Below, piece after piece: positions 1-64,000 of a stretch of DNA of 64,000 nucleotides. Position 1 is the first letter of the stretch. Each line of letters starts with the position of its first letter. The translations under genes and the position numbers were made by a program. This DNA is from an uncultured delta proteobacterium (GTDB taxonomy: Bacteria > Desulfobacterota > Syntrophorhabdia > Syntrophorhabdales > WCHB1-27): contig CAVYJH010000008.1 in assembly GCA_963768735.1 (NCBI GenBank), positions 26,314-90,313 of the forward strand, written 5' to 3'. A model generated the notes under the pieces. That model ran no database searches. It had not been told where the DNA came from and saw only the letters and a list, made by a program, of their open reading frames with translations.

Positions 1-92
1 CTCTCAAGGACATGGTCGATCGGGGTCCGCTCACGTACCGGTTGAACATTGGTGCTGTCTGATTTGTTGGGTGTCGGTTTGGCCTGGGTCAT
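1..92 (-). CDS. hypothetical protein, 5' end only (runs off window start)
   Basis: ATG at 92..90 with AAGGAGG 6 nt upstream. Frame is open to position 1 (MTQAKPTPNKSDSTNVQPVRERTPIDHVLE...). Too short to assign a domain. Confidence 0.4.
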   Translation of the reverse strand, partial: MTQAKPTPNKSDSTNVQPVRERTPIDHVLE

Positions 93-373
93 TTTTTCCT
101 CCTTTTCTTTGGAGAAAAAGCAGGATAAATAATGAACCCCGGCCTATCCGGAGGTCAAGAGATTTTGGTACGTATAGCAGGAAGAAAGGCAGTCGCAGGC
201 AATGAACCCTAACGGGTGGCTTGAAGCCCTGCGCGGAAGTTGATTGAAAGAAAGGCGCGGAAGCGCAAGATCGTACGTCGCCGAGCAAGAGCTCAAAAAA
301 GGCGCACCTAACCTATAGGTAGGAAAGGGTGAGGGCGTGCTTGCCGATACTTCTAAAGGCAAAAGGAGCATTA

Positions 374-655
374 TCAACATCCCGGCTCATTCCCCCGTTT
401 CGTCGGCTTTCTGCCCCGTTTCTTTCCCTCCGTACTTGTTCCTGTTTGCTGTTCTATAAACCGCTCCACTTCCTTCCTCGTGAAAAGCGTGCGGCCGCCG
501 ATCTTTGTGGGGATGAGCTTCCCCTGTCCTATCAGCTTATGGAGGGTAGCCTTGGAGATCCGAAGTAGTTTCGTGACATCGTCGATGGTGAGAAGCTTGA
601 GGTCATCTTCCATAACCACAAGCATATCTCTAACAAAATGTAAGAGCAACGACAA
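374..655 (-). CDS. excisionase-family helix-turn-helix DNA-binding protein (Xis/AlpA-like)
   Basis: LLTIDDVTKLLRISKATLHKLIGQGKLIPTKIGGRTLFTRKEVERFIE fits the excisionase/MerR-type HTH pattern. The first codon of the ORF is TTG, so the real start is probably an internal ATG (625 or 613). Confidence 0.7.
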   Translation of the reverse strand: MSLLLHFVRDMLVVMEDDLKLLTIDDVTKLLRISKATLHKLIGQGKLIPTKIGGRTLFTRKEVERFIEQQTGTSTEGKKRGRKPTKRGNEPGC

Positions 656-680
656 AAATCTGAGAGAGTCCGGGAAAATC

Positions 681-710
681 TTGACACATATTATTATGTC
701 AGACTATAAT
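681..710 (+). promoter_or_regulatory. sigma-70-like promoter (TTGACA-18 nt-TATAAT), divergent from the HTH gene
   Basis: TTGACA at 681..686 and TATAAT at 705..710. The spacer is an imperfect palindrome (TGACACATAT/TATTATGTCA), a possible operator. Confidence 0.45.
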
Positions 711-825
711 GGATATTAACAGATTTTCTCGGAGTTTTAGAGAGTTGACCAAGAAAAAGACACAATAGAAGCGATTTGTCGCCGAGGAACGAACAGAGAT
801 CGGATCACGATGCCCACACCGGAAA

Positions 826-1074
826 ATGATGACTGAGGACCGAAGGACCCTTGACCAATTGACCAAGGAAGACTATCTCAAGGCCCTTGAGGCCGTTCAG
901 GCGGCGTTGTCGGAGTGCGTGGGCAGCCTCATCATTCTCGGAGGCTACCTTGAATCGGACCTTTCTCTCGATTCCGAGAATACGCACCATGTGCTCACGG
1001 CTGCTCGGGATATCGTCCAGGTGGCTTGCCGGTCCGTAAAGAACGCTCTCAGTCATACCTATCCCATTATCTAG
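826..1074 (+). CDS. hypothetical small protein (uncertain)
   Basis: 82-aa ORF downstream of the 681..710 promoter with a helical-looking sequence and no clear RBS. A competing antisense ORF lies at 805..1056. Confidence 0.3.
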   Translation: MMTEDRRTLDQLTKEDYLKALEAVQAALSECVGSLIILGGYLESDLSLDSENTHHVLTAARDIVQVACRSVKNALSHTYPII

Positions 1075-1568
1075 GACGAGGCGCTTGGCGGAAGGCCTTG
1101 CTGGCGGTCACACAATCGTTTCTCCAGAAAGACGATCCGCACCTTTGGGGATAGGTCCTCCTCACGGAACGCCTGGTATCCGAGCTTTTGGTACAGACGA
1201 ATATTGTCGCTGCTTTTTCTGCCCGTGAACAGCTCGAAGCGGTCTGCCTGCGAAAAGACCGCTTCTGCCCTCATCAACAGTTGGGTGCCGATCCCCTTTC
1301 CCTGGCAATCGGGGTGAACGATAAGCCGGCCGATAAGGCAGGTGTTACAATCGAGGGATGCCCTCACCGATCCGACGATTTTGTCCGCGTGTACTGCCTT
1401 CAAGAAAACTTTGGTCTCGAACTCGGCATCGATCTGGGAAAGCGTCTGGGTGAGGGGTGGGATGGTCCAGTCGTCATAGAGCCTTGCTTCGCTTCGGTAC
1501 GCCGCCTTCTGAAGCGCGAGGATCTCAGCGGCATCCTTCACGTCTGCCTCCATTATAGAAATCTGCAT
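1071..1568 (-). CDS. GNAT family N-acetyltransferase
   Basis: 165 aa with an acetyl-CoA-binding-type motif (VHPDCQGKGIGTQLL) and typical GNAT size and layout. Confidence 0.8.
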   Translation of the reverse strand: MQISIMEADVKDAAEILALQKAAYRSEARLYDDWTIPPLTQTLSQIDAEFETKVFLKAVHADKIVGSVRASLDCNTCLIGRLIVHPDCQGKGIGTQLLMRAEAVFSQADRFELFTGRKSSDNIRLYQKLGYQAFREEDLSPKVRIVFLEKRLCDRQQGLPPSASS

Positions 1569-1642
1569 GTTCTTTCTCTTTACACCGGCGTAGTATCACC
1601 GACGAGAGGCGCCCGTTCTGCCCTGACCGGCGCGCCCATTCT

Positions 1643-2038
1643 CTAAGTGTCGATTACTTTCAGCCCCAAGAATTTGACCATGGGGTCGAAATCCCTGTCA
1701 TCGTGCAATAGAGGCAGTCCGTAATGAATGCAGAAGGTGCCGATCATGACGTCTATCGTCTTCCGAACGGTAACGCCCTTTCTCCTGAGGGTTCTGTAAT
1801 TGACGGCGCTCTTCAGAGCCAAGGCGCGGCCGCCCATCGCCATGAACGGCATCCCCAGGAGAAGGTCCCTCGCGATCCTGAAGTCCTTGTCGCTCTGAAA
1901 CCCCTGGAGCACTTCGGTCAGTACCAGATCGCCCATGACGAGCGGGGCATTCCCGAGTGAGGCATCAAGCCAATCCGTGTGAGGCGTCTTTCTGCCGTTG
2001 AAGTAGTCGATCCAGACTGAGGAATCGACAAAGATCAT
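1643..2038 (-). CDS. vapC: PIN-domain ribonuclease toxin VapC
   Basis: MIFVDSSVWIDYF N-terminus plus a C-terminal LLHDDRDF motif. Its start overlaps the upstream antitoxin gene stop by 4 nt. Confidence 0.85.
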   Translation of the reverse strand: MIFVDSSVWIDYFNGRKTPHTDWLDASLGNAPLVMGDLVLTEVLQGFQSDKDFRIARDLLLGMPFMAMGGRALALKSAVNYRTLRRKGVTVRKTIDVMIGTFCIHYGLPLLHDDRDFDPMVKFLGLKVIDT

Positions 2039-2253
2039 TTGTCTATCCGCATCTCGTCAAGGCTGCCGGTCCACTTCAGCTTTCCCCTGAAACCCTTTAT
2101 TCGTTCCTGGTCCTTCATTTTTACCAGTAGTCTCAAGCCCTCTTCAATAGCCTCCTTCTTCGTCTTCTTTCCCGAAGCCTTGAGGGCGGATGCCATCAGG
2201 TCGTCGTCTATCACTACGTTCGTTCTCACCTCTCGCCTCCTTATGTGTATCAA
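2035..2253 (-). CDS. vapB: VapB-type antitoxin (DUF2191-like)
   Basis: 72 aa: RTNVVIDDDLMASALKASGKKTKKEAIEEGLRLLV. Translationally coupled to vapC. Confidence 0.75.
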   Translation of the reverse strand: MIHIRRREVRTNVVIDDDLMASALKASGKKTKKEAIEEGLRLLVKMKDQERIKGFRGKLKWTGSLDEMRIDK

Positions 2254-2394
2254 TATTCCTTATTATACACACTCACACAACTGTTTGGAAGGCCGTCTGC
2301 GGCAGAACCGGGACGTCCCCCGCTTTCAAGAGCGGCTTTGAAACCTTTTATCCTGCCTCACTCGCTGCGAGCGGAAACCATCCGGCAACCCCGT

Positions 2395-4098
2395 TTAAAC
2401 ACTAGCGCCGGCAACGGCCCTCACTGATACAACGGTCTTGAGGTAATCCGTCTTCTGTTTCTCGATATCCGAGGGGTCAGCCGGAAAAAGCCCAATCTTC
2501 ACCGGGACGGCGTAGAGTTCCGGTTGGCGCATGGCGGGAACGCTCGATTGGAAGAGGAACCTCAGGCCGAAATAGCCGTCCTTGATGTCGTAGGCGAGAT
2601 ATCCATGATCCTTGAGTATCCCGGAGAACTCGATCAGGACTGCCTTGTTGTCGGTCTCGAACGATTGACGGACGAGTCGGTAGTCGAGGACCTTCTTTTC
2701 GAAGGCGAGGAGCTTGAGAACCTCACGGACGTAATTCGGTGTGCAATAGACGATGCCCCCGAAGGACATCGCCCCCCAGACGGCTCTCCGGTTTTTGACG
2801 ACGAGTTCATTGATGTGCGGCTGGATGATCTCCGCAAGCCTTGGCAGGTCCAGCCATTCGGTCATGGGCTTTATAGCGAAGGCAGGATCGGCCGATGTGA
2901 TCTCATATTCTCTGGCTCTTGCATCGGCGCCCATGATGATCCTCGCAACGGTGTCGTCTTTGGAAAGAGTGTGGTGGAGGCTGACTGCGTCGGCGACGAT
3001 TTCTGTGAAGACTTCGTTCCCAAGGGGCGAAAGCAACTCTTTCAGCTTGACCTCCCCTGCGGATTCGTGGGTGTGTTTCCTGGGGGTCGAAGACTGCCAC
3101 AACGAGGATACTTTCCCTATGTCGTGGCCAAGGGCGGTGATGATGATGGCGGGGAGCAGGAAGTCGTGCCGCTGCCGCAGTTCCTCACGTGCGATATCGA
3201 GGGCGGCCTCCAGGACATTGTAGGTGTGGTCATAGAGGGAGACACCCCGGAGGATTTCAAGGAAGTGCTCATGCTCCCGCAGATTTTTATACTCGCAATC
3301 GGAGGTTTTGCCTGACCAGCCGACTACCGAGGGGGCGTCGCCGCCCTCATAGAGGAGTCGGAGCAGCTCATCGAGGATCTCCATCGAGGCGACCTCAGCG
3401 AGGAGGGGCCGGTAGGGGGCGATGAGGGCCTCGTAGTCCTCTATCCTCCTTTTGGAGTCCAGCGAGGGAGGCTCATCGAGGAGGCCGGGGAGGGGTGGTT
3501 GAACAACCCGCCTGGTATTGACTATCCGTGCTGTTTCAGCGAGGGGAACACTCAGCGAGTAAGTGCCTTCAGCGAGGAGTTTTTCTGTCGCGGAAGAACG
3601 GCACCTCGGAGTGGCTTCACCTGAATTTGCCGTCTTCTTCCTCTGTCGGAGCCGTATCCTCTCCTTGACTTTCCGTGCGAGCCTCTTCAGAAAGGGAAGC
3701 ATCGTCCCCGGCATGCGGAAGTTGTTCTTAGCCATGTGCGCGACCCTGCCTGGCGTCAGGGTCATATCGTTCTCGAATACCCCCTCCATCCAACCCTCGA
3801 TCTCCGCTGTATTGACGCGGGCGAACCCTTTCGTCACGTAGACGGCCGAGGCTTTGACGCATATGCCCTTGAGGAACTTTTGATTTCCCCTTTCAACCGC
3901 CATCCATGTAACGAAGAGCGTCCTTTTCAGCTTTATGTCCTTTTCGGAGTTCATCCATGCGGTAAATATGGCAACCTTGCGGTTAAGGTCCGCTCCCTCC
4001 ATCCAGCGAAGGAACAGCAGTATGCTCTCCTCCAGGGAAAGACCCATGAGGTCGCCCAGTATTCTTTCGATGATGCCCATTCCTCTGCTTGTAGTCAT
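2395..4098 (-). CDS. large HD-domain protein of unknown function
   Basis: 567 aa with a strong RBS (GGAAGGAGAAG). HD phosphohydrolase signature: LYDHTYNV ... ITALGHDIGK ... SLHHTL ... GADARA. I do not recognise the N-terminal ~300 aa. Confidence 0.7.
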   Translation of the reverse strand: MTTSRGMGIIERILGDLMGLSLEESILLFLRWMEGADLNRKVAIFTAWMNSEKDIKLKRTLFVTWMAVERGNQKFLKGICVKASAVYVTKGFARVNTAEIEGWMEGVFENDMTLTPGRVAHMAKNNFRMPGTMLPFLKRLARKVKERIRLRQRKKTANSGEATPRCRSSATEKLLAEGTYSLSVPLAETARIVNTRRVVQPPLPGLLDEPPSLDSKRRIEDYEALIAPYRPLLAEVASMEILDELLRLLYEGGDAPSVVGWSGKTSDCEYKNLREHEHFLEILRGVSLYDHTYNVLEAALDIAREELRQRHDFLLPAIIITALGHDIGKVSSLWQSSTPRKHTHESAGEVKLKELLSPLGNEVFTEIVADAVSLHHTLSKDDTVARIIMGADARAREYEITSADPAFAIKPMTEWLDLPRLAEIIQPHINELVVKNRRAVWGAMSFGGIVYCTPNYVREVLKLLAFEKKVLDYRLVRQSFETDNKAVLIEFSGILKDHGYLAYDIKDGYFGLRFLFQSSVPAMRQPELYAVPVKIGLFPADPSDIEKQKTDYLKTVVSVRAVAGASV

Positions 4099-4316
4099 CT
4101 CTCTTCTCCTTCCTGTCGGGGTGATATGAATAAATATTCATATACATTGTGTGCGTGACTTTTGCGTAACTCGGATTCCGGCAACAGAAAACCCGTGCCT
4201 GCGCCCGGGTGGATTTCGCTATTCGGCAAACCGCCTAATGAAGATATTCCGGACGTGCCCGACCCATTCCCTGGGTTTGTCCTACTTCCATATTACTTCT
4301 ATGTTTAGCTAATCAT

Positions 4317-4346
4317 AGAAGTAACTATGGTAAGACGGAGATTATG
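4317..4346. repeat. RIT left terminal inverted repeat
   Basis: AGAAGTAACTATGGTAAGACGGAGATTATG. Its reverse complement matches 7753..7782 with one mismatch. Confidence 0.8.
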
Positions 4347-4474
4347 GTAAGATGGCTCTGACCGGCCGCCTCTAACCGCGGCCATTTCTGCGAAGGCCTG
4401 AACAAAATTCTTCACATAATACCCCTCTGAGCGTAAGTCTTTTTCAAACAACGTCATTTTCTAAGGAGGTCTCG

Positions 4475-5728
4475 ATGTTTGAATGGACAAGCCCAAAGGA
4501 ATGTCGTGCGCATTACGAGAAGTGCCGGTATCGGGATCGGATCGACTTGCTCGCCGGGCGGCTGAACGCCCTCGGGTACTACAAACCGGGTATTCCAGTC
4601 AGGGTGCGCGAATGGCTTCGATTCACGAAGTACTGCGAAGATGCAGGTCTGGATGTTCCCGTCAGCTTCCACTCGCCGGATGTGGAGACCTACCTTCGAC
4701 GGCGGTTTCCAGAGGGACGCCAAAACCGCCGCTTTGTAAGGGCTACCCTTAGAATCTTCATCGAAGCCGATGGCCAAGGCAATTTCAGCCGACGGGTCCG
4801 CCGGCCGGCTAAGCCGATGGTGGCGATATTCAATGAATGGGTGGTCCCCTATCTGCGTTTCCTCCGCGAACACCGCGGACTATCAGATGGGACTCTTTGT
4901 CTCAATATGTATTCCCTGCACGAATTCACAGAATTCGTTGACGGAAAGGGCATTAGTGACCTATGCAGTCTCAGCGCTCATCACATCCATGATTTTTGCA
5001 GTAATCGCGGCAGCCGCAGACCATCTACCTGGCTCTGGTGCATGAGCCATGTTCGGTGTTTCCTGAAGTACGTGTTCAGCCATGGCGGGCTGCAGCGTGA
5101 CTTATCGCTCGCAGTAGGGGGGGCAAAACACTTTCGCTATGCGCGGGTTCCTGATGTTTTGACAGAGTCCGATTTCGATAAACTGCTAAGCCATATAAAT
5201 CGATCGAGTCCTACGGGACGAAGGGATTATGCCGTCATTCTGCTGGCAGCTGGATATGGGATGCGCCCCTCTGATATCCGCCAGCTCCGTCTCGACGACA
5301 TTCACTGGCGCGATAACTATATCGCGTTCCGTCAGTCCAAAACGGGCAAGGATGTTACCCTGCCGCTCCTGGCCGAGGTATCGGAGGCGCTTATCGACTA
5401 CCTTCGCGCAGGACGTCCTTCCACCCTCGCACGAAACGTCTTTGTCCGTCATCTGGCGCCGTTCGAGCCGTTCTCATCCAAAGACGGTCTTTCTGATATC
5501 ATGTTCAGAGCGCTCCGCAGGGCTGGCCTTAACCGACGTCCCGGTTCGCGCGGACTCTATGTCCTTCGCCACACCCTTGCTACAAGGATGCTTCGCGCCC
5601 AAATCCCCATGAAGACAATTGGCGACGTACTGGGGCACGCGACGATGAATTCCACCTTTGTGTACACGAAGGTGGATGTGTCAGCACTCAGTTCCGCTTC
5701 CCTGTCGATTGCGGAGGTGCTCTCGTGA
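4475..5728 (+). CDS. tyrosine recombinase (first of trio, RitA position)
   Basis: 417 aa with RBS AAGGAGG. C-terminal catalytic signature: LRHTLATRML ... LGHATMNSTFVYTKV. Confidence 0.9.
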   Translation: MFEWTSPKECRAHYEKCRYRDRIDLLAGRLNALGYYKPGIPVRVREWLRFTKYCEDAGLDVPVSFHSPDVETYLRRRFPEGRQNRRFVRATLRIFIEADGQGNFSRRVRRPAKPMVAIFNEWVVPYLRFLREHRGLSDGTLCLNMYSLHEFTEFVDGKGISDLCSLSAHHIHDFCSNRGSRRPSTWLWCMSHVRCFLKYVFSHGGLQRDLSLAVGGAKHFRYARVPDVLTESDFDKLLSHINRSSPTGRRDYAVILLAAGYGMRPSDIRQLRLDDIHWRDNYIAFRQSKTGKDVTLPLLAEVSEALIDYLRAGRPSTLARNVFVRHLAPFEPFSSKDGLSDIMFRALRRAGLNRRPGSRGLYVLRHTLATRMLRAQIPMKTIGDVLGHATMNSTFVYTKVDVSALSSASLSIAEVLS

Positions 5729-6696
5729 GCGAGAAAACTTTTGCATCGCCCTTAGCCTCTCACCTCCGGCGGTTCCAACAGTTTAAATGCGCTGCCGGAT
5801 ATCGCTACGATTTGAAGGAGACGGAACTGAGGATTATGGACGAGCTCCTCGCTCTGCATCTTTCGCCGACCGATCCCGTCATTACCGATTCCATCGTCAG
5901 GGCTTACGTAACGCTCACAGAAAAGAATGTCATATGCCGTTTGACTGTTATGAGACAGTTCTGCCGCTACCTAGCGCTGGAGGAGCCAAGGACTGCCATC
6001 CCGCCCCGATCCTTTCTCGGCATTCGTCAAAAGCCCTTTATACCGCGCATCCTGACCCGCGACGAAGGAAAGCGGTTCTTGCAGGCATGCCTCTGCTTCA
6101 CCTCTGGGCAGGCTTCTCTACGCCAGGTAGTGCATGGAACGATGCTTCTGGCCCTTTACCTGACAGGCATGCGGGTGGGAGAAGTCTTGTCCCTGCGTCT
6201 CGAGGATGTTGACCTTTCTACCGGGGTCGCCAGGATCCGACAGGGCAAATTCAAAAAGTCGAGACTTGTGCCCTTGGCCAGGGATGTCACCGACCGGATG
6301 GAGCGGTGCCGGCTTCTTGTGGATCAGCATTTGGGCGTGCGGCCTCCAGAGGCCTACTTCTTCCCCGGACCCGAAGGTTCCCGATATACCAGGGATGCGT
6401 TGCGACTCTCGTTCCGGAAGGTTCTATCGGAGGCTGGCATCCCGTACGAAGGAAGGGGCAAGGGGCCTCGCCTGCACGATTTGAGGCATTCCTATGCGAT
6501 TTTGAGGATGATGCTGTGGTACGAGCAGGGCGCCGACCTCGGTGCTCTATTGCCGCTTCTCGCCACCTACCTGGGCCATGTCGGCCTGTCGAGTTCGCAG
6601 TATTATCTTCGCCTGACCGAAGACCTCCTCGGCGTGGTATTAGACCGCTATCAGGAGAGATTCGGACATCTTATCGAAGAAAGGAGAACAGTATGA
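5725..6696 (+). CDS. tyrosine recombinase (second of trio, RitB position)
   Basis: 323 aa. Signature: LHDLRHSYAI ... YLGHVGLSSSQYYLRL. GTG start overlaps the upstream stop. Confidence 0.9.
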   Translation: MSEKTFASPLASHLRRFQQFKCAAGYRYDLKETELRIMDELLALHLSPTDPVITDSIVRAYVTLTEKNVICRLTVMRQFCRYLALEEPRTAIPPRSFLGIRQKPFIPRILTRDEGKRFLQACLCFTSGQASLRQVVHGTMLLALYLTGMRVGEVLSLRLEDVDLSTGVARIRQGKFKKSRLVPLARDVTDRMERCRLLVDQHLGVRPPEAYFFPGPEGSRYTRDALRLSFRKVLSEAGIPYEGRGKGPRLHDLRHSYAILRMMLWYEQGADLGALLPLLATYLGHVGLSSSQYYLRLTEDLLGVVLDRYQERFGHLIEERRTV

Positions 6697-7688
6697 CTAC
6701 CGCCGTACTTTCAACACTGGTCACGGGTTTTTTCATGGTCCACCTTGGGAAAGAACGCAATGCAAGCCGGCATACGGTCATGGCGTACCGCGACAGCCTC
6801 AAAATGTTTCTCTGCTTTGCCGCCAAGCTGTGCAGCCGCACTATCGATTGCCTGGAGCTCGAAAATCTATCAGTGGATGTCATTCTTGACTTTTTGAACT
6901 ACCTCGAAAAGGAAAGGGGAAACACGGTACAGACCCGCAACTTGCGTCTGACCGCCATCCACTCTTTCTTCCGCTACGCCCTAAGCCGCGAGCCGGCGCT
7001 CGCCTCCTTCTGTCAAAGAGTTCTTGCAATACCTTTCAAGAAGACCACCAGGCGGTCGCTCGGCTACCTGACCGAAGAAGAGATGAAGAGCCTTCTTGAC
7101 CACGTAACCCGTAACACAGCAAGGGGCGAGCGCAATTACGTCCTTATCGCATTGCTTTATGATACAGGCGCCAGGGTACAGGAACTGCTTGACCTTAAAC
7201 CCTCCGCCTTTCGTCTGGAGAAACCCGCCTTCGTGCGAGTGACCGGAAAGGGGCGCAAGGAGCGCCTTTGCCCTCTCCTCCCCCAGACTGCCCGTCTTGT
7301 CAGCAATTTTCTGGCCGAGCAAGGGCATAAAGGCGGCCCGTGTTTCTTAAATCGTTACGGACAGCAACTCTCGAGGCACGGCGCACGGTATGTGTTGAAA
7401 AAATACCTCGCCGTTGCCCGGCAAGCGATGCCTCTTTTGGGAAGACCCGGCATCAGTCCCCACTCGCTGAGGCATACGAAGGCCATGCACCTCCTGCAGG
7501 CGGGAATACCGCCGGTTACCATCAGAGATATCCTCGGACACGCCGATATCAAATCAACCGAGGTCTACGTGGAGACGGATATGGAAATGAGGCGAAAAGC
7601 GCTGGAGCGCGTAGGCACTCCATCCAAAGCGAAGAAGCGCGGCAAACCTCTCTCGCGAGACCTGCTGAAATGGTTGGAGTCTCTATAG
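6693..7688 (+). CDS. tyrosine recombinase (third of trio, RitC position)
   Basis: The ORF track begins at 6306, but ATG at 6693 (RBS AAGGAG, ATGA overlap) is the sensible start. Signature: LRHTKAMHLL ... LGHADIKSTEVYVETD. Confidence 0.9.
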   Translation: MTTAVLSTLVTGFFMVHLGKERNASRHTVMAYRDSLKMFLCFAAKLCSRTIDCLELENLSVDVILDFLNYLEKERGNTVQTRNLRLTAIHSFFRYALSREPALASFCQRVLAIPFKKTTRRSLGYLTEEEMKSLLDHVTRNTARGERNYVLIALLYDTGARVQELLDLKPSAFRLEKPAFVRVTGKGRKERLCPLLPQTARLVSNFLAEQGHKGGPCFLNRYGQQLSRHGARYVLKKYLAVARQAMPLLGRPGISPHSLRHTKAMHLLQAGIPPVTIRDILGHADIKSTEVYVETDMEMRRKALERVGTPSKAKKRGKPLSRDLLKWLESL

Positions 7689-8487
7689 GAGATATGTGAA
7701 GGGAATGACTTCGTATTCTCGGGCCAGTCCCCGCGATGGAGGTGCATCGCAACATAATCTCCATCTTACCATAGTTACTTCTTGGTGAAAGCGGTGAGGC
7801 GGGCGTTGATGCCGTCGAGTCTGCTCGACGGAAAGGACCGTTCTTCCGGAAAGGATCTGCCCCAGGTCCTCTCACGGTGATGGCCCTGACCCATCGGAGT
7901 CCTTCGATGTCGAGGACGGCCTGCGGGTTCGTGAAGACGACGGCGCCGTGAAACCAGAAACCGTCAGTGTGCCCGAGCATTTCCTTGAGCTTTCTAATAT
8001 TGCGGTATAGCTGAGCGCCGGGGTCGCCGAGCTGAACCCGATAGAGAGTTCCCTTTCGGCCCATCTTGATCCGCGCCCAAACTCCATTCCGATAGAAAAT
8101 GAGCCCGTGATGGTGCTTTACTTCGAAGACGAAGGGCCCAGAGGGGCCGACGAGAACGCAGTCGATATCGGAGTTCCTCCCGTTGCCGTTCAAGGGGAGG
8201 TTATAGTAGGCAGTGTAGTGGTCACCCAGTCCCGACGAGAGAAGATGGGCTCTGAGCACCTGCTCGCCCCGCATTCCGCACCGGTAAGCTGTATAGACAG
8301 GACCGCGCGTGGCCGCTACGAAAAGGGCCATCACGACGGCGACCAGGCCTGATACAAGGATGATGGCCGCGCCGATAGCAACTCCGGTGAGTACAAGGCT
8401 CATGGCGACCACGGCTGAGGCAACGCAGGCCACAAGGCTCTTCTTCGCCTGTTTCTCGAGATAGTCAGAAAAAAACACCTCTTTCAT
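7549..8487 (-). CDS. NERD-domain protein with N-terminal TM segments; 3' end reads into the RIT terminus
   Basis: Two hydrophobic helices, then the NERD pattern (RGEQVLRAHL ... DIDCVLVGPSGPFVFEVKHH ... VVFTN). After ~235 codons the frame crosses the RIT right repeat, so the last ~75 codons are probably not native. Confidence 0.65.
   Translation of the reverse strand: MKEVFFSDYLEKQAKKSLVACVASAVVAMSLVLTGVAIGAAIILVSGLVAVVMALFVAATRGPVYTAYRCGMRGEQVLRAHLLSSGLGDHYTAYYNLPLNGNGRNSDIDCVLVGPSGPFVFEVKHHHGLIFYRNGVWARIKMGRKGTLYRVQLGDPGAQLYRNIRKLKEMLGHTDGFWFHGAVVFTNPQAVLDIEGLRWVRAITVRGPGADPFRKNGPFRRADSTASTPASPLSPRSNYGKMEIMLRCTSIAGTGPRIRSHSLHISPIETPTISAGLAREVCRASSLWMECLRAPALFASFPYPSPRRPRLI
7753..7782. repeat. 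RIT right terminal inverted repeat
   Basis: CATAATCTCCATCTTACCATAGTTACTTCT is the reverse complement of the left repeat (29/30). Confidence 0.8.
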
Positions 8488-8993
8488 GGGTTCCTCCTGG
8501 CCATACGTTACGTCCGGCTGTCGGCAAGGTCAACAAAAGCCGGAAAAGTCCATTAAAGCTGTCCGGAAGCTTGACTTTAGCGGCTTAGCCGGCACTTGCC
8601 GGCCTTATTGTCACTTCCAACCGGGGCCGGATATGGAAGAAACTGGCGAGCGCGGGGCACGTAACGATTGAGGTTAGCCGAGTTGCACGGCTACCGAGGG
8701 GCGAGCTATGTCGGATCCCTACCTGTGATCGCACGATTGGAGAATCCCAACCTAATAGCGTAAAATGGAACATCATTGGCCTATGGAGGCTTTCCGTCTG
8801 CCGGCTGGAAAGGCCCATGCGCGTTGGGCCCTTGATCCGTTTCCGAGCAGGCACTTCCTTTATGACCATTGACTATGAACTTCAAGCGCGAAAGACGCTG
8901 ATATCATTCTGTGTCAAGATATCTCTTTCGAAAACCTTTGACATCAAAAAGCGCCGGTGGGTATACTTACCATCGAAGGGCAGAAGGAAAAAT

Positions 8994-9028
8994 TGTAACC
9001 TTTTTTGTAACCGTGCTGAAGTGTAACC
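8994..9028 (+). repeat. three direct TGTAACC repeats
   Basis: TGTAACC at 8994, 9006 and 9022, followed by GACCG/ACCGGT motifs. Lies ~115 nt left of the tRNA fragment. Confidence 0.5.
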
Positions 9029-9096
9029 GACCGTTTTTGACCGGTTCTTACCGGTACACGAAAAGAGGATAAATTGTTGACTGTCAACGGATTACA

Positions 9097-9134
9097 GGGA
9101 AAATAGGGGGTTTACGGAAACCCCCTATTTTCCC
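9097..9134. repeat. perfect 14-bp inverted repeat (hairpin; terminator-like on + strand)
   Basis: GGGAAAATAGGGGG - 10 nt - CCCCCTATTTTCCC, followed by TGTTTT. Confidence 0.6.
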
Positions 9135-9142
9135 TGTTTTAA

Positions 9143-9189
9143 GACTACGAATCCAAAGGCTGTAGGTTCGAATCCTACTGGGCGCGCCA
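9143..9189 (+). other. 3' fragment of tRNA-Arg(ACG); putative att remnant marking the island boundary
   Basis: GA-CTACGAA-TCCAA-AGGCT-GTAGG-TTCGAAT-CCTAC-TGGGCGC-G-CCA. That is the anticodon loop, 3' anticodon stem, variable loop, T arm, 3' acceptor strand and CCA. No D arm or complementary 5' acceptor strand lies upstream. Confidence 0.55.
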
Positions 9190-9302
9190 TTCTTAAGAGT
9201 TCATGCGTTTCTTTTCTTTCACGATACTGTACGCAGATCAGTCGGAAACCACCATCATCCTGCGACAGACGGATAGGCAGGGGCAAACGTCGATAGAGAA
9301 TT

Positions 9303-10361
9303 ATGGAGAGAAAAAAGACAAGAGTAATAAGCGTAGGCGGCGTCAAGATTGGGGGCGATAATCCGATTACCGTCCAGTCCATGCTGAAGACGGACCCGCA
9401 AAACCTGCAAGAAACACTGAACCAGTTGCGGGACGTGAAGAGGGCCGGCTGCGAGTTGATTAGGATCGCCCTTCCCCAGGAAGAGACATGCAAGATAATC
9501 CCGTTTCTCAGGAGAGAAGTAGACATACCGATTATTGGGGACGTTCACTTTAATCACCGCATCGCCTTGAAGGCCATAGAATCGGGCATAGACTGCGTCA
9601 GGATAAATCCCGGAACGATAAATAACATCAAGAAGGTCAAGGAAGTTGCAAACCTTGCGCGGCAGCGTCAGATACCAGTGAGGATAGGCATAAATATAGG
9701 CTCCCTGGAAAAAAGGATCCTCAAAAAATACCGCAAACCTGACGCGAATGCCATGGTGGAGAGTGCCCTTTACTGCGTCAAGCTCTTTGAGGATGAGGGG
9801 CACGAGGCCGTTAAGGTCTCCCTCAAGGCTTCGGATATCCTGCAAACGATGGATGCCTATAGAAAATTCTCAGCCCTCTCCGACTGCCCGCTCCACGTCG
9901 GCATCACTGAGGCAGGCCCGGTTTTCTCAGGCGCCATCAAATCGTCGGTGGGTATCGGTATTCTCCTTAACGAGGGCATGGGCGATACAATAAGGGTCTC
10001 TTTGACCGGTGACCCCGTCTATGAAGTGACAGCGGCCTACCATATCCTCCGGTGCCTGGGCTTGAGAAAACGGGGCATTAACATCATTTCCTGCCCCACC
10101 TGCGGCAGGTGCAGGGTAAATCTAAGAGAAGTGGTGGAGGAATTTGAAAAAGAGATTACCCACATCGACACATCCATAAATGTCGCGATCATGGGATGCG
10201 AGGTGAACGGCCCGGGAGAAGCGCGCGACGCAGACCTCGGCATTGCTTTCGGCCCGCAGAACGCCGTGCTCTTTTCAAAGGGCGCCGTCAAGAAAACGGG
10301 TATCCCCAGAGAAATGGCTAAAGACATGCTAGTGGAAGAAATACACAATTTTTCCCACTAG
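9303..10361 (+). CDS. ispG: 4-hydroxy-3-methylbut-2-en-1-yl diphosphate synthase (flavodoxin)
   Basis: 352 aa: VGGVKIGGDNPITVQSM ... IRVSLTGDP ... ISCPTCGRC ... MGCEVNGPGEA. Confidence 0.92.
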   Translation: MERKKTRVISVGGVKIGGDNPITVQSMLKTDPQNLQETLNQLRDVKRAGCELIRIALPQEETCKIIPFLRREVDIPIIGDVHFNHRIALKAIESGIDCVRINPGTINNIKKVKEVANLARQRQIPVRIGINIGSLEKRILKKYRKPDANAMVESALYCVKLFEDEGHEAVKVSLKASDILQTMDAYRKFSALSDCPLHVGITEAGPVFSGAIKSSVGIGILLNEGMGDTIRVSLTGDPVYEVTAAYHILRCLGLRKRGINIISCPTCGRCRVNLREVVEEFEKEITHIDTSINVAIMGCEVNGPGEARDADLGIAFGPQNAVLFSKGAVKKTGIPREMAKDMLVEEIHNFSH

Positions 10362-10395
10362 GAAGAAAGCATGGGTCCTATTCGACTTCTGGGAC

Positions 10396-11022
10396 CTATG
10401 AATTCCCGGGCTCGCCGTCTTTGCCGAATGCCCCCTCCCGTACAGCCTTTTTCGTGAGAAATACCCGCTGAAGCACGGTCACGTGGGTGAGCACGGCAAG
10501 AATGATCACTATGGGCCTCAAGACGTCGAAACCCAAGCCTATCGTGACAAGAATAATCCTTTCGGGCCTTTCGAGGAAACCGTTTCTGCACGCGATAGAC
10601 GCAGCCTCGGCTCGCGCCCTCGCATAGGGGACAATAGCGGCGCCGATGGCCGCAAAAAACGACAGCATCGAAAAAAGCGGGTCGGGATGGTCCAGACGAA
10701 GAAAATGGATCGAAATGCCCAACATCACGAGGAGGTCCGAATACCGGTCGAGCACGGAGTCGAGGTAGCCCCCGAAAGACGTTACCATGTGCGCGTCCCG
10801 CGCAACAGCCCCGTCGAGCACGTCACAGAAACCGGACACGAGAAGGCAGATGCCGGCCACAAAGAGCGGCACTTTCAGCCCGACGAGTAAGGCTGCCACA
10901 AGCGAAAAAATGAGCCCGAAGAGAGTGAGCACGTTCGGACTGACGACTCTGTTTCCGAACAGTATTCGATAAACCCGTAATACAGCCGGATCAAAAGAAT
11001 GGCCCACCTTAGAGCTTATCAA
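10396..11022 (-). CDS. CDP-alcohol phosphatidyltransferase (candidate phosphatidylinositol-phosphate synthase)
   Basis: 208-aa polytopic protein with the family motif DVLDGAVARDAHMVTSFGGYLDSVLDRYSD. Lies downstream of an inositol-phosphate synthase gene. Confidence 0.8.
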   Translation of the reverse strand: MISSKVGHSFDPAVLRVYRILFGNRVVSPNVLTLFGLIFSLVAALLVGLKVPLFVAGICLLVSGFCDVLDGAVARDAHMVTSFGGYLDSVLDRYSDLLVMLGISIHFLRLDHPDPLFSMLSFFAAIGAAIVPYARARAEAASIACRNGFLERPERIILVTIGLGFDVLRPIVIILAVLTHVTVLQRVFLTKKAVREGAFGKDGEPGNS

Positions 11023-11062
11023 TTATAATTCCTGCTGCCCCTTCTATCTGTATCTTTCCCCG

Positions 11063-11244
11063 CAATTGTTGGGGCTCAGCGCCCCCTCCAGCGGCAGAGC
11101 CGCATGGAGCCTTCCCCCTCATCTCGCTTCGCTCGGTCAATTGTTGGGGCTCAGCGCCCCCTCCAGCGGCAGAGCCGCATCGGGGCACCCGCTTGCGGGT
11201 CGTTCCCCCTCATCTCGCTTCGCTCGGTCAATTGTTGGGGCTCA
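11063..11244 (+). repeat. two tandem copies plus a 16-nt stub of a ~75-91-bp repeat element (family also at 19986, 39579)
   Basis: Copy A is 11063..11137, copy B is 11138..11228, the stub is 11229..11244. Conserved ends are CAATTGTTGGGGCTCAGCGCCCCCTCCA and CCCCCTCATCTCGCTTCGCTCGGT. The middle is variable but always forms a hairpin. Confidence 0.8.
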
Positions 11245-11298
11245 ACTCAAAACTCAACACGCAAAACTCAACACTGCCGTTCAGTGCCTATTCCCCTT

Positions 11299-12396
11299 CT
11301 ATCTGTATCTTTCCCCTCTTATGAATTCTTCAACCATCCTTCGTGCGATGTCGTCGGGAAACTGATGTATTGGGTGCTTCATTGTGTAGCCGGATATCGA
11401 TTCGAGCACGCCGCCCACCCCGCGGTCATGGGCGACCCCGCAGCACCTTATGGCGTCTATGACACATCCGCCGCTGTTGGGCGAATCCTCAACTGAGAGG
11501 CGCATCTCAAGGTTGATGGGGATGTCTCCGAATATCCTCCCCTCCATTCGCAGAAAACAGACCTTGTTGTCACACTGCCAGGGGACATAGTCAGACGGAC
11601 CGATATGAATGTTCTCGGGGTCGATGGGCCTGTCGAGCAGGGATTGAACGGCTTCCGTTTTTGATATCTTCTTTGACAAAAGCCTGTCCCTGTTCAACAT
11701 ATTCAGGAAATCGGTATTCCCCCCGGTGTTCAATTGGTACGTCCTGTCGATGGTCACACCCCTGTCGTTAAACAGCTTCGCCAGGGTCCGGTGGATGATG
11801 GTAGCCCCCACCTGTGATTTGACGTCGTCCCCTACCACCGGGATCTTCTTCTCCTCGAACATGGCAACCCACCCCTCGTCAGACCCAATGAAGACGGGGA
11901 TACAGTTTATCAGGCCTGTGCCGGCTTCGAGACAGCATCTGGCATAAAACCTGGCCGCCTCCTCCGAGCCGACGGGGAGATAGTTTATCAGGACCTCGAC
12001 CCCTCGGTCCTTCAACGTTCTGACCACATCGTCGGGCCGCTTATCGGCAAGGACGAACCTGCGGTCCTCCGGATAATCGGCCATGTGGGGAGAAATACCG
12101 TCGAGGGGATTTCCCATGGAAACCGTGAACCCGCCGTCGCAGAGACCGGAGGTGATCCGCTTCGTGCAATTCGGCGGAGCGAAGATCGCTTCATGAAACG
12201 GTCTGCCCACCTTTCTCCTGTCTATATCAAAGGCGGCCACTATCTTGATGTCTCCGGCAGTATATCCACATATTTCACGGTGCATCAAACCGGCGGGGAG
12301 CTCCTCTGCCTTTGTTCCGGCATAATAGTCGATGCCCTGCGCGAGGGCGCTCGCACAATTCCCCACCCCAACAATCCCTACTCGAATTTCCCGCAT
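11299..12396 (-). CDS. myo-inositol-1-phosphate synthase
   Basis: 365 aa: IRVGIVGVGNCASALAQGI ... PVGSEEA ... VVGDDVKSQVGATI ... NTGGNTDF. Confidence 0.88.
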   Translation of the reverse strand: MREIRVGIVGVGNCASALAQGIDYYAGTKAEELPAGLMHREICGYTAGDIKIVAAFDIDRRKVGRPFHEAIFAPPNCTKRITSGLCDGGFTVSMGNPLDGISPHMADYPEDRRFVLADKRPDDVVRTLKDRGVEVLINYLPVGSEEAARFYARCCLEAGTGLINCIPVFIGSDEGWVAMFEEKKIPVVGDDVKSQVGATIIHRTLAKLFNDRGVTIDRTYQLNTGGNTDFLNMLNRDRLLSKKISKTEAVQSLLDRPIDPENIHIGPSDYVPWQCDNKVCFLRMEGRIFGDIPINLEMRLSVEDSPNSGGCVIDAIRCCGVAHDRGVGGVLESISGYTMKHPIHQFPDDIARRMVEEFIRGERYR

Positions 12397-12465
12397 GGAA
12401 TCACCTGGAAGTTTTCTTTCTTTTAGAATATCCGCCTTGAAAAGTCAAAAACAAAATCCGGTCGT

Positions 12466-13020
12466 TTACGCCTCCCTGTAGCGACTGAGGCCCATCTCGT
12501 ACAAATCATTACCGAAAATATCGTTTATCACGAAAAGCGGTAAATCCTCGACGAGAAGCCTGGCCACTGCCTCCGGTCCCAAGTCCTTGTACGCCACAAC
12601 GTCGTATGCGCGCACGCACTTTGACAGCAGCGCCCCCGCGCCACCCGTAGCACCCAGGTAGAGCGCTTTATGTTTCCTTATCGCATCTTTCACTTGATCC
12701 GATCTCTTGCCCTTCCCTATCATGCCTTTCAGGCCCAAGGCGAGAAGAGTGGGGGCGCAGGCGTCCATCCGCGAGCTTGTCGTTGGACCGGCTGCGCCGA
12801 TCACCCGGCCGGGAGCCGGAGGCGTCGGCCCGCAATAGTAGATCACCTGCCCCTCGATGTCGATGGGCAGCGGTGCGCCTCTCCGGAGGACTTCCATGAA
12901 TCTCTTGTGCGCTGCATCCCGCGCAGTGTAAATCCAACCGGAAAGCAGCACCCTATCTCCCGATCGCAGCCCGGAGACCGACTCTTCGTCCAGGGGCGTG
13001 GCAATGCGCTTTATCTCCAT
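12466..13020 (-). CDS. Fe-S hydro-lyase beta subunit (class I fumarate hydratase/tartrate dehydratase type)
   Basis: 184 aa: LSGWIYTARDAAHKR ... YYCGPTP ... GPTTSSRMD ... MIGKG. Confidence 0.85.
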   Translation of the reverse strand: MEIKRIATPLDEESVSGLRSGDRVLLSGWIYTARDAAHKRFMEVLRRGAPLPIDIEGQVIYYCGPTPPAPGRVIGAAGPTTSSRMDACAPTLLALGLKGMIGKGKRSDQVKDAIRKHKALYLGATGGAGALLSKCVRAYDVVAYKDLGPEAVARLLVEDLPLFVINDIFGNDLYEMGLSRYREA

Positions 13021-13032
13021 TCGTCTCCCCTT

Positions 13033-13875
13033 CTAGAGCGTTGCTTCCCGGATCCTGTGGGCGTGGCACTGGATGTTCACCGCAATCGGGAGAGACGCGA
13101 TGTGGCACGGCAGCGCCTTGATATGCACATCCAACGCCGTAACGCTTCCGCCGTACCCTCCGGGCCCTATGCCTGACTTGTTTATTTCCGCCAATATTTT
13201 CAACTCAAGATCGGCTATGGCCGGATCGGGATTCCCCTCCCCGAAAGGGAGCATCAATGCCTCCTTCGAGAGGAGCGCGGAGGTCTCAAAATTGCCCCCT
13301 ACCCCGATGCCCACGATAATAGGCGGGCAAGGGTTCGGCCCTCCCCTCTTTACCATCTCCAGCACAAATGCAATTATCCCGGGGACCCCCTGGGCGGGTG
13401 TGAGCATTCTCACCTCGCTGTAGTTCTCACTCCCCCCACCTTTCGGCATGACGACGATCCTCACCTTGTCACCGGCTGCAAAAGAGGTGTGGATTATGGG
13501 CGGCGTATTGTCACCGGTATTCTTTCTCGTGAAAGGGTCGCAGCACGATTTTCTCAGATATCCTTTGTCATAGGCGTCTCGCACGCCCGTGCCGACGGCG
13601 TCGCTCAAGCTCCCGCCCGTGAAAAACACGTCCTGCCCGACTTCTATGAAGACAACGGCCAACCCGGTGTCCTGGCATAGGGGTATGTGCTCGTCCCGAG
13701 CGACGTCGGCATTCCTCAGCAGGTCGCTGAGCACTTCCTTCCCCACGGGCGACACCTCCTCGTCCATGGCGCGTTTCAACCTCTCCCGCACGCTTTCAGA
13801 GAGATTGATGTTTGCGTCTATGAGGAGTTTCTCCACCACGACCGCGACGTCGGCCACCTGCACTTCTCTCATCAC
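13033..13875 (-). CDS. Fe-S hydro-lyase alpha subunit (class I fumarate hydratase/tartrate dehydratase type)
   Basis: 280 aa: PLCQDTGLAVVFIEVGQDV ... PKGGGSEN ... GIGVGGNFE. Confidence 0.85.
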   Translation of the reverse strand: MMREVQVADVAVVVEKLLIDANINLSESVRERLKRAMDEEVSPVGKEVLSDLLRNADVARDEHIPLCQDTGLAVVFIEVGQDVFFTGGSLSDAVGTGVRDAYDKGYLRKSCCDPFTRKNTGDNTPPIIHTSFAAGDKVRIVVMPKGGGSENYSEVRMLTPAQGVPGIIAFVLEMVKRGGPNPCPPIIVGIGVGGNFETSALLSKEALMLPFGEGNPDPAIADLELKILAEINKSGIGPGGYGGSVTALDVHIKALPCHIASLPIAVNIQCHAHRIREATL

Positions 13876-15222
13876 TCACTCCCGATAAGGTTGTATAATA
13901 CCTTTCTCCATCAGGAGGCCTACCTCTTCCCTTGCCCTTCTGATCTTTCCTTCAGCCATGGAAAAAAGTTCTTTTCCGCTCAGGTTCAGGCGGGCCACTC
14001 CCTGCTCCATCGCCTTCGTCGCAACGGCGACCGCCTCCCTGGGAAAGACCTCCCATTCGTCCATAGTGGGGAGGAGACGCTCCTCCGAGAGCCCTTTATC
14101 CTCGGCGCACCGGGCCAGCTCAACCGCGGCAGCAATGCACATCTCGTCGGTAATGGTCCGCGCCATGACATCGAGGGTGCCCCTGAAGATTGCGGGGAAG
14201 CCGATCGAATTGTTCACCTGGTTGGGGAAATCGCTCCTGCCCGTCGCAACGATGCGCGCCCCTGCCTCCTTCGCCTCCCACGGCCATATTTCAGGGATCG
14301 GATTGGCGCAGGCGAAGACTATTGCGTTATCGGCCATCCTTGCGATCCAGTCTTTCTTGATGACGTCGGGTCCTGATTTGGCAAGGGCGATGACCACGTC
14401 CTGACCGGCGAGGGCCTCTTCCATGTCACCGTCCCTGCCTTCCCCGTTCGTGATTTGGCTAAGCTCCCATTTCTGCGGGTGCGTCTTTGCGTCGATATCG
14501 TCGCGTCTCTTTGACAGGATGGCCTTGCTGTCGACCATCAGCATCTTTTTCGGGTCCGCGCCGGCTTTGACGAGCATCCGGGCGGTACAGACGTTGGCGG
14601 CGCCCACCCCGATGAGGGTAATCCTCGCGTCGCCCATCTCCTTTTTCACAATTTTCAGCGCATTGATGAGACCGGCGACGCTCACGGCCGCCGTGCCCTG
14701 CTGGTCGTCGTGCCACACGGGTATGGGCGCCTCATTGCGAAGCCGCTCGAGGATGTAGAAACATTTCGGGTTTTCTATGTCTTCCAGGTTGATGCCCCCG
14801 AATGTGGGGCAGAGATACTTCACCGTCTTGATGAACTCCTCGGGGTCTTTGGTGTCGAGGCAGAGCGGGAAGGCGTCAACCCCTCCCAGGTACTTGAAGA
14901 GCAATGCTTTTCCTTCCATAACAGGAAGACCCGCCAGGGGGCCGATGTCTCCGAGACCGAGCACGCGCGTCCCGTCGGTGACGATGCCCACCATATTGGC
15001 CTTGTTCGTCAGCTCAAAAGCCGCCTCCGGGTTCCGCTGGATTTCCCTGCACGGCTCGGCCACACCAGGCGTGTACCATATCGAAAAATCACCGACATCC
15101 CGTATGGCGCACTTCGGCACTACTTCTATCTTGCCCCGATAGTAGGGGTGCATCTTCATGGCATCCCGCGCCGGTTTTTCAGCCTTTGCGAGGAGTTCTT
15201 CTTTTGTCGTCTTTATCGCCAC
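13876..15222 (-). CDS. NAD(P)-dependent malic enzyme (no PTA domain)
   Basis: YYRGKIEV ... YTPGVAEPC ... VTDGTRVLGLGDIG ... MEGKALLFK ... INLEDI. The ORF extends to 15288, but GTG at 15222 with RBS AGGGGGAG is the more likely start. Confidence 0.88.
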   Translation of the reverse strand: MAIKTTKEELLAKAEKPARDAMKMHPYYRGKIEVVPKCAIRDVGDFSIWYTPGVAEPCREIQRNPEAAFELTNKANMVGIVTDGTRVLGLGDIGPLAGLPVMEGKALLFKYLGGVDAFPLCLDTKDPEEFIKTVKYLCPTFGGINLEDIENPKCFYILERLRNEAPIPVWHDDQQGTAAVSVAGLINALKIVKKEMGDARITLIGVGAANVCTARMLVKAGADPKKMLMVDSKAILSKRRDDIDAKTHPQKWELSQITNGEGRDGDMEEALAGQDVVIALAKSGPDVIKKDWIARMADNAIVFACANPIPEIWPWEAKEAGARIVATGRSDFPNQVNNSIGFPAIFRGTLDVMARTITDEMCIAAAVELARCAEDKGLSEERLLPTMDEWEVFPREAVAVATKAMEQGVARLNLSGKELFSMAEGKIRRAREEVGLLMEKGIIQPYRE

Positions 15223-15426
15223 AGTCTCCCCCTTTGCCTGATCGGGCCCGACTTTATCCCTTAAGTCGCATTCCGGTATCGGTATCATTCCGCGAGGACG
15301 CGGAAGATTCAGGTCAATCTAAAAAACTATAGAACATTTTATAGATAATTACGAAAATTTGCTACAATATATACGATAGTAGCCCGCTGCCCGAGAAACC
15401 GCATCAGGCCGCGCGCCTGTGGGTAG

Positions 15427-17487
<2,061 letters not shown>

Positions 17488-17492
17488 AATCC

Positions 17493-18185
17493 ATGCAAGC
17501 TATCATCGCAGGCACATCATTACTCCGTTCGACCCTTTTCAAGAACTGGGATGAGTTGGTTGTCGAGACGCCCTACGGCAAGGTATCCGTGAGCAGGGCT
17601 TCCCAGTACCTCTTTCTGCAGCGCCATGGGAAAAAAGCCGTACCCCCCCACATGATCGACCACCGCGCCAACATCTGGGCGCTCAAGAGCCTCGGTGTGG
17701 AAGGCATTATCGCGGTCAATTCCGTGGGAAGCCTCAAATCGAACCTTAAGCCCGGCACGTTCATCATCCCTGACGATTTCATTTCACCCTGGAATATACC
17801 CACCTTTTTTGATTATGAGATGCGCTTCACGATCCCGCTCATGGACGCCGCCTACGCGCAGAAGATGCACCGTATCTGCACCACCATGGAGGTGGAAACA
17901 ATACTGGGCGGCATCTATGTCCAGACCTCCGGGCCGCGCTTCGAAACAAGGGCCGAGGTGAGCGTCCTCAAGAAGCTGGGTGACGTGGTGGGGATGACAA
18001 TGGCCTCCGAGGCGACTCTGAGTATCGAATATGGCATCCCCTACGTGAGCTTCTGCTCTATCGACAACTTTTGCAACGGCGTCCTGAAAGCCCCCCTCAC
18101 CCTGGACGAGGTCGAGGGGGAGATCCTGAAGAACGGCAGGACCATAGAGGCGGTCCTCCACGAAATCCTGGCCGAGGGCTTTTAG
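17493..18185 (+). CDS. MTAP-family nucleoside phosphorylase (methylthioadenosine/methylthioinosine phosphorylase)
   Basis: 230 aa: FLQRHG ... PHMIDHRANIWALKSLGV ... VQTSGPRFETRAE ... VVGMTMASEA. Confidence 0.75.
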   Translation: MQAIIAGTSLLRSTLFKNWDELVVETPYGKVSVSRASQYLFLQRHGKKAVPPHMIDHRANIWALKSLGVEGIIAVNSVGSLKSNLKPGTFIIPDDFISPWNIPTFFDYEMRFTIPLMDAAYAQKMHRICTTMEVETILGGIYVQTSGPRFETRAEVSVLKKLGDVVGMTMASEATLSIEYGIPYVSFCSIDNFCNGVLKAPLTLDEVEGEILKNGRTIEAVLHEILAEGF

Positions 18186-19444
18186 TGGACATCCTCATCA
18201 AAGGTGTTCGTCTCCCCGAGGGTCAGGTCCGCGACATCTTCATCGAAGACGGCAGGATCGACGAGATATCGGCCGCATGTACCAGGACTGCCCACCGGAC
18301 TATCAACGGAGCGAATAAGGTCGCCCTACCCTCTCTTATCAACGGTCATACCCATGCGGCCATGACGCTCCTGCGCGGCTATGCGGACGACCTGCCCCTC
18401 AAGTCATGGCTTGAAGAAAAGATCTGGGTCCTCGAAGCCAAATTAACAGGTGAGGACATCTACTGGGGGACAAAGCTCGCCTGTCTCGAGATGATCAAAA
18501 ACGGCATTACCGTCTTCAACGATATGTACTGGTTCTGGGAGGATTCGGCCCGGGCCGTGGCTGACATGGGCATCCGGGGCTTCCTCTCCGCCGTCTTCAT
18601 CGATATGTTCGATCCCAAAAAGGCGGAGAAGCAGATCGAATCGAATATAGAGCTATTCGGCATCGCGGAAAAGTACCGGCCTCACGTCGTCTTCAGCCTT
18701 GGCCCCCACGCCCTCTACTCGGTTTCCAAAGAGAGCCTCCGATGGATCGCGGAATTTTCCCGGCAACACAACCTGATAGTTCATATGCACCTCGCTGAAA
18801 GCGAAGACGAGACGCATTTCAGCCGGGAAAAGTACGGCCGCTCGCCCGTCGAGTTTCTTGAAGAACAGGGCCTGCTCTCGGAAAGGTTCACCGGCGCCCA
18901 CGGCTGCTGGATCACCCCAAACGATGCGGCCATCATGGCGCGGAACAAGGCGAACCTGATCAATAGCCCCGTCTCGAACCTCAAACTATGCGTGGGCAGT
19001 ATCTTCCCTTACCGGCTCGTCCAGGAGCACGCCATCCCTTACTGCTTCGGCACGGACGGCTGCTCCTCGAACAACCACCTGGATATGATGGAGACCATAA
19101 AATTCGCCTCCCTCCTCGCGAAATTCTCCACAAACGACCCCACCTTCCTCCCGGCCCGCGAGACCTTCGAGCGGGCGACAAGGGAAGCTGGTCGCATTTT
19201 CGGCCTGGACGACTGGGAGATCAAGGTGGACTCCTTTGCCGACATAATCCTCCTCGACCTCGCGAGACCCGAGTTCGTGCCCAATTTCGATATCTACTCG
19301 GATATTGTGTATGCGGCAAACGGCTACGTCGTCGATACGGTCATCTGCATGGGCCGCGTCGTGATGGAGGGCCGCCATGTGGATGGCGAAGAAGAGATTA
19401 TGGAGCGAGCCCGGCGGGCCGCAAGAGACCTCCCTGTGCGATGA
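18185..19444 (+). CDS. mtaD: amidohydrolase, 5'-methylthioadenosine/S-adenosylhomocysteine deaminase type
   Basis: LPSLINGHTHAAMTLLRGYADDLPL ... VHMHLAES ... GTDG. GTG start at 18185 overlaps the upstream stop (TAGTG). The ORF-track extension back to 18071 overlaps the previous gene. Confidence 0.8.
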   Translation: MDILIKGVRLPEGQVRDIFIEDGRIDEISAACTRTAHRTINGANKVALPSLINGHTHAAMTLLRGYADDLPLKSWLEEKIWVLEAKLTGEDIYWGTKLACLEMIKNGITVFNDMYWFWEDSARAVADMGIRGFLSAVFIDMFDPKKAEKQIESNIELFGIAEKYRPHVVFSLGPHALYSVSKESLRWIAEFSRQHNLIVHMHLAESEDETHFSREKYGRSPVEFLEEQGLLSERFTGAHGCWITPNDAAIMARNKANLINSPVSNLKLCVGSIFPYRLVQEHAIPYCFGTDGCSSNNHLDMMETIKFASLLAKFSTNDPTFLPARETFERATREAGRIFGLDDWEIKVDSFADIILLDLARPEFVPNFDIYSDIVYAANGYVVDTVICMGRVVMEGRHVDGEEEIMERARRAARDLPVR

Positions 19445-19450
19445 GATTCG

Positions 19451-19894
19451 ATGAGATTCGTGTGTGATGTGATGCTGGGGAAACTGGCGAAATACCTGCG
19501 TATCCTGGGGTTCGACACGGTCTGTGCCCAAACGCCCGCCGCCCTAGAGCACTACCGCGCGCATGATGGCGACCGTATCCTGCTCACGCGGCGAAAAGCG
19601 CCTTCCGGCTTCGCGAAGACGGTTCGCATCGACTCGGAGCGCGCATCAGAGCAACTCCTGGAGATTAAGGCGCTGCTGAAGCCCTTTATCTCAGACGGCG
19701 CGCTATTCGGCAGGTGCATAAAATGCAACGTGGAATTGGCCGAGGCGGACAAGGCGGACATCGAGCCCCTCGTCCCCGAGTTTGTCTATCACCATTACAG
19801 CCGCTTCAAGATGTGCCCCTCCTGCAGGAGGGTCTACTGGGAGGGGTCGCACACGACGGGCATGACCGGCCTCCTCAAGGAGGTGCTTTCCTGA
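19451..19894 (+). CDS. Mut7-C RNase domain (DUF82) protein
   Basis: 147 aa: [23 protein letters not shown] ... C-terminal zinc ribbon CIKCN ... CPSC. Confidence 0.75.
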
Positions 19895-19914
19895 TCCCGT
19901 TCCCTTTCAAAGAA

Positions 19915-20619
19915 GTGGTCGAACGGCTTAAAGAGTTCTATAAGTCCGACGTCCCCGTTGTCACGAGGATCGCCGCCAACAGCAGACGAGCGAAGCGAGA
20001 TGAGGGGGGAGACTCCGCGAGCTTGCTCGTGGAGGGGGCGCTGAGCCCCAATAAGCGACCCGACCCCTTTCTCGTGCTCATCGGCTGCCTTCTCAGCCTG
20101 AGAACAAAAGACGAGACAACGGACAAGGCCATGGAGCGCCTCATGGAAAGGGCCCGCACGCCGGAGGAATTGCTGTCGATCCCCACGGAGGAGGTCGAAA
20201 AGATCATCTATCCGGTAGGATTTTACAAAGTGAAGTCGCGCCTTATCAAAGAGATCAGCCGCACCGTCATCGAAAAATACCACAACACCGTGCCCGATAC
20301 CCTGGACGAGCTGCTCACCATCAAGGGCATAGGCCGAAAAACGGCCAATATAGTGATCACCGAGGGCTTCGGGTTGGCAGGTGTAGCAGTCGACACCCAC
20401 GTCCACCGCATCTCTAACAGGCTGGGCGCGGTGAAGACAAAGACGCCCGATGAAACGGAGATGGCACTGCGGCGGATCCTGCCGCAGGAGTACTGGAGGG
20501 AGTATAATCCGCTGCTGGTGACGCATGGGAGAAGGACGTGCAATCCCATATCGCCGTGGTGCAGCAAGTGCCCGGTCTATGACCTCTGCGGGCGGATGGG
20601 CGTCACGCGTTCGCGCTAG
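19915..20619 (+). CDS. nth: endonuclease III (carries an in-frame repeat-element insertion near the N-terminus)
   Basis: HhH-GPD core [15 protein letters not shown] ... VDTHVHR and Fe-S cluster loop [20 protein letters not shown] 19915 is the first canonical start after the upstream stop. Confidence 0.85.
19986..20051 (-). repeat. copy of the repeat element, inverted, inside the nth reading frame
   Basis: CGAGCGAAGCGAGATGAGGGGGG ... hairpin CGAGCTTGCTCG ... GGAGGGGGCGCTGAGCCCCA. This is the reverse complement of the 11063 family. Confidence 0.75.
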
Positions 20620-20949
20620 CCGGGAAGGCCAACGGCCTGGAGAAATCGCGATCTGCGGCGCCCTGCTGCGGTCGTGAGGCTACGCCGTACGGCACAGTAC
20701 GGCTCCGCTCAACGATCCTCACAGGTCATCCACACCTCATCGATTCCTCCATGCCGCCGTCCACCCGATCCGGGTTCTATCAGCCCGAAAGTAGCTGATA
20801 CTCCCCGAAAGTAAAAAGGCACAAGCCCTATGAGCAAAATTCCCCCCATGCCGTTACTCCCGCAAGTTGTTATAGGTTCTTCTCAGGTTCGTAAATCCTT
20901 GATTCCCATATGTCAATGGCAGACCCCCTCTTTCGTCCCTATTGGCATT

Positions 20950-21987
20950 CTAAATCCAAAACTGATGAAGGATTTCCCATTTTTTAATTCCGAGGTCAGG
21001 CATACGATCGAATGTTGGGAACCTACCATCAAATACATCCGCGTTATAATTGACGGCTTCGTTAATCTCATTACGAGTCTTCTCAGAAAGTCCATACCAC
21101 CATGAAGGCTTGACAGCCAAATTTTCCAAACGAGTTGTGCACATCCACACCAATCTGCATGTAAGATTATTTGTTGTTACGAGATCTTCAATAAAACGAG
21201 TAGGTGCTTTGGCCTCATCATCGAAAAATGAAAGTAAAACAAAGATACCCGAATTATCAGGAATGACTGACACAAATAGATTTTGCATATTACAGTCAAA
21301 ATCAGTGTAATTCTGAAGCGACTCTCCATTAGAGAGATAATCCGGGAAAAAAGAACCAGCACATGCAATCACTGGAGAACTATTAGAATGGATGACGTAG
21401 GACTGCAGTCTCCCGTAATCGCCGTGAGTGATATATGCTTCAAATTTATTCTTGAAGGCTATTGCGTCTGACATTCCTTGGTACATTGAGGCTTTTGCTA
21501 TCTCAAGTTCTGGAGATAGCCTATATTCCTTGTCGCTTGAGAGACCTTGAAGTTCTGCTATTTGATTTGCATCAAGAAAGGCGTCTATCTGACAACCCTT
21601 AAAATAATACTCCCGGCATGCGCACCTATAAGCCTGCATAAAAAGTTGCTCTGGGGTTGCCATAAATGGTGACTGGTCTAAAGATTTAAATAGATTCTGG
21701 TCATGCTGATTGCAGAATCCTGGGAAAGCCAGTGCTTCATTAATACTGGTACTTTTGAAATGTAATAGCTTATTCTCCAATGTTGAGAAAAGGTTCATAT
21801 TACGAACCAACACGTGATTATTCTCAGCGATCAAACAAAGACTCTTGGTCTTAGATATTGTGTGCGACCTGCCTATTTCTCCGCTACACTCTCCCACTGC
21901 AAGACAAATTGGTCTTCTATGAAGGTTCCGCAACCGCTTCATATGCTTTTCTACTAATTTTGCTTTTTCTGCGCTGAAGGGTTTCAT
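20950..21987 (-). CDS. hypothetical 345-aa protein (Cys/His motifs; no family recognised)
   Basis: Long ORF in a visibly AT-rich segment. Motifs: CLAVGECSGEIGRSHTISK and GFCNQHDQNLF. No TM segment or signal peptide. Confidence 0.7.
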   Translation of the reverse strand: MKPFSAEKAKLVEKHMKRLRNLHRRPICLAVGECSGEIGRSHTISKTKSLCLIAENNHVLVRNMNLFSTLENKLLHFKSTSINEALAFPGFCNQHDQNLFKSLDQSPFMATPEQLFMQAYRCACREYYFKGCQIDAFLDANQIAELQGLSSDKEYRLSPELEIAKASMYQGMSDAIAFKNKFEAYITHGDYGRLQSYVIHSNSSPVIACAGSFFPDYLSNGESLQNYTDFDCNMQNLFVSVIPDNSGIFVLLSFFDDEAKAPTRFIEDLVTTNNLTCRLVWMCTTRLENLAVKPSWWYGLSEKTRNEINEAVNYNADVFDGRFPTFDRMPDLGIKKWEILHQFWI

Positions 21988-22106
21988 GTGGTTCCGTTTA
22001 CTGCACCCGCAATAGACAAGGGTGGCGGGACCGTAGTTTCGTTTATTCCGTTATTCGACCAGACGTGTGATGCCCATCCAGCAGCAGACCCCGCCGCATC
22101 TGACGG

Positions 22107-22520
22107 TTAGCGTTCAATCACGCCTTCCAGAGCCCTCATGAAGATATGGGGCAAGTCTCTATAAATCATTCTCAACTCCTTGTTGTAACCAAAGATCTCT
22201 CGCATAACTGGATGCTCGAATGAAAATTCGACCATTCGGTTGAACTCCTGAATAGCTTGCTCCTTTTCTGCCCTAGATTTACGGCTCTTCAAGATATCCA
22301 AGACCTCTCGGCCTGCTTCGTAAATCCAGGGGAAGTCATCTTTCAGCAGACTCAGGGTAATCTGGATGCCAACAAAAGTCTTCTCAAACACCGGAGACAA
22401 CTGCATGAGTTCCTCAACAAACATCGGGTTCCATTTGCGAAAAGATCGACGCAGTTGAGTTTCTTGATATCTCTCTAAACGATTGCGTAATTCAGCCAGA
22501 TTGTCCTTCACTTCTGCCAA
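22107..22520 (-). CDS. hypothetical 137-aa helical protein (same frame as 22578..22814)
   Basis: The ORF begins at TTG. It is in frame with the upstream ORF and separated from it only by one TAA. Confidence 0.5.
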   Translation of the reverse strand: MAEVKDNLAELRNRLERYQETQLRRSFRKWNPMFVEELMQLSPVFEKTFVGIQITLSLLKDDFPWIYEAGREVLDILKSRKSRAEKEQAIQEFNRMVEFSFEHPVMREIFGYNKELRMIYRDLPHIFMRALEGVIER

Positions 22521-22577
22521 TGAGTCGTGAAGATTCCCTTCCGGATTTCTCAGCAGTTTTTGGTTAATTCTTGTAAG

Positions 22578-22814
22578 TTACAGTATTTCTTCCAGTATCG
22601 CATCCCTCTTCTTATCATCGGCTCCGTTGGCCTTTTTTGTAGATGGCTCACCGACGGTCTTAACTTTCGCCAGGTCCTCTTCCAGCCTGGGATACCATGC
22701 GTCGAAAGCCCTATCCAAGGGCAACGACGACAGGGACGTAGTTCCGTTCATTCCGTTATTCCACAGAACGGCAAAGGGACAGGCCGCTTTTTTCACTTTG
22801 CCGTTCTTCTCCAT
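22578..22814 (-). CDS. hypothetical 78-aa protein (possible N-terminal part of a 235-codon gene)
   Basis: ATG-initiated ORF 74 nt downstream of the methyltransferase gene. It ends at a TAA that is in frame with 22107..22520. Confidence 0.45.
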   Translation of the reverse strand: MEKNGKVKKAACPFAVLWNNGMNGTTSLSSLPLDRAFDAWYPRLEEDLAKVKTVGEPSTKKANGADDKKRDAILEEIL

Positions 22815-22888
22815 TGGCCGTAAACCGTCTCGTCCGTCCTCCTGAGTCTTATAGTATTTACAATATGAATGAAATTACAAGGAAAATG

Positions 22889-25012
22889 TTATGGCGCCGA
22901 GAGGAATTCCGATTTTTCCGCCGGTGTCTGCTCCAGCCCACGTTTCACCGATTCAACGATTAGATCGATATCCTGTGCCGAACTGAGTGTCGTGAGCAGT
23001 TGGCCGAATAATACTATCTTTTTGTCATTGAGGGAGAGCGAAAAGCCGGAAGCCCGGAGCCTGCGAATTTTATCTAGGGCGGTCTCCGTGGCTCTTTCTC
23101 TGGAAACGGGACGGCGGTCATGGAGTTTATCGGCCTTCTTGCAGACGATGATGATATCGAGCTGGATCGGCTCTTTTGCCTGCGCCTTGGGCGTCGCAAC
23201 GGACATTTCGGATTTGACCGGGTGAGAGTTTACGACTACGAAGCCGGCGTTGAGAATCGCGTTGGACAGCGACTTCCACCCGTCATCCCGCGAATGGTGG
23301 TACGAAAAGACCAATAACCCATCGTCTTTCAGAATCCTGTTGCATTCGCGGAAGACATTTTCCAGCTTGTGCGAAAAACTTTCCGGATCGGCATCTTGCA
23401 CCTCGGCAGGATTGCGGGTTGTTCCAGGGGATGAGCCGTTAAGCCCTGTTTGCTGCCAGGCATAGAAGAAGTCGGCCAATTCGGAATAATGCACGTTGTC
23501 AAAGAAAGGCGGGTCGGTTACCACCAGATCGATGTTGCCATCGGATAATTCGGAAACAGACGAGTCTCCTTGCGAGAGATAGATGCCACGATTTACCGTA
23601 GATCCATTCGAAGGCCATTCGGATTCAAGCCTACCGCTGAACGCCAAGGAAGAGATGACGCCTTTTCCGGTCTTTGACCCGTTGACCTCGGTGGGATTCA
23701 TGCGGTACTCGATTGCCTTGATGAGTCGTTGACGGACCAACGTCGAAAAGGAGCCGGAACTCTTCGGCGTGCCCCAAACATTGGCTTCTATAGGCAGACG
23801 CTCTGGTTTGAGGATATGATGGGAGAACATGTGGCGCACCGCGCCGGTACCTTCTCCTTTATATGACACGAACATGTTATTGAATTCGAGGAGGCCGGAG
23901 AACAAGACAAGGAGCATGTTCCGTGTCGATTCATCTCCGATTTCTCTTATTGCCGACTGGAGCCAGCCAAGGGCGAGCAACTGACGATCGTTGAAAAATG
24001 CCTTCCACTCGCAAAAACCATAGTTTATGGCTTGCCGGGTATTATATCCGTCCTCCAGCTTGAGGGACGGCAGCGAGACCTTCTTCTCTTCAATCTCGCT
24101 CTTCAATAATTGAGCGCATCTTCCATATTCGTCGATGTCTTCTGCCGTAGCTTTCAAATATTCTTTGGTCCCTTCCCCTGTGAGTATGAGTTTTCCATAC
24201 AGGCGAAATGCAGGTGTTTTTCCGCTTTCTGAAATCGCTTTCACTGCAGAAAACACATTTTCGCAGTGCCGGCATGTCGCCTTTGGGCCTTTGACAGTCC
24301 CCGCTTCCGGTAAGAAACTATGACCGCAGGCGTTACATTTGGCTTTCTCCTGAGCGGAAATGCCTTGAAAAATGTCCCCGCAATGAGGGCAAAGGATCTG
24401 AACTTCGGGGTTCCGTTGGGGGTAGGCGTTCCGGGCAATGATCCAGGACGGAAACAGATCGGTCTTTTCGTGGCAGTCCGGGCAATCAACCTGCATCACC
24501 CAAAAATAATAAAGCACGTCGGAATCATTGCCCCTTGAGTCCCTGGAACGGTAGAGTACCCTGATTTTCCGGCCGACTCCTTCGGAAAGCTCGGTCAGGG
24601 CATTTTGAAGCGACTTCTGATTTAACGGCCCTAAAACCGCCTTTACCGATCCAACGGCAACGGGATTTATATCCCGGCCGAACGCGGTAAAACCAAGTTT
24701 GTGTGCTTCACCGATGGTGGTGCCGGAGCCCATGAAAGGGTCAAAGACAGAAACGCCCGAAAAGGCATGTTTCTTATAAAATAGTTGCGTCAGGTCCTCG
24801 TCCGGACGCAGCACACAGCCGAGCAGGATGCCGCGAAAGACCGAGCCCAGCCTATTGGCCCACCACTTATGGATGTGGTAGATGGGCCGATGGACCTCCT
24901 TGCGCCAGCTCTCCCTTTCGGCAAGCAGGGAAATGAACTCAAAAGGGAATTCATCCGTTTCGATTAGGTGATAGTTACTCGGATGTTTCTCCACTTTCGC
25001 TCTCTTTATCAT
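22889..25012 (-). CDS. DNA methyltransferase with DUF1156-like N-terminus and Zn-ribbons (COG1743-type)
   Basis: 707 aa. N-terminus: RKEVHRPIYHIHKWWANRL. SAM motif FDPFMGSGTT, four CxxC pairs (CPDC/CPHC/CNAC/CRHC) and catalytic motif VVTDPPFFDNVHY. Confidence 0.85.
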   Translation of the reverse strand: MIKRAKVEKHPSNYHLIETDEFPFEFISLLAERESWRKEVHRPIYHIHKWWANRLGSVFRGILLGCVLRPDEDLTQLFYKKHAFSGVSVFDPFMGSGTTIGEAHKLGFTAFGRDINPVAVGSVKAVLGPLNQKSLQNALTELSEGVGRKIRVLYRSRDSRGNDSDVLYYFWVMQVDCPDCHEKTDLFPSWIIARNAYPQRNPEVQILCPHCGDIFQGISAQEKAKCNACGHSFLPEAGTVKGPKATCRHCENVFSAVKAISESGKTPAFRLYGKLILTGEGTKEYLKATAEDIDEYGRCAQLLKSEIEEKKVSLPSLKLEDGYNTRQAINYGFCEWKAFFNDRQLLALGWLQSAIREIGDESTRNMLLVLFSGLLEFNNMFVSYKGEGTGAVRHMFSHHILKPERLPIEANVWGTPKSSGSFSTLVRQRLIKAIEYRMNPTEVNGSKTGKGVISSLAFSGRLESEWPSNGSTVNRGIYLSQGDSSVSELSDGNIDLVVTDPPFFDNVHYSELADFFYAWQQTGLNGSSPGTTRNPAEVQDADPESFSHKLENVFRECNRILKDDGLLVFSYHHSRDDGWKSLSNAILNAGFVVVNSHPVKSEMSVATPKAQAKEPIQLDIIIVCKKADKLHDRRPVSRERATETALDKIRRLRASGFSLSLNDKKIVLFGQLLTTLSSAQDIDLIVESVKRGLEQTPAEKSEFLSAP

Positions 25013-25787
25013 CTATGACGATTTCTTGTATCTGGCGCATGGCAACAGGGGAAGCCGGGCTTCCAGGCAATCTCCAGGCGCGAAAAAGATGCTCTCGCCC
25101 TGCATTCGGGTTAGGTAGCTTGTCAGGATTCAACTCGTTATTCTTTAGATCAAAGGAATATCCGACAGTCAGCTCTGTCGCTTCCTTTCTTAAGAGTCTG
25201 CCGACTTCAATAAAAGCGGCCTTTGTCTCCATTTCGGCGGGGAGAATGAGTGTCATTTGATGCGCCAAGCCTTCGGCAATTCTGAAAGGGGTAGGGACAA
25301 CATACATTTTTCTGTCACGTATCAGGATGTCGCCGTAACTCCCGAATCCCTTGACGCTCTTATTTTTGTGGACATATTCGTGATCCGCGTTCAAGAAGTC
25401 GCCGTGACAAATGACGAGATCGAGGACCGGGTAGCTGTTGCCGTCAGGATTTTTGGGGTATCTTCCGAATACATAATAGATCGTTCTCCCGTTATGATAG
25501 CCGGCCGGGACCTGGCTGTTGCTGTCAAAACTGGCATCCCGGCCGGGATAGGCAAGCCCCTTCACTTCATATCCCTCGGTCGCCGCAACCATCCGGAAGT
25601 CCGGATAGGTGTTTCTTCCGCCGATCTCGTAATTGAAAGCCCTTTCCTGAAGGCGTTTCTCAAACCAGTTTTGAAAATGGAATTCTTTGTCGGTGCTGCT
25701 GACGCGTTCGATCAGGACGCCTTTCCGAATCGCAAGGACACACCGCTCGAAGATTTTTGAGATGGTGTGCTTTGGGGAGTTACTCAT
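24975..25787 (-). CDS. putative type II restriction endonuclease (PD-(D/E)xK)
   Basis: 270 aa. YPDFRMVAATEGYEVKG fits PD...ExK. It overlaps the methyltransferase gene by 38 nt, suggesting an operon. Confidence 0.6.
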   Translation of the reverse strand: MSNSPKHTISKIFERCVLAIRKGVLIERVSSTDKEFHFQNWFEKRLQERAFNYEIGGRNTYPDFRMVAATEGYEVKGLAYPGRDASFDSNSQVPAGYHNGRTIYYVFGRYPKNPDGNSYPVLDLVICHGDFLNADHEYVHKNKSVKGFGSYGDILIRDRKMYVVPTPFRIAEGLAHQMTLILPAEMETKAAFIEVGRLLRKEATELTVGYSFDLKNNELNPDKLPNPNAGREHLFRAWRLPGSPASPVAMRQIQEIVIDDKESESGETSE

Positions 25788-26019
25788 ACACTATTTAATG
25801 AAATTATTCATGGGATAATCAAGAGAATTAGCGTCCTATCCATGGACTATGTGGAAACCATGGGTAGACGGGAAGGATGCCCTTTACATTTCTTATCTTG
25901 CGCGCCCCTTTCAAGTGCGAATGCCCTTCCCTCTTCGCCTGTCCATGGGCGATGGGGCCGTGAAAGCTGTTCCTTCGCACATGGTTTCGACAATTCGCCA
26001 CATACGCTTGGTCGGGCAA

Positions 26020-26250
26020 TCATGGCTGCAACTCGCACTCCACAGTCTCTGGACTGAAATCCTGTTCATGCGGCCACATAATGCCTCCAAAAGCGGGCCT
26101 GACAGACCGGAAATATGCCGGTTCCTTTAATTCTTTGAAGACGCCCTTGTCGATATACGGAGAGACATCAAAGACACCTTTCCTGCCGTTTGATAGTTCG
26201 ACTTTGAGTTTATAATCACCCATGGGTTCTACAGATATCACTTTTACCAT
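26020..26250 (-). CDS. DUF2442 domain protein
   Basis: 76 aa: VISVEPMGDYKLKVELSNGRKGVFDVSPYI ... WPHEQDFSPE. Confidence 0.7.
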   Translation of the reverse strand: MVKVISVEPMGDYKLKVELSNGRKGVFDVSPYIDKGVFKELKEPAYFRSVRPAFGGIMWPHEQDFSPETVECELQP

Positions 26251-26282
26251 TGATCCACCTCATTTAAGACCGCTTGACCTTC

Positions 26283-26540
26283 CTAAGGGTTCAGTAAAAC
26301 ATCGTGGGTGCCGACTTTGCGCAAAAGATATACGTCCTCTACGGTTTGGAAAGTGAACCGGTATGACAAGCTGATCCTGCCTTCCCAAATGCCCCTGGGG
26401 TCTTTCATTTTTTTTAGGTTGAGGGAAGGATGCTTTGGATTGGATAATAAAAGCCCCAATTGCTTATCCGTTAATTTCTGGATGTCTTGGGGCAATTTCC
26501 GGTAATCCCGGACAAAGGTCTTGGTAAAGGCGAGCTTCAT
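26283..26540 (-). CDS. RelE/ParE-family toxin
   Basis: 85 aa: FTKTFVRDYRKLPQDIQ ... GIWEGRISLSYRFTFQTVEDVYLLRKVGTHD. 4-nt overlap with the upstream antitoxin gene. Confidence 0.75.
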   Translation of the reverse strand: MKLAFTKTFVRDYRKLPQDIQKLTDKQLGLLLSNPKHPSLNLKKMKDPRGIWEGRISLSYRFTFQTVEDVYLLRKVGTHDVLLNP

Positions 26541-26821
26541 ACCTTGGTGGTTTTGAGGGCTTTCAAGGCGTCCTTGATATTGTCAAAAGGGCCGATCATG
26601 TCGCCTTCGGCAATATCCCGGTCGGCGTCTCTCTCCCCACCCTGCCATTCTTTGGTATGGAAGTAGGCTTCCTCCTGACGGATCATCTTTACCGGCTTCA
26701 GCACCAATTCGTTGTTGTGCTCCTCGATTTCCAAATAGTCGCCCTCGGCAATCCTAAATTTCTTCCTAATTTCATGAGGAATGGTTATTTGCGAATGTTT
26801 TTTGACTTTGATTAGAGGCAT
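26537..26821 (-). CDS. AbrB/MazE/SpoVT-type antitoxin
   Basis: MPLIKVKKHSQITIPHEIRKKFRIAEGDYLEIEEHNNELVLKPV. ATG 26821 has RBS AAGGAGATAAGG; the ORF-track start is 26842. Confidence 0.75.
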   Translation of the reverse strand: MPLIKVKKHSQITIPHEIRKKFRIAEGDYLEIEEHNNELVLKPVKMIRQEEAYFHTKEWQGGERDADRDIAEGDMIGPFDNIKDALKALKTTKV

Positions 26822-26983
26822 GTTCCTTATCTCCTTGTACAAATCGTAAATACTGTTAAATTATGAAATTATTAATTTAAGAATACCACATATAGAAAAA
26901 AAGTCAAGGCAAACCGCCGGGCAAGGGGGGCAAGCTCTTCCCGATGCTTAAGCGGTAATGTTTGCACTGGTATTAAACATTAT

Positions 26984-27006
26984 ACTGTGCTATGATATAG
27001 CACAGT
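26984..27006. promoter_or_regulatory. perfect 10-bp palindrome, likely vapBC operator
   Basis: ACTGTGCTAT-GAT-ATAGCACAGT, 22 nt upstream of the vapB start. It overlaps a -10-like TATGATAT. Confidence 0.5.
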
Positions 27007-27027
27007 AATGACAGAGAGGACAACATT

Positions 27028-27225
27028 ATGAGAAGCACAGTCACTCTTGAAAAGGCCATGCTTGACGAACTCCTGGCTGAAACCCACGCGAAAAGCAAAA
27101 CAACTGCGGTAAAGGAGGCTATCTCGGACTACCTGAGACGCCGCCGCATGGAGAAGATAAAGTCCATGAAAGGCAAGCTGGAATTCGACCTTACCGCTGA
27201 GGAGTTGCGCCACTATGAGCGGTAA
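27028..27225 (+). CDS. vapB: VapB-type antitoxin (DUF2191-like)
   Basis: 65 aa: MRSTVTLEKAMLDELLAETHAKSKTTAVKEAISDYL. Overlaps the downstream PIN gene. Confidence 0.75.
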   Translation: MRSTVTLEKAMLDELLAETHAKSKTTAVKEAISDYLRRRRMEKIKSMKGKLEFDLTAEELRHYER

Positions 27226-27610
27226 TCGTGTGCTGATCGATACGTCCGTGTGGATTGCCTACTTCAGAAATACCTCGGTCGAGGTCGGCGGGCGCGTCGA
27301 GGCCATGATGTCCGAGGCTGAGATATGCGTCCCGAAGATTGTTCTCGCCGAGTTGCTGCAAGGTTCAAAGTCGGAACGCGAGATCGGGACGATAGAAAGT
27401 TTTTTTGGCGCCTTCACTATTGTCGATCAGGGAGAGCGCTCGTGGCTCAGTGCCGGAAGGCTGGCTTACCAGCTTAAGAGGAAAGGAAAAACGGTGAATC
27501 TCGCGGACTGCTACATAGCTATTATCGCTCAGGAACAGGGATGCAGGGTTTTTACCCTTGACGAACACTTTAAGGAGATTCAGAAAGTGATCGATATCGC
27601 GTTGGTCTAG
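27215..27610 (+). CDS. vapC: PIN-domain toxin VapC
   Basis: 131 aa: VLIDTSVWIAYF ... LAELLQG ... DCYIAIIAQEQGCRVFTLDEHF. Confidence 0.85.
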   Translation: MSGNRVLIDTSVWIAYFRNTSVEVGGRVEAMMSEAEICVPKIVLAELLQGSKSEREIGTIESFFGAFTIVDQGERSWLSAGRLAYQLKRKGKTVNLADCYIAIIAQEQGCRVFTLDEHFKEIQKVIDIALV

Positions 27611-27768
27611 TGGAGTGCTTTCGTGAATCAAGGAAAATGTCGTAGTATTCCCGCCGCTCCCAACTGGTTCTTCGTCTACAGGAAGATACCCCTCGCCCTC
27701 CTTACCGGTAAACCGCCACGTTGACAACATCGGGCATCTGATATATTACAATAGCGTAGAGGACGCAC

Positions 27769-27978
27769 ATGGCAAGACAATTTACGGTGGTTATCGAACG
27801 AGACGAAGAAGGCTATTATGTGGCAGACGTTCCGGAATTAAAGGGATGTCACACACAGGCGCGTTCTCTGGATGATCTCCTTGAGAGGGTCAAGGAGTCG
27901 ATTCAGCTTTGTCTGGAAGTGTGCGGAGAAGACCTCCCGGCCATGGAGTTTATCGGGATTCAAAAAGTAGCGGTATGA
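27769..27978 (+). CDS. hicB: HicB-family antitoxin
   Basis: 69 aa: FTVVIERDEEGYYVADVPELKGCHTQARSLDDLLERVKESI. Confidence 0.8.
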   Translation: MARQFTVVIERDEEGYYVADVPELKGCHTQARSLDDLLERVKESIQLCLEVCGEDLPAMEFIGIQKVAV

Positions 27979-28244
27979 GCACGCTTCCGGCCCTCACCGG
28001 TACCACTCTCATCTCCGTCCTTAAGAAGATCGGCTTTGCCATCGATAGGCAGAGAGGAAGCCATGTCTTTCTGACACACCCCGATGGAAGAGCCACAATT
28101 ATCCCAGCCCATGAAGAAACCATAGGACCTGGTCTTCTTTCCATAATTCTGCGAGATGTTGGTCTCTCAACAGAGGAATTTCTCGACCTGAATGAAAAAT
28201 GGATATCCTTCCCCTATCCGGCGTGTCTGTTTTATTTGTACTGA
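27975..28244 (+). CDS. hicA: HicA-family mRNA interferase toxin
   Basis: ATG 27975 overlaps the hicB stop (ATGA). LISVLKKIGFAIDRQRGSHVFLTHPDGRATIIPAH. The ORF-track start 27909 is rejected. Confidence 0.8.
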   Translation: MSTLPALTGTTLISVLKKIGFAIDRQRGSHVFLTHPDGRATIIPAHEETIGPGLLSIILRDVGLSTEEFLDLNEKWISFPYPACLFYLY

Positions 28245-28290
28245 CGCGCAAATGTGCTACTATTCCTGCAAGACGATGTGAGGAGGAGGG

Positions 28291-29064
28291 ATGCACAAAT
28301 ACTGTCTATTCTTTTTGATTCTCCTGATAATGGCTCCGGGTGCGGCACATGCGGCCGGCGGCCGGGACGTTCTCTTCCAGGTATCGACCATCGACGCCCT
28401 CTTGACCGGTATTTACGACGGTGAAACCACCCTTGAATCTCTCAGGGAAAAGGGGGACTTCGGTCTTGGCACTTTTAACAACTTGGACGGTGAGATGCTT
28501 TTGCTCGATGGGCAGTTTTACCGCATCACGGCGGCGGGCACAGTCGAGCGCCCGGGTCCGGGGACGAAAACGCCCTTTGCCGCCGTCACCTTTTTCGATG
28601 CCGACCGGACGGTCCCTCTTGAGAAAGGCCTCGATCTTCAGCAATTTGTCGCGAAGACCGACAAACTCTTGCCGACGCCCAACGTCTTTTATGCCATCAA
28701 GATCACGGGGACATTCGAAATGGTCAGGGCAAGAAGCGTGGCGCGCCAGGCGAAGCCTTACAGACCTCTGGACGAAGTGGTGAAAAGCCAGGGGCTTTTC
28801 ACCTTAGGCAAAGCAGAAGGCACTATTGTAGGGTTTCGCTGTCCGCCCTATGTCAAGGGTGTCAGTGTTCCGGGCTACCATCTCCATTTCATCACCACTG
28901 ACCGGAAAGCAGGTGGCCACGTGCTCGATTTCAGGGTCGACAAAGCGGTATTGGAGGTTGACGACACGAGCGAGTTCGACCTGATTCTCCCATCCGATAG
29001 GGCCTTCTATGATGCGGACCTTACGCCTGACAGAGGACAGGCGCTCAAGGCAGTAGAAAAATGA
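28291..29064 (+). CDS. alpha-acetolactate decarboxylase homologue with N-terminal signal peptide
   Basis: LFQVSTIDALLTGIYDGETTLESLREKGDFGLGTFNNLDGEMLLLDGQFY. The N-terminus MHKYCLFFLILLIMAPGAAHA looks like a Sec signal. Confidence 0.85.
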   Translation: MHKYCLFFLILLIMAPGAAHAAGGRDVLFQVSTIDALLTGIYDGETTLESLREKGDFGLGTFNNLDGEMLLLDGQFYRITAAGTVERPGPGTKTPFAAVTFFDADRTVPLEKGLDLQQFVAKTDKLLPTPNVFYAIKITGTFEMVRARSVARQAKPYRPLDEVVKSQGLFTLGKAEGTIVGFRCPPYVKGVSVPGYHLHFITTDRKAGGHVLDFRVDKAVLEVDDTSEFDLILPSDRAFYDADLTPDRGQALKAVEK

Positions 29065-29101
29065 GGGGGGGAAGACACCACCCAGAGGACAATCACGCCT
29101 C

Positions 29102-32100
29102 TTACCAACTGAACGAGAAACCCCCGTTCACTGTCGTCTGCGTACCGTCGTAAGCAAAACCGGTTTTCATCCGTATGCGGTCGCTGATTTGGGCCGCTAA
29201 CCCTACCGCAAGAGCCCTTTCGCCCATATAGGTACCTCCCCCTATGCCCATGGAGAACCTCTTTCCGGGACCGGGATCGGGAATGCCGGCGAGGGCCGCG
29301 GCCGACGCAACACCGCTATAGGCCTTCACCAACTGCCGGTAGTTTACCGCATCGTAAGGATTCGTGCCGTCGGCAATCCCCGTGACGCGTGCCGGACCCT
29401 GGGTCGCATCGTTGCGAAAAGTGGCTCCGTTGTCGTTCAGGATCAGCGAGGTAGACCTTGTGCCGCCGCTCAGCGTTGCGGCCTGGGTATTCACCGTGAG
29501 CCCATGGGATTCCTGGGTAGTGGGGTTGAGCACGGTAACGGAAACATTGTCAGGCTGGACGTTCAATTGACTGTGGTTTGCGGCGGTAGATCCACTTCCG
29601 TTGGCGACGATGTTCACCGTGTTGCTGGCACCATTCACGGTGACCCCGCTGTTATTTACCACGATTCCCGATGACGAAGTCGGGTTGGCACTGGTCAAAT
29701 AGCCATTCACCGCGAGGTCTCCGTCCACGTACATACGGCCGGTGACGATAACGCCGTATGGGACGGTCGTCGTCGCACCGTTCTTGTTCGTGTAGTATTG
29801 ATCGTTGCTCACGGTGATGCTGTTCTGCACGGGGTGATCTGTATAAGAAACGCTGCTGTAGCCCTGGCTGGCTAACGTAATACTGCTCGCGCTCATAGCA
29901 AGCGTGGGACCGCTGTTGACATTTAAGGTACTATTGATCGTGGTGGGACCGTTCAAGGTGGTTGCGCCCGTGACTTGAAGCCCGCCGTTGAGGTTGGTCG
30001 GGCCCGTAACCGCGAAGGTGCCTCCTTTCACAGTGACGCCTCCGTTCAAGGTGGTTGCGCCCGCCACAGCGAACGTGCCCCCCACCGTGGCGTTATTGGC
30101 AATACTTGCTGAATTGAGGGTGGCAAGACCCGAGGTGCTCAGCGTTGAAAGGCTCGTGTTGCCGGTAACGGCAAGGTTACCCCCCACCGTAGCATCATTA
30201 ATGATGCTCGCAGAATTCAGCGTCGCAAGACCGGAGGTAGTTAAGGTCGAGAGGCTCGTGTTGCCGGTGACGGCAAGGGTGCCGCCTACTGTTTCGTTAT
30301 TCGTGATACTTGCCGAATTGAGGGTGGCAAGACCCGAAGTGCTCAGGGTCGAGAGGCTGGTGTTGCCGGTGACGGCAAGGGTGCCGCCTACTGTTTCGTT
30401 GTTGGTAATACTTGCCGAATTGAGGGTGGCAAGACCCGAAGTGCTCAGGGTCGAGAGGCTTGTGTTGCCGGTGACGGCAAGGGTGCCGCTGGTGGAGGTG
30501 TTGCCCGTGGCGTTGTCCACGGTAAAAACGTTGGAGGTTCCATTGTTGACTGCAAGAGCTCCTCCCTGTATGGTAGCACCACCGTTCAGATTGGTAGCGC
30601 CTGTGACGGCCAGGGTGCCCCCCAGGTTTGTCGCCCCCGTCACACCCAGTGTGCCCCCTACCGTGGCGCTATTGGTAATACTTGCCGAATTGAGGGTGGC
30701 AAGGCCTGAGGTGCTCAGTGTCGAGAGGCTGGTGTTGCCGGTGACACCCAGTGTGCCCCCTACCGTGGCATTGTTGGTAACGCTTACGGAATTTAACGTC
30801 GCAAGACCTGAGGTGCTCAGGGTAGTAAGGCTTGTGTTGCCGGTGACGGCAAGGGTGCCGCTGGTGGAGGTGTTGCCCGTGGCGTTGTCCACGGTAAAAA
30901 CGTTGGAGGTTCCATTGTTGACTGCAAGAGCTCCTCCCTGTATGGTAGCACCACCGTTCAGATTGGTAGCGCCTGTGACGGCCAGGGTGCCCCCCAAGTT
31001 TGTCGCCCCAGTCACACCCAGCGTCCCGCCTACCGTGGCGTTATTCGTAATGCCTGCGGAATTCAACGTCGCAAGGCCTGAGGTACTTAGGGTCGAGAGA
31101 TTCGTGTTGCCGGTGACGGCAAGCGTGCCGCTGGTAGAGGTGTTGCCCGTGGCGTTGTCCACGGTAAATACGTTGTAAACTCCGTTGTTGACTGCGAGGG
31201 CCCCGCCTTTCACGGTAGCACCGCCGTTCAGATTGGCGGCACCCGTCACCCCAAGTGTGCCCCCCACCGTGGCGTTATTGGTGATACTTGCAGAGTTCAG
31301 GGTGGCAAGACCCGAGGTGCTCACGGTCGAGAGATTCGTATTGCCGGTCACACCCAGTGTGCCCCCTACCGTTTCGTTATTCGTAATGCCTGCGGAATTC
31401 AACGTCGCAAGGCCCGAGGTGCTCAGGGTAGTAAGAGTGGTGTTGCCGGTAACACCCAAGGTGCCCCCCAGGTTTGTCGCCCCGGTCACCCCCAGTGTGC
31501 CGCCTACTGTGGCGTTGTTGGTAACGCTGGCAGAGTTGAGCGTGGCAAGGCCAGAGGTACTCAGGGTCGAGAGGCTTGTGTTACCTGTGACACCCAGTGT
31601 GCCGCCCACCGTGGCATTATTCGTAATGCCTGCGGAATTCAGGGTGGCAAGACCAGAGGTACTCAGGGTCGAGAGGCTTGTGTTGCCGGTGACGGCAAGG
31701 GTGCCGCTGGTGGAGGTGTTGCCGGTGGCGTTGTCCACGGTAAATACGTTGGAAACTCCGTTGTTGACTGCAAGAGCCCCGCCTTTCACGGTAGCACCGC
31801 CGTTCAGATTAGCAGCCCCGGTCACGCCCAGTGTGCCGCCTACCGTGGCGTTATTGGTGATACTTGCGGAATTCAGGGTAGCAAGGCCAGAGGTACTCAG
31901 TGTCGAGAGGCTGGTGTTGCCGGTAACCCCAAGTGTGCCGCCTACCGTGGCATTGTTGGTAACGCTGGCAGAGTTGAGCGTGGCAAGACCTGAGGTGCTT
32001 AGGGTAGTGAGGCTGGTGTTGCCGGTAACGCCCAAGTGTGCCGCCTACCGTGGCGTTATTGGTGATACTTGCGGAGTTCAGGGTAGCAAGGCCAGAGGTA

Positions 32101-35100
32101 CTCAGTGTCGAGAGGCTGGTGTTGCCGGTAACCCCAAGTGTGCCGCCTACCGTGGCATTGTTGGTAACGCTGGCGGAGTTGAGCGTGGCAAGACCTGAGG
32201 TGCTCAGGGTAGAGAGGCTGGTGTTGCCGGTAACCCCCAGTGTGCCGCCTACCGTGGCATTATTGGTGATACTTGCGGAATTCAGGGTAGCAAGGCCAGA
32301 GGTACTCAGTGTCGAGAGGCTGGTGTTGCCGGTAACCCCAAGTGTGCCGCCTACCGTGGCATTGTTGGTAACGCTGGCGGAGTTAAGCGTGGCAAGACCT
32401 GAGGTGCTCAGGGTTGAGAGGCTGGTGTTGCCCGTCACACCCAGTGTGCCGCCTACCGTGGCATTGTTGGTAATGCTTGCGGAATTCAGGGTGGCAAGAC
32501 CAGAGGTACTCAGGGTCGAGAGGCTTGTGTTGCCGGTGACGGCAAGGGTGCCGCTGGTGGAGGTGTTGCCGGTGGCGTTGTCCACGGTAAATACGTTGGA
32601 AACTCCGTTGTTGACTGCGAGGGCCCCGCCTTTCACGGTAGCACCGCCGTTCAGATTAGCAGCACCCGTGACGGCCAAGGCGCCCCCAAGGTTTGTCGCC
32701 CCCGTCACACCCAGTGTGCCCCCTACCGTGGCGTTATTGGTGATACTTGCGGAGTTCAGGGTGGCAAGGCCTGAGGTGCTCAGGGTTGAGAGGCTCGTGT
32801 TGCCGGTCACCCCAAGCGTGCCCCCTACCGTGGCATTATTGGTGATGCTTGCGGAGTTCAGGGTGGCAAGACCTGAGGTGCTCAGGGTCGAGAGGCTCGT
32901 GTTGCCGGTCACACCCAGCGTCCCGCCTACCGTGGCGTTGTTGGTGATACTTGCGGAGTTCAGGGTGGCAAGGCCTGAGGTGCTCAGGGTCGAGAGATTC
33001 GTATTGCCGGTGACCCCCAGTGTGCCTCCTACCGTGGCGTTATTGGTGATACTTGCAGAATTGAGCGTGGCAAGACCTGAGGTACTCAGTGTTGAGAGGC
33101 TTGTGTTGCCCGTCACACCCAGTGTGCCGCCCACCGTTTCGTTATTCGTAATGCCTGCGGAATTCAACGTCGCAAGGCCAGAGGTACCTAGGGTAGTGAG
33201 GCTGGTGTTGCCGGTCACACCCAGCGTCCCGCCTACCGTGGCGTTGTTGGTGATACTTGCGGAGTTCAGGGTGGCAAGGCCTGAGGTGCTCAGGGTCGAG
33301 AGATTCGTATTGCCGGTGACCCCCAGTGTGCCTCCTACCGTGGCGTTATTGGTGATACTTGCAGAATTGAGCGTGGCTGCACCGTTTGTCGTGAGCGTAT
33401 CCGTGGTGATATTGCCCGTATTCGAGATGCCGTTCGTTGTGGTAGCGCCCGTGACGCCCAGGGTGCCCCCCAAGTTTGTCGCCCCAGTCACACCAAGTGT
33501 GCCCCCTACCGTTTCGTTATTCGTAATGCCTGCGGAATTCAACGTCGCAAGACCCGAGGTGCTCAGGGTCGAGAGGCTCGTATTGCCGGTCACACCCAGT
33601 GTGCCCCCTACCGTGGCGTTATTGGTGATACTTGCGGAATTGAGGGTGGCTGCACCGTTTGTCGTGAGCGTATCCGTGGTGATATTGCCCGTATTCGAGA
33701 TGCCGTTCGTTGTGGTAGCGCCCGTGACGCCCAGTGTGCCGCCGACTGTGGTGTTGCCCGTTGCGTTGTCCACGCTGAATACATTGGAGGTTCCGTTGCT
33801 GACGGCAAGAGGTGCTCCCTGTATGACAGCACCGCCGTTCAGATTGGCGGCACCCGTGACGCCCAGGGTGCCCCCCAAGTTTGTCGCCCCAGTCACACCC
33901 AGCGTCCCGCCTACCGTGGCGTTGTTGGTGATACTTGCGGAGTTCAGGGTGGCAAGGCCTGAGGTGCTCAGGGTCGAGAGATTCGTATTGCCGGTGACCC
34001 CCAGTGTGCCTCCTACCGTGGCGTTATTGGTAATACTTGCAGAATTGAGCGTGGCTGCACCGTTTGTCGTGAGCGTATCCGTGGTGATATTGCCCGTATT
34101 CGAGATGCCGTTCGTTGTGGTAGCGCCCGTGACGCCCAGTGTGCCGCCGACTGTGGTGTTGCCCGTTGCGTTGTCCACGCTGAATACATTGGAGGTTCCG
34201 TTGCTGACGGCAAGAGGTGCTCCCTGTATGACAGCACCGCCGTTCAGATTGGTAGCGCCCGTGACGCCCAGTGTGCCCCCCAAGTTTGTCGCCCCAGTCA
34301 CACCAAGTGTGCCCCCTACCGTGGCGTTGTTGGTGATACTTGCGGAGTTCAGGGTGGCAAGGCCTGAGGTGCTCAGGGTCGAGAGATTCGTATTGCCGGT
34401 GACCCCCAGTGTGCCTCCTACCGTGGCGTTATTGGTAATACTTGCAGAATTGAGCGTGGCTGCACCGTTTGTCGTGAGCGTATCCGTGGTGATATTGCCC
34501 GTATTCGAGATGCCGTTCGTTGTGGTAGCGCCCGTGACGCCCAGTGTGCCGCCGACTGTGGTGTTGCCCGTTGCGTTGTCCACGCTGAATACATTGGAGG
34601 TTCCGTTGCTGACGGCAAGAGGTGCTCCCTGTATGACAGCACCGCCGTTCAGATTGGCGGCACCCGTGACGCCCAGTGTGCCCCCCAAGTTTGTCGCCCC
34701 AGTCACACCAAGTGTGCCCCCTACCGTGGCGTTGTTGGTGATACTTGCGGAGTTCAGGGTGGCAAGGCCTGAGGTGCTCAGGGTCGAGAGATTCGTATTG
34801 CCGGTGACCCCCAGTGTGCCTCCTACCGTGGCGTTATTGGTAATACTTGCAGAATTGAGCGTGGCTGCACCGTTTGTCGTGAGCGTATCCGTGGTGATAT
34901 TGCCCGTATTCGAGATGCCGTTCGTTGTGGTAGCGCCCGTGACGCCCAGTGTGCCGCCGACTGTGGTGTTGCCCGTTGCGTTGTCCACGCTGAATACATT
35001 GGAGGTTCCGTTGCTGACGGCAAGAGGTGCTCCCTGTATGACAGCACCGCCGTTCAGATTGGCGGCACCCGTGACGCCCAGGGTGCCCCCTACCGTGGCG

Positions 35101-35285
35101 TTATTGGTGATACTTGCAGAATTGAGCGTGGCTGCACCGTTTGTCGTGAGCGTATCCGTGGTGATATTGCCCGTATTGATGATGCCGTTCGTCACCGTTT
35201 GCGACCGAACAATTTGAGCAAACGTGCTCACCAGTATGAGAGCTGCGCAAATCGCTGCAAGGCTCCTCACACCCTTTCTCCTCAT
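29102..35285 (-). CDS. trimeric autotransporter adhesin (~2060 aa), interrupted by a 1-nt insertion near 32030..32040
   Basis: Signal peptide MRRKGVRSLAAICAALILVSTFA. There are many tens of 34-aa NATVGGTLGVTGNTSLSTLSTSGLATLNSASITN repeats. C-terminal YadA-type anchor: NYRQL ... AAALAGIP ... GGFSFSW. The span is 6184 nt (3n+1), and the ORF track splits it into 31851..35285 and 29102..32035. Confidence 0.85.
33600..35195 (-). repeat. ~4 near-identical tandem copies of a 405-bp (135-aa) higher-order repeat inside the adhesin gene
   Basis: Four out-of-frame 74-aa ORFs recur at exactly 405-nt spacing (33608, 34013, 34418, 34823). The protein block GGAVIQGAPLAVSNGTSNVFSVDNATGNTTVGG recurs every 135 aa. 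Boundaries are approximate. Confidence 0.8.
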
Positions 35286-35330
35286 CGGGCCCCGGTGAAA
35301 ACGTCGGCCGGTTTCTCCGCGATCACGTCA

Positions 35331-35492
35331 TTATCCATCTCTCTCCTTGTGACTATGCCTCTCGGACCATGGGACTTTCATACATGCCGGCGGGCCCAAT
35401 TGTACCATGGCAGTCCAACTCTCTATCTCGTGTCGCACAGGTCTCATGAGTTTGCTCTTCCTCCGATGCTTCCCTGCGCGAAAAAGACTCAT
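35331..35492 (-). CDS. possible small basic protein (53 aa), coupled to the upstream gene
   Basis: ATG 35492 overlaps the upstream stop (ATGA), with AAGGAG 8 nt upstream. No recognisable domain. Confidence 0.3.
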   Translation of the reverse strand: MSLFRAGKHRRKSKLMRPVRHEIESWTAMVQLGPPACMKVPWSERHSHKERDG

Positions 35493-36088
35493 CTGACTAT
35501 CTCCTTCTTTATGGTGACGCATCCTGTACCCGCGCGCATCAAGAACACACGTGCGGGCGTTGGCCCCCCTAGAACGGTGATATTCTGCCTGATCTCATGG
35601 AGACGGACCATGCCCGGGAAATATGTTTGCGCCACCTTGTCACACGTAAGAGACCAGTAGGCCACTGTTTCATAAAGGGCCCCGCAACCGTTGGCCTGAT
35701 TAGGAGCAAAGGTGGCGGTCGCATACGCGCTGGATGCTCCGCCGCCTGGGACCTCCATCGATACGGAAAACATGCTCTGGTCCGGCTGGGCCGGAGGAGG
35801 GAATATGAAGGCGCCTGCCGCCTGTGCGCTGCCGCCGAGAAAATTGACAACCTGATTGATGCGACTCGCGCATGAAAGCACGCCTAGGTTGACCGCAGTT
35901 TGGGTCACAGGACTGACCGCAGGCACACGTGGAATCGACTGGCCGTCCGTCACCTGCGGCTCTTCCTGAGATGCTTTTGCGGTGCCCGATGGAGCCGGCC
36001 CCAGGGGCGTCTGCGCCCCCGCGGTGAGAGAACATGCCATCAATAATAGCGAACTACAGACGAGAACTTTGAAAACCCCCAGCTTCAC
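35489..36088 (-). CDS. secreted protein/lipoprotein of unknown function upstream of the adhesin
   Basis: GTG 36088 with RBS AAGGAGGG. Signal sequence KLGVFKVLVCSSLLLMAC (lipobox-like LMAC). The ORF-track start 36223 is an unlikely upstream extension. Confidence 0.55.
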   Translation of the reverse strand: MKLGVFKVLVCSSLLLMACSLTAGAQTPLGPAPSGTAKASQEEPQVTDGQSIPRVPAVSPVTQTAVNLGVLSCASRINQVVNFLGGSAQAAGAFIFPPPAQPDQSMFSVSMEVPGGGASSAYATATFAPNQANGCGALYETVAYWSLTCDKVAQTYFPGMVRLHEIRQNITVLGGPTPARVFLMRAGTGCVTIKKEIVR

Positions 36089-36504
36089 TCGCCCTCCTTT
36101 TACAGCTTTCTCTCGGGCCCATCGGGCTTTGTATGCGTCCAAATGCGGCATGCAACTTATGTGCCTCCGTTTGACTGAGCCCCGTTCTAGGGTTTTTGGC
36201 AGGGCTACGTACCTGGCCCTCACGCATTAAGAACGGAAATGATGGGCCTCTGGTGCGTAGTCCGAAGACGCTCAAAGGCGCAGTATGCAATTTCCACCAT
36301 GCGTCGGGAGAGGCGTTGCCTCACAAGCGTCATTTTCATGACATACTGCCTGAGGCAGATACATGAGGCAGACAGTATAGTGGGGCGAGAGGTCAACAAG
36401 GATCTCAGGGAGGGCCGTATGGGTTGAGTGGAAACCACACAGTGTGGGAGATCGGTTGCTTTCTCACCCCGGCAGTTTCCTCATTCGAGTCGAGGAATCA
36501 CGTA

Positions 36505-36519
36505 TGGCACAATGCTTGC
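36505..36519 (+). promoter_or_regulatory. sigma-54 promoter core match (TGGCAC-N5-TTGC)
   Basis: TGGCACAATGCTTGC has exact -24 and -12 elements with correct spacing. It lies in an ~870-bp gene-poor gap. Confidence 0.5.
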
Positions 36520-36968
36520 TTTATCATGAGGTATGAGTCTCACTACCCTGGTTATCATCTGGTTGCTGATTCAAATCCCGCTCGCAATTGCGGCGGGGAA
36601 ACTCATCAAGTGGAGGTGTCGTCAACAAGAAACCAGGGCAGATATTTATATCGACGCTGACCTATATCTGCGGAAAAGAAGATATACGTCGTCACTTTCT
36701 TGACCCCCTTTACGTCAACCCTTCTCTCACACCAACTTGTCTCGACACTCGCCGCGTCTGTTACCGGAATTATCCGTTTCAGAATACACTCGTCATGCCG
36801 GACCTTACAAGCCTGCCCCGGCAGGTCACTGGCCGGGGCCGCGCATAAGAATCTTGAGATTGAGAGATCTTCACCGAGAGATCTTCACCTGATAAATAAT
36901 TCATCTTATGGTAATGTATAGGAGATGATAGACAGCAGAGGCATGTTATCCTGTGGCAGGGATTGGTT

Positions 36969-37854
36969 ATGAGAATAGGTGGTTTTCAATTGCGCGACCC
37001 TGTTCCGGAGTGCAACGAGCCTTACGTACTGGCTACCCTTCGACCCTGGATAGACGTCAACAATGTGGGAAGTCTGGTACTCACCGAAGTGGAGGCGCAA
37101 TTCAAGGCTACGGAATTGGGGACGCTATCCAAACCGGGGCATTTCTACGACTTCACAAGATACCGGCCCATTATACATCTCGAAGAGGGCATTCGTGAGC
37201 CTGTCCGTTCCCACTACATCAATTCACTATGCGAGAAGGGTGGGGCAGAATGATCTTCTGTTGCTTCGACTCCTGGAGCCTCATGCCCATGCGGAGCTCT
37301 ATGTCAGTTCCGTTTTGAAGCTTCTCAAGGCTTTCAAGGCGAGGAAATATATTCTTCTGGGGAGCATGTACGATGCGGTGCCGCATACCAGACCTTTACT
37401 CGTCAGCGGGTATGGGATGGGCGAAGAAGCGCTCCAGGATGTAAAGAAGGCCGGCGCCCTGCCTATCACTTATCACGGCCCCTCAACCATCGTGAATCTG
37501 ATTACGAAAGAAGCAGCGGAATCAGGGATCGATGCACTCGTACTGATCGTTTCCCTGCCCCAGTACGTTGTGTTGGAGGAGGATTACCTGGGAAAAGTCA
37601 GGCTCATGGAACTGTTGAACCTGCTTTATAACATCCCCATCGACAAAGAAGACTTCGAAAGGGCCCTGGAGCAGCGCAATCTAATCAGCGAAAGAGTGGA
37701 CAATTCTCCGCAGGTCAAAACCCTCCTGCCTCAACTCGAAAGCGCCTATGACATGCGGATCGAAACAATGGCGGCTGAGGGAATACCGCACCTGACTTCC
37801 GAGATGGAAGAACTCTTCTGGAAAATAATGGGAAAAGATATCGGGAAAGCGTAG
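36969..37854 (+). CDS. PAC2-family protein, frameshifted near 37195..37210
   Basis: The N-terminal part (RIGGFQLRDP ... RPWIDVNNVGS ... FTRYRPIIHLEEG) is in one frame. The rest (LSVPTTSIHYAR ... DLLLLRLLEPH ... SLPQYV) is in the +1 frame (ORF 37063..37854). Confidence 0.65.
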
Positions 37855-38093
37855 CCCTTTGAACCGCCCTCTTTCCCGGTGCAGCAGTGACCCAGAGATG
37901 GCCCACAATTTCTGCCGCAGGAAGGCGATACTCGGTGGCGCCCGGCAGACGCCGATCGCAGCTTCCGGGCTCGTCCGCTTTTGTGACTCTGTGGCATAGC
38001 GAGGGACGGCCGCCGTTGCGCCCGTCCCTCGCGCCTCTTATATTCGTATATGGAGGGATTAAAGTATGATAATCGGCATACTCGCACGCCGTA

Positions 38094-38663
38094 ATGCCTA
38101 AAAGCGCTGTTTCTCCGCAGGCTCTTTTTCGCATCGTCTTCCACCGGCTGGTGCTGCCGGCCCTTATTCCGGCAGTGACCGTGCTCCTACTCGCAGGCAT
38201 ATGCGCGTCTGCGCCGGATAAAAAGAGCGGCGAGGAATTCCCCGTCCCGCCGCCGCCGTTCTCCCCAGGTATCTTCCCCTGTAGCTCCTGTCACGAAGGC
38301 ATGGAGGTCAACACGCAGAAGAGGGAGTTGGGCATGCACACGGATATCAGGCTTCGCCACGCGCCCGAAGTCCTCACATGGTGCTTCGGCTGTCACGACC
38401 CAAGGAACAGGGACAAGCTTCACCTGGTCAACGGGGACCTGATCGATTTCACCGAGTCGTACCGCTTGTGCGGGCAGTGTCATGGGACCAATTACCGGGA
38501 CTGGAAAGCGGGCGCCCACGGCAAGAGAATCGGCTATTTCTCGGGTGGCAGGAGGACCTATTTTCTGTGCGTCAACTGCCACAGCCCCCACGACCCCAAA
38601 TTCAAGCCATTGAAACCGGAGCCGCCGCCATTCAGACCTTTGGATAAACAAAATGGCCCATAA
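38094..38663 (+). CDS. membrane-anchored tetrahaem c-type cytochrome
   Basis: Four CxxCH motifs (CSSCH, CFGCH, CGQCH, CVNCH) and an N-terminal hydrophobic anchor. Confidence 0.85.
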   Translation: MPKSAVSPQALFRIVFHRLVLPALIPAVTVLLLAGICASAPDKKSGEEFPVPPPPFSPGIFPCSSCHEGMEVNTQKRELGMHTDIRLRHAPEVLTWCFGCHDPRNRDKLHLVNGDLIDFTESYRLCGQCHGTNYRDWKAGAHGKRIGYFSGGRRTYFLCVNCHSPHDPKFKPLKPEPPPFRPLDKQNGP

Positions 38664-39555
38664 ACGCTTTACACGCAGAGAGTTCCTTCGCACCCTGGCG
38701 ATAGCCGGCGCCTCCGGCGCAGCCTTCTCCCTGGCCTCGTGCAGCAAAGCCGAGAAAGAACAATTCTTCCAGAAGCATTTCCTCGAGATGACGGACCAGG
38801 AGAAAAAGCAGACGATCAAGAGGCTGATGGACGGCTACCACGAGAAGTACGGACTGACATTCAGCGTGAGCAGCCAAGGGGCTACGCCCCACACCCTGTG
38901 GGGGTACGGCCTTGACCTCTCGCGCTGCATCGGGTGCAGGCGATGCGTTTACGCCTGTGTAAAGGAGAACAACCTATCGCGCCATAATCCCCAAGTTCAG
39001 TGGATCAGGGTCCTCCGTTTAAAAAAGGGGAATCTCATCGATCTGGAGCAGGCCGAGGATTACTACGATCCGCCTGAAGTGCCCGAGGAAGGCTATTTCT
39101 ACATGCCCGTTCAGTGCCAGCATTGCGAGAATCCGCCCTGTGTCAAGGTATGCCCGGTCCATGCCACATGGAAGGAGCCGGACGGACTGGTCGTTGTCGA
39201 TTATAACTGGTGCATCGGCTGCAGGTACTGTATGGCCGCCTGCCCTTATCGGGGCAGGACTTTCAACTGGTCCGAGCCGAAGGTGCAAAAAGAGGAATGG
39301 AACACGCAGGTCCACTATCTAGGCAACCGGCCACGGTTCAGAAACGTGGTGGACAAGTGCACCTTCTGCATCCAGCGCGTGAGAAACGGGAGATACCCTG
39401 CCTGCGTGGAAGCATGTCCCACAGGGACAAGAAAGTTTGGCAATCTCCTCGATCGGGACAGCGAGATACGTTACCTGATCGACCACAAAAGGGTGTTCCG
39501 ACTCAAAGAGGACCTGAATACGGAACCGAAGTTTTACTATTTTTTTGCGGAATAA
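38653..39555 (+). CDS. Tat-exported 4x[4Fe-4S] ferredoxin subunit (DmsB/HybA/DsrO/ActB-like)
   Basis: Twin-arginine signal RREFLRTLAIAGASGAA and four Cys clusters (CIGCRRCVYAC, CQHCENPPC, CIGCRYCMAAC, CTFC...CVEAC). Confidence 0.88.
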   Translation: MAHKRFTRREFLRTLAIAGASGAAFSLASCSKAEKEQFFQKHFLEMTDQEKKQTIKRLMDGYHEKYGLTFSVSSQGATPHTLWGYGLDLSRCIGCRRCVYACVKENNLSRHNPQVQWIRVLRLKKGNLIDLEQAEDYYDPPEVPEEGYFYMPVQCQHCENPPCVKVCPVHATWKEPDGLVVVDYNWCIGCRYCMAACPYRGRTFNWSEPKVQKEEWNTQVHYLGNRPRFRNVVDKCTFCIQRVRNGRYPACVEACPTGTRKFGNLLDRDSEIRYLIDHKRVFRLKEDLNTEPKFYYFFAE

Positions 39556-39578
39556 GGAAAAGAGCGATGAAGGGTTGC

Positions 39579-39656
39579 ATTGACCGAGCGAAGCGAGCTG
39601 AGCGGGGAGGCTCGACAGGCTATGCCCGTCGAGGGGGCGCTGAGCCCCATTAATTG
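39579..39656 (-). repeat. copy of the repeat element between the FeS and NrfD genes
   Basis: ATTGACCGAGCGAAGCGAGCTGAGCGGGGAGG ... hairpin ... CGAGGGGGCGCTGAGCCCCATTAATTG. This is the reverse complement of the 11063 family. Confidence 0.75.
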
Positions 39657-39677
39657 CTGCCGGAATAGGATGAGGAC

Positions 39678-40898
39678 ATGGAAGCGTGGAGGTTTTACAA
39701 GAAGACATTGAGGCTGGTGGTATCGGGGGGACCCCTCTACTACACCTGGTGCCTCTTCCTGATCGCGATCATTCTTCTTGGTCTCACCTACTATCTGCGT
39801 CAGATGGAGCAGGGGTTGATCGTGACGCACATGCGCGACCAGGTGTCGTGGGGGATGTATATCGCCAATTTCACGTACCTTGTTGGGGTGGCGGCAGCAG
39901 CCGTGCTCCTCGTCATACCTGCATACGTGTACGACTTCAAGCCGATCAAGGAGATCGTAGTCCTCGGAGAGCTGTGGGCGGCATCGTCCATCGTCATGGC
40001 CCTCCTCTTCGTCTTCGTCGACCTGGGCCGGCCCGACCGTTTCTGGCACCTCATCCCCTATATCGGATGGCTCAGTTTCCCCCGGTCCCTCCTCGCCTGG
40101 GATGTGCTCGTCCTTAACGGCTACCTGGTCCTCAACATATTTATTCCCGTGTACATGCTCGTGAAGCTCTACTATGAAAAAGAACCGAACAAGAAATTCG
40201 TGATCCCCCTCATCCTGATCTCCATCCCCTGGGCCGTGGGCATCCATACGGTGACGGCATTCCTCTACAACGGACTGGAAGCACGCCCTTTCTGGAACGC
40301 GTCGATCCTCGCGCCCCGCTTCCTGGCATCCGCCTTCTGCTCGGGCCCGGCCATGGTGATCATCATGTTCCAGGTAGTCAGACGGATCTCTTACATCAAT
40401 ATCGCGGATTCAGCGCTTTTCAAGATCGCCGAGCTGATCGCCTATGCGATGTTTCTCAACCTATTCCTCCTCTCCGCCGAAGCCTTCAAGGAATACTATT
40501 CGGATACCATCAATCTTGCCTCCCTACGGTATCTCTATCAGGGGCTGGATGGCCACCGGGTGCTCGTGCCGTGGATATGGACGGCCCTCGGCTTCAACGT
40601 AACGGCCTTTCTCCTTTTCCTCATAAGGCGGACGAGGAGATGGCTCCCCACGCTCAATCTGGGCTGTCTGCTCATCATAGTGGGCGTCTGGATCGAGAAA
40701 GGTCCCGGTTTTGTCCTGCCGGGTTTTGTGCCTTCTCCCCTTGGAGAGATTTACGATTACGTGCCCAACCAGGTCGAGCTCTTCGTCTCCTTTGGCGTAT
40801 GGGCCGTGGGACTCCTTATCTTCACGTTTTTCATGAAGGTCGCCATCCCTATCGAGCGGGGAGATTTTGTGCATAAGACAACCGGCAAAAACACCTAG
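39678..40898 (+). CDS. NrfD/PsrC-family integral membrane quinone-interacting subunit
   Basis: 406 aa and highly hydrophobic (8-10 TM helices). Gene order cytochrome c - FeS - NrfD. Confidence 0.8.
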   Translation: MEAWRFYKKTLRLVVSGGPLYYTWCLFLIAIILLGLTYYLRQMEQGLIVTHMRDQVSWGMYIANFTYLVGVAAAAVLLVIPAYVYDFKPIKEIVVLGELWAASSIVMALLFVFVDLGRPDRFWHLIPYIGWLSFPRSLLAWDVLVLNGYLVLNIFIPVYMLVKLYYEKEPNKKFVIPLILISIPWAVGIHTVTAFLYNGLEARPFWNASILAPRFLASAFCSGPAMVIIMFQVVRRISYINIADSALFKIAELIAYAMFLNLFLLSAEAFKEYYSDTINLASLRYLYQGLDGHRVLVPWIWTALGFNVTAFLLFLIRRTRRWLPTLNLGCLLIIVGVWIEKGPGFVLPGFVPSPLGEIYDYVPNQVELFVSFGVWAVGLLIFTFFMKVAIPIERGDFVHKTTGKNT

Positions 40899-41003
40899 AA
40901 CGCGAGTTTGTGCCCCTGGCCCTGAAGAGATGTCTCGCCTTTTTCTGGCGGTGGGCCAAATCAGAGATTATATTAACCTATGCCCCGGACGAATTAGGGG
41001 ATA

Positions 41004-41018
41004 TGGCACACGGTTTGC
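41004..41018 (+). promoter_or_regulatory. sigma-54 promoter core match (TGGCAC-N5-TTGC) upstream of the SOD gene
   Basis: TGGCACACGGTTTGC, 80 nt upstream of ATG 41098. Confidence 0.5.
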
Positions 41019-41097
41019 GGCGCTCGCCTCTCGACTCCCCGAAGGCCGCCAGAGAGAAATTCTAAGGGACTGATCCCATTCACGCAAGGAGGAACGT

Positions 41098-41670
41098 ATG
41101 TACACCGCGAAAGATTATGCGAAGTTGATCGGCATGGAAGGCTTCAGCGACACACTCCTCAATAACCATTTTACCCTGTATCAGGGGTACGTAACGAACA
41201 CCAATAAGCTCCTCGACACGTTCGCCCAACTCAAGGACGAGAAGACGGCGACACCGGAGTTCGCGGAGCTTCACCGAAGACTCGGATGGGAATTTAACGG
41301 CATGCGCCTGCACGAATACTACTTCGAGAACCTCGGCGGCAAAGGGCAGATCAACAAGGATGGAGCCCTCGCAAAAAAGCTGGCCGCCGACTTCGGGAGC
41401 TACGAGACCTGGGAAAAAGACTTCAGGGCAATCGGCGCAATGAGGGGCATCGGCTGGGCCGCTCTCTACCAGGATACGGCCAGCGGCAGACTGATCAATT
41501 TCTGGATTAACGAACACGATCAGGGACATCCGGCCAGTTGCGCGCTCATCCTTATCATGGACGTGTTCGAGCACGCCTACATGGTCGACTACGGGACGAA
41601 GAAGCCGGGGTATATCGATGCCTTCTTCAAAAATGTGAATTGGCAAACAGCGGAGGCGCGCCTCAAATAG
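41098..41670 (+). CDS. Fe/Mn-family superoxide dismutase
   Basis: 190 aa with metal-ligand contexts LNNHFTLYQGYV, NGMRLHEYYFENL and DVFEHAYMVDY. RBS AAGGAGG. Confidence 0.8.
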   Translation: MYTAKDYAKLIGMEGFSDTLLNNHFTLYQGYVTNTNKLLDTFAQLKDEKTATPEFAELHRRLGWEFNGMRLHEYYFENLGGKGQINKDGALAKKLAADFGSYETWEKDFRAIGAMRGIGWAALYQDTASGRLINFWINEHDQGHPASCALILIMDVFEHAYMVDYGTKKPGYIDAFFKNVNWQTAEARLK

Positions 41671-41702
41671 GAATTTAGAGGAACGGGCTTCCCAGTTTTG
41701 TC

Positions 41703-41749
41703 ATAGGTCGTATGAGTCGTATAAGACTTATACGACCTATTATTTTGTT
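41703..41749 (+). terminator. rho-independent terminator after the SOD gene
   Basis: ATAGGTCGTA...TACGACCTAT is a perfect 10-bp stem (extendable), followed by TATTTTGTT. Confidence 0.6.
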
Positions 41750-41848
41750 ATAAAGCGTGGGCGACTTGAAAATCAGCGACCCGCGCCCTGCTCAAAACCC
41801 TGCGCGTCAATTGACAATTGTGCTGCCCCTGTGGTAAACAAAGGGTTC

Positions 41849-43063
41849 ATGCCCGATGGTCTCATCAAGCCCTTTAAGGGTCTTCTCTACAACAAAACAA
41901 AGATGGGCGACATCTCGGCGTGCGTCTGCCCGCCTTACGATATCATCTCTGATCCGCTCCCTTATTACAACCGAAGCGGTTGTAACGCCATCCGCCTTGA
42001 ATTGCCGCTCGGGACGGCGGAGGCGGACATGTACGACACGGCACGAAAGACACTCGATACGTGGCTTGCCGAACAGGTCCTCACCGAAGACGATCGGGAG
42101 TCTGTCTACCTGTACGAGCAGGAATTCGCGCTCAACGGGCGGACCCACAGGCGCAGAGGCGTGATCCCCCTCGTGAGGCTGGACAGGCAGCGGATTCTCA
42201 CCCATGAGGAAACACGGAGGGAGGCGAGGGAGGACAGGGAGAAACTTATCGAGAAGCTGCACACTTTCACCAGCCTTATCCTCGCCATGTATGAAGACGG
42301 TTCAGGAGAGATAGGCAGGCTCATCGAGGACTCTCAAAGAGAGACGATATACGATTTTATTGATGAGCTGTCCATAAAGAACACGTTTTACCGGCTGACC
42401 GACCCGACTCTCGCGGCAAGTCTGTCCGTCATGATGAAGAAACTCTATGTTGCAGATGGCCATCACAGGCTGAGCGTCGCGCTTAAGCTGGGGCTGCCCT
42501 ATGTCGCCATGTATCTCACCGATATGCACGCGGACGGAATAGCCATACTCCCCTATCACCGGGTCGTCAGTCTGAAGCAAAAGAGAGAAGATACGCAGAT
42601 CCTCGCCCTCGCGGCGCCCTATTTTGACGTTTCGAAGCTGGAATACCCGCCGCAGGCCGGTCCTGACGGGCTTGTCGCACAGATATCATCCTCTCCCGCC
42701 CTGTCCTTGGTCCTTTACTTCAATGGGGGAAAACCCTCTTTTTACATGCTGACGCAGAAAAGAGCGATGGACTTCGACCCCGAGAGCCACCGGAGCCTGC
42801 GCAGCCTCAGGGTAAACGCGGTCCACAAGGGCGTCCTGAAAAACCTTTTAAAGGTGCAAGACGACGAGATATCTTTTTTGAACAGTGCGGATGAGGCAGT
42901 CCGGCTCGTGAACCGCGGTCAGTACGACTTCGCTGTTTTCGTGCCGGCAACGTCGGTGGAAGAGGTGAAGGATATAGCCGAAAACGGGCTTTCCATGCCC
43001 CCCAAGTCCACCTACTTCTATCCGAAAGCGCTTACGGGGCTCGTGTTCCACAAATATGCCTGA
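41849..43063 (+). CDS. DUF1015 family protein
   Basis: IKPFKGLLYN ... VCPPYDIISD ... LYVADGHHR. ATG 41849 is preferred over the GTG 41831 ORF start. Confidence 0.75.
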   Translation: MPDGLIKPFKGLLYNKTKMGDISACVCPPYDIISDPLPYYNRSGCNAIRLELPLGTAEADMYDTARKTLDTWLAEQVLTEDDRESVYLYEQEFALNGRTHRRRGVIPLVRLDRQRILTHEETRREAREDREKLIEKLHTFTSLILAMYEDGSGEIGRLIEDSQRETIYDFIDELSIKNTFYRLTDPTLAASLSVMMKKLYVADGHHRLSVALKLGLPYVAMYLTDMHADGIAILPYHRVVSLKQKREDTQILALAAPYFDVSKLEYPPQAGPDGLVAQISSSPALSLVLYFNGGKPSFYMLTQKRAMDFDPESHRSLRSLRVNAVHKGVLKNLLKVQDDEISFLNSADEAVRLVNRGQYDFAVFVPATSVEEVKDIAENGLSMPPKSTYFYPKALTGLVFHKYA

Positions 43064-43778
43064 GTCCATAAGACCTGACGAAACGCTGGACGTGCTGTGC
43101 GATGAGAAAATGCGGCTTATTCAAAAAAAGAAGGGTTATCGTCTTTCCATGGATCCGCTTCTGCTTGCGAACTTCGTCACCCTGAGGCGTCACGAGACTC
43201 TTTTGGACATAGGCACGGGCTGTGGTATCATACCTGTGTATCTCTCGAGAAATGGCATGCAAAACCGGATTGTCGGAATAGAGATCCAGGACGAATTATA
43301 TGACCTAGCGTTACGGAACAAGGAATTGAACGGATGCGCGAATGTGGTGTTCGTGAAGGGAGACGTAAAAACGGCCGGCAAGGGCCTCGGCACATTTCAC
43401 GTGATCGTGTCGAACCCGCCCTACGTAAAAGAGCGGACAGGGAGAAAAAGTCCGGGGCAGTCCCGTCTGCTGGCTCGCTACGAGTCGGCGCTCGACCTTA
43501 CCTCACTACTGGCAGCCGCATCGCATATGCTTACGACTCACGGCAGGTTCTGCGTGATTTATCCGGCAGGCAGGCTGGCCGAGCTGTTGTACACAGCGAA
43601 ATCCCTGGGTCTGGAGCCGAAAAGGCTCCGCCCGGTCTATTCACGATGGGGCGAGCAGGCCGTGCTTTCCCTCGTGGAATGCATGAAAAGCGGTGGGGTA
43701 AACTTGTTGGTAGAGCCACCGCTTTACATATATGCGGAGAATGATTACACGGAAGAGGTAAAAACATACTATGCGTGA
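43056..43778 (+). CDS. SAM-dependent methyltransferase, tRNA (adenine-N6) TrmN6/YfiC-like
   Basis: LLDIGTGCGIIPV ... VGIEIQ ... VIVSNPPYV. Confidence 0.65.
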   Translation: MPESIRPDETLDVLCDEKMRLIQKKKGYRLSMDPLLLANFVTLRRHETLLDIGTGCGIIPVYLSRNGMQNRIVGIEIQDELYDLALRNKELNGCANVVFVKGDVKTAGKGLGTFHVIVSNPPYVKERTGRKSPGQSRLLARYESALDLTSLLAAASHMLTTHGRFCVIYPAGRLAELLYTAKSLGLEPKRLRPVYSRWGEQAVLSLVECMKSGGVNLLVEPPLYIYAENDYTEEVKTYYA

Positions 43779-43788
43779 AAGGGCATAA

Positions 43789-44757
43789 ATGGAAGAGGTG
43801 GTACAGCTCATCAAGGAAGACCTTGAGAAGCTCGAAGTTTCTATTGAAAAGCTTCTCACCACCCGGATTCCATTCATAAGGGATGTCGTACGCCACCTCA
43901 CAAAGTCGGGAGGGAAGAGGATAAGACCCATTCTGGTGATCCTCTGCTCACGGCTGAGCGGCTGCCGCACGGACGAGCACCTTCCCTACGCCGCGGTCGT
44001 GGAGTTCATCCACACCGCAACTCTCCTCCACGACGACGTCGTCGACAACGCCGAGACGAGGAGGGGCGCCGCTACGGCAAATATGCTATGGGGGAACGAG
44101 CCCAGCGTGCTCGTGGGCGACTTCCTCTTCAGCAAGTCTTTTGACTTGATGGCAACCCATCACAACGAAGAGATCCTGAAGGTGGTGTCCAAGGCAACCA
44201 CCGACCTTGCCGAAGGCGAGATCATGGAGTTGCTCAAGACATCCGACATGCAAACCCTGGAGGAGGAGTATTACGAGGTAATTGCAGGCAAGACGGCGGT
44301 ACTGCTCTCCGCCGCCTGTGAGATAGGCGCCCTGCTCGGCGGAGTGGCTCATGAAAAGCGCATGGCCCTTCGTGACTTCGGCTTTCATATGGGCATGGCC
44401 TTCCAGCTCACCGACGACCTGCTCGACTATACATCAAGCGACAGGACTCTCGGAAAGGATACCGGCAGAGACTTGAAAGAGGGAAAGGTTACCCTTCCCC
44501 TCATCCATGCGCTCAAGACCGCCACTCAAATGGAAAGGGAGTCGATAGAAGAGAACCTGACAAAATTGCACACCACGGAAGAGGATTTCCGAAGGGTGAA
44601 AGGCATCATCGAAAAGCATGGCGGGCTCGATTACACCTCCCGCATCTCGAAAGAACACATCGATACCGCAAAAACCCTGCTCGATCTGTTTCCCACCTCC
44701 AAATACAAGCAGGCTCTGCTGGACCTTGCCGACCATATCCTTGTGAGAGAATCCTGA
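43789..44757 (+). CDS. polyprenyl diphosphate synthase (long-chain, IspB-like)
   Basis: First and second Asp-rich motifs: LLHDDVVDNAETRRG and FQLTDDLLDY. Confidence 0.88.
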   Translation: MEEVVQLIKEDLEKLEVSIEKLLTTRIPFIRDVVRHLTKSGGKRIRPILVILCSRLSGCRTDEHLPYAAVVEFIHTATLLHDDVVDNAETRRGAATANMLWGNEPSVLVGDFLFSKSFDLMATHHNEEILKVVSKATTDLAEGEIMELLKTSDMQTLEEEYYEVIAGKTAVLLSAACEIGALLGGVAHEKRMALRDFGFHMGMAFQLTDDLLDYTSSDRTLGKDTGRDLKEGKVTLPLIHALKTATQMERESIEENLTKLHTTEEDFRRVKGIIEKHGGLDYTSRISKEHIDTAKTLLDLFPTSKYKQALLDLADHILVRES

Positions 44758-44765
44758 ACAACCAC

Positions 44766-45041
44766 TTACTTTCCGAAGTCCGCGAGAAGCCGGTCTATCT
44801 CATCCTGACTGAGCGATTCGCCGGAAGATGCAGTGCATTCCTCCCCGCCAGGGGCCGGGCCCGTTGGCTTGGCTGCCGGGGCAAAATCCGCAAGACCGGC
44901 CAGGAGGGAATCAAGGTCCCCCTGGGAAAGACCGGCGGCCGGCCCACTCTCTTCCGCCGGTTCTGCCGCTCCCGACACCTCGTCTTCTGCGCCAAGACCC
45001 AATAATGCGTTCAGGTCGTTCTGCGATAGTAGGTCAGCCAT
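44766..45041 (-). CDS. small acidic protein with three FliM-N-type LSQxE(I/L)DxLL motifs
   Basis: 91 aa: MADLLSQNDLNALLG ... GLSQGDLDSLLAG ... SLSQDEIDRLLADFGK, separated by Pro/Ala/Glu linkers. Confidence 0.55.
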   Translation of the reverse strand: MADLLSQNDLNALLGLGAEDEVSGAAEPAEESGPAAGLSQGDLDSLLAGLADFAPAAKPTGPAPGGEECTASSGESLSQDEIDRLLADFGK

Positions 45042-45342
45042 GATCCTCTTTTTTGCCGGGTACAGAGCCGCTCGCCCGATACCAGGTCACCTTCTTCACC
45101 CCATCTTTGTTGGCTCCTCCTCGCTCTCCTTCACGTGCTCGACCCGCCCCGTGGGTGCCCCGATGCCTGCGTCAGCTCTTCCTCGCCGCTTCGATGGACC
45201 TTCGATTGCAGCTCGGTACGAGATAGTGCCGCCTATTAATTGATCGGCCTTTGCGGAAAAGACTTAACAATCGACTGTCATACAAAACGGACCGGCCTTA
45301 GTTCAGCCGGCCCGCGCCAACCTGATGCTTTTTCGCAGACAG

Positions 45343-46164
45343 CTACCGCGCCATCAGGGCTGCGCCAAGGGCTGCGGTGATCTGCGGCTCCAGGGGAGTA
45401 ATGATCTCACTGCCCAGCTCCGCTGCCAAAGTCCTGACCAGCCCTGCATCTTTTGCACCGCCCCCGGTGACCGCACAGTCAGGGACAAGACCGACGCGCG
45501 TCACGAGGTTGGCGATCTTCGATGCCATGGCCTTATGGACCCCCGCCAGAATATCCTCTGCGAGGGCCCCTTCCGCGATCCTCGACACTGCCTCCGATTC
45601 AGCGAAAACCGCGCATCCCGTCGTAAATTCCACGGGCGACTTCGACCTGAGGGAGACTTCTCCGATCTCTTCCACGGTCATGTGGAGGATGCGCGCGATC
45701 ACTTGCAAGAATCTTCCGCTCCCTCCGGCGCACTTTTCATTCAGGACAAAGTCCGTAATCCTCCCCAGCCCGTCGACCCGGATCGCCCTGCTGAACTGCG
45801 CGCCTATATCGACGACAGTCCTCACCTGAGGAAACAGATGGTGCACGCCCGCCGCGTGACACGAGATGTCCGTCGCGGTCTCATCGGCAAAATCGACTGC
45901 GCCCGACCCATAGCCGGTGGCCCCGGTAAACGCAATGTCGGCCATTGAGAGGGAGGCTTTCTCGAGGGCGGCCCCCGCAACCGCTTTGGCAGCCTCCCTG
46001 TAGCTCCCCACCGAGGGTATGACCGCGCTTCCGCGGACGCTCCCCCCTTCGCAGACAACCGCCTTTGAAAAACCGGAGCCTATATCGATGCCGAGCGTAT
46101 AGCTTACGTGAAGAATGTGGCCTCCTTCAGGTCCCGCCCGCTCCTCAACAGCGTTTCTCCGCAT
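45343..46164 (-). CDS. BadF/BadG/BcrA/BcrD-family ATPase (acyl-CoA dehydratase activase / reductase ATPase subunit)
   Basis: YTLGIDIGSGFSKAVV ... GATGYG ... DIGAQFSRAI ... CAGGSGRF ... VTGGGAKD. The ATG overlaps the upstream gene by 61 nt, so the start is uncertain. Confidence 0.75.
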   Translation of the reverse strand: MRRNAVEERAGPEGGHILHVSYTLGIDIGSGFSKAVVCEGGSVRGSAVIPSVGSYREAAKAVAGAALEKASLSMADIAFTGATGYGSGAVDFADETATDISCHAAGVHHLFPQVRTVVDIGAQFSRAIRVDGLGRITDFVLNEKCAGGSGRFLQVIARILHMTVEEIGEVSLRSKSPVEFTTGCAVFAESEAVSRIAEGALAEDILAGVHKAMASKIANLVTRVGLVPDCAVTGGGAKDAGLVRTLAAELGSEIITPLEPQITAALGAALMAR

Positions 46165-46994
46165 CTGAGCGCGTTCCTGTATGCCTCTCTCCCCACAAGC
46201 GCAGCGCCGATAGCCCCGGTGAGGAGCGGCTCGGACGGGACAAGAACGGGAAAGGCGAACTTTGCGGCCAGGGCCTTCACCAGGCCGATGTTCATGGCGC
46301 CGCCCCCGGTCACGGCCACGTCCGGCTCTATCTTGAGCTTGCTCACGAGCGCATATATCCGCGTGGCAACAGCTTCATGGATCCCGGCGATCAGGTTCGG
46401 CACGGTTTCACCATCGGCAAGCCGTCCCGTCACCTCGTGCTCCGCAAAAACCGTGCAGGTATTGCTGATCTCGGCGGGCCTTTCGGCGGAAAGGGAAAGC
46501 TCCCCGAGCCGGGCCAGGGGAACTCCAAGGACATCGGCCATCACTTCCAGAAACCGGCCCGTGCCGGCTGCGCACTTATCGTTCATGACGAAGCCCGTGA
46601 CCTTGCCGCCTTGTATCTTGATGCCCTTGCTGTCCTGCCCTCCCACGTCGACCACCGTCCGCGCTGTGGGCAGCACGTGGTGTACCCCTTTTGCATGACA
46701 CGTGATCTCTGTCACTTGTTTGTCCGCAAAGGGCACATTTATTCTCCCGTAGCCCGTAGCCACAACAAAGGTGAGGTTTTCAAAGACCAGGCCGGCTTGC
46801 GTCAGGGCTTCTTCCATCACCCGGTATGCCAACCTTCGGTGTTCCGGGCCTGTCGGTCCGATTATCGACGACACCACGGCGGACTCATCCATAATGGCCA
46901 CCTTTGTCATCGTGGACCCGATATCGATACCCACGAAATAGTGCGTCACGCTCTCACACCCGTCGCAAATAGAATAGTGCTTCCCACAGAACAT
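46104..46994 (-). CDS. BadF/BadG/BcrA/BcrD-family ATPase
   Basis: YFVGIDIGSTMTKVAIMD ... ATGYGR ... DVGGQDSKGI ... KCAAGTGRFLE ... VTGGGAMN. Confidence 0.78.
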   Translation of the reverse strand: MFCGKHYSICDGCESVTHYFVGIDIGSTMTKVAIMDESAVVSSIIGPTGPEHRRLAYRVMEEALTQAGLVFENLTFVVATGYGRINVPFADKQVTEITCHAKGVHHVLPTARTVVDVGGQDSKGIKIQGGKVTGFVMNDKCAAGTGRFLEVMADVLGVPLARLGELSLSAERPAEISNTCTVFAEHEVTGRLADGETVPNLIAGIHEAVATRIYALVSKLKIEPDVAVTGGGAMNIGLVKALAAKFAFPVLVPSEPLLTGAIGAALVGREAYRNALRCGETLLRSGRDLKEATFFT

Positions 46995-47235
46995 AGTCCT
47001 GCACTATTTATCACAACCTTATCCGAATTACCCATGTAGTGTCAACATAATTCCTGCAACGCAATGTATACAATGTCCCTATCCTTTACATCCTTGAAAG
47101 GGCTCTTTGCCGGCGAGCCCGGCGCCTTTTTCCGGACGACAGTCAGGCTTCCGAAGGATATGCCCCCTGACTCAAAAAGGTCCGGCACGGAATCGATGCT
47201 TTCCCGTCCAGGATATTCTGGCTGCCGATTTATCC

Positions 47236-48771
47236 TCACCCGATTGCAAGTTTAGCCTTGCCGCGGCCGAAGGGAATGCCAAGCTTCCGCATCCGGTGTC
47301 GCAGGGTCGCCGGGTTGATCCCGAGGATCTCGGCCGCCCCGTTCTTACCCTCTATTTTGCCCTTGGCTATCTTCATCACCTCCGTGATATGCCGCGCTTC
47401 CATCTCTTCGAGCCTGAACGGCCTGCCAGGCGCCTCCGATACCTGCCGGGGAGAGGTGGCGACATCGTCGAAGGTCAAAGGCTTGCCGTTTGACTGGATG
47501 AGGGCCCGCTCCACGACGTTCGCCACTTCCCTCACGTTTCCGGGCCAGTTGTATCCGAGGAGCCGGTCGATGGCGCCCGGGGCCAGCGCAGGCGTGATAT
47601 GCAGCCCCATCTCGCGTACTTTCTTCTCCATGAAGTGACTGATGAGCGCCGGAATATCCGCCTTTCGGTCCCTGAGCGGTGGAATCAAGATAGGGAACAC
47701 ACCTAGACGATAATAAAGGTCGGCCCTGAAAACCCCTTCCGCAACCAACTCCTCGAGGTTCCTGTGCGTCGCGGAAATGATCCTTATGTCGACCTTGATG
47801 GCCTGGGAGCCGCCTACCCTCTCTATCTCCTTCTCCTGTAGGACCCGCAGGAGCCTGATCTGAGCCTGGGTGGGCAGCTCGCCCACCTCGTCCAGAAAAA
47901 TCGTCCCCTTGTCGGCCCGCTCGAAGCGGCCCCTCCGCTGTGCCACCGCCCCGGTAAAAGCGCCCTTTTCATGACCGAAAAGCTCGCTGTCCAGCAGTGT
48001 TTCCGGGATTGCACCGCAATTGACGGCGATGAGCGGTCTGTTGTGTCGTGGTGAGAGGTTATGGATGGCGTGCGCCATCAATTCCTTCCCGCTTCCCGTC
48101 TCCCCGACCAACAACACGGGGCTGGGCAGAGGAGCCACTTTCCAGACCTGCTCCATCACCTCTCTCAAACCAAAGCTGGAGCCCACTATCTCTTCTTTCC
48201 AATCTCTTTGCAGCTCGTCCCTCAGATACCGGTTCTCATCGGCCAGCATGTCCCTCAGCTTCAAAAGCTCGACGTACCTTCGGCTGTTCGCGAGGGCAAC
48301 GGCGGTGGGCTCGTTAACGAGGGACCAAAGTCGGCCGTGCCTCTCGTCATATCGGCCCTCTCCGGCCGCCCGCACGATAAGCGAGCCGATAAACCGGTGC
48401 CTGATGATCAGCCGGGCCACGATCAAAGAGGATTCGGGCCATCTGAACAGGGATGCAACCCTCTCGATTATGGGGTCCTCCCACACGTTCCCGCCTACCC
48501 GCACCCGCGGATAGTGCTCCACATCCTCAAGCTCCTTTCTCAGGTGTGGAGGCATTACCACCTTGTCGGAACGGAGCGCGTCGCTCCCTGCCTCATCGGC
48601 GCGCGCGACCACCTCCAGGATGCCCAAAGAGGCATCATAGACGGTAAGTATCAGCTCATCGGCTGGCATAACGCCTCTGACGTAGAGCAGACAATCCCGA
48701 AGTGCCTCGCCAAGGTCGAGACTGCCGCAAATACGTAAGGTAAATTCACGGAAAAACTGATTGCCGTCCAT
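47236..48771 (-). CDS. sigma-54-dependent transcriptional activator (GAF - AAA+ - Fis HTH)
   Basis: LLVGETGSGKELMAHAIH, ESELFGHEKGAFTGA, and C-terminal HTH AAEILGINPATLRHRMRKLGI. ATG 48771 (RBS GGGAGAG) is preferred over ORF-track start 48885. Confidence 0.9.
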   Translation of the reverse strand: MDGNQFFREFTLRICGSLDLGEALRDCLLYVRGVMPADELILTVYDASLGILEVVARADEAGSDALRSDKVVMPPHLRKELEDVEHYPRVRVGGNVWEDPIIERVASLFRWPESSLIVARLIIRHRFIGSLIVRAAGEGRYDERHGRLWSLVNEPTAVALANSRRYVELLKLRDMLADENRYLRDELQRDWKEEIVGSSFGLREVMEQVWKVAPLPSPVLLVGETGSGKELMAHAIHNLSPRHNRPLIAVNCGAIPETLLDSELFGHEKGAFTGAVAQRRGRFERADKGTIFLDEVGELPTQAQIRLLRVLQEKEIERVGGSQAIKVDIRIISATHRNLEELVAEGVFRADLYYRLGVFPILIPPLRDRKADIPALISHFMEKKVREMGLHITPALAPGAIDRLLGYNWPGNVREVANVVERALIQSNGKPLTFDDVATSPRQVSEAPGRPFRLEEMEARHITEVMKIAKGKIEGKNGAAEILGINPATLRHRMRKLGIPFGRGKAKLAIG

Positions 48772-48907
48772 GTTTCTCTCCCGGCATGCGCATGCCGTAA
48801 CTGTCAAATGTGCTACTTTACACCATTTCTGACAAATATTACAGTTCCCTTCTGCCGTTGCGGATGGATCACAGGATGGGAACACGGACCCGCCTTCCCG
48901 ATTTTTC

Positions 48908-48936
48908 TTGACAAATCTCTTGGCCTTCGCTAGTAT
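48908..48936 (+). promoter_or_regulatory. sigma-70-like promoter upstream of iorA (TTGACA-17-TAGTAT)
   Basis: TTGACA at 48908..48913 and TAGTAT at 48931..48936. It shares the 16-mer TTTTTCTTGACAAATC with the 52671 promoter. Confidence 0.5.
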
Positions 48937-49096
48937 CTTCTATAGAGAACTCAATTCTGTGGGCAAAACAGCAGCCGCCGAACAAACGGCGGCGCGCGTG
49001 AAAATAACGGTGCCGGCTGGTCCCGTTGGGGCCGGACACACACTCGAATAGGGCGTTGCTAAAGCCCCACTATATCGAACGAGCAAGGAGGATAAG

Positions 49097-50918
49097 GTGA
49101 AAAGAATATTGCAAGGCAACGAGGCGATCGCCAGAGGCGCCTGGGAGGCCGGTGTGGTTGTCGGCTGCGCTTATCCGGGTACACCGAGCAGCGAGATCAT
49201 GACGGAGTTGTCTCACTACCCCGAGGTGGACACAGAATGGTCGCCTAACGAGAAGGTAGCACTGGAGGTGGCCCACGGCGCCGCGCTGGCGGGAGGAAGG
49301 GCCATTGCATGTATGAAACATGTGGGTCTTAACGTGGCTTCCGACCCTTTGATGACCATCTCCTATACCGGGGTGAAGGGCGGCCTTGTGATTGTTGTGG
49401 CCGACGACCCCGGTCAGCACACGCTCGCAGAACGAGCAGGACAGCAGGCACTGGACCCGTTTCGGCAAGGTCCCTATGCTGGAGCCGGGCAACTCCCAGG
49501 ACTGCAAGGATTTTACGCGGATCGCTTTCGAGATCAGCGAGACCTTCGATACCCCCGTGCTCTTGCGCGGCGAGACCAGGGTTTGCCACTGCGATTCCCT
49601 CGTGGAGTTGGGCGACAGAGAGGAGCCGCCCAGGCAGAAAGGCCTCTCTCAGAAAGAGACGCCCAAGTACGTGATGGTACCCATGTATGCGAGGGTGAGG
49701 CGGGTCTTCGTTGAAGAGCGCATGGCGCGCCTGTCCGAATACGCCGATACCGTGTTCCCTTACAACCTGATGGAGATCAACGACCCTAAGATCGGCTTCA
49801 TCTCTTCCGGCATTTCCTCTCTCTATACGCGAGAGTTGTTCCCCCACGCTTCATTCCTTAAGCTCGGCATGGTCTGGCCCCTGCCCTGGAAGATGATAGA
49901 CGCATTCTTCACTAAAGTAAGAAAGGTGATCGTCGTCGAGGAGCTCGATCCCTTCCTTGAGACGGAGATCAGGGCCAGGGGCTACAAGGTAAGTCACGGC
50001 AAGGATCTCATCCCGGCGATAGGTGAGCTGTCCCCGGCAGCCATCGAACAGGCGCTCTCACAAGCCGTGACCGGGAAGCGCTATAAAACCCCCAAGGTGC
50101 GCATCGCGCCTGAAGAGCTGCCCAAGAGACCGCCCAACCTCTGTGCCGGCTGCTCCCATAGGCCCCTCTTTTATGCCCTGAAAAAGCTCGGTCTCTTCGT
50201 CTTTGGCGACATAGGCTGCTATGCCCTTGCCGCCGCGCCGCCCCTTTCCGCCATGCACGCCTCCACGTGTATGGGCGCGGGTATAGGCGGGGCCTTCGGC
50301 GCGGGAAAGGTCCTCGGTAAGGAGGGCCTGGGGAAGATCTGCGCGGTCCTCGGCGACTCCACGTTTCTCCATAGCGGCATCACCCCGCTCATGGACACTG
50401 CATACAATAAAGGATATTCCACGACGATCATCCTCGATAACGGCATCACTGCGATGACGGGACAGCAGGAAACTGCGGGGACCGGATACACCATACGGGG
50501 TGAGGCCGCGGGGAAGGTCGATTACGAGCAGTTGGCGCGCGCCGTCGGGATCACACATATACGAAAGGTAAACCCTTATAACGTGAAGGAGACAATCCAG
50601 GTGATCAAGGAAGAGGTGGAAAGGGATGCCGCCTCTGTGATCATCACCGAAAACAGCCCCTGTATGTTGCTCCGCAGGGCAAAGCCACTGGAGAAGTTCA
50701 CGCACCCGTTCTATCTCATCGACACCGATCTATGCAGGGGCTGCAAGGCGTGTCTCGAAATCAACTGCCCCGCGATAAGCTGGCGGGCGGGAGACGGCCT
50801 GACAAAGGACGGCCACAAGAGGAAGGGAACGGTGTTCATTAATAGAGACCAATGCGTGGGCTGTGATATCTGCGGCCAGGTATGCAAATTCGACAGCATC
50901 GTGCCCGGCGCGAAGTAG
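49097..50918 (+). CDS. iorA: indolepyruvate:ferredoxin oxidoreductase alpha subunit, frameshifted near 49418..49425
   Basis: GTG start with RBS AAGGAGG. GAWEAGVVVGCAYPGTPSSEI ... VVADDPGQH is in frame 1. SQNEQDSRHW ... C-terminal 2x[4Fe-4S] (CRGCKAC..C, CVGCDICGQVC) is in frame 2 (ORF 49392..50918). Confidence 0.8.
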
Positions 50919-50939
50919 CGAAGGAGACGGCGATCGGCG

Positions 50940-51740
50940 ATGTCTGCCAAACCTGAATATACCCACCTGGTGCCCGCGGTCGATCAGGCATCGAAGATAC
51001 TGCTCTATCTGTCACGGAACGCGTCGGCGAGTTCAAACCTCACCGATATCTGCGAGGGCGTCGGCATCTACAAAAGCAAAGGGTATTCGATCCTCAATAC
51101 GCTGCAAAAATTCGGCTTTGTGGTGAAAGACCCGATGACAAAAACGTATGCTCTGGGACTCGGACTCATCTCTCTGTCGAGGAAAGTCCTGGACGGTCTC
51201 AATGACAACAAGGTGGTGGCCCCCGTTCTCGAGGCCCTGGCCGGGAGGACCCGAAGCACGGCCCTCTACTGTACCCTGAGTGATGAAAACATCTTTGTCG
51301 TGGCGAAGCACGAGCAGGAGCGGAGCGTCAGCGTCACCATCCGCGTGGGCTACCGCTTTCACATGACCCACGGTGCCAACGGAAAGGCCATTGTCGCCTT
51401 CATGGAAAGGGATGAGCGGGAAAAACTCCTGAAACAGAAAAAGCTCTATTTTCACGGCAATGCGTCAAAGTTCGACCGCAAACGGCTGGACGGTGAGCTT
51501 TTGCGATGCCGGGAGACGGGCTACGCCTTCGATATGGGCGACCTCAACCCCGGTATTAACGTGATCGCCTCCCCGGTCTTTGACGTGCATGAAAGCATCA
51601 AGGGGTGCATGTTCATCATGGGGACATTTTCCGCGTCCCTCGTGGAGGAGTATGGCGCCGTCGTGGCCGAGAGCGCCCGGCGCTTCTCCGCAATGCTGGG
51701 CTCAAGAGCGCCGGGGGCGACGCTCGGGCGGCCGGGTTAG
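50940..51740 (+). CDS. IclR-family transcriptional regulator
   Basis: 266 aa: VPAVDQASKILLYL ... LTDICEGVGIYKSKGYSILNTLQKFGFV, plus a C-terminal effector domain. Confidence 0.82.
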   Translation: MSAKPEYTHLVPAVDQASKILLYLSRNASASSNLTDICEGVGIYKSKGYSILNTLQKFGFVVKDPMTKTYALGLGLISLSRKVLDGLNDNKVVAPVLEALAGRTRSTALYCTLSDENIFVVAKHEQERSVSVTIRVGYRFHMTHGANGKAIVAFMERDEREKLLKQKKLYFHGNASKFDRKRLDGELLRCRETGYAFDMGDLNPGINVIASPVFDVHESIKGCMFIMGTFSASLVEEYGAVVAESARRFSAMLGSRAPGATLGRPG

Positions 51741-51792
51741 TTTCGCAGGGCCGCAAGTGATTCAAGGCCGACCCCGGTCACAACCGGAGCCG

Positions 51793-52365
51793 CTACAGTT
51801 TCAGCCCTGTCTTTCTTGGTTCAGAGCTGATCATATTGTCTTCGCTGAGGCGTTTCACCAAATCTTGGGCCATCATTTTCATCCGTTTTCCTCTTACATC
51901 AGTTGTGCCGGAAGCGTCAATCCGCGCTCTCCATATTCTCTTATTCTTTCCGGCATCGAAGAGGCTGACGTCGTACAATATCTTAGACATGCCTCCGTGA
52001 GGTCCCGTTACCCCGCCGCTCGCGATTATCGTGAGCACGCCTTCCGGCCGGTATGAGGCAATTTCGGCAACATACGCATTTTCATTGAGGGTGAGCGGGT
52101 TCACGACTCTAATTTCCGTATCGACACGCTTTTGAGTGAACTCATCTCTCAGCGCGGCCACTAAATATGGCGTATAGGCCGGATCAATCGTATCAACTTG
52201 TCCGTTATTGACAATAACGAACAGCTTATGGATAGGATCGGAGAAAGATGTATCTTTGGCAGACTGAAGTGAGACTGAGGCACATCCGAAGCACAATAAC
52301 GGGAGAAGCATGGCATAGACTATCCGACCGGTCGTCCACAAGTATGTTGCCCGGGACTCTTTCAC
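51793..52365 (-). CDS. lipoprotein of unknown function
   Basis: Signal sequence plus lipobox (MLLPLLCFGC). 190 aa with no recognised domain. Confidence 0.6.
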   Translation of the reverse strand: MKESRATYLWTTGRIVYAMLLPLLCFGCASVSLQSAKDTSFSDPIHKLFVIVNNGQVDTIDPAYTPYLVAALRDEFTQKRVDTEIRVVNPLTLNENAYVAEIASYRPEGVLTIIASGGVTGPHGGMSKILYDVSLFDAGKNKRIWRARIDASGTTDVRGKRMKMMAQDLVKRLSEDNMISSEPRKTGLKL

Positions 52366-52670
52366 TTCGTGGCCTCCTCCTTTCGCACCCCTATCTCAGT
52401 TCCTCCCGGAAAAGCCTTTTAAGACCCCTTAAATCCAGCAAGTCCAGGAGGATATGCAGTATGTTCAGTCTATTCTGACATCCCATCGAGACAAACGTCA
52501 ACAAGATTCTCTCGGCTATCCAAATAGAATGGTGGTGCATTAAACACATACCTCCCCCGTGGGCTTCACATGCATAATGCACACGGCCTTTTCCGGCAAG
52601 TGAAAGATGCAGTGCGAAGGCGGGCGGAATCTATTTTTCAACATCTGTGTTACTTGCCCGCACGTTTTTC

Positions 52671-52699
52671 TTGACAAATCGTGATACAGTGTATAATAT
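52671..52699 (+). promoter_or_regulatory. sigma-70-like promoter (TTGACA-17-TAATAT)
   Basis: TTGACA at 52671..52676 and a TATAATAT block at 52692..52699, ~50 nt upstream of ATG 52751. Confidence 0.5.
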
Positions 52700-52750
52700 A
52701 CTAAGGAAGCTTCAAAAGACCAGACCAGGAACGAGAGCAGGACAGACAAC

Positions 52751-52948
52751 ATGACGAATTTCCCCTTGACCCTTCACGGTGTTGGGACGCTATGTTACAC
52801 GAACAGCCGCATGCTCGGCGGTTTAATCCTCCGCATACTTCGTGAAACCCCCGGCGCCATACTGCTGACCACCGACCCTGAGAAAGTCCGCGAAACGCTG
52901 CGGCTGTTTGAAAGAGGACCGGGGATAGAGCAAGTGACTCATGACTGA
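52751..52948 (+). CDS. hypothetical 65-aa protein
   Basis: First ORF after the promoter. Its stop overlaps the next start (ATGA). Weak RBS. Confidence 0.4.
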   Translation: MTNFPLTLHGVGTLCYTNSRMLGGLILRILRETPGAILLTTDPEKVRETLRLFERGPGIEQVTHD

Positions 52949-53183
52949 GCAGGAATTCAACAAAACGATGGCACAGGTTGAGACCATGTATGGTCTGTCC
53001 GGCCGGCCGGGCTACCACGAAGGGTACATGAGGGGTCTTCGTCGATTCTATCACGGGCCGCATTTCGGTACCCTCCAGGAGCATGAGGAATGGCTCGGTC
53101 TCGTCTACGACCGGGACAAGACCAAGGCCGACCGGGGCCGGGGTTATCAAGACGGGTTGCAGGGCATCAGACCTCATATGTGA
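52941..53183 (+). CDS. hypothetical 80-aa protein
   Basis: Translationally coupled to the previous ORF. MTEQEFNKTMAQVETMYGL ... no recognised domain. Confidence 0.4.
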   Translation: MTEQEFNKTMAQVETMYGLSGRPGYHEGYMRGLRRFYHGPHFGTLQEHEEWLGLVYDRDKTKADRGRGYQDGLQGIRPHM

Positions 53184-53266
53184 TCAATCGGCGGCCTACG
53201 CAGGGGCACCGGCAATGGCGCTGTTTCCCTTTAATCCTGCGAGTGTTGATGAAAGGAGTTTTTGCT

Positions 53267-53614
53267 ATGCCAGAGACAATGACGGATAACAAAGCGGGGG
53301 TGTCGATCGTGGAAACAGCTTTGCACAAAGGTTCCCACGTCCTCTACGTGTTGTTCAGCGCGGCATACATGGTTGTTTTTGCCTATCAGGCATATCTTTG
53401 GATAAGAGTGCATGCCTGGACAAAAATCCCCACGGACGCTTTCATAAGCCGTCTGGGCGGGCGACACTTCCTTCCACACGCAGGTGAAATGAACTGGGCG
53501 CTCGGTTGGGTTCTCAACATCGACCTGGTATATACCCTTTCCATCATCGCGACGATATTTTTCGGCATCAGATGGCTGACCGACAAGAAGCCCAAAGTGA
53601 CCGGATTGAGGTGA
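53267..53614 (+). CDS. hypothetical membrane protein (115 aa, 2-3 TM)
   Basis: ATG 53267 with RBS AAAGGAG. Hydrophobic stretches VLYVLFSAAYMVVFAYQAYLWI and LVYTLSIIATIFFGI. Confidence 0.55.
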   Translation: MPETMTDNKAGVSIVETALHKGSHVLYVLFSAAYMVVFAYQAYLWIRVHAWTKIPTDAFISRLGGRHFLPHAGEMNWALGWVLNIDLVYTLSIIATIFFGIRWLTDKKPKVTGLR

Positions 53615-53616
53615 AG

Positions 53617-54516
53617 TTACTTTCCTAACAGCTTATGGAAGACCTCGATCAGGCTGCCGCCCGGAAAAGGGGCCGGCACAAAAGAGAGCACGAAAACGAA
53701 TAGTATCACCACGGCCAGGGCCCTCCGCCCCTTATCGAGAGGGGTGACGTTGTCGACGGGCTGTGGATGGTGTATGCCGAACACCGAAAGTAATACCGCA
53801 AGGACCAGCCACCCGGAGCTGTAGAAAATCGCGAGGACCACGAGGAGAGGGATAAGCGTCCGGTACACCCATATGCTCCTCCTGCCGAGGACGGCATAGG
53901 CTATGTGCCCCCCATCGAGCTGGCCTATGGGCATCAGGTTCAGGGCGGTTACGAACAGTCCGACCCAGGCAGCGTAGGCAACAGGATGAAGCACCAGCTC
54001 GTAATTCGACGGAAGGTTTCTGACGATCACCCACTCCAGGGCCTTGAAAAGCAAGGGGTCGCCGAGCTGTATGAGGCCGGCGGCGGCCGCGCCGGTCATC
54101 TTTACGGCCATCGACAATTTTATGCCGATACACGCAAAAACAAAGGCAAGGATAAAGCCGCACAAAGGACCGCTCGCGCCTATATCGAAGAGGGACCGCT
54201 TGTCGTAGATCACCCCTCTCATCTTGATCACCGCACCGAACGTCCCGAAGGGGAAGACGGGGAAAGGGATGAAATAGGGCAGCGTGGAAGGCACGCCGTA
54301 TCGCCTGCTCGTAAGGTAGTGGCCCATCTCGTGGGACAGGAGTATCGCCATGATTGCACCGCTGTACAAGAGTCCTATAATCAATCGCTCGACGACTATC
54401 GGGCTGCCTCGGAGTATTGTCGCGATCGAAAGGCTGTAAAAGCCGCCTCCTACCCAAATAGTGGAGAGGACCGTGAGTACAAACAGCAGGATGTGCACGA
54501 ACGTTCGCTTGAACAT
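53617..54516 (-). CDS. site-2 protease family (M50) zinc metalloprotease
   Basis: HEMGHY motif and NLMPIGQLDGGH motif in a polytopic membrane protein. Confidence 0.85.
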   Translation of the reverse strand: MFKRTFVHILLFVLTVLSTIWVGGGFYSLSIATILRGSPIVVERLIIGLLYSGAIMAILLSHEMGHYLTSRRYGVPSTLPYFIPFPVFPFGTFGAVIKMRGVIYDKRSLFDIGASGPLCGFILAFVFACIGIKLSMAVKMTGAAAAGLIQLGDPLLFKALEWVIVRNLPSNYELVLHPVAYAAWVGLFVTALNLMPIGQLDGGHIAYAVLGRRSIWVYRTLIPLLVVLAIFYSSGWLVLAVLLSVFGIHHPQPVDNVTPLDKGRRALAVVILFVFVLSFVPAPFPGGSLIEVFHKLLGK

Positions 54517-55482
54517 TTACACCTCTAAAAGACCTGCCTCGAAGCTGGTGCGGTCATGCCTGGTGCCCTTTTTCACCTTGGCGTCGAAACGGGCGAGCAT
54601 GTCAAGGAAAGAGACGAGGTCTTCCTTAGTATATTTCCGGCTCGCCCTGAAGAGGTTATAGGCATAGAAGGGCTTCTGGAAGGCCAGAAAATGTCTCTTT
54701 TCCAGCGGCCCGGCATCGAGGTCTTCCTTCAATTTCCCGAAGGCCTTGGAAAATGCGCGAAAATCCGGCATCCCGGCGAAGAGCCCTTCACTGTCCTTCG
54801 CCTGGAGCAGGAGCCCCATATAGCGCGTCATGAAGCCGTGTACGGCAAGTATATTCATGCCCTGACCCAGAAGGGTCTCAAGGATCCCCAGTGTCTCTTT
54901 CTTGTTCTTTCGCGCCATGGCATCGGAAAGGGCGATAAGGTCCTCCTCGTGCTGCTCCTGCGTCACCACGGCCGCGACGTCCTTGGCCTCAATGACCCCT
55001 TTCTCTCCCACGTAGCTGATCAGCTTTGCCAATTCCCCTTCCATGAGCGCTTCGTCGCGTATGCGCTCCTTCAAAAGGGCAAAGGCCTTGTCGGACATCT
55101 TCTTGCCGTCTGCCCTTACCGCCGCCAGAACCCGCTCTTTGATCCGCTTCTCCCTTTCCTGCTCCAGATCTACCCTGACTGCACCGAGAGACGGCGGAAG
55201 ACCGGGATCATCGGACGTAGAATAAATAATGACCCCCGCCCGCACCGAAACCGCCCGCAGGCTTGCCTCGATCTGGCGGATCACCTCTTTTGAAGGGTCG
55301 AGCAGGGCAAGGACAAGGCTTTCTTCGATAAACAGCGCGGAAGCTTTTTCCGTCACTGCGGGTCCGATCGCCGGCCCCGTCAGGGTGACGATCCGGGGCT
55401 CCCGCGACCACTTCAAGGCGAGGAGATTGACGTCCTCGAAGAAATTCTCTTTCGATCCGATGGTAAAGACGATCCGTTCCAT
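54517..55482 (-). CDS. holA: DNA polymerase III delta subunit
   Basis: 321 aa with a delta-like C-terminal pattern (DLIALSDAMARKNKKETLGILETLLGQG ... LAVHGFMTRYMGLL). Confidence 0.6.
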   Translation of the reverse strand: MERIVFTIGSKENFFEDVNLLALKWSREPRIVTLTGPAIGPAVTEKASALFIEESLVLALLDPSKEVIRQIEASLRAVSVRAGVIIYSTSDDPGLPPSLGAVRVDLEQEREKRIKERVLAAVRADGKKMSDKAFALLKERIRDEALMEGELAKLISYVGEKGVIEAKDVAAVVTQEQHEEDLIALSDAMARKNKKETLGILETLLGQGMNILAVHGFMTRYMGLLLQAKDSEGLFAGMPDFRAFSKAFGKLKEDLDAGPLEKRHFLAFQKPFYAYNLFRASRKYTKEDLVSFLDMLARFDAKVKKGTRHDRTSFEAGLLEV

Positions 55483-55660
55483 GCGTTATGATACTTTGAA
55501 ACACACCCCTTTTTCAACTAGTGCCGTCAGGCGCGCGCATTTTTGTGGAAGCGACAGGTTTTCATGTTTCACTGGACAAGATCGCCTGATACGATAGTGC
55601 CCATGAACAGCGGCACGAAAGTAATGGAATTTTTCATCGAAGTTTGGTATTTTACTTACA

Positions 55661-55734
55661 CGGGATGTAGCTCAGCATGGTAGAGCACAGCGTTCGGGAC
55701 GCTGGGGCCGCTGGTTCAAGTCCAGTCATCCCGA
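55661..55734 (+). tRNA. tRNA-Pro (anticodon CGG)
   Basis: CGGGATG-TA-GCTC-AGCATGGTA-GAGC-A-CAGCG-TTCGGGA-CGCTG-GGGCC-GCTGG-TTCAAGT-CCAGT-CATCCCG-A. Full cloverleaf of 74 nt; CCA is not encoded. Confidence 0.92.
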
Positions 55735-55781
55735 TTTTTTGCTCTTTTCCCGATTCTTCCTTCATCATAGTGCGGTGGGTT

Positions 55782-56201
55782 GTGAAAATCATAAACACGC
55801 GCGTCAGGCTGGAGACGAAAGGCGCAGGCGACATGATCGACATCACCCGGTATGTGGCCGAAGCGCTGCAAAAGTCAGGACTGCGGACGGGGAGCGTCCT
55901 CGTTTTTGTGGTCGGGTCCACGGCGGCCATCACCACCTTTGAGTACGAGCCCGGCCTTATCGCCGACATGAGGGAATTCTATCAGCAGATAGCACCGTCA
56001 GGCAAACACTACTACCACGACGACACCTGGGGTGACGCCAACGGTTTCAGCCATATCAGGGCATCCTTTACCGGCCCCTCGCTTATTATCCCCTTCGAGG
56101 AAAGCAGGCTGCTTCTAGGCACGTGGCAGCAGGTCGTGCTGGCCGAGTTCGACAATAGGCCGCGGACCAGAGAGGTGATTATACAGATTACGGGAGAGTA
56201 A
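55782..56201 (+). CDS. YjbQ/UPF0047 family protein (secondary thiamine-phosphate synthase type)
   Basis: GTG 55782. LETKGAGDMIDIT ... VFVVGSTAAITTFEYEPG ... GFSHIRASFTGPS ... ~139 aa. The ORF-track start lies inside the tRNA. Confidence 0.75.
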   Translation: MKIINTRVRLETKGAGDMIDITRYVAEALQKSGLRTGSVLVFVVGSTAAITTFEYEPGLIADMREFYQQIAPSGKHYYHDDTWGDANGFSHIRASFTGPSLIIPFEESRLLLGTWQQVVLAEFDNRPRTREVIIQITGE

Positions 56202-56232
56202 AGTTTTTGCCGCGTCATGAGGTAAAAAACGG

Positions 56233-57438
56233 TCAGGAAAAGACGACCCCGGCGAAGCTCACCGACGACGCCCCGTCGGTCCACTGGTCATAGCCGACGA
56301 CTTCTCCCTCGCAGGGATCGAGCATGGAGAGAAGGAAATAGATGGGCGCGAGGCCGCAGATCCTCCTCCTGTCATTTTCGCCGCGCACGGTTTCAAAGAA
56401 GCCCGCCGCGTCCACCCGTGCCACCGTCTTAAGAAGGACGCCGTCTTTTCCCTTTGACTCTTCCATCATGGAAGCATCGAGCGGCGGTGGATCCCCGAAT
56501 TGCGCGCCGATATGCGCGAGGTCCGCGCCCGCGATAACAACGCACGGCCCTTCGTGCGCCTTGAGGATTCCCTTCAACCTTCCCGCCAGCTCGGCCGCCT
56601 CCCCGAGGCCCGGCGACCTGCCCGCCTCCATATACGCGTGGAGGGAACCGGTAAGGATCGAAAGCACCTCAAATTTCCCATGCCCCAGAACGGACTGGAT
56701 GATGGGCAGTTGCAGCTCGATCGAATGCTCGTTCCGGTGGGGCCACTCATCCACATAAGCCCCGAGCAGCGTATCCTCTCTCAGGAGCCTCCCCACAACG
56801 GAGGCGCCCTTCACCGTGCCCAAGGGCGTCCGCAGGTCTCTCAGCGCAATGTTCCACACCTTCGGCGCGGGCTTGTGGCAGGTGCCGAAGATGACGAACA
56901 GTGTGTTCTCTTCCACCGGAAGAAACTTATACGCCCGGCGGTACACGTCCGCACCCCGCGCGTAATCGATATGGGGGGCAATAATCCCCTTGACGTGGTC
57001 CCATGGGGCCGGTTCCTGCCCCTGCCCGAGCAGCCTCCCCATGAAGGTGCGCAGCCCCGCCTCATCACCGGGATAACTCTTGCCCGCCAGAAATGCCGTC
57101 CGGCAGGACACACCCATGTACGTGTCCTTGAGCGCACGCACCTGTCCCTCGTACCTGTCGTTCTGCAGGAGAAACTGCGTGTCCATCGCTTCGATCACCG
57201 AGGTGATGCGGTCGGCCGGCAGGAGAACACCGCCGGTAGCCCTCGTGTATGCCTCCTGCATGTCGAGGACCGTCCTTTTCCCGTTCATCAAGGAGATGAG
57301 AAATAGGACGTCCCTTGAGACGAGGAGCGACTCACCCGCGATACCTTCAGGGTCCCGGATGAGAAACATCTCCATATCGTTGTGCTTCGTGGGCACGACA
57401 TCGACCCACCTCGCCTTTACACGCTCCGTGATTTCCAT
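56233..57438 (-). CDS. Memo-like protein (AmmeMemoRadiSam system protein B family)
   Basis: GIIAPHIDYARGADVYRRAY ... FVIFGTCH ... EHSIELQLP ... GADLAHIG, with a ~100-aa N-terminal extension. Confidence 0.75.
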   Translation of the reverse strand: MEITERVKARWVDVVPTKHNDMEMFLIRDPEGIAGESLLVSRDVLFLISLMNGKRTVLDMQEAYTRATGGVLLPADRITSVIEAMDTQFLLQNDRYEGQVRALKDTYMGVSCRTAFLAGKSYPGDEAGLRTFMGRLLGQGQEPAPWDHVKGIIAPHIDYARGADVYRRAYKFLPVEENTLFVIFGTCHKPAPKVWNIALRDLRTPLGTVKGASVVGRLLREDTLLGAYVDEWPHRNEHSIELQLPIIQSVLGHGKFEVLSILTGSLHAYMEAGRSPGLGEAAELAGRLKGILKAHEGPCVVIAGADLAHIGAQFGDPPPLDASMMEESKGKDGVLLKTVARVDAAGFFETVRGENDRRRICGLAPIYFLLSMLDPCEGEVVGYDQWTDGASSVSFAGVVFS

Positions 57439-57611
57439 CCCTATTTATAACATAATCAGGCGCAAAACGTAAACCCCCGCCTTGCCTCACACATTGAAGC
57501 TTGCGATGGGGGAGTGTTTATGCTACCGTGTGAGAGCCACAGCACGAGCCTTCACCCCTGGGGCGAAAGGACCTCGCCGCATAACCGGAGGCGAAGGACG
57601 AAAGGCTGAAG

Positions 57612-59177
57612 ATGCGAAAAACCCCGATCGATATCAACGCCGACTTCGCCCATGCCCTCGACCTCATGGAGCACTCGAACCGTCACGTATTCATCACCGG
57701 GAAGGCAGGCACGGGGAAGTCGACACTCCTCGACCTCTTTCGAACTACCACCCGCAAAGAGGTCGCGATACTCGCGCCCACCGGCGTGGCCGCGCTGAAC
57801 GTGCAGGGCCAGACCATCCATTCCTTTTTCAATTTCAAACCGAGCGTCACCCCGGACAAAATCAGGAAGGTATCGGATGGCGATATCTACAGGGAGTTCG
57901 ACACGATCATCATCGATGAAGTCTCCATGGTGCGCGCCGACCTCCTCGATTGCGTCGAGAAATTTCTGCGCCTGAACGGACCTCACCGCAACCGGTGGTT
58001 CGGGGGCGTCCAGATGGTCTTTATCGGCGACCTCTACCAGCTCCCGCCGGTGGTTACTACATCGGAGAAGGAGATCTTTACGCATCGGTATGAAACACCC
58101 TACTTCTTCTCCGCCCAGGTCTTTAAGGAACCGACGTATGACATGGATCTGATCGAGCTGGAGAAGGTCTATCGCCAGACAGAGCCTGAATTTATCGCCC
58201 TCCTCAATGCCATCCGCAACAGGTCCTGCACAGACGCCGACATCGAGAAGCTGAACGAACGACACCGCCCTGGGTTTATCCCCCCTGACGACGCCTTCTG
58301 CGTCACTCTGACGAGCACCAACGCGCTTGCGGCGGCCCGCAACGCACAGATGCTCGATTCCCTCTCCGGACCGGTCCGGCAGTATGCATGCACTATCACC
58401 GGGGTATTCGACAGGTCCTCCCTGCCAGCAGAGGAAACCCTGAGCTTCAAGCCGGGGGCCCAGGTGATGCTCGTCAACAACGACAAAGCCGGCCGGTGGG
58501 TGAACGGGACGATAGGCCTGGTCTCAGCCATCAAAAACCCACGGGGTGAGGACGACCCGGTGCCGGTTACACTCACCGACGGCGCGCTTGTCGACGTGTC
58601 GCCCTGCACGTGGGAGATCTTCGAATATCAGTACGACAAGACCACGAAACGCATCTCCGCCAGAAAGACGGGGACCTTCACCCAGTATCCCATCCGTCTT
58701 GCCTGGGCGGTCACTATACACAAGAGCCAGGGCAAGACATTCGACAGAGTCATCATCGACATAGGCCGCGGCGCCTTTGCCCATGGCCAGGTCTATGTGG
58801 CGCTCAGCCGCTGCACCAGGCTGGCCGGCATCACCCTCATCCAAAAGATCACGAAGGCCCATATCCGCGCGGACTGGCGGGTAGCCGACTTCCTCACGAT
58901 GTTCCAGTACAGAAAGGCCGATGAGAGGATGGGCATTGACGAGAAGCGCGGGGTCATTGAAGATGCCATAAGGCGCGGACTCAACCTCCAAATCCTTTAC
59001 CTCAGGCCTGACGACACGAAGTCCCGCCGCACCGTGCGTCCGATCTCCCTAGAGGAGATGGAATACAGGGGGAAGTCCTTCGAAGGACTCAGGGCTTACT
59101 GCTGTCTCCGAAAAGGCGAGCGCACCTTCAGGATCGACCGGATGCTGGAGATAGCGTACGACGTCGGAGGCGCATGA
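57612..59177 (+). CDS. Pif1/RecD-family helicase with extra C-terminal (WYL-like) domain
   Basis: Walker A FITGKAGTGKSTLL, IIIDEVSMV, and AWAVTIHKSQGKTFDRVII. C-terminus: LQILYLRPDDTKSRRTVRPISLE ... ERTFRIDRM. Confidence 0.8.
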   Translation: MRKTPIDINADFAHALDLMEHSNRHVFITGKAGTGKSTLLDLFRTTTRKEVAILAPTGVAALNVQGQTIHSFFNFKPSVTPDKIRKVSDGDIYREFDTIIIDEVSMVRADLLDCVEKFLRLNGPHRNRWFGGVQMVFIGDLYQLPPVVTTSEKEIFTHRYETPYFFSAQVFKEPTYDMDLIELEKVYRQTEPEFIALLNAIRNRSCTDADIEKLNERHRPGFIPPDDAFCVTLTSTNALAAARNAQMLDSLSGPVRQYACTITGVFDRSSLPAEETLSFKPGAQVMLVNNDKAGRWVNGTIGLVSAIKNPRGEDDPVPVTLTDGALVDVSPCTWEIFEYQYDKTTKRISARKTGTFTQYPIRLAWAVTIHKSQGKTFDRVIIDIGRGAFAHGQVYVALSRCTRLAGITLIQKITKAHIRADWRVADFLTMFQYRKADERMGIDEKRGVIEDAIRRGLNLQILYLRPDDTKSRRTVRPISLEEMEYRGKSFEGLRAYCCLRKGERTFRIDRMLEIAYDVGGA

Positions 59178-59180
59178 GAC

Positions 59181-59396
59181 TCACGCGCTCTTGCCGAGCC
59201 GTTGAATCAAGTCGCGGAGCACCTTTTCCCGCTTTTTCAGGGCCTCCCTGAAATCCCGCCTTTCCGTGCGATGGATTTCGACCTCAAGATGAGCGGTGTA
59301 GTTATCAATTACGCTGCGGAGCACGTTCGCCTCTTCGTCATTCATTTCCAATTGAGTCACGGCGCCCCTCCTCTCTCTGGCTTTATCCTTATACAT
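59181..59396 (-). CDS. hypothetical small protein
   Basis: 71-aa charged helical ORF with an uncertain start (alternative ATG at 59345). No recognised domain. Confidence 0.35.
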   Translation of the reverse strand: MYKDKARERRGAVTQLEMNDEEANVLRSVIDNYTAHLEVEIHRTERRDFREALKKREKVLRDLIQRLGKSA

Positions 59397-59457
59397 AAAT
59401 TATAACCGCCAAATGAGGTTTTGCAAGGCCACTTCCGGCCTGTCCCCCCACGCCTCC

Positions 59458-60045
59458 TTATCGCAGCGCTTGCAAGCCCCGAAGGCCGGTCCGGATGAAC
59501 ATGATGGCGATACTCGCGAGGAGCAGGACAAAAACCTTCGATATCGCCTCGACCCACCTGCGGCTGACAAACCGGAGGATAGTAAGTGCATATTTAAAGA
59601 TCATTCCCGCGATAAGCAGGTTGAGCAACAGGGAGATGAGGACATAGAAGAAGCCGAAAGAATTGAATATGATGAGGGACGTCGTGAGCACCGCAGGGCC
59701 CGCCAAAAGAGGTACGCCGAGCGGCACGACTGCAAAAAGGTCTTCCTGCCCGGCCAGGTCGTCCCTGCCGCCGCCTACCAGGTCCCTGGTTGAGATAATA
59801 AAGAGAATAACGCCTCCCGCAATCAGGAAATCGTGAATCGATATATTCAGATAGAGGAGTACCTTGTTGCCGAAGATAACAAAGACAAGCGTGACAAGAA
59901 AAGCGGTGATTATGGAATCGCGAAGTACCTTGTGTCGTTTTGTCTTATCGAGGTTTATGGAAAAACGGGCATAGAGAGGAAGAACACCCAGGGCGTCGAG
60001 GGCAAAAAACAGCGGAATAAACGACTTCAGGAAACCTTCCCACAT
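59458..60045 (-). CDS. MarC-family (UPF0056) membrane protein
   Basis: FIPLFFALDALGVLPLY N-terminus, 195 aa, about 6 TM helices. Confidence 0.8.
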   Translation of the reverse strand: MWEGFLKSFIPLFFALDALGVLPLYARFSINLDKTKRHKVLRDSIITAFLVTLVFVIFGNKVLLYLNISIHDFLIAGGVILFIISTRDLVGGGRDDLAGQEDLFAVVPLGVPLLAGPAVLTTSLIIFNSFGFFYVLISLLLNLLIAGMIFKYALTILRFVSRRWVEAISKVFVLLLASIAIMFIRTGLRGLQALR

Positions 60046-60081
60046 GAGGTGTGACTCCCTGGCCCCAAAAACGCATGCCGG

Positions 60082-60285
60082 CTATAGCGCCGATGCTCCC
60101 TTTTCCCTGATCACCACCTTATTCTCCGACAGGGATACCGACTCGATCTCCGCTTCAAGCACCTTCTGCTCGCCGAAGATCGTCTCGAACCTCAGTCCGT
60201 CGGCCTCCTCCTCTATCAGGTACACGTCCCTGAGAAGCAGGATCTCTTCGCCCTTTTCCTTCTTGAATACCTTTACTTCACACAT
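60082..60285 (-). CDS. CooT-family small protein
   Basis: MCEVKVFKKEKGEEILLLRDVYLIEEEADGLRFETIFGEQKVLEAEIESVSL matches the CooT pattern (N-terminal MCE). Confidence 0.75.
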   Translation of the reverse strand: MCEVKVFKKEKGEEILLLRDVYLIEEEADGLRFETIFGEQKVLEAEIESVSLSENKVVIREKGASAL

Positions 60286-60698
60286 TTGCCCGCCTCCTTC
60301 TCTATCATATCGACCAGAAGGCCGACCATTTGAGGGATCGAATACTCACCCTTGCCGACCACAACCACATTTTCCTGGGTGACCGGCAGCACGTATTTCG
60401 TCGCGGCCGACTCGGTAATTGCTTGCGCCATCCTCGGGGTCAACTCCCCCAGCATGGAATTGGCCATGAGGACGTTCATGGTGCCGATGATGATATCCGC
60501 CTTCCTGACGGTCACGGCAATGGCATTCTCTCCCGAAGCCCCCCTGTTGGCCCTTGCCTTCATCATGCTCTGGGTGGCCGCGGAGTTCGTCCCCAAGGCG
60601 ATCACCTCTACATCCTCCTTCAACCGCTCCTTAAGCTTTGCGATAATGATACTTCCGATCTTCCCGCCCTGGCCGTCCACCACGCATATTATCATCAT
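60273..60698 (-). CDS. DUF3842 family protein
   Basis: MMIICVVDGQGGKIGSIIIAKL ... IALGTNSAATQSMMKA ... GASGENAI. Confidence 0.7.
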   Translation of the reverse strand: MMIICVVDGQGGKIGSIIIAKLKERLKEDVEVIALGTNSAATQSMMKARANRGASGENAIAVTVRKADIIIGTMNVLMANSMLGELTPRMAQAITESAATKYVLPVTQENVVVVGKGEYSIPQMVGLLVDMIEKEAGKCVK

Positions 60699-60774
60699 AA
60701 TAGTATATAGTTTCCCAGCCGTCTTGCAAACTTCTATCTTGCCACGGCTTGCCGCGCGTGAAGATCTTTATCGC

Positions 60775-61513
60775 TCACGGGACGGATGACCCGCCTTCAT
60801 TTATGCGCGCGCTTTCACCGGCAAGAGGACACGACGGACAGTCGGGCTTCTTTTTGCAATGCCGCTGGCAAAGACACACAAGAAGCGCGTGAAATTCATT
60901 GAACATATACGTATCCCGGGGAAGATTGTCAGTAAAGAACTTCTGGACGTCATGATAATCTTCGCCGCCGTCATAAAGACCGTGATTCTTCAGGAACCGC
61001 TTCGTATAGGCGTCTACCACGAAGACCGGACGATTGAGCGCATAGAGCAGTATGCTGTCCGCCGTCTCGGGGCCCACTCCCTTTACCGACAGCAACTGAT
61101 CCCGAAGCTGCCCTGTCGGCGCCGAGCTGCATACGCTCGATAGATGCGCCGTACCGGTCGTTGATGTCCGTGATGAGCGCCTTCAGTCGCTTTGATTTCA
61201 CTTGATAAAATCCCGCGGGCCGGATGACCTCGGCAAGCCGATCCTCCCGTATCAGGCAGAGGGCGTCCATCTCCAGAAGACCCTCCCCTTTCATGTTATC
61301 GATCGCCTTTTCCACGTTCCGCCATGACGTATTTTGCGTCAGGACGGCCCCCACCATGATCTCCAGAGGTGAGTCACCGGGCCACCAGTGACGCTGCCCG
61401 AATGCACAAAGGAGCTTCTCAAATATCTCTCGCAGTCGCTTTCTCATCTCTCGCGTTAGTCGGGTAACCGGTCCGGCCGTTGCATCCGTTAAGCTACCAT
61501 AAGGCATGCGCAT
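60775..61513 (-). CDS. HhH-GPD (endonuclease III-related) protein, frameshifted near 61110..61130
   Basis: N-terminal part WWPGDSPLEIMVGAVLTQNTSWRNVEKAI ... (ORF 60971..61513). The remainder is in another frame: LLSVKGVGPETADSILLYAL ... VVDAYTKR ... CPSCPL (ORF 60775..61095). Confidence 0.7.
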
Positions 61514-61640
61514 TGTGAAGTCTTCCTAACAATAAGTCCTATAAGTCACATAGTACCTATTGTTAACCTATTATTAGGCTTGCGCCGGGAGTCCGAATAT
61601 GAGAATCTAAATGGTCGGAATTGCTTAGTCGGGAGGTCCA

Positions 61641-64000
61641 GTGAACGTCATCTCTGTCAAGTCCATCAGGACCCATCTGCTGCTGCTTGTTTTGGTATCC
61701 GTTTTACCTGCTCTCGGTCTTATCCTCTGCTCCGGAATGGGACTTCGAAACCTGGCCTTCCTCTGCTCGGCCATGGCCCTCGCCATGGTGTCGGCGTGGT
61801 TTCTCGGGGGAAGCCTCATTGTAAAAAGGCTGAATGCGCTCACAGATGTCTCCCGGCGGTTGGGGCGGGGCGACCTCACGGCGCGCACCGGTTTGGCCCA
61901 CTGGAACGATGAGCTGGGAGAGGTGACAAGGGCCTTTGACACAATGGCGACAAGGCTGGAACAAAGGGAGTCTCGTGCGGCCCTTGCAGAGGAGGCGCTC
62001 CGGCAGAGCGAGGAAAAGTACCGGAACATCTTCGAAAACGCCGTTGAGGGGATATTCCAAAGCACGCCCGAAGGGTACTTCCTGAGCGCGAACCCCGCCC
62101 TTGCCCGGATCACAGGTTATGAATCCCCTCAAGAATTGCTGGCGACGGTTACCGACATCGGGAACCGCCTGTACGTCAACCCGGAAGACCGCAAGAGGTT
62201 CAGGGAACTCATCGAAACAAATGGCTTTGTGGAGCGGTATGAAACACAGTTTTACCGAAAAGACGGAACCACGTTCTGGTTTTCCTCCAACGCCCGTGTT
62301 GTCGGTGACCCGGAGGGGAACGTCCTTTATTATGAGGGCATAGGCCGTGACGTCACCAAGCGTAAACAGGCGGAAGAGGCGCTGGCTGCGGCCCACCGGC
62401 AGGTACTCGACATCATCGAGTTCCTTCCCGACGCCACCTTGGTCATCGACAACCAGCGAAAAGTGATCGCATGGAATAAGGCCATGGAAAAGATGACGGG
62501 CGTCGGAAAGGAAGAGATGCTCGGAAAGGGCGACTACGCCTATGCCGTTCCCCTTTGCGGAGAGCGCCGGCCGCTTGTTATCGACCTGATATTCCGGGAC
62601 GACGAAGACGTCACGAAATACCTCAGCTCAGTCCGCAGAGAGGGAGACTCATTCTTCGCCGAAGTCTGCATGCCCCCGGACTCGCCGAAAGCGGGATCAT
62701 ACTGGTCGGTAAAGGCATCCCCACTCTTTGACGTCGACGGGAATATCATCGGCGCCATCGAATCGATAAGGGACCTCACGGAGCTCAAGCGCGCTGAAAA
62801 AGAGCTGCGGGAATCGGAAGAGCGCTACAGGACCGCGATAGAAAGCTCCAACGACGGCATCGCCATCATAAAGGACCAGAAACACCTCTACGTAAACAGG
62901 AAATTCCTCCAGATGTTCGGCTTCACAAACCCCAAAGAGGTGCTCGGTCAACCGGTGGGCATTACGGTGCATAAGGATGACCGCGAGCGGGTCGTCGAGA
63001 TCAACAGCAAACGCAGGCAGCGGATCGAGGAGGCGCCCGACTCGTATCAGTTCAAGGGCGCAACGGCGAACGGCGATGTGATGTTCATCGAGGTATCCGC
63101 GACGGAGACCACCTACCGCGGTGAATCGGTGACCCTTGCCTATCTCAGGGATATCACGGGACGAAAAACGCTCGAATCCCAACTCCTCCAGGCCCAAAAG
63201 ATGGAGGCCATCGGCGCGCTGGCGGCAGGAGTTGCCCACGACTTCAACAACATCCTGACAACGCTCATGGGTTACGGTCACCTCCTGCAAATAAAGATGC
63301 ATCCGGAGGACCCCCTCCGGGTCTATGTGGAGCAAATGCTCGCCTCCACAGGGAAGGCAGCCAGTCTCACTCAAGGTCTTCTTGCCTTCGGCAGAAAGCA
63401 GGGGATGGAGGTTAAGCCCTACTCGGTTGCCGCCCTCGTGAAAGATGCTTCGACGCTCTTTCGGCGCCTCCTGCCTGAAGATATCGAGCTTACGATTAGC
63501 CTCGGCGAGGATGTCACCGTGTTGGCGGATATGACGCAGATCGGCCAGGTGCTCATGAACCTGGCGACAAACGCGCGGGATGCCATGCCAAAAGGGGGAG
63601 TCCTTAAGATAGAGACAACGCGCACGCAGATCGATAAACTTTTCATGAGATTCCATGGATACGGCGAGCCCGGGGAGTATGCGCTCATCTCCGTGATGGA
63701 TACCGGCACAGGCATGAACGGCAAGACAAGAGAAAAGATCTTCGATCCCTTCTTCACGACGAAGGAAGTGGGGAAAGGGACGGGCCTCGGCCTTTCCATT
63801 GTGTACGGCATCGTGAAGCAGCACGGCGGGTATATTACCGTTTACAGCGAGGACGGCATAGGTACAACCTTCAGCATATACCTGCCGGCAGTAAAAGCCC
63901 GGACCATGGATGCGAAACCGGTTCCCACCGACGTGCCCGGCGGCGCCGAGACCATTCTTTTCGCGGAGGACAATGGCGACATTCGTAAGATGGCCTGTGA
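61641..64000 (+). CDS. hybrid sensor histidine kinase (TM-HAMP-PAS x3-HisKA-HATPase-start of REC), 3' end outside window
   Basis: GTG 61641 with RBS GGGAGG. HAMP: [11 protein letters not shown]...[16 protein letters not shown] blocks: [15 protein letters not shown]-box: [13 protein letters not shown]-boxes: [15 protein letters not shown]. The ORF is open to the window end. It is absent from the ORF track, apparently because it has no stop; an in-frame check at 63180 agrees. Confidence 0.85.

Follow-up and report, generated by a model that had tools for sequence, protein, structure and literature searches.

The gene for endonuclease III (nth), counted from its ancestral start position, occupies positions 19894..20619 on the forward strand of the 64,000-nucleotide stretch of uncultured desulfobacterotal DNA analyzed in the present study (the window), and its identification draws on Pfam and PDB matches, fold similarity and comparison of starts. 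The protein is an HhH-GPD enzyme with a helix-hairpin-helix (PF00730, E 1.5e-24; PF00633, E 1.3e-08), it matches EndoIII entries in PDB with E values of about 1e-47 to 1e-31, and its model resembles the EndoIII folds 1P59 (TM 0.80) and 2ABK (TM 0.79). The catalytic Lys (GxGRKTA), the catalytic Asp (VDTH) and the C-X6-C-X2-C-X5-C cluster ligands are intact and fall in invariant columns of the alignment, identifying the protein as Nth. Immediately upstream is a Mut7-C RNase-domain gene (19451..19894, forward strand, taken from the list of open reading frames; PF01927, E 4.8e-35), whose TGA stop (19892-19894) overlaps the ancestral nth start site. One database protein of 364 aa (P0039, ENA) contains Mut7-C and Nth in a single chain (PF01927 plus PF00730), either as a real fusion or through a frameshift at the overlapping stop and start. 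Downstream of nth there is a 345-aa open reading frame (20950-21987, reverse strand) with no Pfam match. A related contig described below carries a KwaB-annotated gene of 345 aa in the same place (L141:1383-2420); equivalence of the two was considered and rejected because the proteins are unrelated, and the presence of unrelated 345-aa genes at one position makes the spot adjoining nth look like a variable island. A second Nth-family paralogue, 35% identical, lies at G000:C3:594697-595221 and is present in nearly all relatives.

When the nth DNA was aligned with the orthologues of six congeners, one clean gap of 75 columns opened opposite the window sequence. The extra DNA amounts to 75 nt or 25 codons (19978-20052, forward strand, with a register ambiguous by about 2 nt), its gap coincides with a copy of a repeat, and protein alignments and model confidence delimit the same segment. 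It is placed after ..VVTRIAA, which corresponds to linker 1 of Nth. Within it lies an intact repeat core of 63 nt (19987..20049, forward strand), running from CGAGCGAAGCGAG to GGGGCGCTGAGCCCC and delimited by the family alignment and a conservation test, which is identical to the end modules of the family at 13/13 and 19/19 positions. The core comprises a GCGAAGC mini-hairpin motif as its left module (19990..19996, from the motif count), a central hairpin CTCCGCGAGC-TT-GCTCGTGGAG (20013..20034, from the covariation count and RNA fold) and a right hairpin GGGGC-GCTGA-GCCCC (20035..20049, from the count of closing pairs among 154 copies), all on the forward strand; the RNA fold of the repeat region has a free energy of -32.8 kcal/mol. 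The preliminary description of this locus had recognized a repeat copy inside nth that leaves the frame unbroken, and both the reading frame and the family match bear this out. Its bounds (about 66 bp or 22 codons, 19986-20051) fell short of the full size of the extra DNA in the congener alignment. It had also called the copy inverted relative to others at 11063 and 39579, which holds for the tandem copies at 11063..11245 (reverse strand) and fails for the intergenic copy at 39585..39648 (forward strand), which has the same orientation as the copy in nth.

The repeat family is large and structured. The 19-nt right module, GGAGGGGGYGCTGARCCCC, occurs 147-154 times at 89 loci of the 4.34-Mb assembly, as against 0-2 occurrences in reversed-sequence controls, so the match in nth is far beyond chance, and 72 copies carry both end modules. 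Units measure 63-66 nt, except in a long variant of about 80 nt that has an additional GACCCGCAAGCGGGT hairpin, and each is followed by an A/T-rich linker of 6-12 nt. A unit is built from a GCGNAGC mini-hairpin, a GGGGY-GCTGA-RCCCC hairpin and, between them, a central hairpin whose sequence varies. The left module reads GCGNAGC in 66 of the 72 full copies, a motif known to form an extraordinarily stable DNA mini-hairpin (PMC13037366). Among 37 distinct copies, 97.9% of hairpin cells were paired, compared with 40-52% in slid controls, and changes on both sides of a pair were found in 73 cells, compared with 26 in shuffles and with none of 500 shuffles reaching 73. In the central hairpin both sides had changed at 6 of 10 pairs, such that the sequence varies between copies and the pairing is kept, and the closing pair of the right hairpin was C-G in 88, T-A in 62 and mismatched in 4 of the 154 copies. 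The element is thus structured, with strong covariation backing two of its hairpins.

Every one of the seven genomes of the genus carries the repeat family, as do three more genera of the same taxonomic family (four genera in total). Two genera of that taxonomic family lack it, and so does the remainder of the order except for one variant array. That array, in another family of the order (G029:C19:408791-409577), has nine variant right modules, GGAGGGGGTGTTGAACCCC, spaced at 93-99 nt, and is the only occurrence outside the repeat-bearing clade. No Rfam family was matched by the whole window at gathering thresholds or by the tandem copies at E up to 1, and a literature search found no description of this family in Syntrophorhabdus-like bacteria. 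Within the window, sequence comparison resolves the tandem copies at 11063..11245 into a short unit, a long unit and a stub; together with a tail of AAAACTCAACAC x2 they are bracketed by a 24-nt direct repeat (11039-11062 and 11293-11316), unlike a short transposase target duplication. The copy at 39585..39648 sits in an operon gap and is shared with the congener G001 (G001:C16:8370-9069), where the flanks are 87% identical and 11 of 64 positions of the copy differ, mostly as compensatory changes in the central stem. The orthologous copy keeps both end modules, and the compensatory changes of the central stem appear as CGACAGGC/GCCCGTCG against CCATGAGC/GCTCATGG. Elsewhere in the genome there are head-to-tail arrays of near-identical 70-nt units, nine at G000:C3:1168800-1169378 and six at C6:425157-425525, which create long spurious open reading frames.

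The preliminary description had proposed aligning Nth orthologues from related genomes to see whether the segment is a lineage-specific insertion coinciding with the repeat. This proved to be the case. The segment was not found in the orthologues of the six congeners or of 34 further relatives (40 related genomes), nor in 42 aligned homologues, and the homologues without it number in the thousands; the relatives read ..RIA(A/N)xx(H/R)DPF.. at the site with nothing between. The orthologues of those 40 genomes align to the window protein from residues 31-49 onward, most of them from 42-49, and the alignment of solved homologues begins at the DPF motif; bacterial enzymes have 27-31 residues before DPF, as against 49-56 in the window protein. 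Among the best 120 database proteins, only two carry the insert: P0002 (JGI 3300041809) and P0003 (ENA ERZ27256877), both of 241 aa, with the same 25-residue insert, an intact ATG and a beginning MPFPFKE... Their proteins are 94% identical to the window Nth and their genes 88.7-88.9% identical in DNA, with collinear flanks around the insert. The gene of the nearest species representative, G006, which is free of the insert, is 87.3% identical to that of the window; the three insert-bearing genes are joined by the insert and by only five shared derived substitutions, the window, P0002/P0003 and G006 being nearly equidistant. Because an identical insert occurs in independent assemblies that have diverged by about 11%, the insertion predates that divergence, which is of the order expected for speciation, and is not an assembly artefact. 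A very recent insertion, suggested by the undegraded state of the copy, was considered and is refuted by the two insert-bearing sister assemblies.

These patterns indicate that a small, non-autonomous structured repeat element inserted once into nth, later than the split from G006, in a common ancestor of the window lineage and two others that are represented by metagenome contigs alone. It landed in the codons of linker 1, the connector between the N-terminal helices, which form part of the [4Fe-4S] cluster domain, and the six-helix barrel. The 75-nt piece lies in the only stop-free frame of its forward orientation and adds 25 residues; with that length and that frame no frameshift results. 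We consider it very probable that a single ancient in-frame insertion in linker 1 is now translated as a disordered loop of an enzyme under purifying selection. An alternative explanation could be that the segment is no insertion at all and is instead an ancestral part of Nth lost elsewhere, or an artefact that repeats produced during assembly. Such artefacts are a general risk of metagenome assemblies, but nothing more specific speaks for this reading, and it would have to account for the absence of the segment from every other homologue examined, for end modules identical to those of a 154-copy family and for the presence of the insert in three independent assemblies with collinear nth flanks. 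It is therefore exceedingly improbable.

Evidence for translation comes from the pattern of substitution. Over the whole gene, the window and its sister sequences differ by 54-55 synonymous and 14-16 non-synonymous codons, and over the 28 codons before the insert by 9 synonymous and 1-2 non-synonymous, one of the latter being the start codon. Comparison of the coding sequences thus indicates that the N-terminal segment and the core have both been under purifying selection since the insertion. Since the segments on both sides are selected as protein, the insert between them must be read through in frame. The preliminary description had argued that the insert must be translated if the gene is functional, which the intact ATG of two assemblies and the purifying selection on both sides support. 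The inserted residues would then be made as a disordered surface loop while the enzyme stays under purifying selection. It is also conceivable in principle that the insert is removed after transcription or translation, like an intron or intein, and that the mature enzyme is normal. The stable fold of the insert and the unusual conservation of its DNA would fit such a process, yet a self-splicing intron or an intein would need far more than 75 nt, Rfam, introns included, gave no match, and the frame is open in all in-frame copies, which would not be needed if they were spliced. We regard removal as scarcely credible.

Translation of the insert as part of the protein agrees with what is predicted of its structure. 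An AlphaFold model of the window Nth, built with 43 sequences, had a mean pLDDT of 84.9, with most of the core above 90, the C-terminal end at 62-83, the N-terminal helices at 82-87 and residues 34-53, which belong to the insert, below 50. The model therefore predicts that the insert is a disordered surface loop. A surface loop was what the preliminary description had suggested looking for by structure modelling, and its placement of the insert between the N-terminal helix and the conserved block is also confirmed, the position being linker 1. In solved Nth structures the N-terminal helix belongs to the [4Fe-4S] cluster domain. Linker 1 shows little conservation and varies in length, with an extension of 11 residues in human NTHL1 that gives an open, flexible enzyme and whose shortening lowered activity (PMC8682792). 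The human extension lies at the same position, between the cluster domain and the six-helix bundle, and represents natural length variation in which a longer linker is compatible with activity; in contrast to the 25 residues gained by the window Nth in one step from a repeat element, it is not repeat-derived. Given the variability of linker 1 and the human extension, a long insertion at this hinge was plausibly tolerated. By analogy with the human enzyme the insert may loosen domain closure, and the insert-bearing Nth is probably still active, the longer linker changing only the flexibility between domains. The three insert-bearing genes provide a natural experiment, in which linker 1 is longer by 25 residues; in human NTHL1 this hinge governs how the domains open.

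The start of the gene in the window lineage is a separate matter, which the preliminary description had passed over. The first codon of nth (19894-19896) is ATG in the six congeners and in both sister sequences and is ATC in the window. This may be a real loss of the start codon or a consensus error; if real, the ancestral ATG would have become ATC after the insertion, in the window lineage. The Shine-Dalgarno sequence AAGGAGGT (19877..19884, forward strand; duplex with the anti-Shine-Dalgarno sequence -12.7 kcal/mol) is conserved in congeners and intact in the window, 6 nt before CTG 19891 and 9 nt before ATC 19894. Reading on in frame, the first canonical start to appear is GTG 19915, and it lacks a Shine-Dalgarno sequence. 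With no canonical start at the conserved position and none of this support for GTG 19915, expression in this genome may be low or lost. Translation would begin inefficiently, either at one of the near-cognate codons CTG 19891 and ATC 19894, which the intact Shine-Dalgarno sequence precedes, or at GTG 19915; low-level initiation at the near-cognate codons is probably the most likely outcome, with some uncertainty.

It is possible, then, that the window nth is poorly expressed or is a young pseudogene, in which ATG became ATC after a tolerated insertion while the second Nth paralogue covers the function. The ATG was lost in the window only, the six congeners and both insert-bearing sisters having kept it; the next canonical start is unsupported; and since an Nth paralogue is found in nearly all relatives, loss of nth function could be tolerated. 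On the other hand, the window's own branch, polarized with four outgroups, has 19 synonymous and 5 non-synonymous changes, and no stop or frameshift was found on it. The strong Shine-Dalgarno sequence remains intact at 6-9 nt from the two near-cognate codons, G014 and G016 use the codon at the CTG position as their start (GTG or TTG), and the single ATC base may be an error. We consider decay of the gene unlikely on this balance, although it is the foremost alternative among those weighed here. A further reading is that the insert itself supplies a new internal start, with GAGGGGGGAG as the Shine-Dalgarno sequence for TTG 20023 or GTG 20029, producing an Nth without its N-terminal helices and leaving most of the insert as untranslated leader. 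The duplex of GAGGGGGGAG is strong (-11.6 kcal/mol), it is positioned about 11 nt before TTG 20023, and the ancestral ATG is lost in the window. The preliminary description had placed the next in-frame Met well inside the core, which is correct for ATG 20131 (codon 80) and leaves out these TTG and GTG codons inside the insert. However, purifying selection acts on the 28 N-terminal codons in each of the three insert-bearing lineages, two of which keep ATG; TTG 20023 lies in the loop and GTG 20029 in the stem of the 10-bp central hairpin; and the N-terminal helix is part of the cluster domain in solved structures, so internal initiation is very improbable. Full-length translation through the insert remains the preferred reading.

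The copy in nth is unusually conserved as DNA. Of the 726 sites of the three insert-bearing genes (the window gene, L141:402-1127 and L142:88-813), 95 are variable (13%), none of them in the 63-nt core (window 19987-20049), which is identical at 63/63 positions and falls within the gene's longest invariant run, of 69 nt. None of 539 other 63-nt intervals was without a variable site, the mean being 8.0, and conservation of the core, also at synonymous positions, exceeds that of the catalytic motifs. The intergenic copy at 39585..39648, by contrast, has changed at the 11 of 64 positions mentioned above relative to G001. The frozen core may be due to a pairing constraint acting jointly with the requirement for an unbroken frame. 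Alternatively, the repeat may be under nucleotide-level selection of its own, even within a coding region, rather than inert selfish DNA; the identical core, the restriction of stem changes across the family to compensatory ones and the retention of GCGNAGC, a single-strand DNA mini-hairpin, point in this direction, and we put the idea forward tentatively, as possible though rather doubtful. If it is true, the elements would be structured DNA or RNA sites used by the host or recognized by some machinery, and an overlapping structural code would be present in nth, MutS2 and other genes.

There were further in-frame copies in the genome. A gene for MutS2 (G000:C13:66220-67071) contains 84 nt of the repeat in frame and in the opposite orientation, in the stretch that joins the SH3-like MSSS domain to the C-terminal Smr domain. 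The congener G001 shares this copy, which has lost its left module, both the frame and the Smr domain being preserved, and on sequence comparison it offers a second line of evidence for a translated in-frame repeat. Two others are confined to this genome: a copy flanked by TAAAT direct repeats adds 63 nt to an alpha/beta hydrolase (C14:75455-76141), and another adds 60 nt near the N-terminus of a NodT-type outer-membrane protein (C3:1343569-1344531). The NodT gene appears frameshifted in its C-terminal half. Altogether 18 long open reading frames span a repeat, among which, besides nth, only these three were confirmed against relatives; most of the remainder were rejected by eye as shadow frames of GC-rich DNA or as cases in which the element lies upstream of the true start. 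As read off the consensus, one forward frame of the element and each of its three reverse frames are free of stop codons, and every one of these four frames is seen in use. With four open frames, roughly two in nine random intragenic insertions would keep the frame open. The in-gene copies make up about 4 of the 89 loci, all at loops or linkers, which fits survival of tolerable insertions rather than targeting of genes.

The closest parallel is with the Rickettsia palindromic elements (RPE), which, according to the summary in PMC10969869 of the work of Ogata et al. 2000, 2002, are palindromic repeats lying in frame in housekeeping genes. Both are small palindromic families found in frame in unrelated housekeeping genes, translated at surface or linker positions and kept in the orthologues of related species; here such in-frame copies occur in nth (three lineages), MutS2 (two species), the hydrolase and the NodT protein. 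The host sets the two families apart, RPE being known from an obligate intracellular alphaproteobacterium and the present repeat from a free-living anaerobic member of the Desulfobacterota, whose MAG is Syntrophorhabdales/Syntrophales-like. In addition, the RPE unit is longer (about 100-150 nt, compared with 63-85 nt), nearly half of the copies of some RPE families are in genes, far above the share found here, and tandem arrays of up to 9 units are common here, unlike RPE. The case of nth is functionally the RPE situation, for which in-frame repeat insertion is already known, in a repeat family that is itself undescribed. The preliminary description was right that in-frame colonization is known for Rickettsia and went too far in calling it otherwise uncommon, because in-frame fusions by intragenic MITEs are "not unusual", with RPEs the extreme case (PMC10969869; see also PMC5896051). 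Such MITEs (intragenic ERIC, Coxiella QMITE1, Anabaena; PMC10969869, PMC5896051, PMC2229807) share with the present repeat their small size, their non-autonomous nature and an occasional position in frame within open reading frames, but the present repeat has no identified terminal inverted repeats or parent IS, and one locus has the 24-nt duplication rather than a short target duplication.

Resemblance to REP, BIME and REPIN elements with their RAYT transposases (PMC3733652) extends to short G+C-rich hairpin repeats that are mostly extragenic, in tandem or close pairs after genes and in operons, with tens to hundreds per genome in a restricted lineage. The present repeat differs in its longer unit, its three hairpins and its hypervariable central stem with compensatory changes, and it has neither the conserved GTAG/CGTC head nor a RAYT (Y1) gene flanked by repeats; GTAG occurs only within a GCGTAGC variant, in 9-10 of 72 copies. 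No link between the family and a transposase was found: the ten PF01797 (Y1_Tnp) matches of the genome have no repeat module within 2.5 kb, and across 41 genomes Y1 genes do not follow the repeat, being present in repeat-free genera and missing from some repeat-bearing genomes. Mobilization by RAYT/IS200 was rejected for these two reasons, the lack of a Y1 gene near repeats and the lack of co-distribution. The ends of the element as delimited here (CGAGCGAAGCGAG... and ...GCTGAGCCCCAAT), which may differ from its true termini, are not evidently complementary. Short A/T-rich direct repeats flank some copies and not others, TAAAT at the hydrolase, ATAAC at C10:87719 and AAYA at nth, and the insertion site in nth, ..GCCAAC|AAG.., is similar to CCCCAAYAA, the tail of the element itself.

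The findings have several implications. RPE-like in-frame colonization of housekeeping genes is not confined to reduced intracellular genomes and extends to a free-living uncultured anaerobe, and here comparative evidence indicates that the inserted peptide is translated and retained under selection. The family also combines unusually clear structural covariation with a very strong conservation of its in-gene copy. For gene callers and annotators, inserts of this kind or a missing ATG should not be treated as errors by default and are worth checking first. Finally, the window contains at 30005-35132 a very large block of direct repeats with a period of 102 nt (also 204, 372 and 405 nt), which is probably a giant repetitive protein gene.

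Follow-up and report, generated by a model that had tools for sequence, protein, structure and literature searches.

Directly downstream of a restriction-modification (R-M) operon, the window (the whole 64,000-nucleotide stretch of DNA analysed here) carries an AT-shifted segment at positions 20830-22860. The question raised by this locus is whether the genes of the segment make up an undescribed defence system, as the preliminary description had proposed. Our results indicate that the segment is probably the downstream end of a small, horizontally acquired defence island and holds two independent single-gene modules. These would be unrelated anti-phage genes, one of them intact and the other one broken.

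The GC content of 20830-22860 is 0.439 vs. a window mean of 0.554 (sd 0.032, 2031-nt windows), and just 0.24% of the same-size windows across the 64 kb are as GC-poor. The AT shift that had been claimed is thus real, with a windowed GC clearly below that of the flanks. The gene for a 345-aa protein in this segment has a GC content of 0.402 and a GC3 of 0.38, compared with GC3 values of 0.70-0.74 in nth, ligA and the malic-enzyme gene. The low-GC island as a whole spans 20700..28250 (GC 0.483 vs. 0.558 and 0.567 in the flanks) and is bordered by nth (19714-20619) on one side and by the alpha-acetolactate decarboxylase gene (28291-29064) on the other. In agreement with the preliminary description, no integrase or transposase was found in the 20.7-28.25 kb block. 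The island contains no tRNA gene either, the sole tRNA of the 64-kb window being located far away, and an Rfam search of 20400-23100 gave no match. The open reading frames of the segment are real and lie where they had been located, all on the minus strand, and the gap to the stop codon of the methylase gene is 74 nt, as reported. The view of the segment as defence-type cargo also held: it appears to be a horizontally acquired part of a small island, beside an R-M pair and toxin-antitoxin modules.

The R-M pair is encoded on the minus strand by genes for a 707-aa DNA methyltransferase (22889..25012; N6_N4_Mtase, related to the DUF1156 type) and a 270-aa putative PD-ExK restriction endonuclease (24975..25787), the latter overlapping the methylase start by 38 nt. 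The methylase matched PF01555 (1e-14) above the gathering score and, in PADLOC, DUF1156_MTase and many MTase_II models; its match to NCBIfam NF042963 (1.6e-37) was far below the model cut-off. For the 270-aa protein, the sequence-family search returned no match. Its residues P62-D63...E74-x-K76 are invariant in 30 homologues, and nearly all of the best 44 Foldseek matches of its model (pLDDT 74.8) were EcoRV/HincII structures, a weak likeness (E 1.5e-2, prob 0.89, TM ~0.3). The pair resembles EcoRV/HincII-type pairs in its PD...ExK residues and the adjoining N6/N4 methylase, but differs from them in that the methylase is a 707-aa DUF1156-related protein and not a small type IIP enzyme. The same pair recurs on 4 plasmids, and it would be best explained as a separate, self-contained R-M module. 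The toxin-antitoxin block (26020..28244) contains DUF2442, an 85-aa ORF with a MazE-type antitoxin, VapB-VapC(PIN) and HicB-HicA. Three of the four modules counted in the preliminary description are clear pairs (MazE-type antitoxin with the 85-aa ORF, VapBC and HicAB), whereas the fourth is a lone DUF2442 gene.

The "78-aa plus 137-aa reading frame" next to the methylase gene had been positioned correctly, but it is not two ORFs. It is a single frame cut by an in-frame TAA (22578..22580, minus strand) at a codon that is GAA (Glu) in the homologues, and its first ~27 codons are read-through of a non-coding repeat. We show that this frame, which had been regarded as not assignable to any family, is a non-functional pseudogene in which a solitary TIR-domain defence gene survives over its 3′ two-thirds. 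The remnant (22107..22735, minus strand) corresponds to a TIR_2 protein of ~340 aa over its C-terminal ~200 codons, as determined by PADLOC and tblastn. It is matched by the PADLOC model PDLC03016 "TIR-TM" at positions 126-185 and 212-284 of 293, in colinear order, and its full-length homologues match the same model end-to-end (1e-115 to 1e-120). The 86 homologues are mostly 335-350 aa long, and most of them carry PF13676. Over the C-terminal ~210 residues, the remnant is 70-75% identical to full-length members. In tblastn with six of these it covered residues 126-337 alone, and the TIR domain (residues 1-~125) was absent throughout the 64-kb window, the R-M and toxin-antitoxin block included. 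The remnant therefore shares the family-specific C-terminal domain with "TIR-TM" proteins, yet it is not a working member, lacking the N-terminal TIR domain and containing the TAA inside the conserved "ILEEILELTRINQ" block. Selenocysteine incorporation and read-through were dismissed as explanations of the internal stop, both because it is a TAA codon and because neither would make up for the missing TIR domain. Members of the "TIR-TM" family are found as solitary genes in 4 distinct contexts, without a cyclase or reverse transcriptase.

At the DNA level the remnant is 80% identical to locus L025 over 22717-22115, and the low dN/dS of this comparison (0.094) indicates that the TIR gene died recently. 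It lost its 5′ part at one copy of a dispersed repeat, and the GAA>TAA nonsense mutation followed. Copy B of this non-coding repeat (~35 nt, TCTGTGGAATAACGGAATGAACGGAACTACGTCCC; 22733..22767, minus strand) falls precisely on the 5′ breakpoint of the remnant; copy A (22027..22063, minus strand) separates the remnant from the 345-aa gene and belongs to neither of the transferred gene units. The exact repeat core was found in 12 metagenome contigs, partly in tandem with a 367-nt period. A role of the 35-nt direct repeat as a cassette boundary, an att site or a conserved leader of the 345-aa gene was rejected, because the repeat is absent upstream of homologues and is dispersed in contigs without any island genes.

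The second module, the 345-aa gene (20950..21987, minus strand), is an intact ORF under purifying selection, with a dN/dS of 0.125 relative to the homologous locus L024. All proteins of its 41-member clade begin at the same Met. A promoter scan upstream of the gene on the minus strand revealed no sigma-70-like site. The PADLOC search that identified "TIR-TM" in the remnant gave nothing usable for the 345-aa protein, nor did Pfam, NCBIfam or PHROGs, and a Pfam domain was found in 0 of the 41 close homologues. The protein can nevertheless be placed in a family, contrary to the preliminary description, and is not undescribed: it belongs to the family of Rugutis, published in 2024 (PMC11381338). 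We identified Rugutis as pUCCL633_059 (WP_137016746.1), a 359-aa SEC-C protein encoded on pUCCL633A. It matches in the profile search with 121 bits (E 3.9e-30), hhalign gave 99.4% (E 3.4e-21), and BLASTP aligned the two proteins over 321 columns with 25% identity (E 1e-22). These sequence comparisons firmly support a distant homology between the 345-aa protein and Rugutis.

On lactococcal dairy plasmids, Rugutis is a single-gene antiphage system (Nucleic Acids Res 2024, PMC11381338; PNAS 2025, PMC12184496) with an Abi-like lysis phenotype and a fold that has no PDB match (PMC11381338). [quoted passage not shown] Mutated TerL, however, is still toxic with Rugutis (PMC12184496), so that even there TerL is no more than a candidate direct trigger. 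The homology to the 345-aa protein extends over the entire ~300-residue core domain and includes the motifs C...C, (S/A)H(T/S)I, GFCxxHD, YR...E and EN...PSxW. Both genes are solitary, without a conserved partner, both are cargo of mobile DNA, and both products have a high-confidence predicted fold that matches no solved structure. On the other hand, Rugutis has a ~25-residue N-terminal SEC-C motif that is missing from the 345-aa protein. SEC-C (PF02810) gave no Pfam match there, and it is missing from 34/34 aligned close homologues. The hosts also differ, Lactococcus vs. a high-GC environmental bacterium, and it is for Rugutis that antiphage activity has been validated experimentally. Because of the ~25% identity and the missing SEC-C motif, the function, trigger and phenotype of the 345-aa protein may differ from those of Rugutis.

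The Cys/His motifs that the preliminary description called conserved-looking turned out to be the invariant core of the family. C28-x5-C34...S-H42-T-x-S and G90-F-C92-x2-H95-D96-x3-F100 are invariant across 34 close homologues, and nearly all of these positions are still invariant in 29 distant ones; altogether, the invariant positions number about a dozen (C28, C34, H42, F88, G90, F91, C92, H95, D96, F100, R121). The arrangement C-x5-C...H plus GFC-x2-HD suggests a putative Cys/His metal site together with a catalytic His/Asp, a reading to which Pfam, PDB sequence profiles and Foldseek lent no support. The AF2 model of the 345-aa protein (pLDDT 90.9) had no Foldseek match in PDB or BFVD, and the sequence profiles of the family had none in PDB. 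The nuclease-like fold proposed earlier was thus not shown, and nuclease chemistry for the active centre is a guess.

The family itself is large, with 4133 representative clusters matching at E≤1e-3. There is no Pfam, NCBIfam or PADLOC model for this >4,000-cluster family, and it is therefore missed by current defence finders. PADLOC matches of distant relatives (E2, PDC-S12) were confined to the SEC-C motif and were discarded. Of the 29 diverse family members compared, 10 carry the SEC-C motif. Relatives from E. coli, Salmonella, Vibrio and Lactococcus are named "YecA family protein" or "SEC-C domain-containing protein" in RefSeq. These names are based solely on the ~20-residue SEC-C motif, which the 345-aa protein lacks, and its core domain was unrelated to YecA in every test run. 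The genomic contexts are variable. The 140 neighbours at 20 diverse loci are a mixture of defence-type and housekeeping genes, and no common family of neighbours was found. P2-like prophages have a Rugutis-like gene between gpD and ogr in 92 of the 5426 E. coli genomes. One further context is an island that also holds an integrase and a PARIS-type pair (AAA ATPase plus DUF4435), and another adjoins Abi, AAA ATPase and helicase genes; Rugutis-like genes are also carried by dairy plasmids and by 5 viral contigs.

By homology to Rugutis, at ~25% identity, the 345-aa protein most likely acts alone as an abortive-infection-type sensor-effector. It would be inert at first and become toxic to the infected cell when triggered by a late phage function, which in the case of Rugutis is the large-terminase ATPase domain. 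We tentatively propose that in the SEC-C-less clade the ~300-residue core is an autonomous module with a fold absent from PDB, its invariant C-x5-C...H and GFC-x2-HD site making it a new kind of metal-dependent enzyme that senses the phage packaging machinery and also kills the cell. Such proteins would constitute a very widespread single-protein abortive-infection class (>4,000 clusters, many phyla) that has no model. Somewhat more doubtful is the idea of a divergent HNH/His-Me-finger nuclease as the Cys/His core, one that would have a CCCH zinc site and kill by DNA cleavage. In our own reading, the succession C-x5-C...(strand)-H...(strand)...C-x2-H-D at a helix start resembles zinc-bearing HNH motifs, and the preliminary description arrived at the same idea. 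Yet 29 N-terminal segments compared with Pfam at E≤10 gave no HNH or other nuclease family, the same segments (E≤10) and the family profiles had no PDB sequence match, and Foldseek against PDB or BFVD yielded none. Rather unlikely, in our view, is that the 345-aa protein has no immune role here and is instead the product of a selfish, addiction- or toxin-like gene, or serves mobile elements as an enzyme (e.g., in DNA processing), the antiphage effect of Rugutis at high copy number not being general. Rugutis was indeed assayed from the high-copy vector pNZ44, and it could not be introduced into, or was not stably maintained in, two host strains (PMC11381338). Several close homologues of the 345-aa protein lie amid ordinary metabolic genes, and the family is frequent on plasmids and prophages. 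However, protection by Rugutis is phage-specific (PMC11381338) and the escape mutants are gene-specific (PMC12184496), the family recurs at prophage cargo sites and beside PARIS, Abi and R-M genes, and the 345-aa gene is solitary, with no antitoxin-like partner.

Two further alternatives concern the neighbouring TIR remnant and its relation to the 345-aa gene. A functional product of the TIR-less remnant, such as a 137-aa or read-through C-terminal helical protein serving as a regulator or decoy, would be compatible with the TTG start of the 137-aa ORF and the low dN/dS relative to L025. A few short database proteins (164-221 aa; P0046, P0067, P0097, P0099) likewise match the C-terminal region alone. 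We regard this as very unlikely: the nonsense codon falls within a conserved block, the upstream part of the frame runs through the repeat element, recent inactivation also predicts a low dN/dS, and the short database entries are mostly on 1-3 kb contigs and may be fragments. The least probable of all, bordering on negligible, is the view of a single undescribed multi-gene defence system made up of the TIR-like frame and the 345-aa gene, attached to the R-M operon and working with it. The genes are co-oriented, with short gaps of 74 nt and 119 nt, have a low GC content in common and lie in the surroundings of a defence island. Against this, the TIR family was found in 0/70 loci bearing a relative of the 345-aa protein, and such a relative in 0/9 loci bearing the TIR family; nor was any neighbour kept in the 20 diverse loci. 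DNA shared with other contigs stops within ~20 nt of the 345-aa gene and of the TIR remnant, which indicates that the two genes move separately. Plasmid homologues of the R-M pair are followed by other genes, and the TIR gene has neither its TIR domain nor an uninterrupted frame. Instead of the undescribed cassette that had been claimed, the locus thus presents two unrelated modules that never co-occurred in the loci compared. Adjacency and a common low GC content are not enough to define a system within a defence island, and one of the neighbours here is a recently killed TIR gene.

For the Rugutis family, the surviving module has wider meaning. Rugutis has been known from one lactococcal protein, and its sole annotated feature, the ~20-residue SEC-C motif, steers databases to the "YecA family". 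The 345-aa protein and its relatives show that SEC-C is dispensable, as distant environmental bacteria have and maintain a core domain that lacks this motif. The invariant residues of that core, C28 to R121 as listed above, are targets for mutagenesis.

The preliminary description had read 20830-22860 as a single undescribed defence-type cassette, shifted towards AT. The shift was confirmed: GC is 0.439 in this stretch vs. 0.554 for the whole window (sd 0.032, 2031-nt windows), and only the lowest 0.24% of such windows are equally low. The compositional extreme is the 345-aa gene (20950-21987, minus strand) with a GC of 0.402 and a GC3 of 0.38, as compared to a GC3 of 0.70-0.74 in nth, ligA and the malic-enzyme gene. 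Low GC spans the entire 20.7-28.25 kb block (GC 0.483), an island flanked by nth (19714-20619) and the alpha-acetolactate decarboxylase gene (28291-29064). The described co-orientation, spacing and lack of mobility genes were likewise borne out; the minus strand carries every credible ORF of 20.9-25.8 kb, 74 nt separate the methylase stop from the ATG at 22814, and no integrase, transposase or tRNA was found in the island. Its far side holds MazE-type plus 85-aa, VapBC and HicAB pairs and a DUF2442 gene. The end of the gene for the MazE-type antitoxin overlaps the 85-aa ORF (26283-26540, minus strand), which occupies the position of a toxin gene and has no Pfam match at E<=1e-2. Just outside the island, a 977-aa ORF (29102-32035, minus strand) contains highly repetitive units 'TLSTSGLATLNSA(S/G)ITNNATVGGTLGVTG' and looks like a repeat-rich surface/adhesin-type protein.

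The 345-aa protein has no match in Pfam, NCBIfam, PHROGs or PADLOC, yet the view that it belongs to no family did not hold. With a profile of its 41 close homologues, equal in length, the number of representative clusters retrieved was 4133 at E<=1e-3, of which 2915 reached E<=1e-10. Plasmid relatives found by tblastn are annotated as 'SEC-C domain-containing protein', and one of them, 359 aa long, is encoded on lactococcal dairy plasmids. Rugutis, an antiphage system made of a single gene, is pUCCL633_059, a SEC-C protein of the same length (359 aa) from strain UCCL633 (PMC11381338); plasmid pUCCL633A encodes exactly one such protein, WP_137016746.1. The 345-aa protein aligns with it by BLASTP at E 1e-22 (25% identity, 321 columns) and by hhalign at 99.4%, while the close-family profile matches residues 38-333 of Rugutis with 121 bits (E 3.9e-30, search space of 1.84e9 sequences). 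By these comparisons we show homology of the two proteins across the core domain. Unlike Rugutis, the protein of the window is a variant without the SEC-C motif, which is added N-terminally in 10 of 29 distant members sampled. In four members of the alignment of diverse relatives (P0177, P0198, P0255 and P0265; 445-456 aa) an unrelated N-terminal domain of ~100 residues replaces this motif, suggesting a constant core with exchangeable N-terminal modules. The gene of the window has an intact reading frame and is under purifying selection (dN/dS 0.125 vs. its close relative on contig L024).

Among distant members C28, H42, F88, G90, F91, C92, H95, D96, F100, R121 and W296 are invariant, and C34, Q114, E126, K130, P215, Q225 and N289 nearly so; the two Cys/His motifs noticed earlier are therefore the conserved core of the family. 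The nuclease-like fold proposed with them fared less well. One could guess at a zinc-bearing HNH/His-Me finger, but comparing 29 N-terminal segments with Pfam down to E<=10 gave no support, nor did the PDB profile search or Foldseek. The AF2 model, of high confidence (pLDDT 90.9, pTM 0.90), had no match at E<=1e-3 in PDB and BFVD; the family profile had none among PDB sequences. From conservation, C28, C34, C92 and H95 would make up a metal site, and H42 and D96 would be catalytic. In lysis assays the behaviour of Rugutis resembles that of an abortive-infection system. Escape mutants of phage c2 all map to the ATPase domain of the large terminase (TerL), which is toxic when co-expressed; mutant TerL, however, remained toxic with Rugutis (PMC12184496). 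By homology, the 345-aa protein would be a single-protein Abi-type sensor-effector active late in infection, possibly triggered by the packaging ATPase.

The 78-aa and 137-aa ORFs (22107-22814, minus strand), previously regarded as unplaceable, form a single frame broken by a TAA at 22578-22580. Both match the PADLOC model PDLC03016 'TIR-TM' colinearly (positions 126-185 and 212-284 of 293), and full-length family members match it end to end (1e-115 to 1e-120). The joined frame retrieved 86 proteins, the majority of which carry PF13676 (TIR_2) and measure 335-350 aa in most cases; the top relatives are 70-75% identical, limited to their C-terminal ~210 residues. When six members were compared with the window by tblastn, coverage was confined to residues >=125 and the TIR domain was not found anywhere in the 64 kb. 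Homologues read ILEEIL-E-LTRINQ at the stop position, so the mutation is GAA>TAA. At the DNA level, 22717-22115 is homologous (80%) to P0042 on contig L025, the nearest relative that is intact, and the dN/dS of 0.094 over the remnant is of the type expected if inactivation was recent. Judged from these alignments, the frame is, over 22107-22735, a dead TIR_2-family gene, recently killed.

The 78-aa ORF opens with ~27 codons that are non-TIR and read through a ~35-nt element, TCTGTGGAATAACGGAATGAACGGAACTACGTCCC. This element has two copies on the minus strand, one at 22733-22767 and the other at 22027-22063, in the space that separates the 345-aa gene from the remnant (alignment score 45 vs. 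16.7±2.3 for shuffles). The 24-nt core (GAATAACGGAATRAACGRAACTAC) has exact matches in 12 metagenome contigs (L072-L083), two of which, L073 and L078, carry tandem copies with a 367-nt period followed by CTACGTCCCCCT-type runs. Since none of the 12 contains island-gene homologues, the element is a non-coding repeat dispersed in the host lineage, with a REP/MITE-like element or a recombination hotspot as candidate natures. The 5′ breakpoint of the pseudogene coincides exactly with the copy at 22733-22767, which marks where the TIR gene was decapitated.

That the two genes form one system is contradicted by their distribution. In all DNA compared, the TIR family was absent from 70/70 loci with a Rugutis-like gene, and the latter from 9/9 TIR loci. 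At 20 diverse loci, the only protein family occurring in more than four was the 345-aa type itself; the 140 neighbours comprised ResIII, N6_Mtase, SIR2_2, resolvase, type I R-M, MADS and PDC models plus housekeeping genes. Close homologues have unrelated surroundings (SNF2 and giant methylase genes; VanY; metabolic genes; TacAT, DUF433/PIN and ParE modules; NERD-kinase and Eco57I-type genes), and the DNA common to the window and L024 (88% identical) starts 17 nt 5′ of the ATG and stops 6 nt past the stop. The 345-aa gene is a solitary gene. Mobile elements carry distant relatives as cargo: 92/5426 complete E. coli genomes have one in P2-like prophages, located between gpD and ogr; a Salmonella plasmid has one in an island that also encodes an integrase and an AAA ATPase/DUF4435 (PARIS-type) pair; in Vibrio the neighbours are Abi, AAA ATPase and helicase genes; and 5 IMG/VR contigs contain relatives as well. 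The E. coli prophage gene, for example that of SCU-105 (L084, 6001-7140), is annotated 'YecA family protein', a name that is probably misleading as it is based on the N-terminal SEC-C motif only.

The intact TIR family is also solitary, in 4 distinct contexts without cyclase or reverse transcriptase. On L025 a 302-aa ORF (2893-3801) 3′ of P0042 matches HEPN_AbiU2 weakly (E 1.5e-4, below the gathering score), and Arc/FitA-like and nucleotidyltransferase genes lie 5′, which places this gene in a defence/TA neighbourhood too. Separately, on L001 (10250-17035) a 68%-identical homologue of the 345-aa protein lies ~1.2 kb upstream of genes for an SNF2-family helicase and a 1568-aa methylase-like protein. 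This layout recurs on three contigs (L001, L002, L003); the two large genes are possibly a defence module of their own.

The 707-aa neighbour, a relative of DUF1156-type enzymes, is an N6/N4 methylase. The gene overlapping it (24975-25787, minus strand) encodes a 270-aa PD-ExK candidate of an unnamed, highly conserved family (4348 proteins at E<=1e-3) with no Pfam or NCBIfam model and only hypothetical annotation; the best 120 relatives, from varied sources, are all >=69% identical. P62-D63...E74-x-K76 is invariant in 30 homologues. The 44 best Foldseek matches of the model (pLDDT 74.8) are nearly all EcoRV or HincII, and weak (top match E 1.5e-2, prob 0.89, TM ~0.3). The two-gene arrangement is repeated on four plasmids with differing downstream genes, the partner being a ~710-aa methylase on every plasmid examined. 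Therefore the two genes are likely a self-contained R-M pair, separate from the 345-aa gene, and may represent a widespread, unnamed EcoRV-like R-M type.

Taken together, the observation stands with corrections and its interpretation is partly supported: the region is indeed an island carrying cargo of the defence type, but a new system of several genes it is not. Its parts are a variant, lacking SEC-C, of a single-gene system that is known but mechanistically opaque, a TIR gene killed recently and a separate, likely R-M pair. The main value of the locus is that it exposes an annotation gap for a very large family and supplies a defined residue set for mutagenesis.
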